A stretch of 64,000 nucleotides of DNA, taken from IMG/VR virus record IMGVR_UViG_3300031857_000029. One strand, written 5' to 3'. This DNA is from a virus. The position numbers and the translations under genes were made by a program. Below the pieces are notes generated by a model, which had not been told where the DNA came from, made no database searches, and saw only the letters and a list, made by a program, of their open reading frames with translations. This document shows positions 1-64,000 of this stretch, piece after piece (within the stretch, counting starts at the first letter, position 1; each line of letters starts with the position of its first letter).

Positions 1-38
1 AAGTAAAGCCAGTAGTAGAAGGCGAAGCAGCTAAGTAA
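1..38 (+). CDS. 3' end of an upstream ORF (partial)
   Basis: Stop TAA at 36-38 in the frame reading ...VKPVVEGEAAK*; followed by hairpin gactgtgg/ccacagtc at 46-68. Confidence 0.4.
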   Translation, partial: VKPVVEGEAAK

Positions 39-72
39 TATTTCGGACTGTGGCTAATACCCACAGTCTCCT

Positions 73-143
73 GCGGTTCTAGTGTAATAGATAGCACGGT
101 AGGCGTCCAGCTTACAGGTCCGGTGCAACTCCGTGGAACCGCT
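73..143 (+). tRNA. tRNA-Gly(UCC), atypical
   Basis: Cloverleaf: acceptor GCGGTTC/GAACCGC, D stem GTGT/GCAC, anticodon stem GTAGG/CTTAC with loop CG-TCC-AG, T loop TGCAACT, discriminator U (Gly identity); CCA not encoded. Confidence 0.8.
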
Positions 144-146
144 CTT

Positions 147-180
147 AAAGGGATTCTGTCTTTTCGATGGAATCCCTTTT
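147..180 (+). terminator. Intrinsic terminator
   Basis: aaagggattc...gaatcccttt stem ending in a T run. Confidence 0.6.
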
Positions 181-199
181 CACCTAAAAGGAGGTTATT

Positions 200-331
200 A
201 TGCATCCAAACGAACTAAATGTATTACAGAACACAGAATCTTTTATGGAAGAAGCAACAAAACTTGGGGAACGATACGTTGAAGCCCTAAAAGACCAGAT
301 TTCTCGTCAAAAAGAAAGAAAACAAAAGTAA
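200..331 (+). CDS. Small hypothetical protein (43 aa, MHPNELNVLQ...KERKQK)
   Basis: Strong SD AGGAGGT upstream of ATG at 200; open to TAA 329-331; below the ORF-track cutoff. Confidence 0.65.
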   Translation: MHPNELNVLQNTESFMEEATKLGERYVEALKDQISRQKERKQK

Positions 332-367
332 ACTGATATTTAAATAAGTCTACATTTTGGAGCGGTT

Positions 368-814
368 ATGCAGAAACCAACTAAGTATGTAAAAGCAACA
401 TTGACAAATAGTTGCGTCCCTGCGTGCCTCGCTATGGTTACGGGCAAAACACTCACAAGAGTAATCAAAGAAATTTACGAACATTGGGAAAACGAAGGTC
501 GATATCAAGGAATTGAAGATAACATCGTTGACCAGTATCTTTCTAAAAATGGATACGCAATTCAGCGTATTAGTCACGAATACGAACCTAACAAGTTGTT
601 AATTCCAAAATGGCCAGTCAAACCATTCGCTCCAATTCATATCGTAGATGTGTGGTCAACGAATCCGCCTGGAATGCACGCGGTGGTGATGTTAAAAGAT
701 GGAACAATTTATGACCCGTCTAATAAGCGTATCAAAGATATCTCAATGTACCAACGAGTATTTGGAATCGCAGGTGTTTGGAAAGTTACAGATAAGATTT
801 TTGATGTAAAATAA
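368..814 (+). CDS. Papain-fold cysteine peptidase, C39-like
   Basis: CVPACLAMV catalytic Cys helix, HAVV His strand, YDP motif. Confidence 0.65.
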   Translation: MQKPTKYVKATLTNSCVPACLAMVTGKTLTRVIKEIYEHWENEGRYQGIEDNIVDQYLSKNGYAIQRISHEYEPNKLLIPKWPVKPFAPIHIVDVWSTNPPGMHAVVMLKDGTIYDPSNKRIKDISMYQRVFGIAGVWKVTDKIFDVK

Positions 815-1148
815 GGGCCCGACCGGTTTCGACGGGATGTAGATGACTAGATTTTGTGTCCAGTTTAGTAATACTGGTAAAACAGACTAAAAATTTCAAC
901 TGGCAATCAATTAGCCCTCGCTGCGTAAGCAGCCTGACGAAGTAATCTGACCCACATAGGGTTACTATCGTTCATAACTGTGGTGTAGTATCGGAGAGAT
1001 GAGTTGGTATCTGATATCAAATTTACAAACTCTTATCCGTGTGGTTTCGCTGATTATTCAAAACACGGAAACATCTAACAATCAGCTACACACATAAACA
1101 TTTAGTAGGAAGCAGTCTCGGACCAGGGTTCGACTCCCTGCGGGTCCA
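815..1148 (+). ncRNA. ssrA: tmRNA; tag reading frame about 902-928 encoding (A)GNQLALAA
   Basis: 5' GGGCCCG-ACCGGTTTCGAC; 3' GGAC-CAGGG-TTCGACT-CCCTG-CGGGTCC-A; G3-U70 alanine wobble; internal ORF ending LALAA-stop after caact resume context. Confidence 0.93.
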
Positions 1149-1184
1149 CTAATAGTTACGAATCACAATTTTTTTGGAGAACTT

Positions 1185-1478
1185 ATGTACAAAAAAATTC
1201 TTGGGCAGATTCGTAAATTATTCTTTAAAGAAGAACGATATGATACTTCACTTCGTCGGCAATGTATTCTTGAAGAATATAAACTTATATTTGAACAAGT
1301 AAGAAGTTCGGACGACTTGACAAAGTTGCTTGCATCTCGTAAACTTATTAGAGACTTCCAACAAGGCGCTATTGATGTTGGGGAAGAACAATGGACTCGC
1401 CCATATCTGATGGATTTGCATCGAGCATGGAATATCAAGTATAGATACTGGAAACGAATCAGAGGCAGAGGTAAATAA
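1185..1478 (+). CDS. Hypothetical protein
   Basis: SD GGAGA, 97 aa, overlaps start of next ORF. Confidence 0.75.
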   Translation: MYKKILGQIRKLFFKEERYDTSLRRQCILEEYKLIFEQVRSSDDLTKLLASRKLIRDFQQGAIDVGEEQWTRPYLMDLHRAWNIKYRYWKRIRGRGK

Positions 1479-1846
1479 TGTTAAAGAAAAAGGTTACAAA
1501 ATTTACTGGTGGTAAACTTAGAGCAAAAGAACGTAAGACTCTGGTATGCCAAGATTGTGATGTGGTTACCGTCGAAGTGGCAAGTGATATCAAAGCTGTA
1601 ACTTGTGCATATTGCGTTCAACGACAAGTCGCTCCTCCCGCTGGTATCAAGCCAAAGCCGGAAGGTGAGAAGTTTCCCCGTGGTTGGGCATTGAAGCAAC
1701 GGTATGTTCACACAGATGGTAGAGTATTTATTAAGGGGAAGGATACTGGTGAAATTGAAACACCAGAAGCTCCAAAACCAAAGAAGGAAAGAAAGATTAC
1801 TGTAAAGAAAACAGCAAAGAAAAAAACTCCAAAGCGGAGAAAGTAA
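1478..1846 (+). CDS. Zinc-ribbon protein with basic tail
   Basis: CQDC...CAYC pair; Lys-rich N and C termini. Confidence 0.7.
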   Translation: MLKKKVTKFTGGKLRAKERKTLVCQDCDVVTVEVASDIKAVTCAYCVQRQVAPPAGIKPKPEGEKFPRGWALKQRYVHTDGRVFIKGKDTGEIETPEAPKPKKERKITVKKTAKKKTPKRRK

Positions 1847-2164
1847 ATGCTTCAATTACCACCAAATAAGCCATTCCAAGTTATACAAAAATTTCTTCAA
1901 GATAACGAAGCATTAGTATACTGGTATATGACATTGAGTATTTCAAAGTCTATTAAGGAAAATACTGATAAGACAGAATTATTTTCGTTCGGTGGTAGTA
2001 GTGAAAATATCGCAGTGGTCAAGAAAAGTGATTACGAACAAGTATTGTCTGATGCAATAAAGCATTTTAGTGACGCAGAAGAATATGAACATGCTGCGTT
2101 CGCACGAGATTTGTTAAACAAGTGGAAGATTGAACAAGTAATAAACGAAAAACCAACGGAGTAG
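1847..2164 (+). CDS. Hypothetical protein with C-terminal UVR (UvrB/UvrC) motif
   Basis: EEYEHAAFARDLL resembles the UVR consensus E.YE.AA.lRD.i. Confidence 0.6.
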   Translation: MLQLPPNKPFQVIQKFLQDNEALVYWYMTLSISKSIKENTDKTELFSFGGSSENIAVVKKSDYEQVLSDAIKHFSDAEEYEHAAFARDLLNKWKIEQVINEKPTE

Positions 2165-2166
2165 TT

Positions 2167-2679
2167 ATGGGATTTGAATCTGCGCGATGCGTAGTTCTTA
2201 ATGCCACATACGAACCGATTACAATTGTCTCATCCAAACGGGCACTCGTACTTTACCTTGAAGGTAAAGCTATGATTGTCGAAGAACATCCAGAGTTGGT
2301 GGTGCGGTCACCGAGTCAGACGTTCCCTGTTCCGATTAGCATTGTGCTAAAGGAATTTGTAAAGGGTCGTATGGTATTTCGGACTAAAGCACTACTGACA
2401 CAACGAAATCTATTTATTCGTGACCAGTATACTTGTCAGTACTGCGGTCGCAACAAACAACAAATTAAGCACTCAGAATTCTTAACCCGTGACCACGTAG
2501 TTCCGCGTCATATCGGGGGTAAGGATATTTGGGAGAACGTGGTCACCTGCTGTAATTCGTGTAATAACAAGAAGGCGTATCATCTATTAGAAGATATTAA
2601 TATGACCCTCTTGAAAATTCCAGCAGCACCTACTATATTTGAATTGTGGACTAGGCAACAGAAAAAACACTATCACTAA
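2167..2679 (+). CDS. HNH endonuclease
   Basis: VLNATYEP N-terminus; RD..TCQYCG, DHVVP..GG..WEN...C..CN..K. Confidence 0.9.
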   Translation: MGFESARCVVLNATYEPITIVSSKRALVLYLEGKAMIVEEHPELVVRSPSQTFPVPISIVLKEFVKGRMVFRTKALLTQRNLFIRDQYTCQYCGRNKQQIKHSEFLTRDHVVPRHIGGKDIWENVVTCCNSCNNKKAYHLLEDINMTLLKIPAAPTIFELWTRQQKKHYH

Positions 2680-2694
2680 ACAAGGATAAACACA

Positions 2695-3318
2695 ATGGTT
2701 ACGGAAGAGCAACTTAAAGAACGGTACGAGAAGTTTCTAGAGTTTGTCAAAGCTGACGAACGTTCTGAGCAACTTCTCGCAATGTACGAAGATTTCAGTA
2801 CGGAGTTGACCACCGCTCCGGCTGCAGGTAAAACCTATTTTCATAATGCGTTTCCCGGCGGATATCTTGACCACGTGGTTCGGGTGACGGAAACAGCACT
2901 CCAGCTGGCGTCGGTATATAAGAAGATTGGCGGTGATATAGACTTCACCAAGCAAGAGCTGGTGTTCGCTGCGCTTCATCACGATTTGGGTAAGCTAGGT
3001 AATCCAGTTGAAGGGCCATATTATGTTGACCAAGATTCGGATTGGCACCGTAAACGTGGTGAAATGTACAAGCAGAACGAAAACATTCAATATATGAAGG
3101 TTCCCGACCGCGCCCTCTATCTTCTTCAACACTATGATATCAAGATTACACAGAAGGAATGGATTGGTATCAAGTTGTCCGATGGTATTTATGATGAGGG
3201 AGCAAAGTCGTATCTGATTAACTACGCTCCATATGCGATGAAAACCAACCTTCCTCGTATTATTCACTGGGCTGACCATATGTCTAGTCAATCAGAAAAC
3301 GATAATTCACGATTTTAA
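2695..3318 (+). CDS. HD-domain phosphohydrolase
   Basis: H.AFPGG..DH, ALHHDLGK, IIHWAD motifs. Confidence 0.85.
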   Translation: MVTEEQLKERYEKFLEFVKADERSEQLLAMYEDFSTELTTAPAAGKTYFHNAFPGGYLDHVVRVTETALQLASVYKKIGGDIDFTKQELVFAALHHDLGKLGNPVEGPYYVDQDSDWHRKRGEMYKQNENIQYMKVPDRALYLLQHYDIKITQKEWIGIKLSDGIYDEGAKSYLINYAPYAMKTNLPRIIHWADHMSSQSENDNSRF

Positions 3319-3358
3319 TATTGTTTAATATAACCGTTCAAAATCACTTGGACGGTTA

Positions 3359-3366
3359 TATTTATA
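3359..3366 (+). promoter_or_regulatory. Putative late promoter TATTTATA upstream of hsp20
   Basis: Copy of the motif recurring in intergenic gaps before operons. Confidence 0.55.
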
Positions 3367-3442
3367 TTAGACCTGCGCACAATGCGAGGTCATACCAACG
3401 TGACGCTCAATAGTGAGGTCACATAATATAGGAGGTCATTTT

Positions 3443-3922
3443 ATGACTCATTTAGTATTTCGCCCATTCGGGTCAACGGTTTTGAACAATCGGGATAACT
3501 TCATCAGTACATTCGATAAGATGTTCGATGAATTTGCTCGAAAAGATTTCCCAGAGTTTTTCCAACATTGGGGAGCAGAACCTTTTGGAAAGGCAGCATA
3601 TCCGAAGGTCAATGTAATCTCAAATGACGAGTCTGTGACAATTGAAGCGGAACTCGCTGGTTACAAGAAGAATGAAATTGATATTGAGGTTAAGGAAGGT
3701 GTCTTGACCATTTCGGGTGGCGCATCTCAATTGAACGAGCAAACTGATAAATCCGTTTATCTACTTCGTGAACTCAAGCGTAGTTCGTTCAGTCGTTCAT
3801 TTAAGCTCGGTGACCAATTGGATGCCTCAGCAGTAGATGCACAGTTTGATAATGGGTTATTGACTGTAACAATCCAAAAATTGACAAAGGAACCAGCTAG
3901 TACAAAGGTTACAATTAAGTAA
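3443..3922 (+). CDS. Small heat-shock protein Hsp20 (alpha-crystallin domain)
   Basis: YPKVNV...EAELAG.KK..I.I....GVLTISG...RE...FSRSF.L...A.F.NGLLTVTI; SD GGAGGT favours ATG at 3443. Confidence 0.92.
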   Translation: MTHLVFRPFGSTVLNNRDNFISTFDKMFDEFARKDFPEFFQHWGAEPFGKAAYPKVNVISNDESVTIEAELAGYKKNEIDIEVKEGVLTISGGASQLNEQTDKSVYLLRELKRSSFSRSFKLGDQLDASAVDAQFDNGLLTVTIQKLTKEPASTKVTIK

Positions 3923-3949
3923 TTTCACTTTAACCAACAGGAGGTCTGT

Positions 3950-4006
3950 ATGTGCTGTTGTGTAGATTGTAAGTGTAGTTGCTGTGTAAACCACATAACC
4001 GAGTAA
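3950..4006 (+). CDS. Cys-rich micropeptide MCCCVDCKCSCCVNHITE (18 aa)
   Basis: SD AGGAGGT 4 nt before ATG; 7 Cys in 18 residues. Confidence 0.5.
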   Translation: MCCCVDCKCSCCVNHITE

Positions 4007-4073
4007 CGGGAGGTGATCCACATCGGTTATGTCTGGTATCCAACCTTAATTTAAGGAGATAAACTAGAAATAT

Positions 4074-4117
4074 AACGAGCCGGACTGGTTCTTACTGGTT
4101 CGGTTCGTTTTTCTTTT
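4074..4117 (+). terminator. Intrinsic terminator closing the hsp20 unit
   Basis: aacgagccggactgg / ctggttcggttcgtt stem followed by tttctttt. Confidence 0.7.
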
Positions 4118-4126
4118 GGAGAATAT

Positions 4127-5092
4127 ATGAGTAAATTTTTTAATTTCAAAACACTGGTTTCATTTACTGCGTTAGTAATTGCAGGAAGCGCAGCACTGTT
4201 CTCAGTAACGGGCATTGGTACCTTATTCGCAGGAGCAGCAGTGTCTGCGATGGTGATGGCTGGTGCTTTGGAATTAGGTAAGCTGGTGGGTATCTCATTT
4301 CTTTACCGATATTGGAATGAAATACCAAAAGCATTAAAGAGTTATATGTTGGTGGCAAGCGTTGTGCTTATCGGTATTACATCAGCGGGTATCTATGGAT
4401 ATCTATCGTCTGCATATGCAAAGGTTGCAGCTGACCCATTAAAGATGAACGCAGAAGTGCAAATCTTGAATTCACAAGCACAAACCCTTGACCAAGAAAT
4501 ACAACGAAAGACACAACGATTAGACCAGATTATTGCGCTTCGTGGTCAACAAGAAAATCGTATTGATAATCTTATCAGTAAAAGTACCACGGGTTCTAAT
4601 ACATCCATTCGGTCAGCACAAAATAGTTTAACAGAATTGAATAGAACTGCAAACACATTACAAAAAGAAATCAATCAAGCGTCATCACAACGAGATAGTT
4701 TAAAAGCAAAAAGTTTGACCACAGATGTTGCCATCACAACTAATTCAGATATCGGAACATTCGTATATATTTCTCGCGCAATTGGTGTTCCATTAGATAC
4801 AGTAGTTAAATGGTTTATACTAGTGATTGTGTTAGTATTTGACCCGTTATCAATCTGTTTAATTCTTGCATATAATTTTTTAATGAAACGGGAGCAACCT
4901 GAAGAAAAATCATATGAAATATATGGAGAAAGTATACCTGAAGAACGAAGATTGTCTGACGATTTGATGGATACATTAGAAGGAGATGACCCATTTCCTC
5001 AGTATATGACAAAAGAAGAAACCGAAGATGTATTGGAAAAATTTTGGATGAAAAAAACTATGGCTAAACATAAAGATATTAATATCTTTTAA
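4127..5092 (+). CDS. Membrane protein with long coiled coil
   Basis: Three N-terminal hydrophobic segments, heptad-rich middle, TM with VFDPL motif. Confidence 0.8.
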   Translation: MSKFFNFKTLVSFTALVIAGSAALFSVTGIGTLFAGAAVSAMVMAGALELGKLVGISFLYRYWNEIPKALKSYMLVASVVLIGITSAGIYGYLSSAYAKVAADPLKMNAEVQILNSQAQTLDQEIQRKTQRLDQIIALRGQQENRIDNLISKSTTGSNTSIRSAQNSLTELNRTANTLQKEINQASSQRDSLKAKSLTTDVAITTNSDIGTFVYISRAIGVPLDTVVKWFILVIVLVFDPLSICLILAYNFLMKREQPEEKSYEIYGESIPEERRLSDDLMDTLEGDDPFPQYMTKEETEDVLEKFWMKKTMAKHKDINIF

Positions 5093-5100
5093 TAGACCAC

Positions 5101-5129
5101 TTGACAAAATCCCCAATTTGGTGTATATT
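5101..5129 (+). promoter_or_regulatory. Sigma70-type promoter
   Basis: TTGACA-17 nt-TATATT. Confidence 0.7.
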
Positions 5130-5156
5130 TAGTATACTACTTAATTGGGGGTTTCT

Positions 5157-6056
5157 GTGCCTATCAACGTTGGTTACTGTTGCATCAACAATACACTAAA
5201 TAAGAAGGGCATTACTACTGGCCGTGCTATGCGTAAAGCCACATTTGAAGCCAAGGGTATTAAATACGCATCTGAATTGGCACTCGCAAACGCCAAAGAC
5301 CTCCTTGAAATCCTTATGTGGAACGCCGACAACGGAGTAAAAGTATTCCGTATGGGGTCTGGTATATTCCCGTGGGGTACCGAATACAAGTCCACAAACC
5401 TACCAGATTTCTTTGAGATTGCCAGTACCTTACGACTCTGCGGTAACTTCGCAAAACATACTGGTCAGCGCATTACCGCTCATCCTGACCATTTCGTAAA
5501 GTTGGGGTCAACCAATCCAAAAGCAGTCGAGAATTCTATCAAAGACTTGGAACTTCACTCCGAAGTATTTGACCTTATGGGGCTTGATACAACTCCCTAC
5601 AATGCAATCAATATTCATGTGGGTATGAACTTTTCCGAAGAAACTGCTCAACGATGGATTGATAATTTCCGTAAGTTGTCACCAAATCTTCAAGCTCGTA
5701 TGGTGGTCGAGAATGATGACAAAGAAAACTCATTTTCCATCATTCAACTTTTTACATACCTACACACAGAGTTGGGTATTCCGCTTACCTTCGACTATTT
5801 CCATCATCAGTTTCACCCCGATGGATTGACCACCCAAGAAGCAGCAGAACTTGCCGCCGGCACTTGGCCGGAAGGTATCACACCACTTTTCCATTATAGT
5901 GAGAGTAAAAATATCAATGAAAATGTTACAGGCAATCCTCGGGCTCATGCTGATTATGTCTTTTCTCGTATTGACGATTTTGGACTCACGTTGGATGTTG
6001 ACCTCGAAGCAAAAGCTAAAGAACTAGCACTATTCAAATATCGGGAGTTAGTATGA
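5157..6056 (+). CDS. uvsE: UV-damage endonuclease
   Basis: GYCC, N.K.FR.GS, R.TAHP.HF, INIHVG, VVENDD, DYFHH, HYSES, RAHADY, EAKAKE motifs; GTG start likely at 5157. Confidence 0.92.
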   Translation: MPINVGYCCINNTLNKKGITTGRAMRKATFEAKGIKYASELALANAKDLLEILMWNADNGVKVFRMGSGIFPWGTEYKSTNLPDFFEIASTLRLCGNFAKHTGQRITAHPDHFVKLGSTNPKAVENSIKDLELHSEVFDLMGLDTTPYNAINIHVGMNFSEETAQRWIDNFRKLSPNLQARMVVENDDKENSFSIIQLFTYLHTELGIPLTFDYFHHQFHPDGLTTQEAAELAAGTWPEGITPLFHYSESKNINENVTGNPRAHADYVFSRIDDFGLTLDVDLEAKAKELALFKYRELV

Positions 6057-6202
6057 ATACACTACTTGACATTTTACGGGGAACGATATATGTTATTGTA
6101 TCACTTATAATAATCGCTGTATTAGGGGTTATCTATTTGGGATTTGTGACTTTTGTTCTATTTCAAGAACTTTTCAAGTACCTTAAAGAAAAACTACAAT
6201 GA
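6053..6202 (+). CDS. Small single-pass membrane protein (49 aa)
   Basis: ATGA overlaps with both neighbours; hydrophobic IYVIVSLIIIAVLGVIYLGFVTFVLF. Confidence 0.6.
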   Translation: MNTLLDILRGTIYVIVSLIIIAVLGVIYLGFVTFVLFQELFKYLKEKLQ

Positions 6203-6834
6203 CACCGCTTATTTCTTTTGCTATTACGACGCATAACGAAGGCGACTATATTCGTGAACTGATTGACCAGCTTGTTCCACACTGTGAACAAACCGGCGAT
6301 GAAATTGTTGTCGTGGATGATAATTCTACCGACCCGTTCACCACAAGTATGTTATATGACTATGAGAACGCAGATTTAATCCAACTGTATAGTCACGAAC
6401 TTAATCACAACTTCGGTGAACACAAGAATTTCTTGAACAGTAAGTGTAACGGAGAATACATTTTCCAAGTTGATGCGGACGAAAAGTTTCATAGTAATCT
6501 TCTCAACTATATGCATGATATTGTAGATAACAATAAGCATGTAGATTTGTTTATGATTCCTCGCGTGAATATTGTGGGTGGATTAACTGATGAGGATATT
6601 CGTCGTTGGGGATGGAGAATCAATGAAAAGGGTTGGGTAATGTTCCCAGACTATCAGACTCGTTTATATAAGAATGCTGAACATATTAAGTGGCAAGGAA
6701 CAGTACACGAACGCATTGTAGGATATAACACCACAGCTTCATTACCAGCAGAAGAAGAATGGAGTCTGTATCACATCAAGGATATTGACCGTCAACGCAA
6801 ACAAAACGACTATTATGACACAATTACACGGTAA
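6199..6834 (+). CDS. Glycosyltransferase family 2
   Basis: ISFAITTHNE, IVVVDDNSTD, QVDADE (DxD), PDYQTRLY...W.G.VHE. Confidence 0.9.
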   Translation: MTPLISFAITTHNEGDYIRELIDQLVPHCEQTGDEIVVVDDNSTDPFTTSMLYDYENADLIQLYSHELNHNFGEHKNFLNSKCNGEYIFQVDADEKFHSNLLNYMHDIVDNNKHVDLFMIPRVNIVGGLTDEDIRRWGWRINEKGWVMFPDYQTRLYKNAEHIKWQGTVHERIVGYNTTASLPAEEEWSLYHIKDIDRQRKQNDYYDTITR

Positions 6835-7846
6835 ACAAGCACTCACCTACGACGATATCCAGTTGATTCCTGCATACTCGGATATTGAATCTCGTCAGAA
6901 TATTGACCTATCTACCCAATTGACTACTAATTATAGGATTAGGGTTCCACTTGTTGCATCTCCAATGGACACGGTATGTGATAGTGAAATGGCAATCGCA
7001 ATGGCAGCACTTGGTGGAATTGGATGTATCCATCGTTTTTATACAATTGAAGAAGAAGCCGAACAGGTACTTAAGGTTGCCAATAATGTAAAGAACAAGG
7101 ATTGGTTTACACCGCATGTGATGGCAGCAGTCGGTGCTAATGGTGATTACTTAGAACGAGCACAAGAATTGGTTAAAAGCGGAGCCAATATTATTTTGAT
7201 TGATGTTGCACACGGGTACCATAAGTTTGTAGTAGATGCAATTCGTACTATGAAGAACACTCTTCCTTCACATATTGATATTGTTGCAGGAAATGTTGCA
7301 ACTGGTGATGCGGCTCTTAGGTTACAAGAAGAAGGAGCTGATGCAATTCGTGTTGGGATTGGTGGTGGGTCACTTTGTACTACCCGTATCAAAACGGGAT
7401 TTGGTGTTCCAAATGTGACATCGTTGATTAATTGTTCACATGCAGTCCAAGTTCCGATTATCGCATGTGGTGGTATTCGGAATGGTGGTGACATTGCGAA
7501 GGCACTGGGAGTTGGAGCAAATTCCGTTATCCTCGGTTCACTTATCGCAGGAACGAAGGAAGCCCCAGGTCCAATGATTGAGAAGGCAAATGGGTTGTAT
7601 AAGCGGTATCGTGGTGCGGCATCGTTGGAAACAAAGAGTATCCACGGTCAAGCAACACGGAATGTTGAAGGTGAATCAACTATCGTACCATTTAAGGGTA
7701 AGGTGAAGTTTGTGGTGGATGGACTTCTTGACGGATTGCGTTCTGCATTATCTTATGCTGGTGCAAACAATCTTCGGGAGTATTTTCCAGAATATGTGGT
7801 GGTGACTAATGCCGGGGTTCGTGAGGCACAACCACATTTACTCTAA
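6815..7846 (+). CDS. IMPDH/GMP reductase family enzyme without CBS domains
   Basis: LTYDD..L.P, ASPMDTV, GIGCIHR, IDVAHG, GNVAT, GIGGGSLCTTR, GGIR..GDIAKAL; ATG at 6815. Confidence 0.9.
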   Translation: MTQLHGKQALTYDDIQLIPAYSDIESRQNIDLSTQLTTNYRIRVPLVASPMDTVCDSEMAIAMAALGGIGCIHRFYTIEEEAEQVLKVANNVKNKDWFTPHVMAAVGANGDYLERAQELVKSGANIILIDVAHGYHKFVVDAIRTMKNTLPSHIDIVAGNVATGDAALRLQEEGADAIRVGIGGGSLCTTRIKTGFGVPNVTSLINCSHAVQVPIIACGGIRNGGDIAKALGVGANSVILGSLIAGTKEAPGPMIEKANGLYKRYRGAASLETKSIHGQATRNVEGESTIVPFKGKVKFVVDGLLDGLRSALSYAGANNLREYFPEYVVVTNAGVREAQPHLL

Positions 7847-7857
7847 TAGGAGGATAT

Positions 7858-8385
7858 ATGAAGTACCTTTCTATTCTTACGGTAGCATTAATGGTTTTGT
7901 TAGCAGGGACAATTAAGAAGGTCCATATACCAGATGGCATCGTGCGGTCAGAACCAACAGAATTGGAAAAGTTCCTTGACCATATGGCGCAAAGGGAGAG
8001 CGACAATACTCCGCATGTAGTTAATCGGTTTGGTATGATGGGAAAGTATCAATTTGACCCACGCACGGTTAAGGTGCTGGGGTTCAATATATCAAAGAAT
8101 CAATTCCTACGCAATCCTGAATTACAGGACAGCGTGATGGTGAAGTATATGAGAGAGAATAACTCTCTACTGGACCGTATTATCGAAAATTACGAAGGTA
8201 AAAAGTTTAAGGGAGTTCGTATTACCCGTTCTGGTGTTCTCGCCGCCGCTCATTTGGCTGGTGCGGGGAATGTGAAGAAGTATTTTGTGAACGGAGATAT
8301 GCATGGTCGAACGGATGCAAACGGAACTTCAATTCGTGATTATTTAGAAGAATTCAACAAGTATAAATTACGGGAAAATTTCTAA
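7858..8385 (+). CDS. Lysozyme-like muralytic enzyme with N-terminal signal/anchor
   Basis: RES catalytic Glu, VN..G..GKYQF, AAAHL.G motifs; hydrophobic N-terminus. Confidence 0.7.
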   Translation: MKYLSILTVALMVLLAGTIKKVHIPDGIVRSEPTELEKFLDHMAQRESDNTPHVVNRFGMMGKYQFDPRTVKVLGFNISKNQFLRNPELQDSVMVKYMRENNSLLDRIIENYEGKKFKGVRITRSGVLAAAHLAGAGNVKKYFVNGDMHGRTDANGTSIRDYLEEFNKYKLRENF

Positions 8386-8678
8386 TGTTAATATTTTTGG
8401 TTGCACTCTTGACAATTCTAGTTGCGGTGTTATCTTTCGCAACATATAACCTGTTAAGAAAGAACGAAGAATTAGAAGATGTCATCAATCAGTTTTATGG
8501 TCGAACAAATGCGACTGTAAGACTGATGAGGCATTTTGATGACCGTCAAATCTTTGAACAAGATGACGAAGTAGGAAATGTTTTTAAACAATTGGTAGAA
8601 TGTGTAGATTTATTATACGCATTCGTTACGGAGACACGTAATGGCGACAACAACTCCAGCGAGGAAGAAGAACGATAA
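8385..8678 (+). CDS. Small membrane-anchored protein
   Basis: N-terminal TM helix; coupled to the upstream gene. Confidence 0.7.
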   Translation: MLIFLVALLTILVAVLSFATYNLLRKNEELEDVINQFYGRTNATVRLMRHFDDRQIFEQDDEVGNVFKQLVECVDLLYAFVTETRNGDNNSSEEEER

Positions 8679-9387
8679 GGTCTATTTCACAGAAGAAACT
8701 GAAAAGGCAATAATCGCATACAATAAATCTGAAGATTTAGATGTAAGAGAACAATTATTTAGAAGTAAAATACAAGGACCGCTTGATAAGCTAGCAGAGA
8801 ATGTTATCAATCGGTTCAAATTTCCATATATGGAGGGTACCTTCGATGAAATCAAAGCGCAGGTAGTCTCCTTTCTGGTTATCAATCTTCATAAATTTAC
8901 TGAAGATAAGGGTAAAGCGTTTTCATATTTTAGTGTTATTGCTAAAAATTATTTGATTTTACACAATAATAACTCCTATAAGGAAGAAAAACGAGTACTG
9001 TACTTCTCAGACCAAACGGAAGATTCATTTAGTTTGGAAGAAATGCTTGTCGTAGAGCCGGAAACACGGGATTCTACAGTAGACATGAAGGAATTCCTAA
9101 AACTGTTGGTAGAATACTGGGAATTCAATCTTGACCGCTTTTTTAAGAAGAAACGAGACAAGGAAATTGCAGCTGCGATAGTTAAACTCATCGAACGTAT
9201 TGATAATATTGACAATTTCAACAAAAAGGCCCTCTATCTTATGGTAAGGGAAATGACCAATTATAAGACTGCTCATATCACGAAGGTTATTAACAAGATG
9301 CGACCCCAAATTTTGAAGATGTTGAGGGAATTTAGACGAAACGGACATATTTCAGACCCTACTACATATTTCTCATATAAAAAGTAA
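8641..9387 (+). CDS. T4 gp55-like late-transcription sigma factor
   Basis: Region-2-like LHKF..DKGKAFSYFSVIAKNY resembles gp55 F.P.K..NPFAYFTQI; lies directly before the structural operons. Confidence 0.65.
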   Translation: MATTTPARKKNDKVYFTEETEKAIIAYNKSEDLDVREQLFRSKIQGPLDKLAENVINRFKFPYMEGTFDEIKAQVVSFLVINLHKFTEDKGKAFSYFSVIAKNYLILHNNNSYKEEKRVLYFSDQTEDSFSLEEMLVVEPETRDSTVDMKEFLKLLVEYWEFNLDRFFKKKRDKEIAAAIVKLIERIDNIDNFNKKALYLMVREMTNYKTAHITKVINKMRPQILKMLREFRRNGHISDPTTYFSYKK

Positions 9388-9395
9388 ATCCTATC

Positions 9396-9403
9396 TATTT
9401 ATA
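9396..9403 (+). promoter_or_regulatory. Putative late promoter TATTTATA
   Basis: Recurrent intergenic motif; start of baseplate operon. Confidence 0.6.
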
Positions 9404-9426
9404 ATATAGGATTTTAGGGGGTCTTT

Positions 9427-9810
9427 ATGGATATCAATTCGGAACTGTATGATGGGAAGAGTTTAGCCGACATCTTCACCGAAATACACAAAAACACTGA
9501 CAGTAAACGGGCACAAATCAACTCGTTTATTATGAAAATGGTCCAACTCATTCGCACTCCAGAAGATGCGGCTGTGATTGGACCAATTGTGCAGGGATTC
9601 TTGGAAGTGAACGTCAAAAATGACGAACACTTGGTTCGTGTCGCACAAATTGCACAACGAATCGTGTCAGTTGGGGTCAAATCCAACGCATCATTAGAGG
9701 GATTACTATCAGAATCAGAGAAGGAAGCATTACTTAAGGATATCACAACGGAAATCCAAGACCTTCAAGAAGATGTGAAGGACTTGGATGATGTTTTTGC
9801 GGAGAAGTAA
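9427..9810 (+). CDS. Hypothetical helical protein
   Basis: 127 aa ORF with SD-like GGGGG. Confidence 0.75.
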   Translation: MDINSELYDGKSLADIFTEIHKNTDSKRAQINSFIMKMVQLIRTPEDAAVIGPIVQGFLEVNVKNDEHLVRVAQIAQRIVSVGVKSNASLEGLLSESEKEALLKDITTEIQDLQEDVKDLDDVFAEK

Positions 9811-11187
9811 GTGTCATCTTTTGGACCAACTGCATACAACATAGATATCAACCAACTGGGAGCTTCACAGTTCCCAAGATTTGCTGTATCACAACCAACC
9901 CCATATCAAGACGGATTAGTTGAGGATGTTATTCTAAACGAGTTACACCCACAATACGCAGCTGATGGAAGTAATGTAGGTATGGTGCAAGTACGATTCA
10001 TTCCAGGTGACCGTGGTGTTCCAAAAGAAAAATTAAACTGGGTAGCTCCGATAGACTCCAGTATACGAGAATATCCGTTAAAAAACGAACTAGTATTGGT
10101 GTTTTATTCATTAGGTAGATTGTTTTATACCCGTAGAATTAATTCTACAAACAAAACCACGGAAAGTTCTTGGCCAGGATTAAGTGAACGATTCTCGCCA
10201 CAAGTTCGATCAGACAATAGAAGTGATGCAGCTCAAATTGCTGCACAAGGTGGTACTCCATATCGTCCGTGGGGAATGAAACAACAATTTAGTTTGGGTG
10301 ATGAATTTAGTGAAAATCCTGCAGTTCGTATGGTTCGTCCAAATGAAGGTGATTTAATCATACAAGGACGATTTGGGAATACTGTTCGGTTTGGTTCTAG
10401 TTTGTTCAGTAATCCAAATACCGCATCACCACAACCAAATCTAATATTTTCGGTTGGGCAAAGTCCAAATAAGGTTACATCTATTGATATTAATAACGAT
10501 GGTACTAACGAAACTGTTGCTGGGGGTCCATACGGATTAACCTACGAAGATATCAATAAAGATAAAAGTAGTTTTTGGATGGTAGTGGATGAAAAAATAG
10601 TACTTGACCCCGCAACCAAATCTACTATAGCGCACCTACGGTCAACAGAATCATCCGACTCTACCAAATACACCGGAGCACAGATTTTTCTAAATTCTGA
10701 TAGAGTCATTTTAAACAGTAAAGTAAATGAAATATCGTTGTTTGCGAAAAAAGAAATCAACCTAAGTGCAGTAGAGTCAATTACGATAGATTCAGCAAAA
10801 TCAGTGTTTATTACGGCAGAACGAGATATTGAAATATCCACGCCCAGAGATTTGGTACTCTCAGGCCGTTCTGTTAGTATAAATGTGACAAATGATATAG
10901 CTCAGGGAACCTCAGGAAACTACATAATATCGGGTAAAAAGATATTTATAGGGGCGTCACCAAACGATACAACACAACCAATGGTGTTGGGCGGTGAGTT
11001 GGCAGCATGGTTACAGAATTTAATGGACGCATTTATTGTAGAAATACCTAAATCTATTGCTACACTAAATCCAGTCCCATTTGTCAAAGCTATAACTGAA
11101 TTACGGATAAAACTCGGAGCACCGGGCATTCCACAAGCGGCTATATTCAATAGTACTAGTAACTTTACTTCTAAAACTAACGACTGA
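9811..11187 (+). CDS. Baseplate hub/spike protein (gp5/VgrG-like, no lysozyme domain)
   Basis: OB-fold-like N-terminus (P...E.V.V), EGD.IIQGRFGN.VRFGS, beta-helix-like C-terminal repeats, QPMVLG; upstream of gp25 and gp6. Confidence 0.6.
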   Translation: MSSFGPTAYNIDINQLGASQFPRFAVSQPTPYQDGLVEDVILNELHPQYAADGSNVGMVQVRFIPGDRGVPKEKLNWVAPIDSSIREYPLKNELVLVFYSLGRLFYTRRINSTNKTTESSWPGLSERFSPQVRSDNRSDAAQIAAQGGTPYRPWGMKQQFSLGDEFSENPAVRMVRPNEGDLIIQGRFGNTVRFGSSLFSNPNTASPQPNLIFSVGQSPNKVTSIDINNDGTNETVAGGPYGLTYEDINKDKSSFWMVVDEKIVLDPATKSTIAHLRSTESSDSTKYTGAQIFLNSDRVILNSKVNEISLFAKKEINLSAVESITIDSAKSVFITAERDIEISTPRDLVLSGRSVSINVTNDIAQGTSGNYIISGKKIFIGASPNDTTQPMVLGGELAAWLQNLMDAFIVEIPKSIATLNPVPFVKAITELRIKLGAPGIPQAAIFNSTSNFTSKTND

Positions 11188-11189
11188 TT

Positions 11190-11744
11190 ATGGCAATACC
11201 TAGTAACTTATTACCAATAAATAATCCGTTTAGAGCAGAGGTAGAGGAACTTCCAACTATATCACCACCAACTACTGGAGTTTCGGGAGTACCAAGTAAT
11301 TTACTACCAGTTAACACCAGTAATATTTCTGGTTCGTTCCAATCGTTGGCGGGAAATATACCAACAGCTAATATACCCGAAATACCACAGTTTTCAATAC
11401 TAAACACGGTTATACCAGATAGATTATTTACTACGGGAAGTATTGACCAAGTTAGAGCACGAACCCTAAATGCAGCAAGTACATATACCGGTGGGTTACC
11501 GGCATTACCAACGCTTCCAACAGTAAATTCATTTATACCATCAAGACCTCGAATACCATCATACGGTCAAATTAAGAACTATATCAAAACTAAGATAGAC
11601 AGAATTAAACAACGAAAACAACAAGCATCTGTAAAAGCATTAGATTCAGAACTTAAAAAACAAGAAAATCCGTTCAAGTATAGACAGTCGTTAAAAAACC
11701 AAGAAACAAAAAGCACGGTTCTTGGACGATTTAATAACCAGTAG
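11190..11744 (+). CDS. Pro-rich hypothetical protein
   Basis: 184 aa; internal repeat PSNLLP. Confidence 0.7.
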   Translation: MAIPSNLLPINNPFRAEVEELPTISPPTTGVSGVPSNLLPVNTSNISGSFQSLAGNIPTANIPEIPQFSILNTVIPDRLFTTGSIDQVRARTLNAASTYTGGLPALPTLPTVNSFIPSRPRIPSYGQIKNYIKTKIDRIKQRKQQASVKALDSELKKQENPFKYRQSLKNQETKSTVLGRFNNQ

Positions 11745-11755
11745 AGGGTAATATT

Positions 11756-12112
11756 ATGGATAAAGCATTATTCAGAGCGTATGTCAAGGAATTGGTCAAA
11801 GAACAAATTGAAGAATCGGTTGAAAAGGCCGTAAAAAAGATTCTTCCAGAAGTTCTTGGGGAAGCTATTGCAGAAATTAAGAGTAGTCAACCAAATAAGG
11901 TAAACGAAGCAGCTACTGCTAAACCAAAACTTTCTCGTAGTCAACTAGCTGCAATGATGGGACTAGAACGCCATGGTGATACCATTACGGCAACATCAAA
12001 GAATGTGGGTCCAGTAATGCAAGCTCCACAAGGTATGACTGAAGATAATCCTACGCTACAAGCTATCAATAGAGACTATTCTGCTCTAATGAAAGCAATG
12101 AAGTTGACCTGA
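11756..12112 (+). CDS. Hypothetical protein
   Basis: SD GAGGG; 118 aa. Confidence 0.75.
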   Translation: MDKALFRAYVKELVKEQIEESVEKAVKKILPEVLGEAIAEIKSSQPNKVNEAATAKPKLSRSQLAAMMGLERHGDTITATSKNVGPVMQAPQGMTEDNPTLQAINRDYSALMKAMKLT

Positions 12113-12124
12113 TTGGAGATATAA

Positions 12125-12610
12125 ATGGCTCAGAAGTTTATTGGTATCACATTACCAGTTCGGTTAGGACAAACAGGAATGTTTGACCAATCAACAACGG
12201 TAATTCAACAAGTTCGTTCTAACTTTAAGAATTTGATTCTTACGAAGAAGGGAGAACGGGTTGGGCAACCAGATTTGGGGTGCGACTTGTGGAAAATATT
12301 ATTTGAACCATTAACTGAAGAGACATTAGAAAATGCTCGATTAGCAGTAGCGGAAGCAGTAGACCGGTGGTTACCATTTATTGAATTAATAGATTTTCAA
12401 ATTACTAAAACAGATGATGAAAATATTATCAGTATAAAATGTTTATACAGATTCAGAAATAACCCAAATGTAACCGACCAAATAACATTAGCAGCACAAC
12501 AATTTGGTGCACCAACAGTTGGGTTTACAGAAGTTCCAGAAGATGCTGTACCTACACAAGCAGAAATTACAGCGCTTGAAAACGCTCGTCGTATTAGAAG
12601 ACTTAATTAA
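12125..12610 (+). CDS. Baseplate wedge protein gp25-like
   Basis: NLILTKKGER...P.LGC.L...LFEP...RWLP motif. Confidence 0.88.
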   Translation: MAQKFIGITLPVRLGQTGMFDQSTTVIQQVRSNFKNLILTKKGERVGQPDLGCDLWKILFEPLTEETLENARLAVAEAVDRWLPFIELIDFQITKTDDENIISIKCLYRFRNNPNVTDQITLAAQQFGAPTVGFTEVPEDAVPTQAEITALENARRIRRLN

Positions 12611-12623
12611 TTTGGAGTTTTAA

Positions 12624-14549
12624 ATGGCAACAAATCAATCAGTAATTATACAACCAAGACCAAATGTCAAGCAAATTAATTATGTCTCAAAGACGTTCAC
12701 GGACTTTAGACAAAACTTAATAGAATTTGCTAAAGCATATTACCCAAACGCATACTCAGATTTTAATGAAACTTCACCTGGTATGATGTTTATTGAAATG
12801 GCATCATATATTGGTGATGTCCTTTCATTTTATATTGATAATCAATTTAAAGAAAACTTGTTAGCATATGCTGAACAACAAGAAAATGTCATTTCTATCT
12901 CACAATTCCTCGGATACAAACCAAAATTAGTTTCACCGTCTACAGTGGTAGCAACATTATATCAATTAGCACCAGCAATACTTGATAATGGTGTTTATGT
13001 ACCGGACCCACGATATTTGATTAAAGTAGCACGGGGAAGTACATTCACTACAAGCGGACAAACCTCAGTTCAATTCAGATTGGGTGAGGATGTATATTTC
13101 TCAGACATTACCGCAGAAAACTATATAATTAATACATTTACTGGTGGTGGTAATCCTGACACATTTATTGTTAGTAAACCGGCCCTATTGGTATCAGCTG
13201 AAGAAAGAACAACCACATTTTCTTTTGGAAGCGCACAAAAGTTTACCTCTGTACTAATGCCAGAGGAATCTATCATTGGTATTGAAAGTGTGGTTGATTC
13301 GAACGGTAATACTTGGTACGAAGTTGACTACTTAGCACAAGATGTGATTATGGATGACCTAGATGTTACTGATAATGGTGAAACAGGAATTTTACCATCA
13401 TCTAAGTTACGACTTCGCAGAGTTCCTCGCAGATTTGTTACCAGACTGAACAGAGATTCACGAATGGAATTAGTCTTTGGTTCGGGAACCGATAACGAAG
13501 CCGAAGTAAATACGACATTAGACTCTAGACAAGTAGCAAATTCTCAGTATGGAAATACTATAGAAGATACATTAGGTAATGTAGCTATTAATAATGTAAA
13601 CTTTCTTAATAGCAATGCTTACGGAATAGCTCCAGCGAACATAACACTAACAGTAACTTATTTGGTTGGCGGTGGGGTAAATGCCAATACTCCTTCCAAT
13701 ACAATTAATGTTGTAGCTGAAACAACCACATTAAATGACACAACGGATTATACACAAGCAGAACTTAGTACATTTAATGCAGCAGTGCAAAGTATCACTA
13801 TTAACAACGACCTACCAGCTACTGGCGGTGGTGAAGGTGAATCTATAGACGAAATTCGTGAAAACGCATTGGCGTTCTTTAATGCACAAAATCGTGTAGT
13901 TACTGTAGAAGATTATGCAGTTCGTTCTTACGCACTACCTTCACGGTTTGGTCGTATAGCAAAAGCCTTTGCAGTAAGAGATGAACAGATTAACAGAATA
14001 TTAGCAGCACAAAATGACAAAGTGTATGTAGATAATCCAGTGCGTCCAAATGTAATAAACTTGTACACATTAGGATATGATACTAATGGTAATTTAGATG
14101 AATTAAATACATTGGTTAAAGAAAATTTAGCACGATATCTTGAACAGTTTAGAATGTTAACCGATGATGTTAATATTCTCGATGCATTTATTATCAATAT
14201 CGGCGTACAATTTGACATCTCTGTACTAAGAAATTACAATGTAAATGATGTTGTCGCACGAAGTATTGGGGCTGTACAAGATTTTTTTGATACAAGTAAA
14301 TGGAACATCAATCAACCAATCATCTTAGCAGATTTGTCATACAATATTGGATTGGTAGAGGGGGTCCAGACAGTAAAGAGTGTTCGTATCTTCAACAGAT
14401 ATGAATACAGAGATGGTCTTGGATATCAAAATTATCGATATAATATTGACGAAGCCACAATCAATGGGGTTATCTATCCAAGTCTCGACCCAAGTATCTT
14501 TGAGTTGAAATATCCAACAACTGATATTATAGGAAACGCTACCCAATGA
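12624..14549 (+). CDS. Baseplate wedge protein (gp6/J-like)
   Basis: Y.SK.F..FR..L, ASYIGDVLSFY, FG.G, ATGG..GES.DEIR.NA...Q.R.VT..DY. Confidence 0.88.
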   Translation: MATNQSVIIQPRPNVKQINYVSKTFTDFRQNLIEFAKAYYPNAYSDFNETSPGMMFIEMASYIGDVLSFYIDNQFKENLLAYAEQQENVISISQFLGYKPKLVSPSTVVATLYQLAPAILDNGVYVPDPRYLIKVARGSTFTTSGQTSVQFRLGEDVYFSDITAENYIINTFTGGGNPDTFIVSKPALLVSAEERTTTFSFGSAQKFTSVLMPEESIIGIESVVDSNGNTWYEVDYLAQDVIMDDLDVTDNGETGILPSSKLRLRRVPRRFVTRLNRDSRMELVFGSGTDNEAEVNTTLDSRQVANSQYGNTIEDTLGNVAINNVNFLNSNAYGIAPANITLTVTYLVGGGVNANTPSNTINVVAETTTLNDTTDYTQAELSTFNAAVQSITINNDLPATGGGEGESIDEIRENALAFFNAQNRVVTVEDYAVRSYALPSRFGRIAKAFAVRDEQINRILAAQNDKVYVDNPVRPNVINLYTLGYDTNGNLDELNTLVKENLARYLEQFRMLTDDVNILDAFIINIGVQFDISVLRNYNVNDVVARSIGAVQDFFDTSKWNINQPIILADLSYNIGLVEGVQTVKSVRIFNRYEYRDGLGYQNYRYNIDEATINGVIYPSLDPSIFELKYPTTDIIGNATQ

Positions 14550-15586
14550 GAACCATATTAACCGCCAGTAAAGATACTACATTATACCAAGCGTTTGTAA
14601 ACAACAACGCTGGATTAGATGAAATACTTGAAATAGGTAAGGTCATAGATATATCCGAACCTACTAGCTCGACTGCATATGCAACGGGTTCAGCGCGGTC
14701 GTTGCTATATTTTGAATTACCAACCACAGCAAGTGTACCAGCAACCGCTAGTTATTTCTTGAACTTAAAGTTAGCAAATGCAGATAATGTTAAGAGAAAT
14801 CAACAAATTCTTATTTATAAAGTTTCTCGGTCGTGGGATGAAGGTAGTGGATTCTTTTATCAAGATATAGAAAATGTAGAAGACGGTGCATCGTGGGCAA
14901 GATGTACTTCTGCGGTGTCGTGGAGTAGTGCGGGTGGTGATTTCTTAACGGGGTCAACTAGCCAAAGTGTCGTTCTATCATCATACCCACTTCAAGATAT
15001 TCGCGTAGATGTTACAAACATTCTACAACCATTCGTTAGTCAATCTATACAAAATACCTTTCATGGGTTGGGATTACGTTTTCCAATTGCCGATGAACAA
15101 GATTCTACAAATAAAGGAAATATTAAAATATTTTCAACACAAACGCACACTATACATCAACCAACATTAGAAGTTGTATGGGAAACACAAACAGTAGTCA
15201 CGGGAAGTTTATTACCAATTTCAACACTAAATGTAAAAGTTGTTGCATCTAATTTACGAGAAACATATACAAAAGGTGATGTCGATAAGGTAACTTTGGT
15301 AGTTCGTGACCAATACCCATTAAAATCATTTGATTCTGTGCTACGATATAAGAACAAGTATTACTTACCAACATCATCATATTTTTCTGTGGTCGATGTA
15401 CAAAGCAACACAACTGTTATACCATTTGATAACTATAGTAAAATAAACACCGACGCAACAGGATCGTATGTAATTCTCGATACAGCACCACTATACCCAG
15501 GCAGATTTTATACATTAAAATTAAAAGTTGTAAACGGCGATTATTCTAGAGTAATCGACACCGACACTCTATTTAAAGTTAAATAA
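14546..15586 (+). CDS. Virion protein with DNRLRE/CBM96-like domain
   Basis: ASKDT.L...N.G...L.IG...RSLL.F, SW.EG, W...GGD, VDVT, P.LEV. Confidence 0.6.
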   Translation: MRTILTASKDTTLYQAFVNNNAGLDEILEIGKVIDISEPTSSTAYATGSARSLLYFELPTTASVPATASYFLNLKLANADNVKRNQQILIYKVSRSWDEGSGFFYQDIENVEDGASWARCTSAVSWSSAGGDFLTGSTSQSVVLSSYPLQDIRVDVTNILQPFVSQSIQNTFHGLGLRFPIADEQDSTNKGNIKIFSTQTHTIHQPTLEVVWETQTVVTGSLLPISTLNVKVVASNLRETYTKGDVDKVTLVVRDQYPLKSFDSVLRYKNKYYLPTSSYFSVVDVQSNTTVIPFDNYSKINTDATGSYVILDTAPLYPGRFYTLKLKVVNGDYSRVIDTDTLFKVK

Positions 15587-15589
15587 TTT

Positions 15590-15865
15590 ATGGCAACAAC
15601 ATTTTTATCAAGTAGTGTTAGTCCAGATAGTGGAAGTATAGTCAATAAAGAACAGATTGATATCTCATTGTCTTTATTTGATGTGTCAGCATCTGGACAA
15701 AGTGCATCAATCCATACTAATTATTCGGCAACAGTGCAAACCGTGACGTTGCCCGAAGAAGGATTGATGGACCGTAGTGTATATTACACTCCAATTTACA
15801 AAGAAAAGTTGGACTATAATGTATGGTTAACCAGAATCAATAAAAATTTTGAAGAGTTAGACTAA
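15590..15865 (+). CDS. Hypothetical virion protein
   Basis: In baseplate operon. Confidence 0.65.
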   Translation: MATTFLSSSVSPDSGSIVNKEQIDISLSLFDVSASGQSASIHTNYSATVQTVTLPEEGLMDRSVYYTPIYKEKLDYNVWLTRINKNFEELD

Positions 15866-16740
15866 TGGCAGAACAGCAAAATTACCAAAGTAACCTACAA
15901 GAACTATCAGATGCGTATACTAGATATACGGTGTCTCGTATTATAGCAAATAAAAAAGATGATTTACTTGATATGGAGGTTCCGGCGGATTTTTCTGAAG
16001 CGTTACTCCAAAATAATGTTGAAATTAACTTATATAGTTTATCCGATAATTCTATAATATTTTCAGATGTTGTGCGAAATGTTAGTGGTTCAATCTTCAC
16101 CGAAACATTACAATATAATGACAACAGTTTGCGTAAGTTATTATATATTGATTTTGCTAAAGTACCAGGATTAGATTTACCGTCTGGGCAATATTCAGTT
16201 ACACTTAACTTTTTTGCAGATGAAATCGGTGCATACGACAATAGAATCTTAAAAGTCAATAGAATATCAACATCACGCACCGAAGTAGAATTAAAATTAA
16301 CCGATACCACACAACAAAAAGTATTAGAACAATTTGCAACCCCATTAATACCGGCAGAATTTATAAAACCAATATTACGTCAAATCTTTAACCAAGAAGG
16401 GTCAGACGAATTAGTACTACCAACCAGCCCAATAAAAATTAATAGTGCATCACTCTATCAAAACTTTGCAAGTGGGTCTGGTGAAAAGCTTATTCAATAT
16501 AATTTTGACGATGATGATGGAAGTCGTATTGGTATTAATACTATTATGCAAAACGTACTTGATGATGCGTATCCGATTGCATTACAAACTGTAGAAGATA
16601 TGGTGTTGTTATCGGGTAGTACCAGTTTCACCGAAACAGAGTTGTCTGAATATGTTGTCAACGCAATTGATATCGCGTATGATGCTGCACTAAATGATGA
16701 AGCACAAAATCCACAAAATTATCGGTTTGACTTAATATGA
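15865..16740 (+). CDS. Hypothetical baseplate protein
   Basis: In baseplate operon; translationally coupled. Confidence 0.7.
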   Translation: MAEQQNYQSNLQELSDAYTRYTVSRIIANKKDDLLDMEVPADFSEALLQNNVEINLYSLSDNSIIFSDVVRNVSGSIFTETLQYNDNSLRKLLYIDFAKVPGLDLPSGQYSVTLNFFADEIGAYDNRILKVNRISTSRTEVELKLTDTTQQKVLEQFATPLIPAEFIKPILRQIFNQEGSDELVLPTSPIKINSASLYQNFASGSGEKLIQYNFDDDDGSRIGINTIMQNVLDDAYPIALQTVEDMVLLSGSTSFTETELSEYVVNAIDIAYDAALNDEAQNPQNYRFDLI

Positions 16741-17501
16741 GTACTTACAATATCCGTGAAAAATTTTCGTATGTATTAGCTACGAGTAGTATTGAATATA
16801 TCAGAAACTATAATTTTAATACTTCCACGGTCACTGATATTCCTTTGGCTATGGCAAATAGTGATACGGAAGTGCCTATTACGGTCAACATAACCACCAC
16901 AGTACCGTGGATACAAATTGTTAACCCCACAACTGGGGCTAATTTAAAATTCCCAAGTGGAAATGTTGTATTAGGGCCTACAAGTACTAGTGTAGTTTTG
17001 GTAAAAATTGATTTACCGCCTGAAATAGAAAATGTACCATCCTCGTCGATATATCCAGACATAAGTTTAGATATTAAGTCGGGTAGTTTTCCTATAATAT
17101 CTCCTCCTGCGCCAACGGGTAGTCAAGCAAATAATAAAAATACTATAACGGTACCACAAAGTACTTATACAATAGACCCAGGCGAACGGGTTCAAGTCGA
17201 TATTACTGTATATGATGTTGATGGTAATCCAGTTAAGAATGTACCAGATGTAGTTTGGAAGTCAAATAATACAAGTATTGTTCAAGTAGAAGAACCAGAG
17301 AATACTCAAATAGATTACAATCCATATACTCCACGAATTATACGAGGTATATCTTCTGGAGAAACAACGGTTACTATTACCGCAGGACCAGAAAGAGAAA
17401 CTAGTATAACCTTTATTGTACGAGACACTTCATCATCAGCTGGTCCACAACAACCAGGCGATGGGCAAAATCAACCCAGAACTTCTACAGTGGTCGAGTA
17501 A
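16737..17501 (+). CDS. Virion protein with Ig-like (Big_2) domain
   Basis: VVWKSNNTSIVQV...RGISSGETTVTITAG. Confidence 0.65.
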   Translation: MSTYNIREKFSYVLATSSIEYIRNYNFNTSTVTDIPLAMANSDTEVPITVNITTTVPWIQIVNPTTGANLKFPSGNVVLGPTSTSVVLVKIDLPPEIENVPSSSIYPDISLDIKSGSFPIISPPAPTGSQANNKNTITVPQSTYTIDPGERVQVDITVYDVDGNPVKNVPDVVWKSNNTSIVQVEEPENTQIDYNPYTPRIIRGISSGETTVTITAGPERETSITFIVRDTSSSAGPQQPGDGQNQPRTSTVVE

Positions 17502-17507
17502 TATAAC

Positions 17508-20500
17508 ATGAGCCATAGAATATTTGTAAATACCCAAAATGAAACATATAAAAGGGTCGTAAATAATTCCAAAGGATTTCAATTTGGGTTAGGTATACCT
17601 ACAGAATTAAGTGACGATGAGCGTATTGAACTACAACAATTGGCATACGAAATATATTTTAGTGCCGATGATTTACGGGAAAAGAAACGAAAAATACAAA
17701 TCATTTTTGACAGTTTCACCGACCCAAAGTTTTTCGGTGACGGTGCGGTTAAAATTGATAAAGTACAAAAATATATAAGTGACATAGAACTAGAAGTAGC
17801 AAGTGCTAGAGCTAATACTAATTTAACAAATACAGTAGCTACAGCAGGTGTAGTAGGGACTGGAGTTGCGGGAGCACTTGCACTTTCGGCCCCCGCGGGA
17901 GTTTTTGGGGTATCAACTGGTGCACTATTGGCAGGAACTACTGGTGCGTTGGGTATAGCAAGATTTCTTCTCCCATATGCAGGAGTTATATCTGGAATAG
18001 TGGCCGTAGCTAATATTCTAAAATCAAACGCACAGACAAATAGAGAAGATAATGCTGCGCCTTGGAAAATGACGCGCGCGGATTTCCCTAATATTACCGC
18101 ACAAGCAATTCAAAACTCATCTACTCGTCGGTCAATTGAACGATTATATGATGACCGAGGAGGAATTAAAACATTTGATGTTAGTACCCAAGAAGCTATT
18201 GCACTACTTATTCGTGAAAGTTTGGCTGATGCACTCTTCTGTACATCAACCCCAAATGGTACGGGTATAACATCACCAGAACATCCTGGTCCTGGTGGAA
18301 ATGGTAATGCAGAAAAGTGGGTAAATAAAGATGCATTAAAGCGTCACTTCCCATTTACACACGTAACATCTGGTGACGATAGATTAGAACGCACTTATGT
18401 TAATGGTTTAATATATCTTAAATCATATATTGAACTAATTGATAACATCTTAAATTTACAACAACAATCATTATCACGTTCACCTGACGTAGAACAAGCA
18501 TTAATTAATATTCCACTTCGTATTAGTTTATCTACTGCGAATGTTCAATTATTTAATGCACTTTCACAAACCGCTCGTCAAGTAGTTCGTGAAAAAGTAC
18601 TGACATTCTTTGATGAAAATAGAGAATATAAGACATTACTTAACTTCGGTAACGATAGACAATATGTTGCTGAGGCATGGCGTATCGCTCCAAAAGATAC
18701 TGGGTCTGTACAATTAAAACTTACCAGACCTCTTGATACGGATATTGCTACAGACACCCCTTCCTTTATCAGTAGAGAAATTGCAGAAACAGTAGTTGAT
18801 ATTGTTAATTTCGCATTAGGACCGCTACGAGACACTACCCCATACTTACGCCCATATAATATAGACTCCAGAAATTATATAGATGGTAAGATGTTTGCAA
18901 CCAACACGACTTTGACCAGTCTAGGTTTAGCAACAGGATCAGAAGGCGCAATAATTAATGGTACAACAATTTCATTTGACGATACGGTGTTCCGTCGTTG
19001 GTTTACCGGTGACTTCAAATCATCAGAACTTAATATTGAATTCACTGATTACAACAATTTTGTACATTTCGGGTCTGCCTATAAGAGACTTCAAGCATTC
19101 AACGAAAAGCTTATAAAGATTGATGAATTGACATCGGCAAGTATTTCGTCAAGTGTATCAAGTAGTACTATATCTCTAAAGTTTAAGGCAAGAGAAAAAG
19201 AAAATATTATCAGAAACTTTGACCCATACGAACAATTCTTGTATTACGCAACTGGGTCTACAGCTTATTCTGCTAGTGCGTTTTATGTAAACAACGAAGT
19301 AGAATATAATGCTACGGGATCGTGGCCAAAGCAAGTAGATGGAACACCATATAGTCCATATAGTACTATCGCTACAAACTGGTTGACGGCACAATCTGCT
19401 ATCGCTCAACGATACGACGATAATAATCCAAATTATCTTACACTGAACTTACCACGATATATCCGAGAAGATACAGATTCCACTGATTTCTTAACTTTAT
19501 TTGAAATGGTTGGTCACTTAGTAGATAATATCAAGGTATACATCGATCAATTTCCAAATATTTATTCAACGAATATCAATCCATTAGAAGAATTGTCGAT
19601 GGACCAAGTATATGAAGTTGCACAATCATTTGGGTTGAAGCTACCTAATGTGTACGCACTTGAAAATCTACAAACATTCAATGCACAGTTTGCTGGTGAA
19701 AGTGGGTCACGGTCCTATGTGGCAGAAACCTGGAAGCGATTCCTTCACAGTATGGTGTACTTTAACAAAACAAAGGGGTCACGCACCTCATTTGATGCGT
19801 TGCTAAACACATATGGTATTAACTCGCCAGTTCTACAAATTAAAGAAACTACAAGTCCATCGGCTGGAAATTATATCCGCTCTGACGAATTAACATATGG
19901 ATTGACATTTACTGGGTCTGTTGATAATTTTATTAGAGTACCGTTTGTATCATCATCACTAACGGCCTCAAGTGTTCAATTATCATTTAATCCAACACTT
20001 CGTCGTAGTTCTTCATTAGTTACTGCAACAAATTGGGCAATTGATTTAGTACCACATCCATCTGCGTCTAAGTTAGACTATGGAAGAATTCACGTAGTCA
20101 GTGGGTCTGGTCGCACCATTATAGCAACCAGTAGTTACTTTCCACTCTTTAGTGATGACTATACCAACTTGATGTTACGCAGTCAATCAAGTGATATTTC
20201 AATTATTCAAACTGATGGTGACCAAATTCTGTTCCAAGAATCTGTTACCGCAAGTTTAGGATTACTATGGAACAGTACTACTTTCATTCATGTTGGTGGC
20301 TCGGGGTCAACCCAACTTGATAATCAGTTTGATGGCGTTGTAGATGAAGTGCGTGTGTGGGGAGAAAACATCTCAAATGATGATTTTGTATCACAAGCAT
20401 ACGATCCAGGTTCATATTACGGAGCAAACTATACCTCGTCATACACAAGTCTGTATATCCACCTCCCGTTTAGTCAACCACTGTCATCAATTACTTCGTC

Positions 20501-22394
20501 GGTAACAAATGAGAGTCCTTATCAAAACGTATCTATTGTAGCAACATTACCTGCTAACGGATTCACTACGGCATCATTTACGAGAGTACTAAGAAGTATT
20601 AAGCAATTTACACCAATTGTAGGGTCTACTATTTACACAAATAAGAAGGTAGTGGTCGCAGACCCACCAGTATTCAACCAGCAATTTGTTGATGAAAATG
20701 ATACAAAGATATTAAGTAGATTAACAAGTATTAAGCAAATAGAAGAAAAACAATATAATAGTGGTCAAAATGTAGTATCGTTTGCGGTATCTCCAACGGA
20801 CTTTATTAATCAAAACATTATTCGGTCAATGGGTGTGGTTGATGTTAATAATATCATTGGTAGTCCACGCTATATTACGGGATCTGGCTATTCAAACTTA
20901 GAATCCATAAGAAAGGATTATATTGAATATTTCAATCAAACAGTAAAGCCAAATGATTTTATCCGTTTCTTTAAGGACTTAACACAAGGTCCAAGTGAAA
21001 TGGCAGATGAGATGAGCCCGGCCCGTGCTAAGTTATTGGACGGTATAGTAATAGAATCGCCTGTATTATCTCGCAATAAAGACACATTGGTGCGCTCTAT
21101 CACGGTTAATGGTACGGCAACTAAAAAGTTTGAAGCATATGCTTCTGGGTCTGGTTCATCGTGGGATAGTATAACTACCGTAGGGGCATACTCTTTCTTA
21201 GATTCCGATGAATATATAAAACCACTTCCTGTACCGTTTGCGGATACATTGCCTATTACCGCAATTCTTCCAATGTCAAGTAGTATTGATATTAAGGAAA
21301 GTACTAAATCGACCAAATTACCTCCATTTCAGCGTGTAGTACAAAAAGTTGGTAATGATTATGTAACATCATCATTTTTAGACCAAAATAGTTCATTTGC
21401 TACACTGGAAGCATTACCAATAGATACAGAAACATCTGTAGGTACAACTGGTTCTGGATATCCTAGAAATCCGTTTGTCGGTATTCCAGCATCGGGAAGT
21501 CTTCCAAGAAGGTTCCCAAGTGAAGAAGGAACATTAATTCCGTTCTACGATATACCACCTCGTTCAGACTTTAAAGATGTGGGATCATTTAGTTATTTCC
21601 ATAAACAAAATGGTGTATATTCGTATGATATTTACACCTTGTATAAAAAACCGTATATAGTTAAATTTGATGATGGGACACTAGGTCAAATCAACTTAGA
21701 CTCACCAACAGAGCGTGAACTCTCTCCGTTAACATTAGTAGAAACGGGGTCGTTACCAGAAGAATATGGAAGAAATGCAACATTCATATCTACCGCTAGT
21801 TATGCCGGTGGAGAACAAGTTGTTGGAAGTATACTTATTGCTAATTTATTTACACTATATGGATTAAATGGGCCTACGGGATTACGCTTACGCTTATATA
21901 ATGACCAAACCAAACAATCTCTTGATTCCACAAGAGATTTCTATACATTACCTACAGGAAGTCACGGCGTATTATTTGATGGATTATTAGCTGGGTCAGC
22001 CGATGTGTTTCCATATGTTATGGCCCAAACTACTAATTCAATAATTTACTATACAATAGATAATTTAACAGCAAGTCCAATAAGTTCTTCGATAATATTC
22101 AATTATTTCGCATACGACCCCGATAATTTATATCCACGCGGATACTTACCAAGACATTATAAATTTAGTAGAGATAATGGAACTTCTATTAAGAGAAGAA
22201 ACTATTTGGGTTGTAGAAGTGTGAATAAAACATTTGACGGACAATCACCATTTACAGTGTCTATTTCGACAGAAAATACAGTTGTAGTAAATACCTTTGC
22301 AACTCAAGCGGCCGCTGGCACGGGAACAGTTAAAATTCCTACCGAAAATCCTGGAATTAGATTTGGGGGTAGAGGTCGGTTAGGCGTCGAATAA
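17508..22394 (+). CDS. Large baseplate protein with LamG/concanavalin-like domain
   Basis: 1628 aa; KTKGS...LL..YG wedge-like motif; FDGVVDEVRVW LamG signature. Confidence 0.6.
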   Translation: MSHRIFVNTQNETYKRVVNNSKGFQFGLGIPTELSDDERIELQQLAYEIYFSADDLREKKRKIQIIFDSFTDPKFFGDGAVKIDKVQKYISDIELEVASARANTNLTNTVATAGVVGTGVAGALALSAPAGVFGVSTGALLAGTTGALGIARFLLPYAGVISGIVAVANILKSNAQTNREDNAAPWKMTRADFPNITAQAIQNSSTRRSIERLYDDRGGIKTFDVSTQEAIALLIRESLADALFCTSTPNGTGITSPEHPGPGGNGNAEKWVNKDALKRHFPFTHVTSGDDRLERTYVNGLIYLKSYIELIDNILNLQQQSLSRSPDVEQALINIPLRISLSTANVQLFNALSQTARQVVREKVLTFFDENREYKTLLNFGNDRQYVAEAWRIAPKDTGSVQLKLTRPLDTDIATDTPSFISREIAETVVDIVNFALGPLRDTTPYLRPYNIDSRNYIDGKMFATNTTLTSLGLATGSEGAIINGTTISFDDTVFRRWFTGDFKSSELNIEFTDYNNFVHFGSAYKRLQAFNEKLIKIDELTSASISSSVSSSTISLKFKAREKENIIRNFDPYEQFLYYATGSTAYSASAFYVNNEVEYNATGSWPKQVDGTPYSPYSTIATNWLTAQSAIAQRYDDNNPNYLTLNLPRYIREDTDSTDFLTLFEMVGHLVDNIKVYIDQFPNIYSTNINPLEELSMDQVYEVAQSFGLKLPNVYALENLQTFNAQFAGESGSRSYVAETWKRFLHSMVYFNKTKGSRTSFDALLNTYGINSPVLQIKETTSPSAGNYIRSDELTYGLTFTGSVDNFIRVPFVSSSLTASSVQLSFNPTLRRSSSLVTATNWAIDLVPHPSASKLDYGRIHVVSGSGRTIIATSSYFPLFSDDYTNLMLRSQSSDISIIQTDGDQILFQESVTASLGLLWNSTTFIHVGGSGSTQLDNQFDGVVDEVRVWGENISNDDFVSQAYDPGSYYGANYTSSYTSLYIHLPFSQPLSSITSSVTNESPYQNVSIVATLPANGFTTASFTRVLRSIKQFTPIVGSTIYTNKKVVVADPPVFNQQFVDENDTKILSRLTSIKQIEEKQYNSGQNVVSFAVSPTDFINQNIIRSMGVVDVNNIIGSPRYITGSGYSNLESIRKDYIEYFNQTVKPNDFIRFFKDLTQGPSEMADEMSPARAKLLDGIVIESPVLSRNKDTLVRSITVNGTATKKFEAYASGSGSSWDSITTVGAYSFLDSDEYIKPLPVPFADTLPITAILPMSSSIDIKESTKSTKLPPFQRVVQKVGNDYVTSSFLDQNSSFATLEALPIDTETSVGTTGSGYPRNPFVGIPASGSLPRRFPSEEGTLIPFYDIPPRSDFKDVGSFSYFHKQNGVYSYDIYTLYKKPYIVKFDDGTLGQINLDSPTERELSPLTLVETGSLPEEYGRNATFISTASYAGGEQVVGSILIANLFTLYGLNGPTGLRLRLYNDQTKQSLDSTRDFYTLPTGSHGVLFDGLLAGSADVFPYVMAQTTNSIIYYTIDNLTASPISSSIIFNYFAYDPDNLYPRGYLPRHYKFSRDNGTSIKRRNYLGCRSVNKTFDGQSPFTVSISTENTVVVNTFATQAAAGTGTVKIPTENPGIRFGGRGRLGVE

Positions 22395-22417
22395 TGGATT
22401 TAAATTAAAATACTTTA

Positions 22418-22425
22418 TACTTATA
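22418..22425 (+). promoter_or_regulatory. Putative late promoter TACTTATA
   Basis: Recurrent intergenic motif. Confidence 0.55.
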
Positions 22426-22457
22426 TTAGTTGTACTTCACTCAGGAGAATTTAGACT

Positions 22458-23117
22458 ATGGGATACCTAGACAAATCCACAATTACCGTGGACGCTATTT
22501 TAACCAATCGTGGTCGGGAGCTTTTGTCGCAAGGCACCGGCACGGGTAATTTTCAAATTACCAAGTTCGCAGTTTCAGATGACGAAGTAGATTACGGTCT
22601 TTATAATACCGCTCATCCACTTGGGTCAAACTATTATGGGTCTATTATTGAAAATATGCCTGTATTAGAAGCAACTCCTGATGAAACTCAAATCATGCGC
22701 TACAAGTTGGTCAGTATTACTGGTGAAGACTTAACCCGTTTTGGTAGTATTGTTATCCCACAAATTCAAATCCAAGGTACAGCAATTCCTTCAAACGGAA
22801 TCGTAAGTCTTTATTTTAGTCCAACCTCTGGACAAACTACTATTACTATACGACCAACCACAACATTCACATCTACGGTATCAGAAACGGAAAGTAGTTA
22901 CACATTACTTTTAGCAGACAGTACATTAGCGACAGTAGAAGTAAAAACTCCTGCAACAGGTGTAATACAAGCAAATAACCGTGGTTCCATATCAGCAAAT
23001 GGATTAGAATTTACTATAACCGCTCTCAATAAGACCGGTTCAACCTCAGTAACTATCTTTGGTGGAACCTCTGGGGCTGTGTATAACTTTACGCTGTCCA
23101 CCAACGCTTCCGCATAA
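22458..23117 (+). CDS. Baseplate/tail-fibre attachment protein
   Basis: DAILT..GRELL...F.ITKFA.SD motif. Confidence 0.6.
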   Translation: MGYLDKSTITVDAILTNRGRELLSQGTGTGNFQITKFAVSDDEVDYGLYNTAHPLGSNYYGSIIENMPVLEATPDETQIMRYKLVSITGEDLTRFGSIVIPQIQIQGTAIPSNGIVSLYFSPTSGQTTITIRPTTTFTSTVSETESSYTLLLADSTLATVEVKTPATGVIQANNRGSISANGLEFTITALNKTGSTSVTIFGGTSGAVYNFTLSTNASA

Positions 23118-23137
23118 TCAACCCCTAGGAATATCTT

Positions 23138-24196
23138 ATGGCATATAATATCTTTACACAACTTAGTCAAAATGATGATATTACATCACTCGGTGGTACC
23201 GAAGTTACCACGGGGATGTGGTCGGGAGACACAGGAAGTCTTTCTACATTCTTCACCTCTAGTACACAAGTAGCAACCTCTGGTGAATTCTACTACGACG
23301 TATTTAATCTAAACCCGAATGCAGGCGGTAGTGACTCCGCAGAAGCACAATTTGCAGTTGCATATGGACATGTAAGTGGAAGTGGTTCTCCACCACTCAG
23401 TACATTAGATACATCCACGTTACCAACACAAGTAATTTATGCACAGTATCGTAATATTTTGTTGAATAAAGATACCGAATTATTCACATTCGACCAAACA
23501 ACATCAAACGATATTTATGTCATCAATATACAACGCTCAAGACTTCGCCAAGCAATTGACCCTGGCAACTGGCAATTAAACCTTTCTGGTTCAACTGGCA
23601 AAAGTACTTTTATTGATGATAGTGGACTTAGTACCGCAGTACAAGGTAATCTAGTTGCAAACAATGTATACAATATTCGATCTGGTACTATTGATGATGG
23701 ATTTGCAACGGGTAACTCTACAGTATACGGACTCGCGTTCCCAGATTACGGAGTAATTATTCTCCATCCACCGGCAATTAGATCGGCAGTAGGATTTGTT
23801 GCTCCCGCAAATAACGGTAGAACATTAACGGCACTTCCATTCGCACCATACACAGGAAGTGGGATTACTACTTATCAAAATGACCACGAAGGTTTGTTGC
23901 GTTCAATAAAGTTGGGTGGAGATTTCCAAGCTCGTTCGGCTGAAACAATTACATCAACCAACTATTTCATTCGTTTAAGAAATACTCAGTACAATTTTTC
24001 AAATAACCCAACATACTTCACTGGTTCAAACCCACAAAATGTATTAGAACCATTCCGTGTCAAACCAATTTCATACGTAACCACCATTGGTTTGTATAAT
24101 GATTCAAACGAATTGTTGGCAGTAGCAAAACTCAGTAGACCAGTCCAAAAGAGTACCGATAAGGAAGCATTAGTTCGCGTTCGCTTAGATTACTAA
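23138..24196 (+). CDS. Baseplate/tail-collar-like protein
   Basis: C-terminal YVTTIGLYN..NELLAVAKLSRP. Confidence 0.6.
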   Translation: MAYNIFTQLSQNDDITSLGGTEVTTGMWSGDTGSLSTFFTSSTQVATSGEFYYDVFNLNPNAGGSDSAEAQFAVAYGHVSGSGSPPLSTLDTSTLPTQVIYAQYRNILLNKDTELFTFDQTTSNDIYVINIQRSRLRQAIDPGNWQLNLSGSTGKSTFIDDSGLSTAVQGNLVANNVYNIRSGTIDDGFATGNSTVYGLAFPDYGVIILHPPAIRSAVGFVAPANNGRTLTALPFAPYTGSGITTYQNDHEGLLRSIKLGGDFQARSAETITSTNYFIRLRNTQYNFSNNPTYFTGSNPQNVLEPFRVKPISYVTTIGLYNDSNELLAVAKLSRPVQKSTDKEALVRVRLDY

Positions 24197-24217
24197 GTCG
24201 TACAGGATGGATAACCC

Positions 24218-25045
24218 ATGACCATACCTGTTACTGCGTATAAATCTCTATCACCGAACGAATATACAATAACTCCGTTTCGGACGTATGCTTCACATGT
24301 ATACACATATGTGTCTGGGTCTACGAACAATTCTGTAGATGTTCAGGTTTCATTAGGTATTAAATTTGACACGGCATCCCAAGGATTGCGTGTAGAAGAT
24401 GACAAGTATGAATTGTTTGATTCAATTGTACAAACATTCTACTCATCAATTCCATATGCATCGTATGGTATACAATCATCATCGTATCACCCAACAGGTT
24501 CTGTGTTTGTTATAAGTGCAACACAAGATATATTTGGTGAAGAAGTAAAACCAGGCACATTTACTGTACAAGTAGGTACATCATCTTCTATCGATGATGG
24601 ATATGGTAACTTAATCGTATCAGAATCGGGTACAGGCTCTAAGATTGGTCGTATTTTCTACGACAAGGGCATCGCCATCATCAAACCAATATCAAGTATT
24701 GCTGGTGGCGGATTAACTAAAAATGGTATTTGTATTGTTAGTGGAACAAATGTTCAAGTGCAACTTACTTCGTCTGTCAAATTATTTGAACATAATATTC
24801 GGGTGAAACTAAACCCAACCGATTTCTTATATTCAGTATATAATCCGTCGGCAAACAAGAATATGTTTACGGGGTCATTTAGTACCCCACTAGAATTGAT
24901 GACATCACAAAGTCTATATCCATATATTACGACAATCGGTTTATATAATCCAGATAACGAGTTAGTCGCAGTTGCAAAAGTATCAAATCCAATTCAACGA
25001 ACCGATTATTCCGTTCAAACATTTGTTGTCAAATTTGACACCTGA
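24218..25045 (+). CDS. Baseplate/tail-collar-like protein, paralogue of the upstream gene
   Basis: C-terminal YITTIGLYN..NELVAVAKVSNP; shared DDG.G and G.I/AF/YD.G..I motifs. Confidence 0.6.
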   Translation: MTIPVTAYKSLSPNEYTITPFRTYASHVYTYVSGSTNNSVDVQVSLGIKFDTASQGLRVEDDKYELFDSIVQTFYSSIPYASYGIQSSSYHPTGSVFVISATQDIFGEEVKPGTFTVQVGTSSSIDDGYGNLIVSESGTGSKIGRIFYDKGIAIIKPISSIAGGGLTKNGICIVSGTNVQVQLTSSVKLFEHNIRVKLNPTDFLYSVYNPSANKNMFTGSFSTPLELMTSQSLYPYITTIGLYNPDNELVAVAKVSNPIQRTDYSVQTFVVKFDT

Positions 25046-25053
25046 GGATTCTT

Positions 25054-25434
25054 ATGGCACTCAAAGATATTTATGATAACTGGGCGTTTAAACCACTAGC
25101 CGGAGTAGGCGCAGCGGGTAATCCACGCACTCAGTCAGAAGGTAAGTTTTCAGTAGATTTTTTACAAAACACTTATCAAAATGAAGTAGCAAATCGTACA
25201 CCTGGTGATAAGGTGGTAACACAAGCAACCGCAGACAATGCAACTGTTGGAGAATTTAATACCGCCGCATTGGGGTATTATTCAACATTAGTTAATAGTC
25301 CGCTTAAAGCATATAAGTCCAGAGTTATTCACAAATATAACTCAGCCACAAACAAAACATTTTTGGATTCAACACAAATAAAGAATACTCCAGGTGCACT
25401 ATACATTAGTCCCGAAGTATCCGCAGCAGAATAA
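25054..25434 (+). CDS. Hypothetical protein
   Basis: SD GAGGA; 126 aa. Confidence 0.7.
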   Translation: MALKDIYDNWAFKPLAGVGAAGNPRTQSEGKFSVDFLQNTYQNEVANRTPGDKVVTQATADNATVGEFNTAALGYYSTLVNSPLKAYKSRVIHKYNSATNKTFLDSTQIKNTPGALYISPEVSAAE

Positions 25435-25453
25435 TTAAAATAAAGAGGTTATT

Positions 25454-25804
25454 ATGAAGCCACGTTCGGCTAAAAACAAAGGTAAACGGTTACAAAATGC
25501 TATACGAGATATGATTTTGGAAAACTTCACACAGCTGGAACCAGATGATGTGGTTTCAACTTTGATGGGTGATAGTGGAACAGATATTAAGTTGTCACCT
25601 GCGGCGCGGAAGCTATTTCCTTACTCTCCAGAGTGCAAGAACCAAGAAAAGATGAACATCTGGTCATCTCTGGAACAAGCAGAAACGAATACGAAAGAAG
25701 GAACGACTCCCGTTCTGTTCTTTAAGAGAAACAATACGCCAGTGTACGCGGTTATTCCCGCAGAACACTTTTTTCAATTGGTAAATAAAAAGACAGTTGA
25801 ATAA
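25454..25804 (+). CDS. Holliday-junction resolvase-like PD-(D/E)XK nuclease
   Basis: SAK.KG..LQ, G.DI, ECKN, QA, P.LFFKRN. Confidence 0.75.
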   Translation: MKPRSAKNKGKRLQNAIRDMILENFTQLEPDDVVSTLMGDSGTDIKLSPAARKLFPYSPECKNQEKMNIWSSLEQAETNTKEGTTPVLFFKRNNTPVYAVIPAEHFFQLVNKKTVE

Positions 25805-25812
25805 AAAATAAC

Positions 25813-25841
25813 TTGACAACTTACTAAAGAGGGGTTAGATT
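25813..25841 (+). promoter_or_regulatory. Sigma70-type promoter, probably giving a leaderless primase mRNA
   Basis: TTGACA-17 nt-TAGATT, ATG 6 nt after the -10 box. Confidence 0.6.
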
Positions 25842-25847
25842 TGTAGT

Positions 25848-26759
25848 ATGAATCTAATCTCTCTTTTGTCGCAAATATTAGGTGATTTTAAACAGTTTGG
25901 AAATGGTGAGCACTATTTCCAATGTCCGTTTTGCCATAATCATAAGAGAAAGTTCGCTGTCAATTTATTAAAAAATGTTTTTCATTGTTGGCATTGTGGG
26001 GCTAAGGGTCGTTCTTTAATAACATTATTTAAGAGATTGGACGTATCCCCGTCCCAGATGAAGGAACTACGGTCACTATTGTCCGATGACCAAGTTCGCA
26101 ATTACAAAGAAACAGAAGATGAAGTAACCGACCTACATCTTCCGCCGGGGTATAAACCACTCTGGATTCCAACCAAGAGTCTCCAGTATAAGCACGCTCT
26201 CCGATATTTAACGAAGAGAGGAATCACAGGATATGATATTATCCGTTATCAAATGGGGTATACGATTGATGGTCCTTATGCCAATCGGATTATTATTCCT
26301 TCATATGACCAGAATAACAAGCTAAACTATTTCATCGCCCGTAGTTTCTATGATGACGGAATGAAGTATAAGAATCCACCAGTTTCGAAGAATGTGGTGA
26401 TGTTCGAGAACCAAATAAACTGGAAGATGCCTTTGGTATTGTGTGAAGGTGTGTTCGATGCTATCGCAATTCGTCGAAACGCCGTACCTCTTTTGGGTAA
26501 GTTCATACCCAAAAAGCTGTTGAAGGAAATGGTCAAGAACAAAGTGAAAGATGTGTATGTCGTATTGGATGATGATGCGCTAAATGACGCACGAGAAATA
26601 GAACAAACGCTGAATGCATATGAAATGAATGTCAAGTTAGTAAACCTTGACAAGAAAGACCCTTCGGAGTTAGGTTTCAAAGATACATGGGAATGTATTG
26701 AACGAGGAACCGCAACAACCTTTAAAGACTATATTGGTGGCAGGTTACAAAATCTATGA
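25848..26759 (+). CDS. DNA primase (zinc finger plus TOPRIM)
   Basis: CPFC...HCWHC, YL..RG, RIIIP, KY.NP, CEGVFDA, LDDDA, KDP. Confidence 0.9.
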   Translation: MNLISLLSQILGDFKQFGNGEHYFQCPFCHNHKRKFAVNLLKNVFHCWHCGAKGRSLITLFKRLDVSPSQMKELRSLLSDDQVRNYKETEDEVTDLHLPPGYKPLWIPTKSLQYKHALRYLTKRGITGYDIIRYQMGYTIDGPYANRIIIPSYDQNNKLNYFIARSFYDDGMKYKNPPVSKNVVMFENQINWKMPLVLCEGVFDAIAIRRNAVPLLGKFIPKKLLKEMVKNKVKDVYVVLDDDALNDAREIEQTLNAYEMNVKLVNLDKKDPSELGFKDTWECIERGTATTFKDYIGGRLQNL

Positions 26760-29700
26760 AAATTACTGTACCATTTACGAAGTTACGAACAATTGCACAT
26801 TGTGCCGACATTCATATTCGACTCTTTAAGCGGCACGAAGAATATCGAGGAGCATTTACTACATTCTATGAGCAACTCCGTCAGACAGATTTGACCGATG
26901 GAGTGATTGTCGTTGCTGGTGACATCCTTCATGCCAAGACCGATATGAGTCCAGAAATGGTGGAACTTGCCTCAGAGTTCCTCCGTAATCTTGCGGATAT
27001 CGCTCCTACCTTTGTCATCGCCGGCAACCACGACCTCAATCTCTCCAATATGAACCGATTGGACAGCTTGACACCGATTATTAAGAATCTCAATCACCAA
27101 AATCTTCATTACTTCAAGCACTCCGACATCTACCAAGTTGCTGACATAGATTTCGCAGTATTCTCTATATTAGATGACCGTGAACAATGGCCCGATGTTC
27201 AAAACTGTCGGAAGAACGCAAAGAAAATTGCATTGTACCACGGACCTGTTCACGGCGCACAAACCGATGTCAAGTATGTTATTACCAATCGTCATGTAGG
27301 TGTGGATACATTTGAAGGATATGATGTCGTGTTGCTTGGTGACATTCACAAGTATCAAGTTCTTCAAGAAAGTAATCCAGTTATCGTATACTCCTCGTCA
27401 CTTATTCAACAGAATCACGGAGAGTCGGTTACTGGTCACGGTTGGTGCTTGTGGAATGTTGAAGATTGTACACATATATTCAAGGAACTTCCTAACGCAT
27501 ACGGTTATTACACATTGGAGTTGGTCGAAGGTAAGATTAACTTCCCAACTGATATGCCGAAGAATGTTCGACTTCGTTTGTTTACGGGGAATGCTGATAC
27601 CTCACTCGTCAAGAAGACGACCGCCGCATTACGGAAACGGTATAATGTTATTGAGCTGAGTATCAACAAGAACCGATTCAATACATCCAGCCCGTCATAT
27701 CGGAAGGGAACACATCTTACCACGGATGTTACGAATCTTAATACACAGAACTCTCTCATCCAAGATTGGATTGAGCGGAATCACGAAACGATTGACGATG
27801 AGTTGATGAAAAAGATTATTGCGGTCAACACGAAGTTGAATGCACAAGTCAACCACGATGACCATTCACGGAACATTCACTGGCGTCCGTTAAAGTTTAC
27901 GTTCTCTAATATGTTCTCATATGGAGAGGGTAACGAAATCAATTTTGAACATATGCAAGGATTGCATGGTGTGTTTGCCCCAAACGCATCTGGAAAGAGT
28001 TCGTCGATGGACGCCCTCATCTTCTGCTTGTACGATAAGACCCCACGGGCATTCCGTGGTGACCATATTATGAACAATCGTAAGGACACATTTGAGTGTG
28101 AATTGAAGTTTGAAATTGACCAAGACATCTATTTCATTCGTAGAACTGGTACACGGAAAAAGACTGGCGATGTTAAGGTAGACGTATCATTCTGGAAGGA
28201 GAACGAAGATGGTACCCATACGTCATTAAACGGCGAAGACCGCCGGGACACTAACGCTAATATTCGTAACTATGTGGGTAGTTATGAAGATTTCGTACTG
28301 ACTGCATTAAGTAGTCAAACGGCAAATGCACTCTTCATTGATAAGTCACATTCTGAACGAAAGGACTTACTTATTCAATTTATGGGATTGAATGTGTTTG
28401 ATAAATTGTTTGATACAGCAAACGAAGAGTGTAAGGAAATCTCTGGTGCGTTAAAGAAGTTCAAGAAAGTTGACTTTGACCAAGTAATCGCAGATGCTCA
28501 GACAAAGTTGGAAGATAATAAGGTCAAGCATGAGAAGGTCGAAACTACGATTACCGACCTTAAAGAAGAACGAGATATGTTGGATGAGAAGCTGAGGGAA
28601 TGGCAAAACCAAAAGCGTCCAGTACCAAACATTACACTAGATATGGACGTATTGATTTCTACTTTGGCTAAGTCTGTTGACCAAATCTTAGAATATTCTG
28701 AGGGCAAGGTAGATGCGGAAAAGAGACTGGAAGCTATCAACACTAGTATTAAGGAACGTACGCAAGCAATAGTTGATGCAAACATTCCAGAACTTCGTCA
28801 GTCGGTGGAAGAGTATAATAAACTTTCTGCCTTATTGAACAAGGGCAGTAGTGCGTTAAAGTTGACCACTTCGAAGGTTACTGAAAAAGAAAAGTTCAAG
28901 ACCAAACTGGAAAGTTACAAGTATAATCCAGATTGTAACGTCTGCGTAGAAAACAATAAGTCAATTATTGAGGATATGGAGTCGGTCACTCACGAATTGG
29001 TTGATTTATATGAACTTCAATCCAAACAAGAAGATGCGGTCAACGAAATTAAGCAACAGATGGAACCGTTGGTTGATAAGGTCAACCTCTGTGCACATTA
29101 TGAGAAGTTACAAAACGAAGTCCAACAGTTCCAAAAGAAGGCAGGTACGGTTGAGTTGGAAATCCAGAAGTTGATTACTAATATTGAAAAGTGTGACCGT
29201 CAGCGGGAACAGACAGAAAAAGATATTGAATTATTTAAGACAAACGAGGACAATATCAGACACAACAAAGAAATTGATATGCATATTGGTCACGTGGAAT
29301 ATGATATCAATGTAAGTAAGAAGGCGATGGACAAGTTGGAGAAGCAACTTCGTGAATTGCATGGAGAAATCAAGGTACTCGAAGCTACTAAGGCTGATGT
29401 TCTTAACCAAATTAAGGAAGCCGAAGAGCTTGAGGATACCTACGAGGCTTACAAGTATTATATGGAAGCCGTGGGTCGTGACGGGGTGCCATACGAACTG
29501 ATGTCACGGGCAATCCCAGCAATCGAATCTGAAATAAATAATATTTTAACACAGATTGCAGAGTTTACCATTTCTCTTGAAGTGGACGGGAAGAACATTC
29601 TTGGGAAGCTGAATTACGACCACGAACGTATCTGGCCGTTGGAAAACTCGTCTGGTATGGAACGGTTTATTAGTAGTTTAGCTATCCGTGTGGCATTGTT

Positions 29701-29920
29701 GAACGCCTCAAATCTTCCAAAGTCCAACTTTATGATTATCGACGAAGGGTTGGGTACGTTGGATGCCGAAAACCTGACGGCTATGCACACAATGTTCAGT
29801 ATCTTAAAGGGTCAATTCGATTTCTTAGTAGTTATCAGTCACTTGGACATCGCTCGGGATATGGTGGACAAGGTAATTGAAATCAAACGGGAAGACGGTT
29901 TCTCGTATATTAATGTCTAA
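26756..29920 (+). CDS. Mre11/SbcD nuclease fused to Rad50/SbcC ATPase (gp47-gp46-like fusion)
   Basis: ADIH, GDILH, GNHD, GDIH phosphoesterase motifs; Walker A APNASGKS; coiled coil with CNVC hook; SSGME signature, IIDEG, ISH. Confidence 0.92.
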   Translation: MKITVPFTKLRTIAHCADIHIRLFKRHEEYRGAFTTFYEQLRQTDLTDGVIVVAGDILHAKTDMSPEMVELASEFLRNLADIAPTFVIAGNHDLNLSNMNRLDSLTPIIKNLNHQNLHYFKHSDIYQVADIDFAVFSILDDREQWPDVQNCRKNAKKIALYHGPVHGAQTDVKYVITNRHVGVDTFEGYDVVLLGDIHKYQVLQESNPVIVYSSSLIQQNHGESVTGHGWCLWNVEDCTHIFKELPNAYGYYTLELVEGKINFPTDMPKNVRLRLFTGNADTSLVKKTTAALRKRYNVIELSINKNRFNTSSPSYRKGTHLTTDVTNLNTQNSLIQDWIERNHETIDDELMKKIIAVNTKLNAQVNHDDHSRNIHWRPLKFTFSNMFSYGEGNEINFEHMQGLHGVFAPNASGKSSSMDALIFCLYDKTPRAFRGDHIMNNRKDTFECELKFEIDQDIYFIRRTGTRKKTGDVKVDVSFWKENEDGTHTSLNGEDRRDTNANIRNYVGSYEDFVLTALSSQTANALFIDKSHSERKDLLIQFMGLNVFDKLFDTANEECKEISGALKKFKKVDFDQVIADAQTKLEDNKVKHEKVETTITDLKEERDMLDEKLREWQNQKRPVPNITLDMDVLISTLAKSVDQILEYSEGKVDAEKRLEAINTSIKERTQAIVDANIPELRQSVEEYNKLSALLNKGSSALKLTTSKVTEKEKFKTKLESYKYNPDCNVCVENNKSIIEDMESVTHELVDLYELQSKQEDAVNEIKQQMEPLVDKVNLCAHYEKLQNEVQQFQKKAGTVELEIQKLITNIEKCDRQREQTEKDIELFKTNEDNIRHNKEIDMHIGHVEYDINVSKKAMDKLEKQLRELHGEIKVLEATKADVLNQIKEAEELEDTYEAYKYYMEAVGRDGVPYELMSRAIPAIESEINNILTQIAEFTISLEVDGKNILGKLNYDHERIWPLENSSGMERFISSLAIRVALLNASNLPKSNFMIIDEGLGTLDAENLTAMHTMFSILKGQFDFLVVISHLDIARDMVDKVIEIKREDGFSYINV

Positions 29921-29926
29921 CTCAAC

Positions 29927-29934
29927 TATTTATA
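29927..29934 (+). promoter_or_regulatory. Putative late promoter TATTTATA
   Basis: Recurrent intergenic motif. Confidence 0.6.
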
Positions 29935-29961
29935 TTGAGTTAGGACTCTAAACGAGACTGT

Positions 29962-31776
29962 ATGGCAAAGACAAAAAAGACTATACAATTAAAAAATTTA
30001 GCACAATATGATGTATTGATTGAAGATAGATCTGCGTCTTCTACATATTTTCAAGTAACGAATCTACCACCATCTTTTACTGGTGGTAGAAATTCGTTTT
30101 TACTGGCAGGGTCATCCGCATTAAAATCTGCGTCTAATATTCAAATAGAAATAATAGACGCAGATGGGATACCTATTTTCCAAAATCCAATACAAAAATA
30201 TGTACAAGGAAATTCTAGATTAGTTTCCGTAGAAGTGACAGAAAACACAGCTGTTGGGTTTGCTACCATCGTTATATTGGGGCAGGCTACAGTATTACCG
30301 AATGGCCAACCAGTACCACCGGATTGGCAAAATTCATATAATGTTCGTTGGACTAAACAAATACTAGTAGAGCGAAACTTAAGAAATTCCTCTCCACTTA
30401 TATTAAGAGACACACCAACAGTGTTTTCTGAAGAAAATAGATTATATAGTGTATTAACTTCTTCATTTGTAACCGCAAGTACACCGTTTACAGCAAGTTT
30501 GACTCCTACACTATATTCTGGGTTTCAAATTGGATATACAATTAAAGCAGAGTCACCAACGGTGTTTTCGGAGGATTACTTTGGTGGGTATATAACTGGC
30601 TCTATGATTATAGATGGAATAAGCGCCAGTCTGTATCTACCGATAACAGATGTACTGAATACAACTACAGCATTTAGCACTGGTGAATTAATTAAAACAA
30701 CAGATGGTCGAATTGTAGATAAAATTTATTTACGGAGTGGTAGCTATACTACATCATTATTTGGGTCATCATCTGCAATAAAAACCACAGCTCAGTTAGT
30801 ATATAATACATCAAGTATAAAGGATAATCATATTCCTGTGTCGTATGCAAAACTTCGTTTAGTAAATTTGAACACAGTAAGCGGTGAAATATTTAAATTC
30901 AAAGTGTACAGTAAAGTTTCTACTAATCTATCCGATTATAAATTAGTAGCGGAAGTACCGATAGCTACATCTGAATTATTGGTGACCAGTTCTATTCGTG
31001 GTAATTTACCAATAGGTGATTTATATGTAGTACCCACAGCATCAAATTGGTATTCTGATAGACTAGAAACTAGTTCAAATGCGATATATACAATATCAGG
31101 ATCTGCTGCTTACTATAACCCAACAGTTACTAGTATAAATCCGCCAATTACAATGTCTATTACTGATGATGTATTATTGCGGTCACTTCGTTCAGTAATA
31201 CCGACATTTAACAATACAAATTATGCAGGATATGTATCGGCAAGTGGATACTTTATAGGAAATAAAAAATCGGTACAACTATTCCCAACAACAGAATATA
31301 CCTTGCAATTCGATGCGGTTTATAAAAAGACAGTTGGAGCGGTAAATTTAACTGGTGTGGACTCAAAGGTTGATATTTATCTTATAGGGGTAGAAGGCAC
31401 TAAAGTTATTGACAACAATCCTTTAGGACAAAAAATCGGTACATTAACTTTACCGAGCGGAGCAGAAACTTATTGGTACCAAGACCAGCAACTTAACTTT
31501 ACCCCACAATTAGCTGCGGCTGGAAATGTGGGTATACGATTCGTTGTAAGCAATGGATTCTGGTATTTTTCTGAAATATCATTAAAACCAGCATCGGATA
31601 GACTATTTGCACCAGATGAAGCACAAATTTTAGTACCAAACACAGAATATTATAATGAATTATTACAACATAAGATAGAATTTTTTGATATCAATAGTAA
31701 TTCAACAGATATAGCTATAGAATCTATTCCTACCTTCTTTACTGGCTCGAATATTGATTTGGGTACAATACCATGA
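29962..31776 (+). CDS. Virion structural protein (beta-rich)
   Basis: 604 aa, Ser/Thr-rich, follows the late motif. Confidence 0.65.
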   Translation: MAKTKKTIQLKNLAQYDVLIEDRSASSTYFQVTNLPPSFTGGRNSFLLAGSSALKSASNIQIEIIDADGIPIFQNPIQKYVQGNSRLVSVEVTENTAVGFATIVILGQATVLPNGQPVPPDWQNSYNVRWTKQILVERNLRNSSPLILRDTPTVFSEENRLYSVLTSSFVTASTPFTASLTPTLYSGFQIGYTIKAESPTVFSEDYFGGYITGSMIIDGISASLYLPITDVLNTTTAFSTGELIKTTDGRIVDKIYLRSGSYTTSLFGSSSAIKTTAQLVYNTSSIKDNHIPVSYAKLRLVNLNTVSGEIFKFKVYSKVSTNLSDYKLVAEVPIATSELLVTSSIRGNLPIGDLYVVPTASNWYSDRLETSSNAIYTISGSAAYYNPTVTSINPPITMSITDDVLLRSLRSVIPTFNNTNYAGYVSASGYFIGNKKSVQLFPTTEYTLQFDAVYKKTVGAVNLTGVDSKVDIYLIGVEGTKVIDNNPLGQKIGTLTLPSGAETYWYQDQQLNFTPQLAAAGNVGIRFVVSNGFWYFSEISLKPASDRLFAPDEAQILVPNTEYYNELLQHKIEFFDINSNSTDIAIESIPTFFTGSNIDLGTIP

Positions 31777-34664
31777 AACATTTGACTAACGAACAACTTA
31801 GTTTCTTATTGCAATTTCCAACTGGACACAGACTCCAAGTTGGAGCATTGAGCTATATTGAAAAACATAAAATTCAAGATGTTGATATTTTGTTTGAAGC
31901 AACCAAAGCTACACAAAATATTATTGATGTATTTAATAAGAAATTAGAAGTGTTGGACGAAAAGAAACGAAAGAAGTGTACCATATACCCAACTGATTCT
32001 GGAAATAAGATTCGTAAAAAGTGTAAACAAGCACACACCTGGGGTATTCATTACGCCCCTGTATGGAATCGATATGTTCAACCGGAACCAACCACACCAG
32101 ACACGGGTACTGATGGTGGCGCGGATGTAGGTGGTGGAGAAACTGGTGGTGATGCTGGTGGTATAGCAGAACGAAAGGGAATCGCTGGGTCACGATTCAC
32201 ATTCCCAATGTCCATCGGTCCAGAAAATGATTATCAACAAAAACCACAAGACGAAGCAATGTCTAGTACGGAACGGATGCGGAAATTCAACAAGCGTCAT
32301 CCTGAAAAAGTTCGTCAGTACTTGAAAAAGACCCAAGACGACCGTGTAGCTCGTAACCGTGACCGCCGTAAGGCAGTTGAAAAGCACGGTGAAGCTAAGA
32401 TGAAAAACCACGATGTGCATCATCCAAATGGTGCAAAGAATGGTAATTGGAAGTTAGCAAAGAAAGACCACGGGCGAGATAAGAAGAACGAGAATATTGA
32501 ATATGTGTATTTGTCTGAACTAGCCGAAGGGGTTGTGCCAAATGGTAGTTGGACTCTTATATACGAGGGTGGTGCCGCAGGACATATGGCACACCCATAC
32601 GAAGATGATTCATTGTCTTTTACAGATGTAAAGGATATGGTTACCCGTGGACTCGTTGGTGATTTAGGTGCAGAAGAACCAGTGACAGAAAAACTTGACG
32701 GTCAAAATATTATGTTTACCGTTCGAGATGGTCGAGTATATTTCGCTCGTAATAAAGGACAAGTCAAAAACAAAGGTAAAAATGCGCTAGACACGGCTGG
32801 TATACGTCAGATGTTTGCTGGTCGTGGTGATATTGAAAAGGCGTTTACTGGTGCAGCAGAAGACTTACAAAATGCCATAGACGCACTTCCAGAAGAAGAA
32901 CGTAATAAGATGTTCTCTGATGGTTCGAAGTTTATGAATGTCGAAATAGTATTTCCGGATACCAAGAACGTTATCCCATATGACAAATCTGTATTGGTGT
33001 TTCACGGAACCGTTGAATATGACGACGAAGGTAACGAAATCAAGCGGTCAGTCGAAGATGGTCGTGAATTATCTGACCAACTTACTAAGGTTAATGCGCA
33101 AAAGCAAAAAACGTTTGGTATCTCGGGTCCAAAGACTATTAGTTTTAGTGATGCACAAACTGTTGAAAATAAAAATGCATTAAAAAAGATTGGAGCACGT
33201 TTAACTCAACTTCAAAAAGAATATGGTTTAGATGACAAGTCTACCATTGAAGATTATAAGACAAAATGGTGGGAAGATAAGATTATTCAAATCTCACAAG
33301 AAACCGGACTCGAATTCACTAAACAAGAATTTGATGGTATGGTTCGTCGTTGGGCATTAGGCGATAAAAAGTTTAAGGTCGCTGATATTGAAGACCCAGA
33401 AAAGAAAAAATGGTTCCGTCAGTTTGAAGGAAGTGAACTAAAAGCAACACAACGTGAAGCAGTCCGTCCGCTGGAAAGTGTATTCTTACAAGTGGGTGCT
33501 ATGTCACTTAAGCGGGTTACCGATTTCTTATCAGCAAATAACCCAGAACTTGCGAATAAGTTGAAAGCTGAAGTATTGGATACCATTAAACAAATTCAGC
33601 AAACGGGTGATACAAACAAATTAGCTGCGTTACAAATTCAATTAGAACGTTTACAAGATATTGGAATGGACAATATCGTTCCAACCGAAGGTATGGTCTT
33701 TATGTATAAGGGTAAGCCATACAAGTTCACTGGGACATTCGCTCCTGTCAACCAAATTTTGGGTACGTTAAAGTTTGATAAGGGTGAAGCAAAGTTAGTT
33801 GACGAACCAAAGGAAACTCCAAAAGAAGAACCAACTACAAAACCAGTACAAGGTGAACAACGTACCGTTGCTATCTTTACTGGACGTTTCCAACCATTCC
33901 ATGCTGGTCACTATAGTATTTATAAGTCGATGGTAGATAAGTTTGGTAAGGAGAATGTATATATCGCATCAAGTGATAAGACAGAGGCTGGTAAGTCTCC
34001 GTTTAAATTTAGTGATAAAAAAGAAATAATGACACAGATGTTCGATATTCCAGAAGATATGGTAGTTCAAGTCAAGAATCCATATGCACCAAAAGAAATT
34101 TTGGAAAAGCTTCCACCAGAGACAGTATATGTAACTGCGGTCAGCCAAAAGGACTCAGAACGGTTGGGTGGTAAGTATTTCCAACCATATGATGAGAAGG
34201 GTCCAAAGAAAGGATTTGCCGACCAAGGATATTTTATGGTCGCTCCAGAATTGGAGGTTGATATTGATGGGAAGAATATAAGTGGTACACAACTTCGTGC
34301 AATCTTTGGTAACCCAAACATTACCGATGAAGTCAAGCAGGAAATCTTCGCAAAGGTGTATGGTAAATTCGACCAAGATATATTCAACAAAGTGGTCAAA
34401 ACAACTACTAAGTCAGAAGAAGAATTAAAGATTACCAAGCAATTTGCAGAACCAGAAAAAGCAAAACAAAAACCAGAAGCTCCAATAGAAAAGAAACCAC
34501 GAGTTAAAAAACCAGTGGATACCACTACAAGTGATGATGCATCACAATATCAGCCAGGCGAAACGTGGCAAACTGCTGGTGGGAACTTCGGTGGTAAAAA
34601 TAAAAAGAATCAAATTAAGTATTTCGGGTCAGAAGAAAAAGCTAAGGCATTTGCAACCAAGTGA
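31773..34664 (+). CDS. Multidomain protein: HNH-like segment, ATP-grasp/RNA-ligase-like domain (DUF6267-like), HxGH cytidylyltransferase-like domain
   Basis: DVHHPNG; GGAAGHM.HP and EKLDGQN (KxDG), EG.V, KFTG; GRFQPFHAGH, SP.....K, ISGT.LR. Confidence 0.65.
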   Translation: MKHLTNEQLSFLLQFPTGHRLQVGALSYIEKHKIQDVDILFEATKATQNIIDVFNKKLEVLDEKKRKKCTIYPTDSGNKIRKKCKQAHTWGIHYAPVWNRYVQPEPTTPDTGTDGGADVGGGETGGDAGGIAERKGIAGSRFTFPMSIGPENDYQQKPQDEAMSSTERMRKFNKRHPEKVRQYLKKTQDDRVARNRDRRKAVEKHGEAKMKNHDVHHPNGAKNGNWKLAKKDHGRDKKNENIEYVYLSELAEGVVPNGSWTLIYEGGAAGHMAHPYEDDSLSFTDVKDMVTRGLVGDLGAEEPVTEKLDGQNIMFTVRDGRVYFARNKGQVKNKGKNALDTAGIRQMFAGRGDIEKAFTGAAEDLQNAIDALPEEERNKMFSDGSKFMNVEIVFPDTKNVIPYDKSVLVFHGTVEYDDEGNEIKRSVEDGRELSDQLTKVNAQKQKTFGISGPKTISFSDAQTVENKNALKKIGARLTQLQKEYGLDDKSTIEDYKTKWWEDKIIQISQETGLEFTKQEFDGMVRRWALGDKKFKVADIEDPEKKKWFRQFEGSELKATQREAVRPLESVFLQVGAMSLKRVTDFLSANNPELANKLKAEVLDTIKQIQQTGDTNKLAALQIQLERLQDIGMDNIVPTEGMVFMYKGKPYKFTGTFAPVNQILGTLKFDKGEAKLVDEPKETPKEEPTTKPVQGEQRTVAIFTGRFQPFHAGHYSIYKSMVDKFGKENVYIASSDKTEAGKSPFKFSDKKEIMTQMFDIPEDMVVQVKNPYAPKEILEKLPPETVYVTAVSQKDSERLGGKYFQPYDEKGPKKGFADQGYFMVAPELEVDIDGKNISGTQLRAIFGNPNITDEVKQEIFAKVYGKFDQDIFNKVVKTTTKSEEELKITKQFAEPEKAKQKPEAPIEKKPRVKKPVDTTTSDDASQYQPGETWQTAGGNFGGKNKKNQIKYFGSEEKAKAFATK

Positions 34665-34670
34665 GGTTAT

Positions 34671-35276
34671 ATGTTTAAAAATGAAGAAGCATTAAATGAT
34701 GTTCGTAAGAAAGTAGCAGAAAAGTTAAATAAAGACGGAAACAGACTAGTCTTTGGTTGGAGAGGAGAGGCTGAACCCACTCGTAAAGAAGGTGATGTGT
34801 GGGAAGATGTCAATGGTAAAAAGTGGACTGTAAAAAATGGTATTCGTCAAACTGTAACTAAGTTAGACGATGCTAAAACTCCACATTGGTGTCCTAAATG
34901 TAGTAAGCCAATGAATCACCGGTTTGATATCAAGTTCTGGCGTATCCGTGGTCATTGTTATGACTGTAATATCAAATTAGAAACAGAGCTTCGTCGTCAA
35001 GGTAAGTGGAAAGATTTCGAACAAAAAATGATGCTACGCAATTATATCTCAGCGGCAAAAGACAGACTCCAAGAATTACAACATTACCTCGACAATCTCA
35101 GTAAACCAGAATATCTGCTAATGAATGAGCATGAAAAAACTGTATTGATGTTTGAAAAGTGGGATATTGATTTAGACACTGTAAGAAAAGATTTAACGGA
35201 TGAAATTGAATTAATCAAAAAAAATTTGGCAGAAACCATAGAACAGTACGGTACTGGAGAAGATAATGAAACTTAA
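34671..35276 (+). CDS. Hypothetical zinc-finger protein
   Basis: CPKC...CYDC. Confidence 0.75.
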   Translation: MFKNEEALNDVRKKVAEKLNKDGNRLVFGWRGEAEPTRKEGDVWEDVNGKKWTVKNGIRQTVTKLDDAKTPHWCPKCSKPMNHRFDIKFWRIRGHCYDCNIKLETELRRQGKWKDFEQKMMLRNYISAAKDRLQELQHYLDNLSKPEYLLMNEHEKTVLMFEKWDIDLDTVRKDLTDEIELIKKNLAETIEQYGTGEDNET

Positions 35277-35862
35277 GCTGTTAGGATTATTACTAGCATT
35301 TGCAGGAGTTTTATATTGGCAAGACTCCACCAGCGATGACGCAATGGACAAGTACATTGAAGAGTACAAACAATTTCAAGCAAAAGCAGATTCGGTCACT
35401 GAATTGGCAGATAGTTTGAAAGTAGAGATTACTATCGCAGATAATGAATCTCGTGCCGCAGAAAGTCGTGCAAAAGTATTAGGTAGTCAAGTTAATTCAT
35501 TGAAAAATGAAACTTTGAGTATGGAAGAACGAGCAGAAGTAATGAAGGAAACGCTTCTTGACACATTAGAACTAGCTCGTCAAGTATTACCATTAAAAGA
35601 CTCGATTATTGCAAAGCAAAAGGAAACCATTACTGCACAAGGTACACAAGTCACAGAACTTGAAAGTGCATTACAAAGTAAGGATACTGCATTAAAGTTA
35701 GCACTAATGCGCGGTGATAGTCTTCAAATGGTGGTCAACCTTATTCCACCTGCCCCAAAAAATCCTAACCGCATGTTTGGATTTAAGTTACCAAGTCGTA
35801 AGGCATCGTTTGCAGTTGGTTTAGCAATGGGACTTGGAGCGGGGATTCTTGTAATCAAGTAG
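35266..35862 (+). CDS. Coiled-coil protein with N- and C-terminal hydrophobic segments (spanin-like?)
   Basis: Signal/TM, heptads, C-terminal FAVGLAMGLGAGILVI. Confidence 0.6.
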   Translation: MKLKLLGLLLAFAGVLYWQDSTSDDAMDKYIEEYKQFQAKADSVTELADSLKVEITIADNESRAAESRAKVLGSQVNSLKNETLSMEERAEVMKETLLDTLELARQVLPLKDSIIAKQKETITAQGTQVTELESALQSKDTALKLALMRGDSLQMVVNLIPPAPKNPNRMFGFKLPSRKASFAVGLAMGLGAGILVIK

Positions 35863-35869
35863 AGGTTTT

Positions 35870-37459
35870 ATGAACGCAACATCACAACAGTTACGTGACA
35901 AAATTAAAGAAGAGTTTAAGAAATGTGCAGTAGACCCGGCATACTTCTTATCACGGTATTCATACATTCAACACCCAATCCGTGGTCGGGTGTTGTTTGA
36001 TTTATACCATTATCAGAAAGATGCACTGAAAGATTTTGAGAACTGTGATTATAATATCGTTCTGAAAGGTCGTCAGATTGGTATTTCCACATTAGTCGCG
36101 GGATACTCATTGTGGTTGATGCTATTTCACAAAGATAAAAACATTCTTGTTATCGCAACCAAGCAAGAAACTGCAAAGAACTTGGTGACAAAGGTTAAGT
36201 TCATGCATCAAAATCTTCCAGTATGGTTACGGGGTAACGTCATTACAGACAATAAGTTATCATTACAATTTGGTAACGGGTCACAGATTAAAGCAGTTGC
36301 CTCCAGTCCCGACGCCGGCCGTTCTGAAGCACTGTCTCTTCTCATTCTTGACGAAGCTGCATTTATTGACGCAGCAGATATTATTTGGACCGCAGCATCC
36401 AGTACATTGTCAACGGGTGGTAAAGCAATTCTATTGTCTACGCCAAACGGTGTTGGTAACTTCTTCCATAAAATGTGGCAACAAGCAGAGACAAATGCCA
36501 ATAATTTTAATACTATCTTATTAGATTGGAAAGTTCACCCAGAACGTGACCAAGCATGGCGTGACCGCCAAACAGAACTGATGGGTGAACTACAAGCAAT
36601 TCAAGAACATGATGCATCATTCATATTCTCCGGTAATACGGTTATCCCTGCAGAAATCATAGAGTTTTATAAATCGTCGTTTGTTCAAGAACCAATATCT
36701 AAAGAAGGATTTGATGGAAATCTTTGGATATGGGAATATCCTAGTCCGTCTAAAACTTATATTGTTTGCGCAGACGTTGCCCGCGGAGATGGTGAGGATT
36801 ATTCAACTTTCCATGTAATTGATGTAGAAACCTCTACCCAAGTCGCAGAGTACAAGGGAAAAGTAGAAACTAAGCAGTTTGGAAATATGTTGGTGTCTAT
36901 CGCAACACAGTATAATGACGCACTCCTTATCCCAGATAACAGTAGTATTGGATGGAACGCAATTCAGCAGATTATTGACCGTGGGTATCGTAATCTGTTC
37001 TATATGTCCAGAGACTTACAATATGTAGATGTTGAACATCAATTGAATAGAAAGTATTTGAAAGAAGATAAGATGAGTTCATTGGTGCCTGGGTTTATGA
37101 TATCCCAAAGAACCAGGCCATTGATTATCGCCAGATTAAAAGAATATATGTTAGATAATTCATTTACTATTCGGTCAAGTCGAATGGTTGCAGAGTTGGA
37201 AACATTTATTTGGAAGAATGGCCGGCCAGAAGCATTGGGCGGGTATAATGACGACTTGGTATTAGCACTTTGTATAGGTCTGTGGGTACGAGACACCGCC
37301 TTAAGATTACGCCAAGAGGGCATAGAATTGACCAAATTAGCGTTAGATAACACAAAATATCAGATGGGAAGTATGGTATATACAGACAAGAATTTAACTC
37401 ATAATCCATATGAGATGCAAATTGGTCAGGAAAAAGAGAATTTACGGTGGTTACTGTAA
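35870..37459 (+). CDS. terL: Terminase large subunit (gp17-like)
   Basis: KGRQIGIST Walker A, LILDEAAF Walker B, STPNG, DVARG..D, DDLV nuclease motifs. Confidence 0.95.
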   Translation: MNATSQQLRDKIKEEFKKCAVDPAYFLSRYSYIQHPIRGRVLFDLYHYQKDALKDFENCDYNIVLKGRQIGISTLVAGYSLWLMLFHKDKNILVIATKQETAKNLVTKVKFMHQNLPVWLRGNVITDNKLSLQFGNGSQIKAVASSPDAGRSEALSLLILDEAAFIDAADIIWTAASSTLSTGGKAILLSTPNGVGNFFHKMWQQAETNANNFNTILLDWKVHPERDQAWRDRQTELMGELQAIQEHDASFIFSGNTVIPAEIIEFYKSSFVQEPISKEGFDGNLWIWEYPSPSKTYIVCADVARGDGEDYSTFHVIDVETSTQVAEYKGKVETKQFGNMLVSIATQYNDALLIPDNSSIGWNAIQQIIDRGYRNLFYMSRDLQYVDVEHQLNRKYLKEDKMSSLVPGFMISQRTRPLIIARLKEYMLDNSFTIRSSRMVAELETFIWKNGRPEALGGYNDDLVLALCIGLWVRDTALRLRQEGIELTKLALDNTKYQMGSMVYTDKNLTHNPYEMQIGQEKENLRWLL

Positions 37460-37467
37460 ATACATTA

Positions 37468-37475
37468 TACTTATA
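37468..37475 (+). promoter_or_regulatory. Putative late promoter TACTTATA
   Basis: Recurrent intergenic motif. Confidence 0.55.
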
Positions 37476-37511
37476 TAGTAGTGTCTTTATATACTATTTT
37501 TGAGGCAAAGT

Positions 37512-38210
37512 ATGAAAAAAGAAGAACTTAAACAAATGATTCGGGAAGAACTCAAATCAGTATTAAGTGAACAGGCCTATCAATGGTGGATGAAACCAGC
37601 TGAAGCAGAAACGCCGGACGCCCATTTAAATCCAAGTCAAGTTCACGAAGATGTCGAAGATTCTGTAAATGAAGATGAATACGATAAAAAGCGTGACCAA
37701 CACCCATATTGGGGGCAAACTGGTCGTCCATATACCCCAAAATCATACGGTAAACCAAAAACTCCGGCAAAGAGTTTTCGCCAAGTATTTACAAGAGCTT
37801 TGGTTGCAACAAAAATCAAATATAAAGATGCTGAAGGAAAGGAACACGAAGCTACGGTGTCATCTTTATTGAAGTATCCAAAAGACCATCCTGGATATAA
37901 AGCAGCTGCCAGATTATATGCATCTAGTATGGCACGAGCACCAAAAGATGAAGGTGTATGTGAAGGAGAGGGGTGTTTAGACGAAAAGTCAGTTCCCCAA
38001 CCATACAACCGTAAAAGTGCTCGTAAAATGAGTAGATCTCAAGTAGAACTTCGTAAAAAAATTGGTCAAGCTATGATGCGAGATGAAAAGAAGGTCAGTA
38101 AGTTCCGTAAAAAGTATGGTGACGAATGGAAAGACTATCTTTGGGCATCAGCATCAGCCGCAGCATTCAGACAAAGTGGTGGTAAAAGTGATGATAAGCG
38201 GAAAAAATAA
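37512..38210 (+). CDS. Putative internal head protein
   Basis: SD GAGG favours ATG 37512; LKQMIREE leader, several LxE sites. Confidence 0.7.
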   Translation: MKKEELKQMIREELKSVLSEQAYQWWMKPAEAETPDAHLNPSQVHEDVEDSVNEDEYDKKRDQHPYWGQTGRPYTPKSYGKPKTPAKSFRQVFTRALVATKIKYKDAEGKEHEATVSSLLKYPKDHPGYKAAARLYASSMARAPKDEGVCEGEGCLDEKSVPQPYNRKSARKMSRSQVELRKKIGQAMMRDEKKVSKFRKKYGDEWKDYLWASASAAAFRQSGGKSDDKRKK

Positions 38211-39397
38211 TGAAGTATTCATCATTTTTTAATTTTGAACAATACCACCATCCTCACAAAAGACACGACCCACCTGGGTCAGAAGATGCAGATGTGAATA
38301 ATGATGGTAAAGTTGACAAAAATGACAAGTATATAATGGCAAAACGCCGGTTATACAGACAATATCAAGCAGCACAAAAAGATAAAAAAGCTACAGAATT
38401 TTCTACACCAAAGTTGGAGAACAACATGATTAGATTGTCAGCACTAGTGAATCTACAGGCATTAAAAGAAGAATCACACGAAGAACCAACACCAGCTCCA
38501 ACTGTAGCTGTTGATAAAAAGTCACGGGTTGAAATGAAGCTTAAGAAGCTTAAAGAAATGCAAATGACCCCAGACCAAGAAAAGAAAGTTGATGAACTCT
38601 TGGCTCAATATGAAGAATTGTCTGCTAAACAAAAACAACTTGATGTAGACAAAGACGGCAAGATTGAAGGTGATGATTTAGCAAAACTTCGTGCAGGTAA
38701 AACTGACGAAAAGTTAGATGCTGTCGGTCAAGAAGATGGTGATGTTGATAATGACGGAGATAAAGACTCATCTGATAAGTACTTACAAGCTCGTCGGGAT
38801 ACTATTGGTAAGGCAATGAAGAGTGAAGGTAGTGGTGAAGACCACGAAGCATCTATGGCAAACTCTACTTTAGATTCAATTATCAAGCACGCAACCGAAC
38901 TTAAGGGTAAGATTGGAATGGAAGAAAAGGACATTCCAGCATGGATTCAAGACCACATCGCAGTTGCTGAAAATAATCTTGACCAAGCAAATACCAGTTA
39001 TCACGAATATGGCGATGAAGAAATGACTGATAAGCCAGTTGACCAAGATATGGCAGCTATGGCAGAATCAGTTAACGAAGGTGCTCCCGAAGGATGGGAA
39101 AAGACCGTTAAAGCAATGAAAAAACACAAGGAAATTGATAATCCTTGGGCACTTGCAAACTGGATGAAGAAGAAAGGATATAATCCAAAAAAAGAAGAAA
39201 CCGAAGAAGCAGTAACTATAAAACCACAAGGTGGGTTAGCAGCTGCTATCTCGGCATATAAAAATACACCAACACATAGTTCAAAGCAACATGTACAAGT
39301 GATGCCAGCACACAAACCAGGTGACACTTGGAAGACTGACAGTGGTAAGACAGCAAAGAAAAATTCAGATGGAACTATTTCTTACACAGTAAATTAA
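38210..39397 (+). CDS. Putative internal head protein with EF-hand/dockerin-like Ca-binding loops
   Basis: DVNNDGKVDKND, DVDKDGKIEGDD, DVDNDGDKDSSD. Confidence 0.7.
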   Translation: MKYSSFFNFEQYHHPHKRHDPPGSEDADVNNDGKVDKNDKYIMAKRRLYRQYQAAQKDKKATEFSTPKLENNMIRLSALVNLQALKEESHEEPTPAPTVAVDKKSRVEMKLKKLKEMQMTPDQEKKVDELLAQYEELSAKQKQLDVDKDGKIEGDDLAKLRAGKTDEKLDAVGQEDGDVDNDGDKDSSDKYLQARRDTIGKAMKSEGSGEDHEASMANSTLDSIIKHATELKGKIGMEEKDIPAWIQDHIAVAENNLDQANTSYHEYGDEEMTDKPVDQDMAAMAESVNEGAPEGWEKTVKAMKKHKEIDNPWALANWMKKKGYNPKKEETEEAVTIKPQGGLAAAISAYKNTPTHSSKQHVQVMPAHKPGDTWKTDSGKTAKKNSDGTISYTVN

Positions 39398-39398
39398 T

Positions 39399-39755
39399 AT
39401 GGTAGCCAAATTTATTTCTCTTTTACTTTCTAGTAGACAACAAGCACACATCTTTCATCTTCAAACTTCTTCATATGCTGCACATAAGGCGTTACAAGAA
39501 TATTATGAAGGAATCGTGGATTTAGTTGACGCTTATGTAGAAGCTTATCAAGGTCGATATGGTATTCTCAAAGGATATATGCCAACTAATACTATTTTAG
39601 AAGATGACTCAGTAGTTAGCTATTTTACAGGTCTTCAAAAGTTTGTAGACGAAACCCGTGGTCAACTTCCACAAGACGGTGAACTTAATAACACTGTTGA
39701 TGAAATTGCCGCAGTAATATCTAGTACGATTTATAAACTCAAATTCCTCAAATAA
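39399..39755 (+). CDS. Ferritin/Dps-like protein (DUF5856-like)
   Basis: H.FHLQT.SYA.HKAL..YY....DL.D..VE.YQG.YG. Confidence 0.75.
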   Translation: MVAKFISLLLSSRQQAHIFHLQTSSYAAHKALQEYYEGIVDLVDAYVEAYQGRYGILKGYMPTNTILEDDSVVSYFTGLQKFVDETRGQLPQDGELNNTVDEIAAVISSTIYKLKFLK

Positions 39756-39756
39756 T

Positions 39757-40059
39757 ATGAAATACAGAGATTTTTTTCCAGAAGGATATTCAGACGGTAC
39801 TTCGTTTCCCCAAACCAAAGCAGATTTTGGTCAAGAAAAGCCAGAAGAAATGCCAGAAACCGACCCACAAGATTTAGCAGTTCGGTCGGCTCGTATCAGT
39901 GATATTCTCGAACGAAATACCCCAACCAGTCCAGAAAAGTGGGCGAAGGCAAAGGCAGCAGCACGTTCGAAGTTCAAGGTTTATCCATCTGCTTACGCCA
40001 ATCTCTGGGCAGCAAAGAAATATAAGAGTATGGGCGGTGGTTGGAAGAAGGGAAAGTAA
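39757..40059 (+). CDS. Small basic hypothetical head-region protein
   Basis: KFKVYPSAYAN.WA.K.YK..GGGW. Confidence 0.75.
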   Translation: MKYRDFFPEGYSDGTSFPQTKADFGQEKPEEMPETDPQDLAVRSARISDILERNTPTSPEKWAKAKAAARSKFKVYPSAYANLWAAKKYKSMGGGWKKGK

Positions 40060-40214
40060 TGATTAAGTTAATGGACCTTATACCAGAAGAATGGACAAAA
40101 AAGTATAAGAAATCCATTAATTGTAGTAATCCCAAAGGCTTTAGTCAAAAAGCCCATTGCGCTGGTCGCAGAAAGCGGAAGCGTGGTGGTACAACTAAAT
40201 CAAAACCAGTATGA
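40059..40214 (+). CDS. Small basic protein (51 aa, MIKLMDLIPEEWTKKYKKSINCSNPKGFSQKAHCAGR...)
   Basis: Fills the gap exactly with TAATG and ATGA overlaps; missing from the ORF track. Confidence 0.75.
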   Translation: MIKLMDLIPEEWTKKYKKSINCSNPKGFSQKAHCAGRRKRKRGGTTKSKPV

Positions 40215-40540
40215 CACAATTCGCTGATATATTAGTTGAAGTATCAATCGACCTTGACGAAAAGTACAAGACTAAAGGTAGTCTTGGTAAGTGGCTTCGT
40301 CAAAAGTGGGTTGATATTTCTCGTAAAGATAAAGACGGTAAGCATCCACCGTGTGGAGCTTCCGCTGGTAAAAAGGAACGAAAGGGCGGGTCATCAAAGT
40401 ATCCAAAGTGTCGTCCAGCTCGTTCCGCAGCAGCAATGAGCAAAGGTGAAAAGCGGTCAGCAGTAGTTCGTAAGAGAAAAGCAGGTAATCCAGGTGGAAA
40501 ACCAACAATGGTGTCCACATTCAAGAAGGAAGAAGAATAA
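40211..40540 (+). CDS. Small basic protein (DUF5872-like)
   Basis: L.KW..QKWVDI, CG, YPKCRP, AV.RKR. Confidence 0.7.
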   Translation: MTQFADILVEVSIDLDEKYKTKGSLGKWLRQKWVDISRKDKDGKHPPCGASAGKKERKGGSSKYPKCRPARSAAAMSKGEKRSAVVRKRKAGNPGGKPTMVSTFKKEEE

Positions 40541-40956
40541 TGGAAAACTTAACTGAAGCTTGTTGGGAAGGATATAAGCAAGTAGGGATGAAAGACAAAA
40601 GTGGTAAAATGGTCCCAAATTGCGTTCCTATCAACGAAGAAGATATCATTGAAGAATATTGTCCACGTTGTTTGGCAACTGAAATAGTACGGGCAGCAAC
40701 TCAACCATTAGAAGAAGCCGAATATCACGGTCGTAAAGTTTCTCTTGGAAAACCAATGCGTGGGGACGTAAAAAAGTTCAAGGTGTTTGTCAAAGACCCA
40801 AGTACCGGAAACGTCAAGAAGGTTAACTTCGGTGACAAGACGATGCGAATCAAGAAGTCCAATCCCGCTCGCCGTAAGTCATTTAGAGCAAGACACAACT
40901 GCGATACCCCAGGCCCACGGACAAAGGCAAGATACTGGTCGTGTCGGAAGTGGTAA
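40540..40956 (+). CDS. Small protein (DUF6321-like)
   Basis: CWEGY...VPNCVP; KKFKVFVK....VKKVNFGD...RRKSFRARHNC...YWSC.KW. Confidence 0.75.
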   Translation: MENLTEACWEGYKQVGMKDKSGKMVPNCVPINEEDIIEEYCPRCLATEIVRAATQPLEEAEYHGRKVSLGKPMRGDVKKFKVFVKDPSTGNVKKVNFGDKTMRIKKSNPARRKSFRARHNCDTPGPRTKARYWSCRKW

Positions 40957-40957
40957 T

Positions 40958-41167
40958 ATGAAAGTCTCCAGAAAGATATCTGACGCTATATTAAAGAAAA
41001 TGAAGTATACATTCAATCCAGAAGAATTTCATATGGGAATGAATGTAGAGATGGAACATCAAGATGTGACTAATGGAAATGTGGTCAAAACAGCAAAAAT
41101 AGCTGCCGCCCACTTGACAGAGAACCCAAAATATTATACATTACTTAAGAAGTATGTGGAGAAATAA
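40958..41167 (+). CDS. Small protein (DUF5661-like)
   Basis: MG..VEMEH...AKIA.AHL.E.P.YY..L; true start probably ATG 40958. Confidence 0.7.
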   Translation: MKVSRKISDAILKKMKYTFNPEEFHMGMNVEMEHQDVTNGNVVKTAKIAAAHLTENPKYYTLLKKYVEK

Positions 41168-41168
41168 A

Positions 41169-41507
41169 ATGGCATTATTAAAAGATTTACTCAGCGAAGT
41201 TACCAGTCAAGTTCCACGTAGAGTTCAATTGATGCGTGTAGAAGCGGTATTAGAAAACATCGCACCACAACTTAAGGAAGCTGACCAAAAGAAGCTTGCA
41301 GAAGTGTATATTGAATTAAAGCAATTAGCAGAAATGCTAAACGAAACTCCATATACTATCTTTAACGCAAACCAATGGGGTTTACTGGAAATGGTATTAA
41401 AGGGTAAAGTAGCGGAATTCAAGTTACTCGCAGAAGATATTGCAGAAGATAATAAAGATGTCGATGTCTGGCCATTGGCAACAGCACTCGACACCGTTCT
41501 CATTTAA
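41169..41507 (+). CDS. Hypothetical protein
   Basis: SD GGAGA before ATG 41169; leader MALLKDLLSE. Confidence 0.7.
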   Translation: MALLKDLLSEVTSQVPRRVQLMRVEAVLENIAPQLKEADQKKLAEVYIELKQLAEMLNETPYTIFNANQWGLLEMVLKGKVAEFKLLAEDIAEDNKDVDVWPLATALDTVLI

Positions 41508-41517
41508 GTGAGGGGTT

Positions 41518-43404
41518 ATGGCAGATACTAGTATTTACGGCCGCCTACGGAAACTGTTCGCAACAAATACAGTTGTCCGAAATGTAGGTGGAAAGAAGTT
41601 AAAAGTCGCTGATACCGACAATATCCAGTCGTTTATTAATAGACGGGGCATTGACCGATATCATCGAGTTTATTCGTCTATGACAGGTGGATATGGTGCT
41701 TCGGGTGGTCGTTATGAATCCGCAGCAGCATTCCAAGGGTCACGTTTACAATTGTTCCGTGATTATGATATGATGGATAATGACCCAATCATTTCATCAG
41801 TAATGGACATCTACGCTGACGAATCAACCGTAAAGGACGAATTCGGTCAAGTACTTAGTATCCGCTCAAAAAATCAACAAATCCAAGATATTCTCCATAA
41901 CTTATTCTATGACGTATTGAACGTTGAGTTCAATCTCTGGCCTTGGGTCAGAAATATGGCTAAGTATGGGGACTTTTTCTTATTCCTAGATATTGATGAA
42001 AAGTATGGTGTCGTAAACGTCATTCCTCTTTCTGTGTACGAAACCATCCGTATTGAAGGCCAAGACCCAGGCAATCCATTCTCTGTTAAGTTCAAAGTAG
42101 AAAATGATTTCTTGGCACTTGGTAAAAAAGAATTTGACAATTACGAAGTTGCACATTTCCGACTACTTTCAGATACTAACTTCCTTCCATATGGTAAGGC
42201 AATGGTTGAAGGTGGTCGTCGTGTGTGGAAGCAATTGCAATTGATGGAAGATGCGATGTTGATTCATCGTATCATGCGTGCACCAGATAAGCGTAAGGTG
42301 TTGGTTGATGTTGGAAACATTCCACCAGCAGAAATCGATACACATATGCAACGTATCATCGACCGTATGAAGAAGGTACCACTCGTTGACCCAAAGACTG
42401 GTGATTACAATCTTCGTTACAATATGATGAACATTACAGAAGATTTCTATCTTCCTGTTCGTGGTAAGGATTCTGGTACAGATATTACGAATCTTCCAGG
42501 CCTTCAATTCAATGCTATCGAAGATATTGAATACCTTCGTAACAAGTTAATGGCAGCATTCAAGGTACCAAAGTCATTCCTTGGATACGAAGAAGATAAT
42601 AGTGGTAAAGCATCATTGGCAGCACAAGACGTTCGTTTCGCACGAACCATTGAACGTATTCAACGCATTATGGTGTCAGAACTTACCAAAATTGCAATCA
42701 TTCACTTATACGTTCAAGGATTCACCGACGAAGACCTTATCGACTTTGAATTAGAAATGACTTCACCATCGGTCATTTACGAACAAGAAAAGTTGAATCT
42801 TTGGAAGGAAAAGGTTGGATTGGCTAAGGATATTGCAGATAGTAAGTTCTTATCACGTGACTGGATTTACCATAACATTCTTCAAATTGCAGAAGATGAT
42901 GCACGGTCAGAACAAGAAAAGATAGTGAAGGATGTGGAATGGGTTGGTAAGGCAGAAGCAGTACAACAACAAGCCGCACAACCACAACAACCGCCAATGG
43001 GCCCAGAGGGACAACCTGCTGAACCAGAAGCTGGAGAAGAACAGCCAGCGGAAGAACCAGAAAAATTAGATACCGTAGACGCGGTGTTAGCCTCATTAGA
43101 AGACATGCCAGAAGAAGAGGAAGTTGTAGATGATACAGAATTGGAAGAAGCCAAAATGGGTCGTCCTAAGACTGGTATGCAATTTGGCCAAGATAGTCAC
43201 CCACGCGGTCGCGACCCATTAGGTCATAAAGAAAATCTTGGCGCACTAAGAGTAGGGCAACAACGTAAACCATCTAGAAAATCCCCACTTTCGTTAGAAA
43301 ATCACGAAGTTTCTAACTTAATTAAACAATTAAACGCCCATAAAATCGCACCAGAAACCTCTAGTATCTTAAACGAAGAAAATATCTTAGACATAGAAAA
43401 CTAA
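41518..43404 (+). CDS. Portal protein (gp20-like)
   Basis: EDAMLIHRIMRAP..R...VDVGN.P, EDFYLPVRG...T.I..LPG, YL..KL..A.KVP. Confidence 0.95.
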   Translation: MADTSIYGRLRKLFATNTVVRNVGGKKLKVADTDNIQSFINRRGIDRYHRVYSSMTGGYGASGGRYESAAAFQGSRLQLFRDYDMMDNDPIISSVMDIYADESTVKDEFGQVLSIRSKNQQIQDILHNLFYDVLNVEFNLWPWVRNMAKYGDFFLFLDIDEKYGVVNVIPLSVYETIRIEGQDPGNPFSVKFKVENDFLALGKKEFDNYEVAHFRLLSDTNFLPYGKAMVEGGRRVWKQLQLMEDAMLIHRIMRAPDKRKVLVDVGNIPPAEIDTHMQRIIDRMKKVPLVDPKTGDYNLRYNMMNITEDFYLPVRGKDSGTDITNLPGLQFNAIEDIEYLRNKLMAAFKVPKSFLGYEEDNSGKASLAAQDVRFARTIERIQRIMVSELTKIAIIHLYVQGFTDEDLIDFELEMTSPSVIYEQEKLNLWKEKVGLAKDIADSKFLSRDWIYHNILQIAEDDARSEQEKIVKDVEWVGKAEAVQQQAAQPQQPPMGPEGQPAEPEAGEEQPAEEPEKLDTVDAVLASLEDMPEEEEVVDDTELEEAKMGRPKTGMQFGQDSHPRGRDPLGHKENLGALRVGQQRKPSRKSPLSLENHEVSNLIKQLNAHKIAPETSSILNEENILDIEN

Positions 43405-43472
43405 CGAAGTGGGAATTATCATACTATTTAATATATGATAAGGTATTTATTCACTTATGGCGGATTATTTTT

Positions 43473-44345
43473 ATGAAATCAAGTATTAAGCATAATAAGT
43501 TGAGAAACACCGGCATCCTCTTTGAATTGTTAGTCCGTCAAATCACATCTGATGTGATGGAAAACAAGAAAGATGGGGCAGCTGTTAAGTTAATGCGTGA
43601 ATTCTTTAATTCCAAAAAGGAATTGGGGAAGGAACTTATGTTATACCGTGCATTTTTCAATGTTCAGAATCTATCTGAGCAAAAGGCATTCCAATTGTTG
43701 AAGTTGGTTACCGAACAACGGAAGAATCTCGACCAACATGCATTAGACACTCAAAAATACCTTTTAATTAAAGAAATTAAAAAGAACTTTGACTTGAAGG
43801 AATTCTTTGCAGCACGTATTCCATCGTATAAGATTTACGCATCAATCTACAAGAGTTTTGATGCAGCAACTAACGGAATCAGTGATACGACTACAATTGA
43901 AGAGTTGGCAAACAGTCAATTCACTATCGTAGAACATCTTTCTGGTAAGATTCTTACAAAAGAAATTAAAGAACATAATGAATTGGCATCTATCGTTCGT
44001 AGTCAAGATGATGATATCCGTTTCCTTTCTTATAAGATTTTAGTTGAACGTTTTAATGAAAAGTATAAGGGATTAGACGAAGCACAAAAGAAATTATTAC
44101 AAGAATATATCTATAACATTTCTAATACATCTAAACTAAAGACATATACCCAAGGTGAAAGTCGTAGATTAGCAAAGGAAATCGCACAATACAGTAAGAA
44201 AGTATCGGACAAAGTTGTTCGCATTAAGTTATCGGAAGTTGTATCCCAACTTCAAAAGGTACAAATTGCTGTTGTGATTAAGGAAAATCACATGACTGCG
44301 ATGTTGATTGGATATGAAATTCTTAAGGAGCTTAAGTCATTATGA
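43473..44345 (+). CDS. Hypothetical head-assembly protein
   Basis: Between portal and protease; preceded by TATTTAAT at 43425. Confidence 0.75.
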   Translation: MKSSIKHNKLRNTGILFELLVRQITSDVMENKKDGAAVKLMREFFNSKKELGKELMLYRAFFNVQNLSEQKAFQLLKLVTEQRKNLDQHALDTQKYLLIKEIKKNFDLKEFFAARIPSYKIYASIYKSFDAATNGISDTTTIEELANSQFTIVEHLSGKILTKEIKEHNELASIVRSQDDDIRFLSYKILVERFNEKYKGLDEAQKKLLQEYIYNISNTSKLKTYTQGESRRLAKEIAQYSKKVSDKVVRIKLSEVVSQLQKVQIAVVIKENHMTAMLIGYEILKELKSL

Positions 44346-44830
44346 CAAACGAAGAAAAACTCCGCACTATCATCCGTAAAATGTTACAAGAAGAACTAGA
44401 CGAAATGACAACCACAGCAAATGTTGCTGGGTATAATATTCCTATGGCATTTCAAGGAAATAATCCTAAGAATAAGGCACGTAAGAAGGGTATTGCAACA
44501 CAATTAGGAATGCAATTAACTCCTAAAGGTGAAAAAGATTTAAACCGACCAGCAGATAAACTAGAAACCCTTGCAGAAGCAAAGGTAAGATATCACGAAT
44601 ATAAGAAAGATGAAAGTGCAACTCCAACACAAAAGATTGCCAAGGCCATTTCAGAAGTCAATCGTAGTCTTGAAGAAATGGAAAGAGTGTTAAAGATGAA
44701 TACTCGTTTACAAAAGGAATCTGGAATTGCTAGTGAAGCACTTTATCGCCGTACTCAACAAGGACTTTTAAAACTAGAAGCACGGTTACTTCACCTCGCC
44801 GGTAAAGTACGGGACATCAGAGGAAAGTAA
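44342..44830 (+). CDS. Hypothetical head protein
   Basis: Coupled ORF; L..IIRKMLQEELDE leader. Confidence 0.75.
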   Translation: MTNEEKLRTIIRKMLQEELDEMTTTANVAGYNIPMAFQGNNPKNKARKKGIATQLGMQLTPKGEKDLNRPADKLETLAEAKVRYHEYKKDESATPTQKIAKAISEVNRSLEEMERVLKMNTRLQKESGIASEALYRRTQQGLLKLEARLLHLAGKVRDIRGK

Positions 44831-44831
44831 T

Positions 44832-45419
44832 ATGAAGAACTTATTAGTTGAATATAATGTCATTGAATATGGAAAGGATTTATTAGCTGAAGCGGCTGAT
44901 GTTAGTAAGCCATTAATGTTAAAGAATGTCCTTCTCCAACGTGCTGAAGCAAAAAATCAAAACGGACGTATTTACCCACGTGAAGTATTACAACGTGAAG
45001 CTGGATTGTATAAAGAAAACTTTGTAGTCCAACGCCGTGCACTTGGGGAATTAGACCATCCAGAAAGTCCAGTAGTTAATCTTAAAAATGTATGCTGCAA
45101 TGTGACTGAACTATGGTTTGAAGGCCAAGATGTTCGTGGAAATATTGAAATTCTTTCCACTCCATCAGGTAACATTGTCCGTGAACTCATCAAGAATAAC
45201 ATTCGTCTTGGTGTATCTTCTCGCGGAATGGGTTCAGTAAGTCCAATCGGTGAAAATACCGTAGAAGTTGGTGATGACTTCGCACTTATCTGTTTTGATA
45301 TCGTCAGTAACCCAAGTACCCACGGTGCATTCATCAACGAAAGTAAGAAGGCACAAATCGTTACTCAATACTCACGTATCGACTCTCTTGTATACGATTT
45401 CCTCAGTGAAGTAAAATGA
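44832..45419 (+). CDS. Prohead core protease (gp21-like)
   Basis: KN.NGRIYP, ALGELDHP, TP.G.I, GVSSRGMGS, FDIVSNPS. Confidence 0.95.
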   Translation: MKNLLVEYNVIEYGKDLLAEAADVSKPLMLKNVLLQRAEAKNQNGRIYPREVLQREAGLYKENFVVQRRALGELDHPESPVVNLKNVCCNVTELWFEGQDVRGNIEILSTPSGNIVRELIKNNIRLGVSSRGMGSVSPIGENTVEVGDDFALICFDIVSNPSTHGAFINESKKAQIVTQYSRIDSLVYDFLSEVK

Positions 45420-45979
45420 AACTAGCGAAGGAATTTGTTAAGTTTACCATTAAAGAATTGGGATTAAAATCATTACCTAAGAGCATTAAGTTCGAAGGTG
45501 ATGATTATTCTGCGCAACATTTAACATTTGGAACTTACAATCCTTCTACTGATGAAATCGTTGTAGTCAAGGGGCAACGTCATCCTATCGATGTATTACG
45601 TACGTTAGCTCACGAATTGGTGCATCACAAACAACGTGAAGATGGACAAGAATTGAATGGCGAAGATGGGTCAAATACAGAAAACGAAGCAAATGCAAAA
45701 GCTGGCGAATTGATGAGAAAATTCAGAACCGTTCGTCCAGAAATATTTAATGTTGGTCCTTGGGGATTTCATACCAATATGGAAAATAAGATTCAATCTA
45801 TCCTAAGTGCAGCAAAAACTGGTAAACCAGCAAAGATTGATGAAACCTACGTAGACCAATATACTGCCAAGTTATTAATTACAGTGGCACACAATCTATC
45901 CCCAAAGAATAGAACAGAGTTTTACAACGAATCCATCGATAAGATGGTAGAATTAGCATATAAATTAGTTACTCGGTAA
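45416..45979 (+). CDS. Zincin-like metallopeptidase domain protein
   Basis: RTLAHELVHHKQ (HExxH) and downstream ENEANA. Confidence 0.7.
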   Translation: MKLAKEFVKFTIKELGLKSLPKSIKFEGDDYSAQHLTFGTYNPSTDEIVVVKGQRHPIDVLRTLAHELVHHKQREDGQELNGEDGSNTENEANAKAGELMRKFRTVRPEIFNVGPWGFHTNMENKIQSILSAAKTGKPAKIDETYVDQYTAKLLITVAHNLSPKNRTEFYNESIDKMVELAYKLVTR

Positions 45980-45991
45980 CCCGGAGGTAGT

Positions 45992-46210
45992 ATGTACGTT
46001 GAAGTAAAAGGTGATAAACAATCTGATTTAGAACGAGCACTCCAACAGTTCGTTAAGCAAGTCAAAAAAGCAGAATTGATGGAAGATTTAAAGAAGAAAG
46101 AATTCTATTTGAAGAAGTCCAAGAGACTCCAAAAGAAGAGCCAAGACGCCCTCCGCAGAAGAAAGCGTGAAGAGAGTAAGGCGCAGAAGAAGAACAATAA
46201 TACATTTTAA
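45992..46210 (+). CDS. rpsU: Ribosomal protein bS21 homologue
   Basis: V.V......LERAL..F.K.V....L...LKK.EFY.K.S pattern; 72 aa, basic; SD GGAGGT. Confidence 0.85.
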   Translation: MYVEVKGDKQSDLERALQQFVKQVKKAELMEDLKKKEFYLKKSKRLQKKSQDALRRRKREESKAQKKNNNTF

Positions 46211-46342
46211 CTAAAAATTGATGTTTTACAAAAAACAGTAATATATATTTAATAGTACACCTCATTTGGGGTGTGATTTTGTTGTATATAATCTGTTAAT
46301 GACTCATAATAGTCATTTTAATTCTCATAGGAGAGAAACTTT

Positions 46343-47623
46343 ATGGCAGAGTTCGAATTTACGAACAAGCTTTTAAAGGAAGCAATCGCAGATGCAGAAG
46401 CAGTTCGTCAAACTGCTATTGAAAACGCAAAGCTTTCATTAGAAGAAACGTTCACACCCCAAATCAAGTCTATGTTATCACGTAGACTCCGTGCAGAAGC
46501 AGAAGGCATGGAACACGATGCAGAAGAAAAGGATGTAGAAACAAAGGAAGCACCAGAAGCAGAAAAGGAAGCACCAAAGGCAGCTCCAGTTGCTTCAGCA
46601 GAACCAAAGATGGAAACCGCAAAGGAACTTCCATTCCAAGACGGTGAAGCAGAAGGTTCATCAGAAATGCCAGCAGACTCATCAGACATCGGTGCAGGTG
46701 ACAATAAGGAACCATCCGATGCATCATTCGATTCAGCAGATGACGACATGAGTGGTGAAGATGCAGGTGAAAGTGATACCGATTGGTATGACGATTGGTC
46801 AGATGCAGATTTCGACCTTGACGAAGTAATCAAGGAACTTGAAGCAGACCTCAAGGAAGTCTCACATGACGAAGAAGAAAAGGAAGAAATGAAGGAAGAA
46901 GTAGAAGGCGAAGAACACGAAGAAGAAAAGGAAGACGAGAAGGAAGAAGAAATGGCAGATGAAGCATACCCAGCAGAAAATCCAGAAGCTGGTGTTGCAA
47001 AGCCAGAAATTCCAGCTAAGTCTTCAGATATCGGAACAGAAGCTGCACACACCGCAGCAGATGTAAATACTTTCGTAACTGAACCATCAGATGTAAATAA
47101 GATGGAAGGTGAAGAAATGGGAATGGAAAAAGGTCACGAAGAAGAAGGCGAAGAAGAACTTGATTTAGAAGCAATTCTCGCAGAATTGGAAGCCGAAGAT
47201 GAAAAGCATAAGGCATCATCCGAAAAAATGGCAACCCTAGAGAAAGAACTTGCAGAATATCGTCAGGCTGTAAAGCTCCTACGAGGCAAGCTACACGAAG
47301 TCAATCTTCTCAATGCAAAGCTCTTGTACACCAATAAGATTTTCCGTAAGGAAGGTTTGACTACTGAACAAAAGGTAATGGTCGTAGAAAACTTCGATCG
47401 TGCAACCACTGTTCGTGAAATCAAGATGGTATACACAGTTTTGGTAGAAACATTAACTTCCGCAGCAAAGGTAGTAAAGGCAACAAAGGCACCAAGTAAG
47501 GTGGTAGCAGAAGGGTTCGCAAGTAAGGCAACCCCAAGTACCGCTCCAAAGACTGAAGCACCAGCAGTTATCGCAGAAAACTCTGTTGCTAAGCGTTTAC
47601 AACAACTCGCAGGAATTATCTAA
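46343..47623 (+). CDS. Prohead scaffold/core protein (gp22-like)
   Basis: Very acidic; directly upstream of MCP; C-terminal RLQQLAGI. Confidence 0.75.
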   Translation: MAEFEFTNKLLKEAIADAEAVRQTAIENAKLSLEETFTPQIKSMLSRRLRAEAEGMEHDAEEKDVETKEAPEAEKEAPKAAPVASAEPKMETAKELPFQDGEAEGSSEMPADSSDIGAGDNKEPSDASFDSADDDMSGEDAGESDTDWYDDWSDADFDLDEVIKELEADLKEVSHDEEEKEEMKEEVEGEEHEEEKEDEKEEEMADEAYPAENPEAGVAKPEIPAKSSDIGTEAAHTAADVNTFVTEPSDVNKMEGEEMGMEKGHEEEGEEELDLEAILAELEAEDEKHKASSEKMATLEKELAEYRQAVKLLRGKLHEVNLLNAKLLYTNKIFRKEGLTTEQKVMVVENFDRATTVREIKMVYTVLVETLTSAAKVVKATKAPSKVVAEGFASKATPSTAPKTEAPAVIAENSVAKRLQQLAGII

Positions 47624-47641
47624 CCTCATAGGAGATTAAGC

Positions 47642-49237
47642 ATGTCAGACGTAAATTCATTAATCAACGAAGCCGGCTCAGCACACAAGGTTATCGTTGA
47701 ACAATCCCGCCAATTGGCAGGAAAGTGGGAAAAGTCAGGCCTTCTTGAAGGCATGAAGGGAGCAGAGAAGCAAGGTATGGCAGTAATGCTTGAAAACCAA
47801 GCTTCACAACTTCTCCAAGAAAACTCATACACCAACCTCGCAGGCACCGCAGGTGAACAATGGGCAGGTGTAGCACTTCCATTAGTTCGTAAGGTCTTCG
47901 GTTCAATCGCAGCTAAGAACTTCGTATCAGTCCAACCAATGAACCTTCCTTCAGGACTTGTGTTCTACATGGACTTCAAGTACGGCACAACTGTAAACGG
48001 AAAGACCTCAGGAACCTCACTCTATGGTAACGCACTTGGTTCACCATTTGGTGGCTTCGGTAACTCAGATGAAGGCGGCTTATACGGTGCAGGTCAATTT
48101 GCTTACACAGTAAATGATGCATCTTTGACCGGATTAACTACAGCTCCAGCATCTGCATCAGCATTATCAGACATCAACTTCAACTCAGATTACTCTGCTT
48201 CATTAGCAGCAGGTAACCTCTCGAAGTACTCAATCGCAACCAGTTCATTAACTGGTCTTGACAAGCTCGCAGTCCGCTCATTCATCCCATCAGGATCAGT
48301 AGTTGACTTCGCAGCATTAGTACTTCCAGAATTCACCAAGATTGTTGGTGCAAACGTAGTGTTTATCGTTAACACCAACGTAGCAGCAGGCAAGACCATC
48401 AACTCAGTTGCATACAGTAAGCAACCAACCGATTCAACCCGTGGTGATTTCGAAGATACAACTGGTGCAGATTTGAACATCCCACAAATCGACTTAGAAC
48501 TTAAGTCAGAAACAATCGTAGCAAAGACCCGTAAGTTGAAGGCAGTCTGGTCACCAGAACTTGCACAAGACTTGAACGCTTACCACAGTGTTGATGCAGA
48601 AGCTGAATTAACAGCAATGTTAAGTGATTACATCTCAACCGAAATCGACCTCGAAATCCTTGATATGTTAATCGCAGCTGTTCCAACTCAAACCACTGAA
48701 TACTGGTCAGCTGAAATCGGTCGTGTGTACAACTCATCTTCTGGTGCATTCGCAGCATCATCATATACTGGTACTGCATGGACCAACATGACCTGGTTCC
48801 AAACTCTCGGTCAAAAGATGCAAAAGGTAAGTAACAAGATTCATCAACTCACCATGCGTGGTGGTGCAAACTTCGCAGTATGTTCACCAACCGTCGCAAC
48901 AATCCTTGAAACCATCCCAGGCTTCATGGCAAACACAGATGGTGACAAGATGGAATTCGCAGGTGGCGTAACCAAGGTTGGTTCATTCCAAAACCGTTAC
49001 ACTATCTACAAGAACCCATACATGAAGGAAAACGTGTTGTTGATGGGCTTCCGTGGAAGTAACTTCCTCGAAACCGGTGCAGTATACGCACCATATATCC
49101 CACTCATCATGACTCCGCTCGTGTATGACCCAAACAACTTCACACCACGCCGTGGTGTAATGACCCGTTACGCAAAGAAGGTTGTACGCCCAGAATTCTT
49201 CGGAAAGGTGTACATCGACGGATTAAACTTAATCTAA
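47642..49237 (+). CDS. Major capsid protein (gp23-like)
   Basis: LENQ, VQPM..PSGLVF, AKTRKLKA.WSPELAQDL.AYH..DAEAEL, YAPYIPL, F.PRRGVMTRY. Confidence 0.97.
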   Translation: MSDVNSLINEAGSAHKVIVEQSRQLAGKWEKSGLLEGMKGAEKQGMAVMLENQASQLLQENSYTNLAGTAGEQWAGVALPLVRKVFGSIAAKNFVSVQPMNLPSGLVFYMDFKYGTTVNGKTSGTSLYGNALGSPFGGFGNSDEGGLYGAGQFAYTVNDASLTGLTTAPASASALSDINFNSDYSASLAAGNLSKYSIATSSLTGLDKLAVRSFIPSGSVVDFAALVLPEFTKIVGANVVFIVNTNVAAGKTINSVAYSKQPTDSTRGDFEDTTGADLNIPQIDLELKSETIVAKTRKLKAVWSPELAQDLNAYHSVDAEAELTAMLSDYISTEIDLEILDMLIAAVPTQTTEYWSAEIGRVYNSSSGAFAASSYTGTAWTNMTWFQTLGQKMQKVSNKIHQLTMRGGANFAVCSPTVATILETIPGFMANTDGDKMEFAGGVTKVGSFQNRYTIYKNPYMKENVLLMGFRGSNFLETGAVYAPYIPLIMTPLVYDPNNFTPRRGVMTRYAKKVVRPEFFGKVYIDGLNLI

Positions 49238-49263
49238 TCCTCGTAGTAACGGTGGGAATAAAT

Positions 49264-49289
49264 GGGGTGGCCGAAAGGTCACCCTTTTT
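49264..49289 (+). terminator. Intrinsic terminator after MCP
   Basis: ggggtggcc-gaaa-ggtcaccc-ttttt. Confidence 0.85.
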
Positions 49290-49358
49290 ATTTGCCTTAA
49301 AATACTACTTAATGATTTAATAAAACTATTTATTGTAAGTCCCTAATTAGAGATTATT

Positions 49359-50513
49359 ATGGAAACACAAGAACCAATATTCTATGATGGTAGTCCTTCA
49401 AATCCATTTGGAATAACTCCATTCGGATTCTATGATAGCGATTCTGAATTCCAAACGGATGCTCCAAGAGCAGCAGAATTCGTTGCAAGAAAACTTGGAT
49501 GGCCTGTTGTAGAAGTTGAATTAATTGATAAACAAATTTATGCGTGTTTTGAAGAAGCTATTACCACATATGGTAATCAAGTCAATCAATTTAATGCGCG
49601 TGAACATATGATGACTTTACAAGGGGTATCAACAGCTACTTCCGCAACACAACGTAATATCGTCGGGTCTGCTATTCCACAAGTAGTAAAGTTAGCAACA
49701 GACTATGGCGTAGAAGCACAATCTGGTGGTGATGTTACCGTAAAACAAGGTTATATCTCTGCTTCTATGGGTACACAAAGTTATGACATTAAAACTTTGT
49801 GGGCAGATGTTAGTGAAAGTGGTAAGAAGTTAGAAATTCGTCGTATTTACCATTACATGCCACCAGCAGTCGCTCGTTACTATGACCCGTTCGCAACAAC
49901 TGGTCTTGGGTTGACTAACTTGATGGCAGAATTTGGATTCGATGGATATTCACCACCGGTGACCTTCGTGATGATGCCAGCCTACGAAGATTTACTCCGT
50001 ATTCAAGCAATCGAAATCAACGATATGATTCGTAAGAGTCAATATGGATTCGAAGTGTCAAATAATATTATTAGATTCTCACCAGTATTTAAAGAATCAA
50101 AGACAATATGGTTTGACTATATGATAGTAGATGATAAGCAAGCAAATACATTCCAATCTGGGTCAAATATCGCAAGTGATTTATCGAATGTCCCATATAC
50201 CAATATCAATTACACAAAAACCAATGATATGTCACGACTATGGATATTCCGTTATACACTTGCATTAGCAAAAGAACTTCTTGGTATCATTCGTTCTAAG
50301 TTTGAAAATATTCCATATCCAGACGGACAAATTCGTTTGGACGGCGAAATTCTTAGAAGAGAAGCTATTGCTGAAAAAGAAGGATTAATTAAAGAACTTC
50401 GTGAAACACTTGAAGAAACTGGAATGCAAGCACAAATGAAGAAGCAAATGGAAAATTCAGAAAATATGCAAAAGATGTTCAAGAATGTTCCTACTCTCAT
50501 TTACATAGGTTAA
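49359..50513 (+). CDS. Neck protein (gp13-like)
   Basis: RKLG.P.VEVEL...Q, W..RY.LALAKE.LG..RSKF...P.P.G...LDG. Confidence 0.85.
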   Translation: METQEPIFYDGSPSNPFGITPFGFYDSDSEFQTDAPRAAEFVARKLGWPVVEVELIDKQIYACFEEAITTYGNQVNQFNAREHMMTLQGVSTATSATQRNIVGSAIPQVVKLATDYGVEAQSGGDVTVKQGYISASMGTQSYDIKTLWADVSESGKKLEIRRIYHYMPPAVARYYDPFATTGLGLTNLMAEFGFDGYSPPVTFVMMPAYEDLLRIQAIEINDMIRKSQYGFEVSNNIIRFSPVFKESKTIWFDYMIVDDKQANTFQSGSNIASDLSNVPYTNINYTKTNDMSRLWIFRYTLALAKELLGIIRSKFENIPYPDGQIRLDGEILRREAIAEKEGLIKELRETLEETGMQAQMKKQMENSENMQKMFKNVPTLIYIG

Positions 50514-50516
50514 TCA

Positions 50517-50975
50517 ATGGCACGCTTCGTTACAAAACGAGATTTTGAATTTATCCAACACATCACTCGGGAATTGATTGATGAAACGATGGATGTTGCT
50601 GTTGTATTATATAAAATTGTAGTGGAATCTGCTAAGGTAAATATCTATGGAGAAAGCACTGTAAAACCTAGATATACTCCTGTCAAAGTTAACGCTATCG
50701 TCAAATATGATAAAAATACACTAGCAAGAGATGAAGGATTTGGACTAAATCAAGAACAGCAAACAGAGTTTAGATTTGCTCGTCGTATGTTACAAGATGT
50801 TAACACCTATCCAGAAATTGGTGATATTATCGGATATAATAATCATTTTTATGAAGTCCACAATATCACAGAAACACAACTTATTGCAGGTAAGCCAGGG
50901 TTTAATACCGCAATCATTTGTATGGCACACTTAACTCGTCGTACAAGTATTGATATTGAAGAGGCACAAGTATGA
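50517..50975 (+). CDS. Neck/head-completion protein (gp14-like)
   Basis: N.YGES, P.IGDII; position after gp13-like gene. Confidence 0.65.
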   Translation: MARFVTKRDFEFIQHITRELIDETMDVAVVLYKIVVESAKVNIYGESTVKPRYTPVKVNAIVKYDKNTLARDEGFGLNQEQQTEFRFARRMLQDVNTYPEIGDIIGYNNHFYEVHNITETQLIAGKPGFNTAIICMAHLTRRTSIDIEEAQV

Positions 50976-51769
50976 CCTTCGACCCAGAATATAAAGAACC
51001 TGTAAAGATTGTTAATGATAGCCAACAATCCCCAAGGTTACAGAGTAGAGCAGACGATACGGTAACAGATTCTCCAGCAATTAAAGTTACATTATACACA
51101 GTTGATAATGCAATTTTAAAATATATGAATGACCGCATTAAACCAATTGTAACACAAAATGGGTCACAAGTTAAAGTACCGGTATTGTATGGTGACCCAG
51201 AACGATGGAAGTCTGCTCAACGGGATGGAGTTATGCGTGATTCTATTGGAAAGATACAACTTCCAATGATTATGCTTCGCAGAACATCAATGAAAAAGAC
51301 TCTAATTAATTCTGCGGTCAACAAATATTATGACAGAACATTTTATTCTGGGTGGAACAGACGGACACCATATGACCAATTTAGTGTTGTAAACAAAGTA
51401 GTTCCAAGTCGAGAATATTTTAATACAACGGCAGCTCCAGACTATTATGAATTTACATATAAATGTATGGTCTGGACTGAATATATGGAACAGATGAATA
51501 GTATTGTTGAAAATATCTCATTTGAAAGTGACGAATTTTGGGGCGAAAGAAACAACTATAAATTTCGTACTATTATTAAGGGATTTGAACCACTTACCGA
51601 ACTACCAAATACCTCCGACCGCGTGGTACGCACTCAATTCGATATGACCGTATACGCATACCTATTACCAGAGTCACAATTAGATGTTGGTGGTAATAGA
51701 GGATTGGTCACAAAGAAGCGCTATGGAGTCAAAAAAGTGGTCACTTTTACTGAAATAGAAAGTGAATAA
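50972..51769 (+). CDS. Tail terminator/sheath stabiliser (gp15-like)
   Basis: KVPV.YG.PERW, LPMI, QMN.IVE. Confidence 0.7.
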   Translation: MTFDPEYKEPVKIVNDSQQSPRLQSRADDTVTDSPAIKVTLYTVDNAILKYMNDRIKPIVTQNGSQVKVPVLYGDPERWKSAQRDGVMRDSIGKIQLPMIMLRRTSMKKTLINSAVNKYYDRTFYSGWNRRTPYDQFSVVNKVVPSREYFNTTAAPDYYEFTYKCMVWTEYMEQMNSIVENISFESDEFWGERNNYKFRTIIKGFEPLTELPNTSDRVVRTQFDMTVYAYLLPESQLDVGGNRGLVTKKRYGVKKVVTFTEIESE

Positions 51770-51835
51770 TTGATGTTTAGGTAAAAAAACAGATATTTAT
51801 TATACGAGTTGTATTGTACACAAAAAGAGGTTATT

Positions 51836-52102
51836 ATGGCTGAAATCACAAAAGAAGAGCTGGAACAAATTAGTAGTTTGCGAAATAAGCTCGCAACGGT
51901 AGTCTCTGATTCTGGACAATTGACATTACAAATTCAATTACTCCAAGCAGATATTGTAGAACTGAATAATAAACTTGGTGAACAGACTAAGTTGTTCAAG
52001 GGGCTGTTAGAAGAAGAACAAGTATTAATCAAAGGGTTATCTGAAAAGTATGGCGCTGGTCAAATCAACTTTGAAACCGGCGAATTTACACCAGAGAAAT
52101 AA
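51836..52102 (+). CDS. Small coiled-coil protein
   Basis: SD GAGG before ATG 51836; L.EKYG.G.IN..TGEF. Confidence 0.75.
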   Translation: MAEITKEELEQISSLRNKLATVVSDSGQLTLQIQLLQADIVELNNKLGEQTKLFKGLLEEEQVLIKGLSEKYGAGQINFETGEFTPEK

Positions 52103-52127
52103 CAAAATTTAGTTTGGAGAATACCGT

Positions 52128-54464
52128 ATGGCAGAAAGAATCGTGTCGCCTGGTGTCTTTACACAAGAACGCGACCAAACATTCCTCGCTCAAGGCGTTG
52201 CTGAAATAGGCGCGGCGTTTGTTGGTCCAACCACAAAAGGACCAGCATTCGTAGCTACCCCAGTTCAAGGACTAGATGGATTCGTCACCTCATTTGGTGA
52301 ACCAGATGGTACTTCTTATATGGGATACACCGTTAAGAACTACCTTCAAGAAGCAGGTAGTGCAACAATCGTTCGTGTTCTTGGTTTAGCTGGATACACA
52401 ACCAGTGTCGCAACTATCTTCGCTTCTGGTTCAGCTGGAAATAAGGTATTCGCAGTTCTTCATCCGACTGTATCAGGAAGTTCACTTAGTAGTGTAGTGG
52501 TAGGTGGTACCACATCAAGTTTCAGTGTAGTGGTCAGTAGTTCCGCTGCAATTCATTATTCAGCAAGTGTAGTAAGTCCAACAGAAACAAATTCTTCATT
52601 CATCAACCAAGTATTTGGTACCGATGCACAAGGTAAGAGTTCAACTATTCCTGCATATGTTTATGCAGTGTTTCCAGATGCACTCAGTCAAGTTGGTTCA
52701 TTCGCTGGAGAATTAATCCATTTCTCAGCAAGTATTAACACACTAAATTTAGCAACTCAATATGATAATGCAACCACTCCTTTTATTCGTTCACAAACCA
52801 TCGGTGGTACAAAGTATAACTTGTTTAAGGTACACACATTAAGTGATGGTACTGGTGCAAACAAAGAAATTAAGATTTCTATTACTGGTATTTCACCAAG
52901 TACAAATCCAGACAGCGATTATGGTACATTTACTCTCAATGTTCGTGAATTTGGTGACACGGACACATCACCAGTTGTACTTGAAAGTTTCAATAATTTA
53001 AACTTTGACCCAACTAGTCCAAACTATATTGCACGGGTCATCGGTAACAGTGTACCAACATATGATTCAAGCACGGGATTAACTAATTATGAAGGTGATT
53101 ATCCAAACCTTTCAAAGTATATTCGTGTAGAAATGAGTGAAGATGTAATCCCAGATACCGCAGTACCATATGGATTCGCAGCATTGAATTCAATATTTTC
53201 ATCAACCGCAGGTGAAGTACCGTTACACGCATATGTAAACAGTCGTTGGGTAAGTGCAAGTGTTGCTGGATACAATGCAGACGCAACTGGTCCAAACACT
53301 AACTACTACGGATTCAACTTTGATGGTACATACGTATCTGGTAGTGGTTTTACCGCAGAATCATATCTCGCACCAACAGTAGGTTCAAATACGGTTGGTG
53401 GTGAATTCAATATTGAAAATCTTCCAGCAACAGAAGTTAATGGAAGTTCAATTTCATTAACCAATCGTGACCACACAACCTATCGTCGTTTCTCAGTTCC
53501 ATTCCAAGGTGGATTCGATGGATTTAAGCCAAACCGTGAAATCGCACTTGGTGGTGCAATCACCGCAACAAATACTCAAGGATTCAATCTTAACGGTGCA
53601 GCAGCATCTGGTTCAGTAGAATACAAGAGAGCATTAAATCAATTAAGTAATGCAGATGCAGTAGACTTCAACCTCTTGGTCGTACCTGGTGTTATCTACT
53701 CGCAACACACCAATGTTGCACAAACTGCAATCGACATCTGTGAACAACGTGGAGATTGCTTTTTCATTCTAGACCTCGATGTACTTGAAGCAACAATTAC
53801 TTCAGTGACTTCATACGCAGAACTTCTTGATACTAATTACGCAGCTGCTTACTATCCTTGGGTTCGTGTTCTTGATGACATTACTGGTAAGTTTATTTAT
53901 GCACCTCCTTCAGTAGTACTTCCAGAAGTGTATCAATATAGTGATAATGTTGGCGCAGAATGGTTTGCACCAGCAGGCTTGAATCGTGGTGGTATTCCAG
54001 GCGCAATCGGTGTCAAGGCCAGATTAACACAAGCACAACGCGACGAATTGTACGAATCAAGAGTCAATCCAATCGCACAGTTCCCAGGCCAAGGTATCTG
54101 TGTATGGGGACAAAAGACACTTCAACGCCGTGCATCAGCACTTGACCGTGTAAATGTCCGTCGTCTTCTTATCACTGTTAAGAAGTACATCGCAAGTTCA
54201 GCACGTTACTTGGTCTTCGAACAAAATACCGAAGCAACTCGTACACGTTTCTTGAACATTGTCAATCCATATCTCGCAGGTATTCAACAACGTTCTGGTT
54301 TGACCGCATTCCGTGTGGTTATGGACGAAACCAATAATACACCAGATATTATTGACCGTAACATCTTGGCTGGGGCAATCTTCCTCCAACCAACTCGTAC
54401 CGCAGAATTCATCCAGTTGGATTTCAACATTCTCCCAACTGGTGCAACCTTCGATACCATCTAA
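52128..54464 (+). CDS. Tail sheath protein (gp18-like)
   Basis: SPGVF..E.D, GP..KGP, Y.A.YYPWV, WFAPAGLNRG, NPI..FPG.G..VWGQKTL, RVNVRRL, P..TAEFI. Confidence 0.95.
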   Translation: MAERIVSPGVFTQERDQTFLAQGVAEIGAAFVGPTTKGPAFVATPVQGLDGFVTSFGEPDGTSYMGYTVKNYLQEAGSATIVRVLGLAGYTTSVATIFASGSAGNKVFAVLHPTVSGSSLSSVVVGGTTSSFSVVVSSSAAIHYSASVVSPTETNSSFINQVFGTDAQGKSSTIPAYVYAVFPDALSQVGSFAGELIHFSASINTLNLATQYDNATTPFIRSQTIGGTKYNLFKVHTLSDGTGANKEIKISITGISPSTNPDSDYGTFTLNVREFGDTDTSPVVLESFNNLNFDPTSPNYIARVIGNSVPTYDSSTGLTNYEGDYPNLSKYIRVEMSEDVIPDTAVPYGFAALNSIFSSTAGEVPLHAYVNSRWVSASVAGYNADATGPNTNYYGFNFDGTYVSGSGFTAESYLAPTVGSNTVGGEFNIENLPATEVNGSSISLTNRDHTTYRRFSVPFQGGFDGFKPNREIALGGAITATNTQGFNLNGAAASGSVEYKRALNQLSNADAVDFNLLVVPGVIYSQHTNVAQTAIDICEQRGDCFFILDLDVLEATITSVTSYAELLDTNYAAAYYPWVRVLDDITGKFIYAPPSVVLPEVYQYSDNVGAEWFAPAGLNRGGIPGAIGVKARLTQAQRDELYESRVNPIAQFPGQGICVWGQKTLQRRASALDRVNVRRLLITVKKYIASSARYLVFEQNTEATRTRFLNIVNPYLAGIQQRSGLTAFRVVMDETNNTPDIIDRNILAGAIFLQPTRTAEFIQLDFNILPTGATFDTI

Positions 54465-54521
54465 TCAGTTTTTTCAATAACCACTATTTATTAAAGTACC
54501 AATCTATATCTGGAGAGCCAT

Positions 54522-55010
54522 ATGGCAAATTTGGTCAATGAACAAGAACTATTTTTCACCGCATTCGAACCAAAGACTGCGAATCGCTATATTATGTCTA
54601 TCGACGGAATTCCTTCCTATCTTATCAAGAAGGCAGACCGTCCAAAGATTACCCAAGAAAAGAAGCGTTTAGACCACATCAATCTACAACGCTACATCAA
54701 GGGTAAGACTGTATGGGATGAAATGGTATTAGAATTATATGACCCAATCGTACCATCAGGTGCACAAGCAGTAATGGAATGGGTTCGTCTTCACCACGAA
54801 TCAGTCACCGGCCGTGACGGATATGCAGAATTCTACAAGAAGGACATCATCATTAATGTTCTTGGTCCAGTAGGTGATAAGGTTGAAGAATGGATTCTTA
54901 AGGGCGCACAAATCACCAAAGTTGAATTCGGTGAAATGAGTTGGGAAAAGGACGACCCTATGTCCATCTCATTGACCATCCAACCAGACTACTGCATCCT
55001 CAACTACTAA
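54522..55010 (+). CDS. Tail tube protein (gp19-like)
   Basis: Follows the sheath gene; EPK..NRY, W....L..YDP, EW.LKGA. Confidence 0.85.
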   Translation: MANLVNEQELFFTAFEPKTANRYIMSIDGIPSYLIKKADRPKITQEKKRLDHINLQRYIKGKTVWDEMVLELYDPIVPSGAQAVMEWVRLHHESVTGRDGYAEFYKKDIIINVLGPVGDKVEEWILKGAQITKVEFGEMSWEKDDPMSISLTIQPDYCILNY

Positions 55011-55024
55011 TATTGTAGTAAAAG

Positions 55025-55056
55025 CAAAAACCCCACCTAAAAAGTGGGGTTTTTTG
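55025..55056 (+). terminator. Intrinsic (possibly bidirectional) terminator
   Basis: aaaaa-ccccac-loop-gtgggg-tttttt. Confidence 0.85.
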
Positions 55057-55112
55057 TTATATACCAATACTTAGTGATACTTATATAAAGGTGTATTTTT
55101 TCGAGGAAGACT

Positions 55113-55451
55113 ATGGCAGAAATTACTGAATTCAACATTGGTCAAGGGGAAACTTTCAAAATATTGACCAGCCTAGAAAATATAGATACAGATTCTTACT
55201 TAGATATAACAAATTATACATTTACTGGCCAAGTTCGTGAAAATTTTAGCACGGATGAAATTGCTGCTACATTTACGATTACAAAAATAAATCCACAGAC
55301 TTCGGGAAGTTTCTATATAGAATTAAGCCCTTCGGATACAAGTGCATTAACACAGCGTAAGTATGTGTATGATGTCAAGATGACCAGTGGTTCCATCACT
55401 CGTCGTGTTCTTGAAGGATACTTTGTCGTTCGCCCAGCTGCTACGAGATAA
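55113..55451 (+). CDS. Virion protein (fibre-attachment-like)
   Basis: I.QG.TF...DIT.YT...QVR...YVYDV...R.LEG. Confidence 0.65.
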   Translation: MAEITEFNIGQGETFKILTSLENIDTDSYLDITNYTFTGQVRENFSTDEIAATFTITKINPQTSGSFYIELSPSDTSALTQRKYVYDVKMTSGSITRRVLEGYFVVRPAATR

Positions 55452-55454
55452 TAG

Positions 55455-56534
55455 ATGAGTAATTTTATCGTCAATACCGATATTCCAAATCTTCGGGTTG
55501 TTGTTAGAGAAGGTGACCAATATAATATAAACATCGTCCCAGGTAGAATTACTACACAAGTCACTGGGTCGTTTACTAGTTACGCAGATATGGCCGGAAT
55601 GGCAGCATCTGCTTCATATGTTAGTGGTGCAGGTGTATTCGCAGAGTTTGCAACATCGGCAAGTTATGCACAAACCGCAGAAACTATAAATTTTGCAACG
55701 GTAACAGATAATAGAAGATTTCCTGTTGTATTTATCAGCGGTTCCCGTATATCCACAGATACGACAGGACATTTTGGATTTAATCCGAACACGCACACAG
55801 TAACTATTAGTGGTAGCCTTGACCAAGATGGTGGAGTCGCAAGTCTATCACCACGAAGTATACTATTCTTTTCCGGTAGTAGTTCTGCAATATTAGACAA
55901 GTATGGAATGTATGCTAATTCCGAAGGTAAACTAATAGGATTAGCATCGAACCCATCACAAATAGATCCATTTTTATCGGGTAATACCGACCCTGCAATA
56001 TTTCTTACATCGGGTAGTGGATTTAACAGTGCATACATACCAGTACAATTTCAAGCATCAGGAAGTTATACCGACGGTCGGGTAACAGTAAATACTCCAC
56101 TTTTAGCAAAACAAAGTGTAGAAGTCACTGGATCAGCTACAATAACGGAATTTGTAAAATCTAATGAATACAAGTTAAATGCAGGTACAGTTTCAATCAT
56201 ATTCACGGGTTCAATTAATCAAGGTATATTTGGGGTAACTGAATATATCCAACCCTACATTTCTACCACAGAATACTCAGGAATGACAGTAGAATACCTC
56301 GCCCAACGACCAGGCGCATGCAGAATGGGTATTATTATGGCATCGTGGTTAGATACAGCCAGTATTGTATTTACTGATATTTCCACTACCGATATCGGGG
56401 ATACAAGTGATATAACATTTAGATTTTTAAGTAGTTCAAATGAATTACGGTTACGGGTCAATAGTGACGGGTCAGGCAGTGGAGCTTGGACTGTACAAAG
56501 TTTATTCAAATTGTTTCCAAATTTGAGTTCTTAA
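55455..56534 (+). CDS. Fibre-like virion protein
   Basis: Ser/Thr-rich; C-terminal domain shared with the next gene. Confidence 0.65.
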   Translation: MSNFIVNTDIPNLRVVVREGDQYNINIVPGRITTQVTGSFTSYADMAGMAASASYVSGAGVFAEFATSASYAQTAETINFATVTDNRRFPVVFISGSRISTDTTGHFGFNPNTHTVTISGSLDQDGGVASLSPRSILFFSGSSSAILDKYGMYANSEGKLIGLASNPSQIDPFLSGNTDPAIFLTSGSGFNSAYIPVQFQASGSYTDGRVTVNTPLLAKQSVEVTGSATITEFVKSNEYKLNAGTVSIIFTGSINQGIFGVTEYIQPYISTTEYSGMTVEYLAQRPGACRMGIIMASWLDTASIVFTDISTTDIGDTSDITFRFLSSSNELRLRVNSDGSGSGAWTVQSLFKLFPNLSS

Positions 56535-56582
56535 AGAAGTATTTAATATTTATATACAATAAAACCCCGTTGGGAGAACCGT

Positions 56583-59039
56583 ATGGCAAATGAATTTATT
56601 GCACGTAAAGGTCTGATAGTCCTTGCGAATGGCGCGAAGGTAACAGGCTCTTTAGGTGTTCAAGGTGATATTAACGCAACTGGCTACAATGTCACGGCAT
56701 CAAACCTCCAGTTACTTGGAAGTGCAAGTATCAATGGTGACATTACCGTTGGCGGAAATCTTACAGTCGGTAATGCGGATATTGATGTCGTCAAGTTCCT
56801 GGCCGAAGTTAGTTCATCTATCGTACCAGATATTAATAATTCGTTTGACCTTGGGTCTGGTTCTAAGTCATGGAAAGACTTATATGTGAGTGGAACCGCA
56901 TATGTTAACAATGTTGCAGCAACAAGTATAACTGGTTCAATAACCGGTTCGTTTACTGGTAATGTAAACGCAACAACATTTAGTTTTGATATAGACGGAT
57001 TTGGTAGCGACCTAACTGGTATCACAGTTGCCGGTACAGACAAATTAATATTATCAGATGGTGGCACCGATGGTCGTATCAATGTCAGTCAACTCGCTAC
57101 ACCACTTGCAGGAACTGGACTTGAAGCAGATGCAGGTACCATTCGTATCGCATCATCAGCAGCAGGTTCTGGTTTAACTGGTGGGGCGGGTTCCGCACTT
57201 GCAGTTGGTGCAGGTAGTGGTATTACAGTAAACCCAGAAGATGTCGAACTTAATACTGGATCTGCACATTTCGTAACTGGTGCAAGAGCAACCATTTCAT
57301 CCACTGATACTACAGGTGCAAGTGGTATTAATCTTAGATACAATCCTGCAACTGGTGTCATCTCTGGTTCTCTTGTTAATAGTTCAGTAACAGTAAGTGC
57401 AGGTAGTGGTTTAAGTGGCGGTGGTTCAGTTAGTCTTGGTGGTACTACTACAGTCACACTTGATACATCATCTGCTCACTTTACTGGTGGTGTTAAGGCT
57501 AAATTAAACGTAGATAATGTTGTCAGTAGTTCAATACAAATTGACCACGATGCAACTACAAACTTTGTAGCAAACGAACACATCGACCACACTGCAGTCA
57601 GTATCACAGCAGGTTCTGGTTTAAGTGGTGGTGGTGACATTACCACAACTCGTACAATCACACTTGATACATCATCTTCTCACTTTAACGATGGTGTCAA
57701 GACTAAGTTAAACACAGAAGGTATATTCAGTAGTTCTGTACAAACCGATGTTCGTAACACCACTGGTATTGCAACCATTGCAACTACTGGTTCAAACACC
57801 TTTACTGGTATTCAAACAATCAGTAACACTACCAACAGTACAAATTTTGCAGATGGTGCATTAATTGTACAAGGTGGTGTTGGTATCACTAAGGATGTAA
57901 ACATCTCTGGTAGTTTGACCGTTACTGGATTGTTGACCGCAGTATCCAGTTCTATCCAATATGTTACATCTTCACAACTTAATATCGGTTTAAGCAGAAT
58001 CACGGTAAATGACGATGACCTAGTAAGATTTGCTGGTCTATCCGTTATTGATTCTGGTTCTACATTTGGTACTGGTTCACTACTTTGGGACAGTCTGAAT
58101 AATCACTGGATAGCTGAAGTTGACGACCAAAATTATAATTCTACTATTTTAATTGGTGGTCCAAAAAATAGTGGTTCACTTGGAAGTGAAATTGGATTAA
58201 CCGCAAATCGTGTTCCAGTAGCAGTAGACACAAACCACATTGATAGTAGACTAGAATCAAGTTCTATCCGTGTTGATTTCCCATCACGACTTACTCATAT
58301 TGAAGCTGGACTGGTTGTAACGGGGTCAGTAACATCTTCAGTAGGATTCTCTGGTGATGGTAGTCAACTTACAGGTATCGTTACAGAACTTGCACTTACT
58401 GGTTCAGATGGTGGTACGGGTACTGTCTCACTTAAGACACAAGCACTTACTGTAGATGGTACAAATGGTCTAACCGCAACCGTTAGTGGTCAAACTATTA
58501 CCATCAGTGGTAGTAATGCAACAACAACTACAAAGGGTGTTGCATCATTTACTGGTTCAAACTTTACCGTCATTGGTGGTGAAGTAAGTTCCAATCCAAT
58601 TAATTTCAACGGTGCAAATATCAATCTTGGTGGGACGCATTCATTTGGTCTTGCAAACATTACTTCACAAGGTGCAAGTACTGCCGACCAAGTTACATTC
58701 AACGGTGGGGCAATTGTACATGGTGTTCTCTTTACTTCTGGTAGTAATCTAGATATTGATAGTGGTACAGAAGTTATTGCATCGGTATCAACTGGAAGTT
58801 TTGACGCAGCATACTTTGATTATGTTGTAAAGAAAGAAAGTAACTATAGAGCAGGTACCGTGACCGCAGTATGGGAAGCAGGTACAGGTAACGTTGAATT
58901 TACCGATGTATCTACCAACGACTTAGGAAATACTGCAGATGTAGTACTCTCAGTAGACCTAGCTTCAGCAACCGCACGGTTGAAGGCAACGGTAACCTCA
59001 GACAATTGGATAGTTAAGACCGCAGTAAGAGCATTATAA
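56583..59039 (+). CDS. Tail fibre-like protein
   Basis: AGSGL.GGG repeats, N-terminus [11 protein letters not shown]. Confidence 0.75.
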   Translation: MANEFIARKGLIVLANGAKVTGSLGVQGDINATGYNVTASNLQLLGSASINGDITVGGNLTVGNADIDVVKFLAEVSSSIVPDINNSFDLGSGSKSWKDLYVSGTAYVNNVAATSITGSITGSFTGNVNATTFSFDIDGFGSDLTGITVAGTDKLILSDGGTDGRINVSQLATPLAGTGLEADAGTIRIASSAAGSGLTGGAGSALAVGAGSGITVNPEDVELNTGSAHFVTGARATISSTDTTGASGINLRYNPATGVISGSLVNSSVTVSAGSGLSGGGSVSLGGTTTVTLDTSSAHFTGGVKAKLNVDNVVSSSIQIDHDATTNFVANEHIDHTAVSITAGSGLSGGGDITTTRTITLDTSSSHFNDGVKTKLNTEGIFSSSVQTDVRNTTGIATIATTGSNTFTGIQTISNTTNSTNFADGALIVQGGVGITKDVNISGSLTVTGLLTAVSSSIQYVTSSQLNIGLSRITVNDDDLVRFAGLSVIDSGSTFGTGSLLWDSLNNHWIAEVDDQNYNSTILIGGPKNSGSLGSEIGLTANRVPVAVDTNHIDSRLESSSIRVDFPSRLTHIEAGLVVTGSVTSSVGFSGDGSQLTGIVTELALTGSDGGTGTVSLKTQALTVDGTNGLTATVSGQTITISGSNATTTTKGVASFTGSNFTVIGGEVSSNPINFNGANINLGGTHSFGLANITSQGASTADQVTFNGGAIVHGVLFTSGSNLDIDSGTEVIASVSTGSFDAAYFDYVVKKESNYRAGTVTAVWEAGTGNVEFTDVSTNDLGNTADVVLSVDLASATARLKATVTSDNWIVKTAVRAL

Positions 59040-59103
59040 GATAATAAGTAAAAAGGTTGTAATACAATAGAAACTTACCTTTGGATAATGAAGAAGGGGA
59101 AAT

Positions 59104-62100
59104 ATGGCAAATGAATTTATAGCCAGAAAGGGACTGGTTGTCCCTACTGGTAGTATAATAGTTTCATCTGGTTCGGTTACCGCAAATGATTTCTTCGGAA
59201 CTGCAAGTCGAGCAGTTACCGCATCATTTGCGTTAAACGCAGCAGGTTCAGGATTCCCCTTCAGTGGTAGTGCAGTCATCACCGGGTCACTTAATGTAAC
59301 CCAGGCGGTGACTGCATCGTTTTTTAAGGGTGACGGGTCACAAATTACAGGATTAAATACTTTAAGTAGTTCAGTAAATATTGATACACATACTTTCCAA
59401 GGTGATGGCTCTACCTCAAACTTTGTATTATCTCAAAGTTATGAACTGTCCTCATTATTTGTTTCTGTCGATGGATTATCGCAAACAAGTATCACAGACT
59501 ATAGTATATCAACAAACATTCTTTCATTTGTAGAAGCACCGCCTTCACAATCAAGTATATTAGTTAGAGCCTTAATAAATGTAACCCAAGGTGCTACGGG
59601 TTCATTTAGTGGTTCATTTCAAGGTGTAATTACAAGTGCAAGTTATGCAGAAACCGCTAGTTTTGCACTAACCCCATCAGGAACTTCTGGTAGTTCGGGA
59701 ACGTCGGGTACATCGGGTAGTTCTGGAAGTACAGGCACCTCGGGTTCATCAGGTAGCACAGGAACTTCGGGTAGTTCCGGTTCAACAGGAACGTCTGGTT
59801 CATCTGGATCAAGTGGTATAGATGGTACTTCAGGAACATCAGGTTCATCAGGAACCTCTGGTAGTTCTGGTTCTACGGGAACCTCAGGTAGCTCGGGAAG
59901 TACAGGAACGTCTGGTAGTAGTGGTAGCACGGGTACCTCTGGTAGCTCGGGTTCAACCGGTACATCGGGTAGTTCAGGCACATCTGGTACTTCTGGTTCA
60001 AGTGGGACTGCTGGTTCTTCTGGAACAAGTGGTACGCTTACATTAACGGGTACCACAGATAATGGATTGATTACTCTCAATGGTTCAGCTCCAAATGCAA
60101 CCGTAGAAAGTAATCTTACCTTTGATGGTAATTCGTTAGTAGTTACAGGAGCAATCACAGCAAGTACTATACGAGTTAATGGTACTGCATCATTACGATA
60201 TTTAGAAACACAATTTGTAACCGCTTCAGTTATCTATGAAAGTGGTTCTACTAAGTTTGGTGACAGCTTTGATGATGTACATCAACGCACTGGTTCACTA
60301 GAAATTACTGGCTCACTTGTAATAAACGGAACTTCGTATACCGCAGCAACTTCTGGAACATCAGGTACTGCAGGAAGCGCGGGCACATCAGGAAGTAGTG
60401 GTACTTCTGGAACATCTGGTTCATCAGGCAGTACCGGAACCTCAGGCAGTTCAGGAACATCAGGCAGTTCTGGTTCTTCAGGAACAACAGGAACTAGTGG
60501 AAGTAGTGGAACTTCGGGAGAAAATGGAAGTAGCGGAACCTCTGGTAGTTCGGGCACAACAGGAACTAGTGGTAGTGCAGGAACTTCAGGTTCTTCCGGT
60601 AGTTCGGGTACTTCAGGAAGCGCCGGTACATCAGGTACCGCTGGTAGTAGCGGTAGTACGGGAACCTCTGGAAGCGCAGGAACAGCTGGTAGTAGTGGAA
60701 CAAGTGGTTCTTCTGGGTCAACGGGCACCTCAGGGTCAAGCGGTTCAACTGGAACTTCTGGTAGTAGCGGCTCAACAGGAACATCCGGTAGTAGCGGTAG
60801 TACAGGAACTTCAGGTTCATCCGGATCAACAGGTTCATCTGGAACCAGTGGAAGTTCGGGAAGTACTGGTACAAGCGGATCAGCAGGAACAAGTGGTACT
60901 ACCGGTAGCTCAGGAACATCAGGTACATTAACGCTCACAGGCACCACTGATAATGGATTAATTACATTAAATGGAACCGCACCAAACGCAACCGTAGAAA
61001 GCAACTTAACATTTGACGGCAGTACCTTAACAGTGGTTGGTAATGAAGTTATATCCGGTTCCACTACAATTACAGGTAACCTCACAGTTCTTGGGTCATC
61101 ATCAATTGGATATCTTACCCAAAGTCAATTAAATATCGGTACCAATTTAATCACAGTTAATGCACTCAATCCTGAATTCCGTTTTGGAGGATTAGCTGTT
61201 ATTGATTCAGGATCATCACCAAAAGTTAGTGGTTCGTTATTATTTGATTCCATTAATGACCAATGGATATTCATTCATCAACAAGTAGCAGGGGCAGGTA
61301 CTACATCATCCGTATTATTAATGGGCCCGCAAACCTTTAATGATGTTGGGAACGAAACGAATTTAAGTACAAATAGAATTCCAAAGAGTAATAACTCAGA
61401 ACATCTCTCAGACTCCATCATTACGGATAATGGGTCGCAAATAACTGTTAGTGGGTCGGTATCTGCATCCTCATTTACAAGTTCTATTTCAAACGGAGTT
61501 GGCTTCTTTGGCACCGCATCTTATGCATTAACTCCTGCGGGAACTGCGGGTAGTAGTGGAACATCTGGTAGCTCTGGCACATCAGGTTCATCAGGTAGTA
61601 CAGGAACCTCTGGTAGCAGTGGTAGTGCGGGAACCTCTGGCTCGTCTGGAAGTACGGGAACATCAGGAAGCTCAGGAACAACAGGTACTTCTGGAAGTTC
61701 GGGTACATCTGGAGCAGGGGGAAGTTCTGGAACCAGTGGAACAGCTGGTAGTTCGGGAACTACTGGAACTAGTGGCAGCGCAGGAACTTCTGGTTCGGCA
61801 GGAACTAGTGGTAGCGCAGGTACATCTGGAACCGCAGGTAGTTCTGGTACTTCTGGAGCAAATGGTTCATCTGGCACTTCTGGCTCATCAGGAAGTAGTG
61901 GAACTACGGGAACCAGCGGTAGTTCGGGTACTTCTGGAGCAAACGGTAGTTCCGGTACCTCTGGTAGTTCAGGAACATCAGGCAGTTCTGGTACGTCGGG
62001 CTCATCAGGAAGTAGTGGAACTACGGGAACCAGTGGTAGTTCAGGCTCCACAGGAACAAGCGGTTCTTCTGGTAGTACAGGTACATCTGGAAGTAGCGGT

Positions 62101-63963
62101 AGTACTGGAACATCTGGATCTTCTGGAACAGCTGGTAGTTCTGGTACTTCTGGGGCAGGAACCATTAGTGGCGGAGCAGCCAACAGAGTTGCATTCTACT
62201 CAGGAGAAACATCACTCACAGGAAGTGCAAATCTTACCTATGATGGTAATTCACTAGTAGTTACTGGTCCTCTTACTGCAAGTGCTTTAAGAGTTAATGG
62301 TACAGCATCAATTAGATATTTAGAAACACAATTCGTAACATCATCTATTATCTTTGAATCTGGTTCTACAAAATTTGGTGATAGTTTTGATGATGTTCAC
62401 CAAAGAACTGGTTCGCTAGCAATTACCGGTTCGTTAACTATAAATGGTACCTCGTATACAGCAGCAACTTCTGGAACATCGGGTACTTCTGGTAGCGCAG
62501 GTACATCAGGCACCAGCGGTAGTTCAGGTACCTCTGGTAGTTCTGGTTCTACGGGAACAAGCGGTTCATCAGGTACATCCGGATCATCTGGCACATCAGG
62601 TAGCTCAGGATCTACAGGTACCTCAGGCTCATCTGGAACCACTGGTACATCAGGTTCTTCTGGAAGCACTGGTTCATCGGGTACCTCGGGTTCTTCTGGA
62701 ACTACGGGCACATCTGGAAGTTCTGGTACCAGTGGCTCTTCAGGAAGTTCTGGTACAACCGGGTCTAGTGGTACCACGGGAAGTAGTGGTACTTCGGGTA
62801 CATTAACATTAACTGGTACTAAAGATAATGGTTTAATTACCTTAAACGGGTCTGCCCCAAACGCCTCGGTCGAAAGTAATCTAACCTTTGATGGAAATTT
62901 ATTAACCGCTATCGGTAGTGGTAATTATCAAGCAGCAATTAGTGGAAGTACTGCTGCAGCATATACACAATTGTATATCAACGGTACTGGTCGTGCTTAT
63001 GGCATTGGTGTTGGTAACGCAAGTGAAACTACATACGGTGTAGCAAACGAATTCTTCCTATTTGACCACAATGCAGCAGCAATGCGATTGGCAGTTGATA
63101 TCAATGGTAACATTGGTGTCGGTACAACCAGTCCAGTAAACAGATTACAAATTGCGGGTAATGTCTCAGCGTCATCATATACCAGTTCTATTTCTAACGC
63201 AGTAGGATTCTTTGGTACCAGTAGTGTAGCAGTATCTTCGTCACATGCAACCACCGCATCATTCGCACTAAATGCTGGTGGAGCTGGTTTCCCATTCAGT
63301 GGTAGTGCAGTTATTACGGGTTCATTGTATGTATCGGGTAGTAATATCTCTGGGTCATTTGTTGGCGATGGTAGTGGATTAACCAATGTAAACGCCGCAC
63401 TGAATGTAATTGAATCTTCATTTGTTGGAGATGGTACCACCACATCATATTCACTGGGAGCTAGTTATCCAGCAAAATCATTAATTGTTACAGTGGATGG
63501 ATTAAGATTTAATGCTCCAGACGATTTCACTATGTCTGGAAACAATGTAGTATTTACCTCAGCACCACCATCTTCATCAACAATATTCGTTTCGGCGCTA
63601 ATAAACACCGCAACAAATGTTACGGGGTCATTTAGTGGGTCATTCTTTGGTAATATTGCTAGTGCAAGTTTCGCAACTAGTGCGTCATATGTACAACCAA
63701 GCGGGTTACCATCTGGTGTAGTCTCAGCTTCTTCACAAATTAGTATAGTGGCTGATAACCATGCATTAGTGGGGGACGGGACCACTACTATATACACACT
63801 ATCCCAATCGTATTCGCCGGCAATACTAACGGTGTCGATTGATGGATTGGTAAATACATTGACGGAAGATTATACAGTATCTACGAATCAACTCACATTC
63901 GTTTCCGCACCTCCGTCCTCGTCAAATATCTTGGTAAAAGGTATTAGAATAGCACTAATATAG
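59104..63963 (+). CDS. Long fibre protein with Gly-Ser/Thr collagen-like blocks
   Basis: 1619 aa; four G-X-Y blocks separated by repeated globular modules. Confidence 0.8.
59680..62799 (+). repeat. Four 9-bp-period G-X-Y coding repeat blocks (about 59680-60036, 60355-60924, 61540-62154, 62473-62799)
   Basis: Gly every third residue, X/Y mainly Ser/Thr; roughly 40, 64, 69 and 37 triplets by coordinate arithmetic. Confidence 0.9.
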
Positions 63964-63973
63964 AGGTAAAAAA

Positions 63974-64000
63974 ATGGTTTTATTAGAGGTTTCTTTATAT
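63974..64000 (+). CDS. Start of next ORF (partial)
   Basis: SD GAGGT then ATG; open to the window end. Confidence 0.45.

Follow-up and report, generated by a model that had tools for sequence, protein, structure and literature searches.

The stretch of DNA analyzed here, which is called the window, is 64 kb (64,000 nucleotides) long and belongs to an uncultured T4-like myovirus with terminase, portal, major head, and sheath genes. On its plus strand, a compact intergenic module separates an hsp20 gene (3443 to 3922; Pfam HSP20, 5e-20; phrog_432), which lies 5' of it, from a gene for a 321-aa membrane plus coiled-coil protein (4118 to 5092 with its ribosome-binding site [RBS] GGAGA at 4118 to 4122; ATG at 4127). 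The module opens with a micro-ORF of 18 codons, 7 of them for Cys (3950 to 4006; MCCCVDCKCSCCVNHITE, with its ATG at 3950 and a TAA stop at 4004 to 4006). Its RBS region (3935 to 3960) carries AGGAGGT at 3939 to 3945, and a 6-bp stem, CAACAG/CTGTTG, encloses both this box and the ATG in its loop. Hairpin 1 (3993 to 4032) follows, with a perfect 10-bp stem (ACATAACCGA at 3993 to 4002 and TCGGTTATGT at 4023 to 4032) and a 20-nt loop (4003 to 4022), and within this loop, 2 nt 3' of the micro-ORF TAA, is GGAGGTGATCCA (4009 to 4020), an extended Shine-Dalgarno (SD) sequence complementary to the 16S rRNA 3' tail GGAUCACCUCC. This sequence, SD-2, is start-less: there is no start codon 4 to 12 nt downstream of it. 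The ATG of mini-ORF 2 (4029 to 4049; MSGIQP, stop at 4047 to 4049) lies at 4029, within the 3' arm of hairpin 1, and the mini-ORF is overlapped by an anti-SD-like pyrimidine box, AACCTT (4042 to 4047). A second SD-type box, SD-3 (TAAGGAGA, 4052 to 4059), has no start codon in the window, and the module closes with an intrinsic terminator (4074 to 4119) made of a 16-bp stem with a 4-nt loop (stem-loop at 4074 to 4109) and a T run.

An earlier, sequence-only reading of this DNA had described the 12-nt complement of the 16S tail, the 10-bp stem, and the AUG at 4029 that opens MSGIQP, and all of these agreed base for base, positions included, with what we found; the TAAGGAG without a start codon (4052 to 4058) and the terminator after it (4074 to 4109) were likewise as described. 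The RNA of the whole intergenic region folds better than shuffled sequences (z = -3.3). No Rfam 15 family accounts for the module, since a scan of positions 3300 to 4300 gave nothing credible at E values up to 10, and in the window as a whole the gathering score was passed by tmRNA alone.

The tmRNA lies at 815 to 1151 (Rfam, 114 bits) and was missed by ARAGORN, which reported neither tRNA nor tmRNA in the window. On the plus strand, a gene located between those for the portal and the major head protein encodes a homologue of ribosomal protein bS21 (72 aa, 45992 to 46210) and has a terminator behind it (46256 to 46275); the closest relatives of this homologue among solved bS21 structures are Gram-positive proteins, at an E value of only about 1e-4. 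Lake phages that carry bS21 are known (PMC9723584). The sequence-only reading had joined the tmRNA, bS21, and the SD element into a translation-takeover system, an idea that found no connection in the tests made, with the two genes 3 kb and 42 kb from the element. The large terminase subunit (TerL) is about 51% identical to that of Microcystis phage Mel-JY01 and equally to that of Flavobacterium phage immuto, and this equal distance made TerL undiscriminating as to the host. The similarity of bS21 to solved ribosomes was equally uninformative on this point, and a nucleotide search of cultured phage genomes gave no match.

Conservation of the module in related phages

Relatives were gathered from IMG/VR and metagenome contigs by two flanking-protein searches and one DNA pattern. 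The module is kept in at least about 35 to 40 sequence variants from uncultured freshwater T4-like phages, and the scan of metagenomes with the DNA pattern added few further members among the matches listed. Across these variants, the order is a translated micro-ORF, its stop, the SD, the hairpin, a GGAG box, the terminator, and the next gene, and the surroundings are syntenic in all relatives: an HD-domain gene, hsp20 where it is present, the module, the 321-aa gene, and UvdE. At four loci (L070, L088, L095, and L082), hsp20 is absent and the module directly follows the HD-domain gene. The module thus persists without hsp20 and is not an appendage of it, nor is hsp20 an obligatory partner. 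The sequence-only reading had staked its proposal on motif and stem being conserved in related phages, and both are.

Hairpin 1 is conserved as a structure. Across 28 variants, 89.5% of its alignment cells are paired, compared to 23 to 41% in controls in which the arms were slid, and compensatory changes occur from A-U to G-C (4 rows) and from C-G to U-A (7 rows), together with G·U intermediates. The covariance model that the sequence-only reading had suggested was built and found a single copy at each locus, with no further one in the window. RNAalifold recovered hairpin 1 and the terminator as the only structures. A second hairpin between these two was considered as a candidate; it is predicted in the clade of the window and is unconserved elsewhere.

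That reading had also described SD-2 as displayed by hairpin 1, and this was true in part. SD-2 does sit in the 20-nt loop, but the folded loop of the window is predicted to contain a small inner helix, GGA/UCC, which leaves about half of the conserved 10-mer unpaired. In one distant clade, that of L065, the SD is largely paired: the last micro-ORF codons there read AUCAUCU, which is anti-SD-like and pairs with AGGUGAU of the SD, so that the SD is predicted to be masked until the micro-ORF is translated. This pairing is located in the loop of L065 and L074 (for example, L065 8785 to 8830, minus strand).

The micro-ORF is equally well kept. Its own 7-nt SD, at -11.5 kcal/mol, is among the strongest real SDs in the window. 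In every variant that has a micro-ORF, the frame is open, with 16 to 26 codons and 4 to 8 Cys, and its changes in length are multiples of 3. The 5' arm of hairpin 1 consists of its last sense codons. All 38 variants counted with a micro-ORF place its stop -1 to 4 nt from the SD (GGAGG), and in one clade the TAG stop overlaps the SD (TAGGAGG). Since the distance from stop to stem and the length of the loop both vary, it is the adjacency of stop and SD that has been kept. Two outliers depart from this pattern. L090 has a 14-codon ORF without Cys, and L072 has neither a micro-ORF nor a real stem, the SD, the 3'-arm sequence, and the terminator standing directly 3' of hsp20. Taken together, these two loci indicate that the SD outlasts the peptide.

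The Cys-rich micro-peptides form a family of about 35 phage variants with a recurring CxC spacing (for example, L005:2813-2893 and L057:3473-3538). When the longer ones were searched against Pfam, neither a metallothionein nor any other family was found; they may be metal- or redox-binding peptides or may serve only as a sensing leader. The micro-ORF SD and AUG, in the CAACAG/CUGUUG loop at 3935 to 3960, would constitute a second hairpin-displayed RBS, and a related pairing seems to be retained in the L005 clade.

Complementarity of SD-2 to the 16S rRNA 3' tail

The 11-mer GGAGGTGATCC (4009 to 4019) is the longest contiguous complement of the 16S tail in the 64-kb window and occurs exactly once in it, compared to 0.02 occurrences expected from shuffled sequences. 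The match of SD-2 to the 16S tail is therefore not due to chance. Its predicted duplex with the tail has an energy of -24.4 kcal/mol over 11 to 12 contiguous nt, compared to -6 to -12 kcal/mol for the real RBSs in the window, most genes being at about -6 and the strongest at about -12 kcal/mol. For these calculations, the tail was assumed to have its near-universal sequence. Complementarity to the 16S tail extends over 10 to 12 nt across all members and reaches 12 nt (AAGGAGGTGATC) in L072.

Within SD-2, the 10-mer GGAGGTGATC is near-invariant, and the loop nucleotides on both of its sides vary freely in sequence and length. Only three variants of the 10-mer occur among the loci, GGGGGTGATC, GGAGGTGGTC, and GGAGGTGATT, which carry A3 to G, A8 to G, and C10 to U, respectively. 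All keep their pairing with GAUCACCUCC through G·U, and these are the 3 of the 30 possible single substitutions that preserve it. The variants were not selected by the DNA pattern, because all of them come from loci found by protein similarity. Placed on the tree of the neighboring gene, the changes in the 10-mer require five events, of which at least four are forced by well-supported branches. By our own calculation, if transitions are favored 2:1, the probability that a random change leaves the pairing intact is about 0.15, which for four such events gives about 5e-4; if only transitions are allowed, the value for four events is about 0.008.

No complementary partner for the loop was found near the module, and the best sites in the window, at about -18 kcal/mol, lie within coding sequence. 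Changes confined to wobble pairs, together with the lack of a nearby partner, are the signature of an RNA-RNA helix in which the partner is unable to co-vary, and the near-universal 16S tail fits the description of such a partner. The substitution pattern thus points to real pairing of SD-2 with the 16S 3' tail, and the interaction put forward by the sequence-only reading is consistent with it. The same pattern weighs against the idea that the 10-mer is bound by a ligand other than the ribosome, which we judge very unlikely. Such a ligand could be a nuclease (for example, a RegB-like enzyme that cuts at GGAG) or a protein that binds RNA, encoded by either the phage or its host, another RNA, or, at the level of DNA, a factor at the GATC site. 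Motifs in hairpin loops are typical of protein operators and GATC is a Dam-type site, but substitutions that only ever preserve G·U pairing with GAUCACCUCC indicate RNA-RNA pairing, and no complementary partner was found near the module, the best sites in the window being those of about -18 kcal/mol in coding sequence.

A further stretch of complementarity was observed at 4036 to 4044, about 17 nt past GGAGGTGATCC, where TATCCAACC extends the 16S complement to GGUUGGAU, which forms the 3' strand of helix 45. It is limited to the window's own clade, AACC alone being conserved more widely, and the match to the helix 45 strand is probably a coincidence.

Mini-ORF 2, SD-3, and the terminator

No start codon is conserved at the position from which SD-2 could direct initiation. 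Where an AUG is present in the 3' arm of hairpin 1, it lies 14 to 16 nt after GGAGG (15 nt in the window), a spacing that is too long for normal initiation by established spacing rules. The main clade has this AUG, and eight distant variants have ACG in its place, with compensation in the stem, so that the element cannot have been conserved for the sake of the 6-codon ORF. In the main clade, mini-ORF 2 usually has 6 to 7 codons and stops 4 to 8 nt 5' of SD-3; in the window, the stop comes after the AACC box. L090, a variant without SD-3, differs in that its 3'-arm AUG opens a frame of 25 codons that crosses the terminator. Weak reinitiation may take place at the 3'-arm AUG.

The pyrimidine box is conserved as AAACC(Y)U in alignment A1 and is ACUCUC in one clade. 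It could pair with SD-2 or SD-3, and only weak CCU/AGG pairing is predicted; for the AACCUU box with the loop SD (a pseudoknot) or with the 3' arm, predicted pairing amounts to only 3 to 6 bp and is degenerate. SD-3, with the consensus GGAG(A), lies 43 to 51 nt past SD-2 and 5 to 17 nt 5' of the terminator stem in all variants except the two most divergent, L090 and L072. In some relatives, ATG, TTG, or GTG follows SD-3 by 3 to 4 nt and opens either a frame of 3 codons, which stops at the base of the terminator, or one that runs through the terminator to an ATGA overlap with the start of the next gene. Frames of the latter type occur in L005, L015, L024, L057, L065, L070, L074, and L095. In the distant clade, there is no SD before the ATG of the 321-aa gene, and since the clade with crossing frames mostly lacks this SD, translational coupling through the terminator is suggested. 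The window's own clade has lost the start codon after SD-3. A split RBS, in which the terminator hairpin would bring SD-3 up to the next ATG, was considered and rejected, the resulting spacings of 18 to 24 nt being too long.

The stem of the terminator shows covariation in the relatives, with G-C changed to A-U in 7 rows and to C-G in 2 rows, among other changes. Only 14 nt lie between its T run and the RBS and start of the 321-aa gene, and no promoter-like site was found between the terminator and the ATG of this gene, nor any conserved -10 or -35 element in the spacer. Elsewhere in the window, no intergenic terminator is preceded by an SD box. The 321-aa gene is syntenic in all relatives, and no family was found for its protein.

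Several variations were observed in this part of the locus. In L019 and L039 (IMGVR_UViG_3300008110_005133), a deletion has removed the terminator and approximately 29 codons from the beginning of the 321-aa gene and joins the spacer after the GGAGA box to the interior of the gene; this deletion may be natural or may have arisen in the assembly. L029, L033, and L123 carry an extra gene of about 0.9 kb directly after the terminator and before the 321-aa gene, with no SD at its ATG. Homologues of the 321-aa gene are found a few nucleotides past an intrinsic terminator in Microcystis phage Mel-JY01 (L107 1440 to 1492), where the RBS is GGAGA, and in Flavobacterium phage immuto (L108 1370 to 1420), where there is no SD; the SD hairpin is absent before both.

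Proposed ribosome docking, rival explanations, and known systems

The reading that we prefer, and hold only tentatively, is that SD-2 is a cis-acting ribosome-docking site that is coupled to termination on the micro-ORF and feeds ribosomes towards the terminator. In it, SD-2 would pair over 10 to 12 nt with the 16S rRNA 3' tail of a ribosome to which it offers no start codon. A ribosome terminating on the micro-ORF would already have melted the stem and, because the 5' arm of hairpin 1 is the end of the micro-ORF and the SD adjoins the stop, it would be the likeliest partner to be caught by SD-2; alternatively, a free 30S subunit could bind the loop while the micro-ORF is idle. Once docked, the ribosome would be kept on an otherwise untranslated 100 nt ahead of a strong terminator and could be handed on through mini-ORF 2, SD-3, or both, the latter being 5 to 17 nt before the terminator stem. 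At SD-3, it would lie over the 5' arm of the terminator and let transcription run on into the downstream gene, which has no promoter, so that read-through would depend on ongoing translation of the leader, much as in attenuation of the pyrBI type, in which the ribosome is itself the antiterminator. What is inferred in this reading is which ribosomal species is bound, how it is handed on, and what this does to termination.

Several features favor docking of this kind, among them the conservation of the element at syntenic loci, the compensatory changes in the stem, the wobble-preserving changes in the 10-mer, and the fixed distance of stop and SD. The AUCAUCU pairing predicted in the L065 clade would allow translation of the micro-ORF to unmask the SD, the terminator and the following RBS are only 14 nt apart with no promoter-like site, and the presence of an SD box upstream of the terminator is unique among the intergenic terminators of the window. 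The distant clade has no SD for the gene and instead has frames that cross the terminator to an ATGA overlap, and in L090 it is the frame of the 3'-arm AUG that crosses it. Other features argue against it. SD-2 is 55 to 65 nt from the terminator, which is too far for direct masking, and in the window's clade no start codon follows SD-3 and the stem, of 14 to 16 bp, is 17 nt away, so that occlusion would be marginal. Frames that cross the terminator are confined to about one-third to one-half of the lineages, folding predictions support no alternative antiterminator pairing, L072 keeps the SD and the terminator without a micro-ORF or real stem, and L090 lacks SD-3. The sequence-only reading had offered three options, namely, a 30S sponge, a device for termination-reinitiation or ribosome holding, and an mRNA stabilizer, and the second fits best, given that stop and SD are -1 to 4 nt apart in all 38 variants with a micro-ORF and that the last codons of this ORF make up the 5' arm.

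Stabilization of the mRNA, as by a STAB-SD, is a possibility that we consider doubtful. A 30S subunit on SD-2, and another on SD-3, would shield the RNA from nucleases, either as a 5' roadblock for downstream read-through transcripts or as a coat over the 3' untranslated region (UTR) of hsp20 and the micro-ORF. SD-2 is strong, start-less, and 16S complementary like the STAB-SD of cry3A (PMC4113751), and it precedes the next ATG by 118 nt, compared to about 125 nt in cry3A. The spacing of 43 to 51 nt between SD-2 and SD-3 is approximately the footprint of one subunit, so that two docked subunits and the terminator would cover the whole UTR, and the persistence of the element in L072 without a micro-ORF is also as expected of a stabilizer. 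Against this, a strong terminator stands between the element and the gene to be protected, and a stabilizer needs neither the adjacency of stop and SD nor the overlap of the stem with the end of the ORF. The sponge is less likely still. As a trans-acting decoy, the terminated 3' fragment would accumulate, occupy the anti-SD of host 30S subunits, and shift translation; the predicted duplex of -24.4 kcal/mol is very stable, the terminator would yield a discrete stable RNA, small rreB mRNAs with a long SD co-sediment with 30S subunits (PMC5711450), and the phage has bS21 and tmRNA genes. However, the element is present in one copy per genome and has no promoter of its own, and its SD falls within the footprint of ribosomes terminating on the strongly translated micro-ORF, which would mask it. 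The titration of tens of thousands of subunits would moreover need an RNA of matching abundance, and blocking the anti-SD would also harm the phage, the genes of which mostly use SDs. We regard this explanation as distinctly improbable.

Little more probable is a classical leader-peptide attenuator that senses Cys, in which stalling at Cys codons would alter folding and hence termination or the use of the downstream RBS, SD-2 being incidental or the RBS of a vestigial coupled ORF. The density of 4 to 8 Cys in 16 to 26 codons is like that of the his and phe leaders, the leader stops at a hairpin, a terminator precedes the next gene, and polycysteine small ORFs act as attenuators in mycobacteria (bioRxiv 10.1101/834739). 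The antiterminator that such a mechanism needs finds no backing in folding: the duplex between the 3' arm and the flank of the terminator is at -7.5 kcal/mol, compared to -6.5 +/- 2.2 kcal/mol for shuffled sequences, and most of 21 variants show no advantage over shuffled sequences. The last Cys codon is at least 8 nt before the stem, L090 lacks Cys and L072 lacks the ORF, the downstream gene is not one of Cys metabolism, and the invariant 10-mer with its wobble-only changes is left unexplained. The docking reading could also be extended so that the module is a sensor of ribosomes built by the phage, and this we think unlikely as well. The start-less SD would read the ribosomes that arrive, or are available, with a free 16S tail and would switch the terminator and the membrane gene; possible triggers would be remodeling by the phage bS21 or a host attack on tRNA-Cys or on translation, and a trans effect on the host anti-SD pool could be an added layer.

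If docking does control read-through or stability, it would add a mechanism in which the ribosome is the ligand to phage gene regulation and would provide a small, portable part that couples the fate of transcription to translation. The lake phages that have the element are abundant and encode tRNAs, tmRNA, and bS21 as well, so that the element bears on how such phages manage host translation. To our knowledge, few cases are known of a start-less SD that holds a ribosome (STAB-SD and rreB), and none is from a phage or has this layout. The STAB-SD of cry3A was reportedly described by Agaisse and Lereclus in 1996. In Bacillus thuringiensis, this 9-nt sequence lies at the processed 5' end of the cry3A 5' UTR and blocks RNase J1 (PMC4113751). 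Like it, the module has a 16S-complementary SD that lies about 120 nt before the next gene, may bind 30S subunits, and probably does not initiate translation; unlike it, the SD of the module is 10 to 12 nt long, sits in a hairpin right after the stop of a small ORF, and has both a second SD box and a strong terminator behind it. The module thus shares the 16S complementarity of STAB-SDs and is a candidate for this kind.

Small mRNAs of the rreB/rreR type, in alpha-proteobacteria, have a 16- to 17-nt SD before a small ORF of 14 to 18 aa and are found on 30S subunits, and their long SD hampers translation rather than promoting it (PMC5711450). The module resembles them in the association of a tiny ORF with an abnormally long SD, but differs in both of their defining traits, since its SD is 10 to 12 nt long, not at least 16, and lies after the small ORF; it is also phage borne and has no conserved start. 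In the Flavobacteriales, an extended SD of rpsU is read by ribosomes that lack bS21, which provides for autoregulation of bS21 (PMC9976891, PMC7797042). There, too, the SD-anti-SD helix runs into the GAUC of the 16S tail, and the phage encodes a bS21, so that the theme is shared. The rpsU SD, however, drives initiation of rpsU in hosts in which the anti-SD is normally hidden, whereas the element described here has no start codon, belongs to a phage whose genes use ordinary SDs, and is 42 kb from the phage bS21 gene.

The likeness to attenuators (pyrBI, trp/his, and the polycysteine small ORFs) lies in the short, codon-biased leader ORF, the hairpin at its end, the terminator, the promoter-less gene, and the reading frame that several relatives have across the terminator. 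A Cys-rich leader ORF followed by an intrinsic terminator, as in the trp/his type, was found wherever there is a micro-ORF, with the exception of L090, which has no Cys. The mutually exclusive 2:3 antiterminator of that type was not found in the module, no other antiterminator is supported, start-less SDs are not part of known attenuators, and the gene downstream has no known link to cysteine. What distinguishes the module from all of these systems is its composition, in that it provides a compact, conserved, natural example in which a stop, a hairpin, an extended SD, a second SD box, and a terminator follow one another in fixed order.
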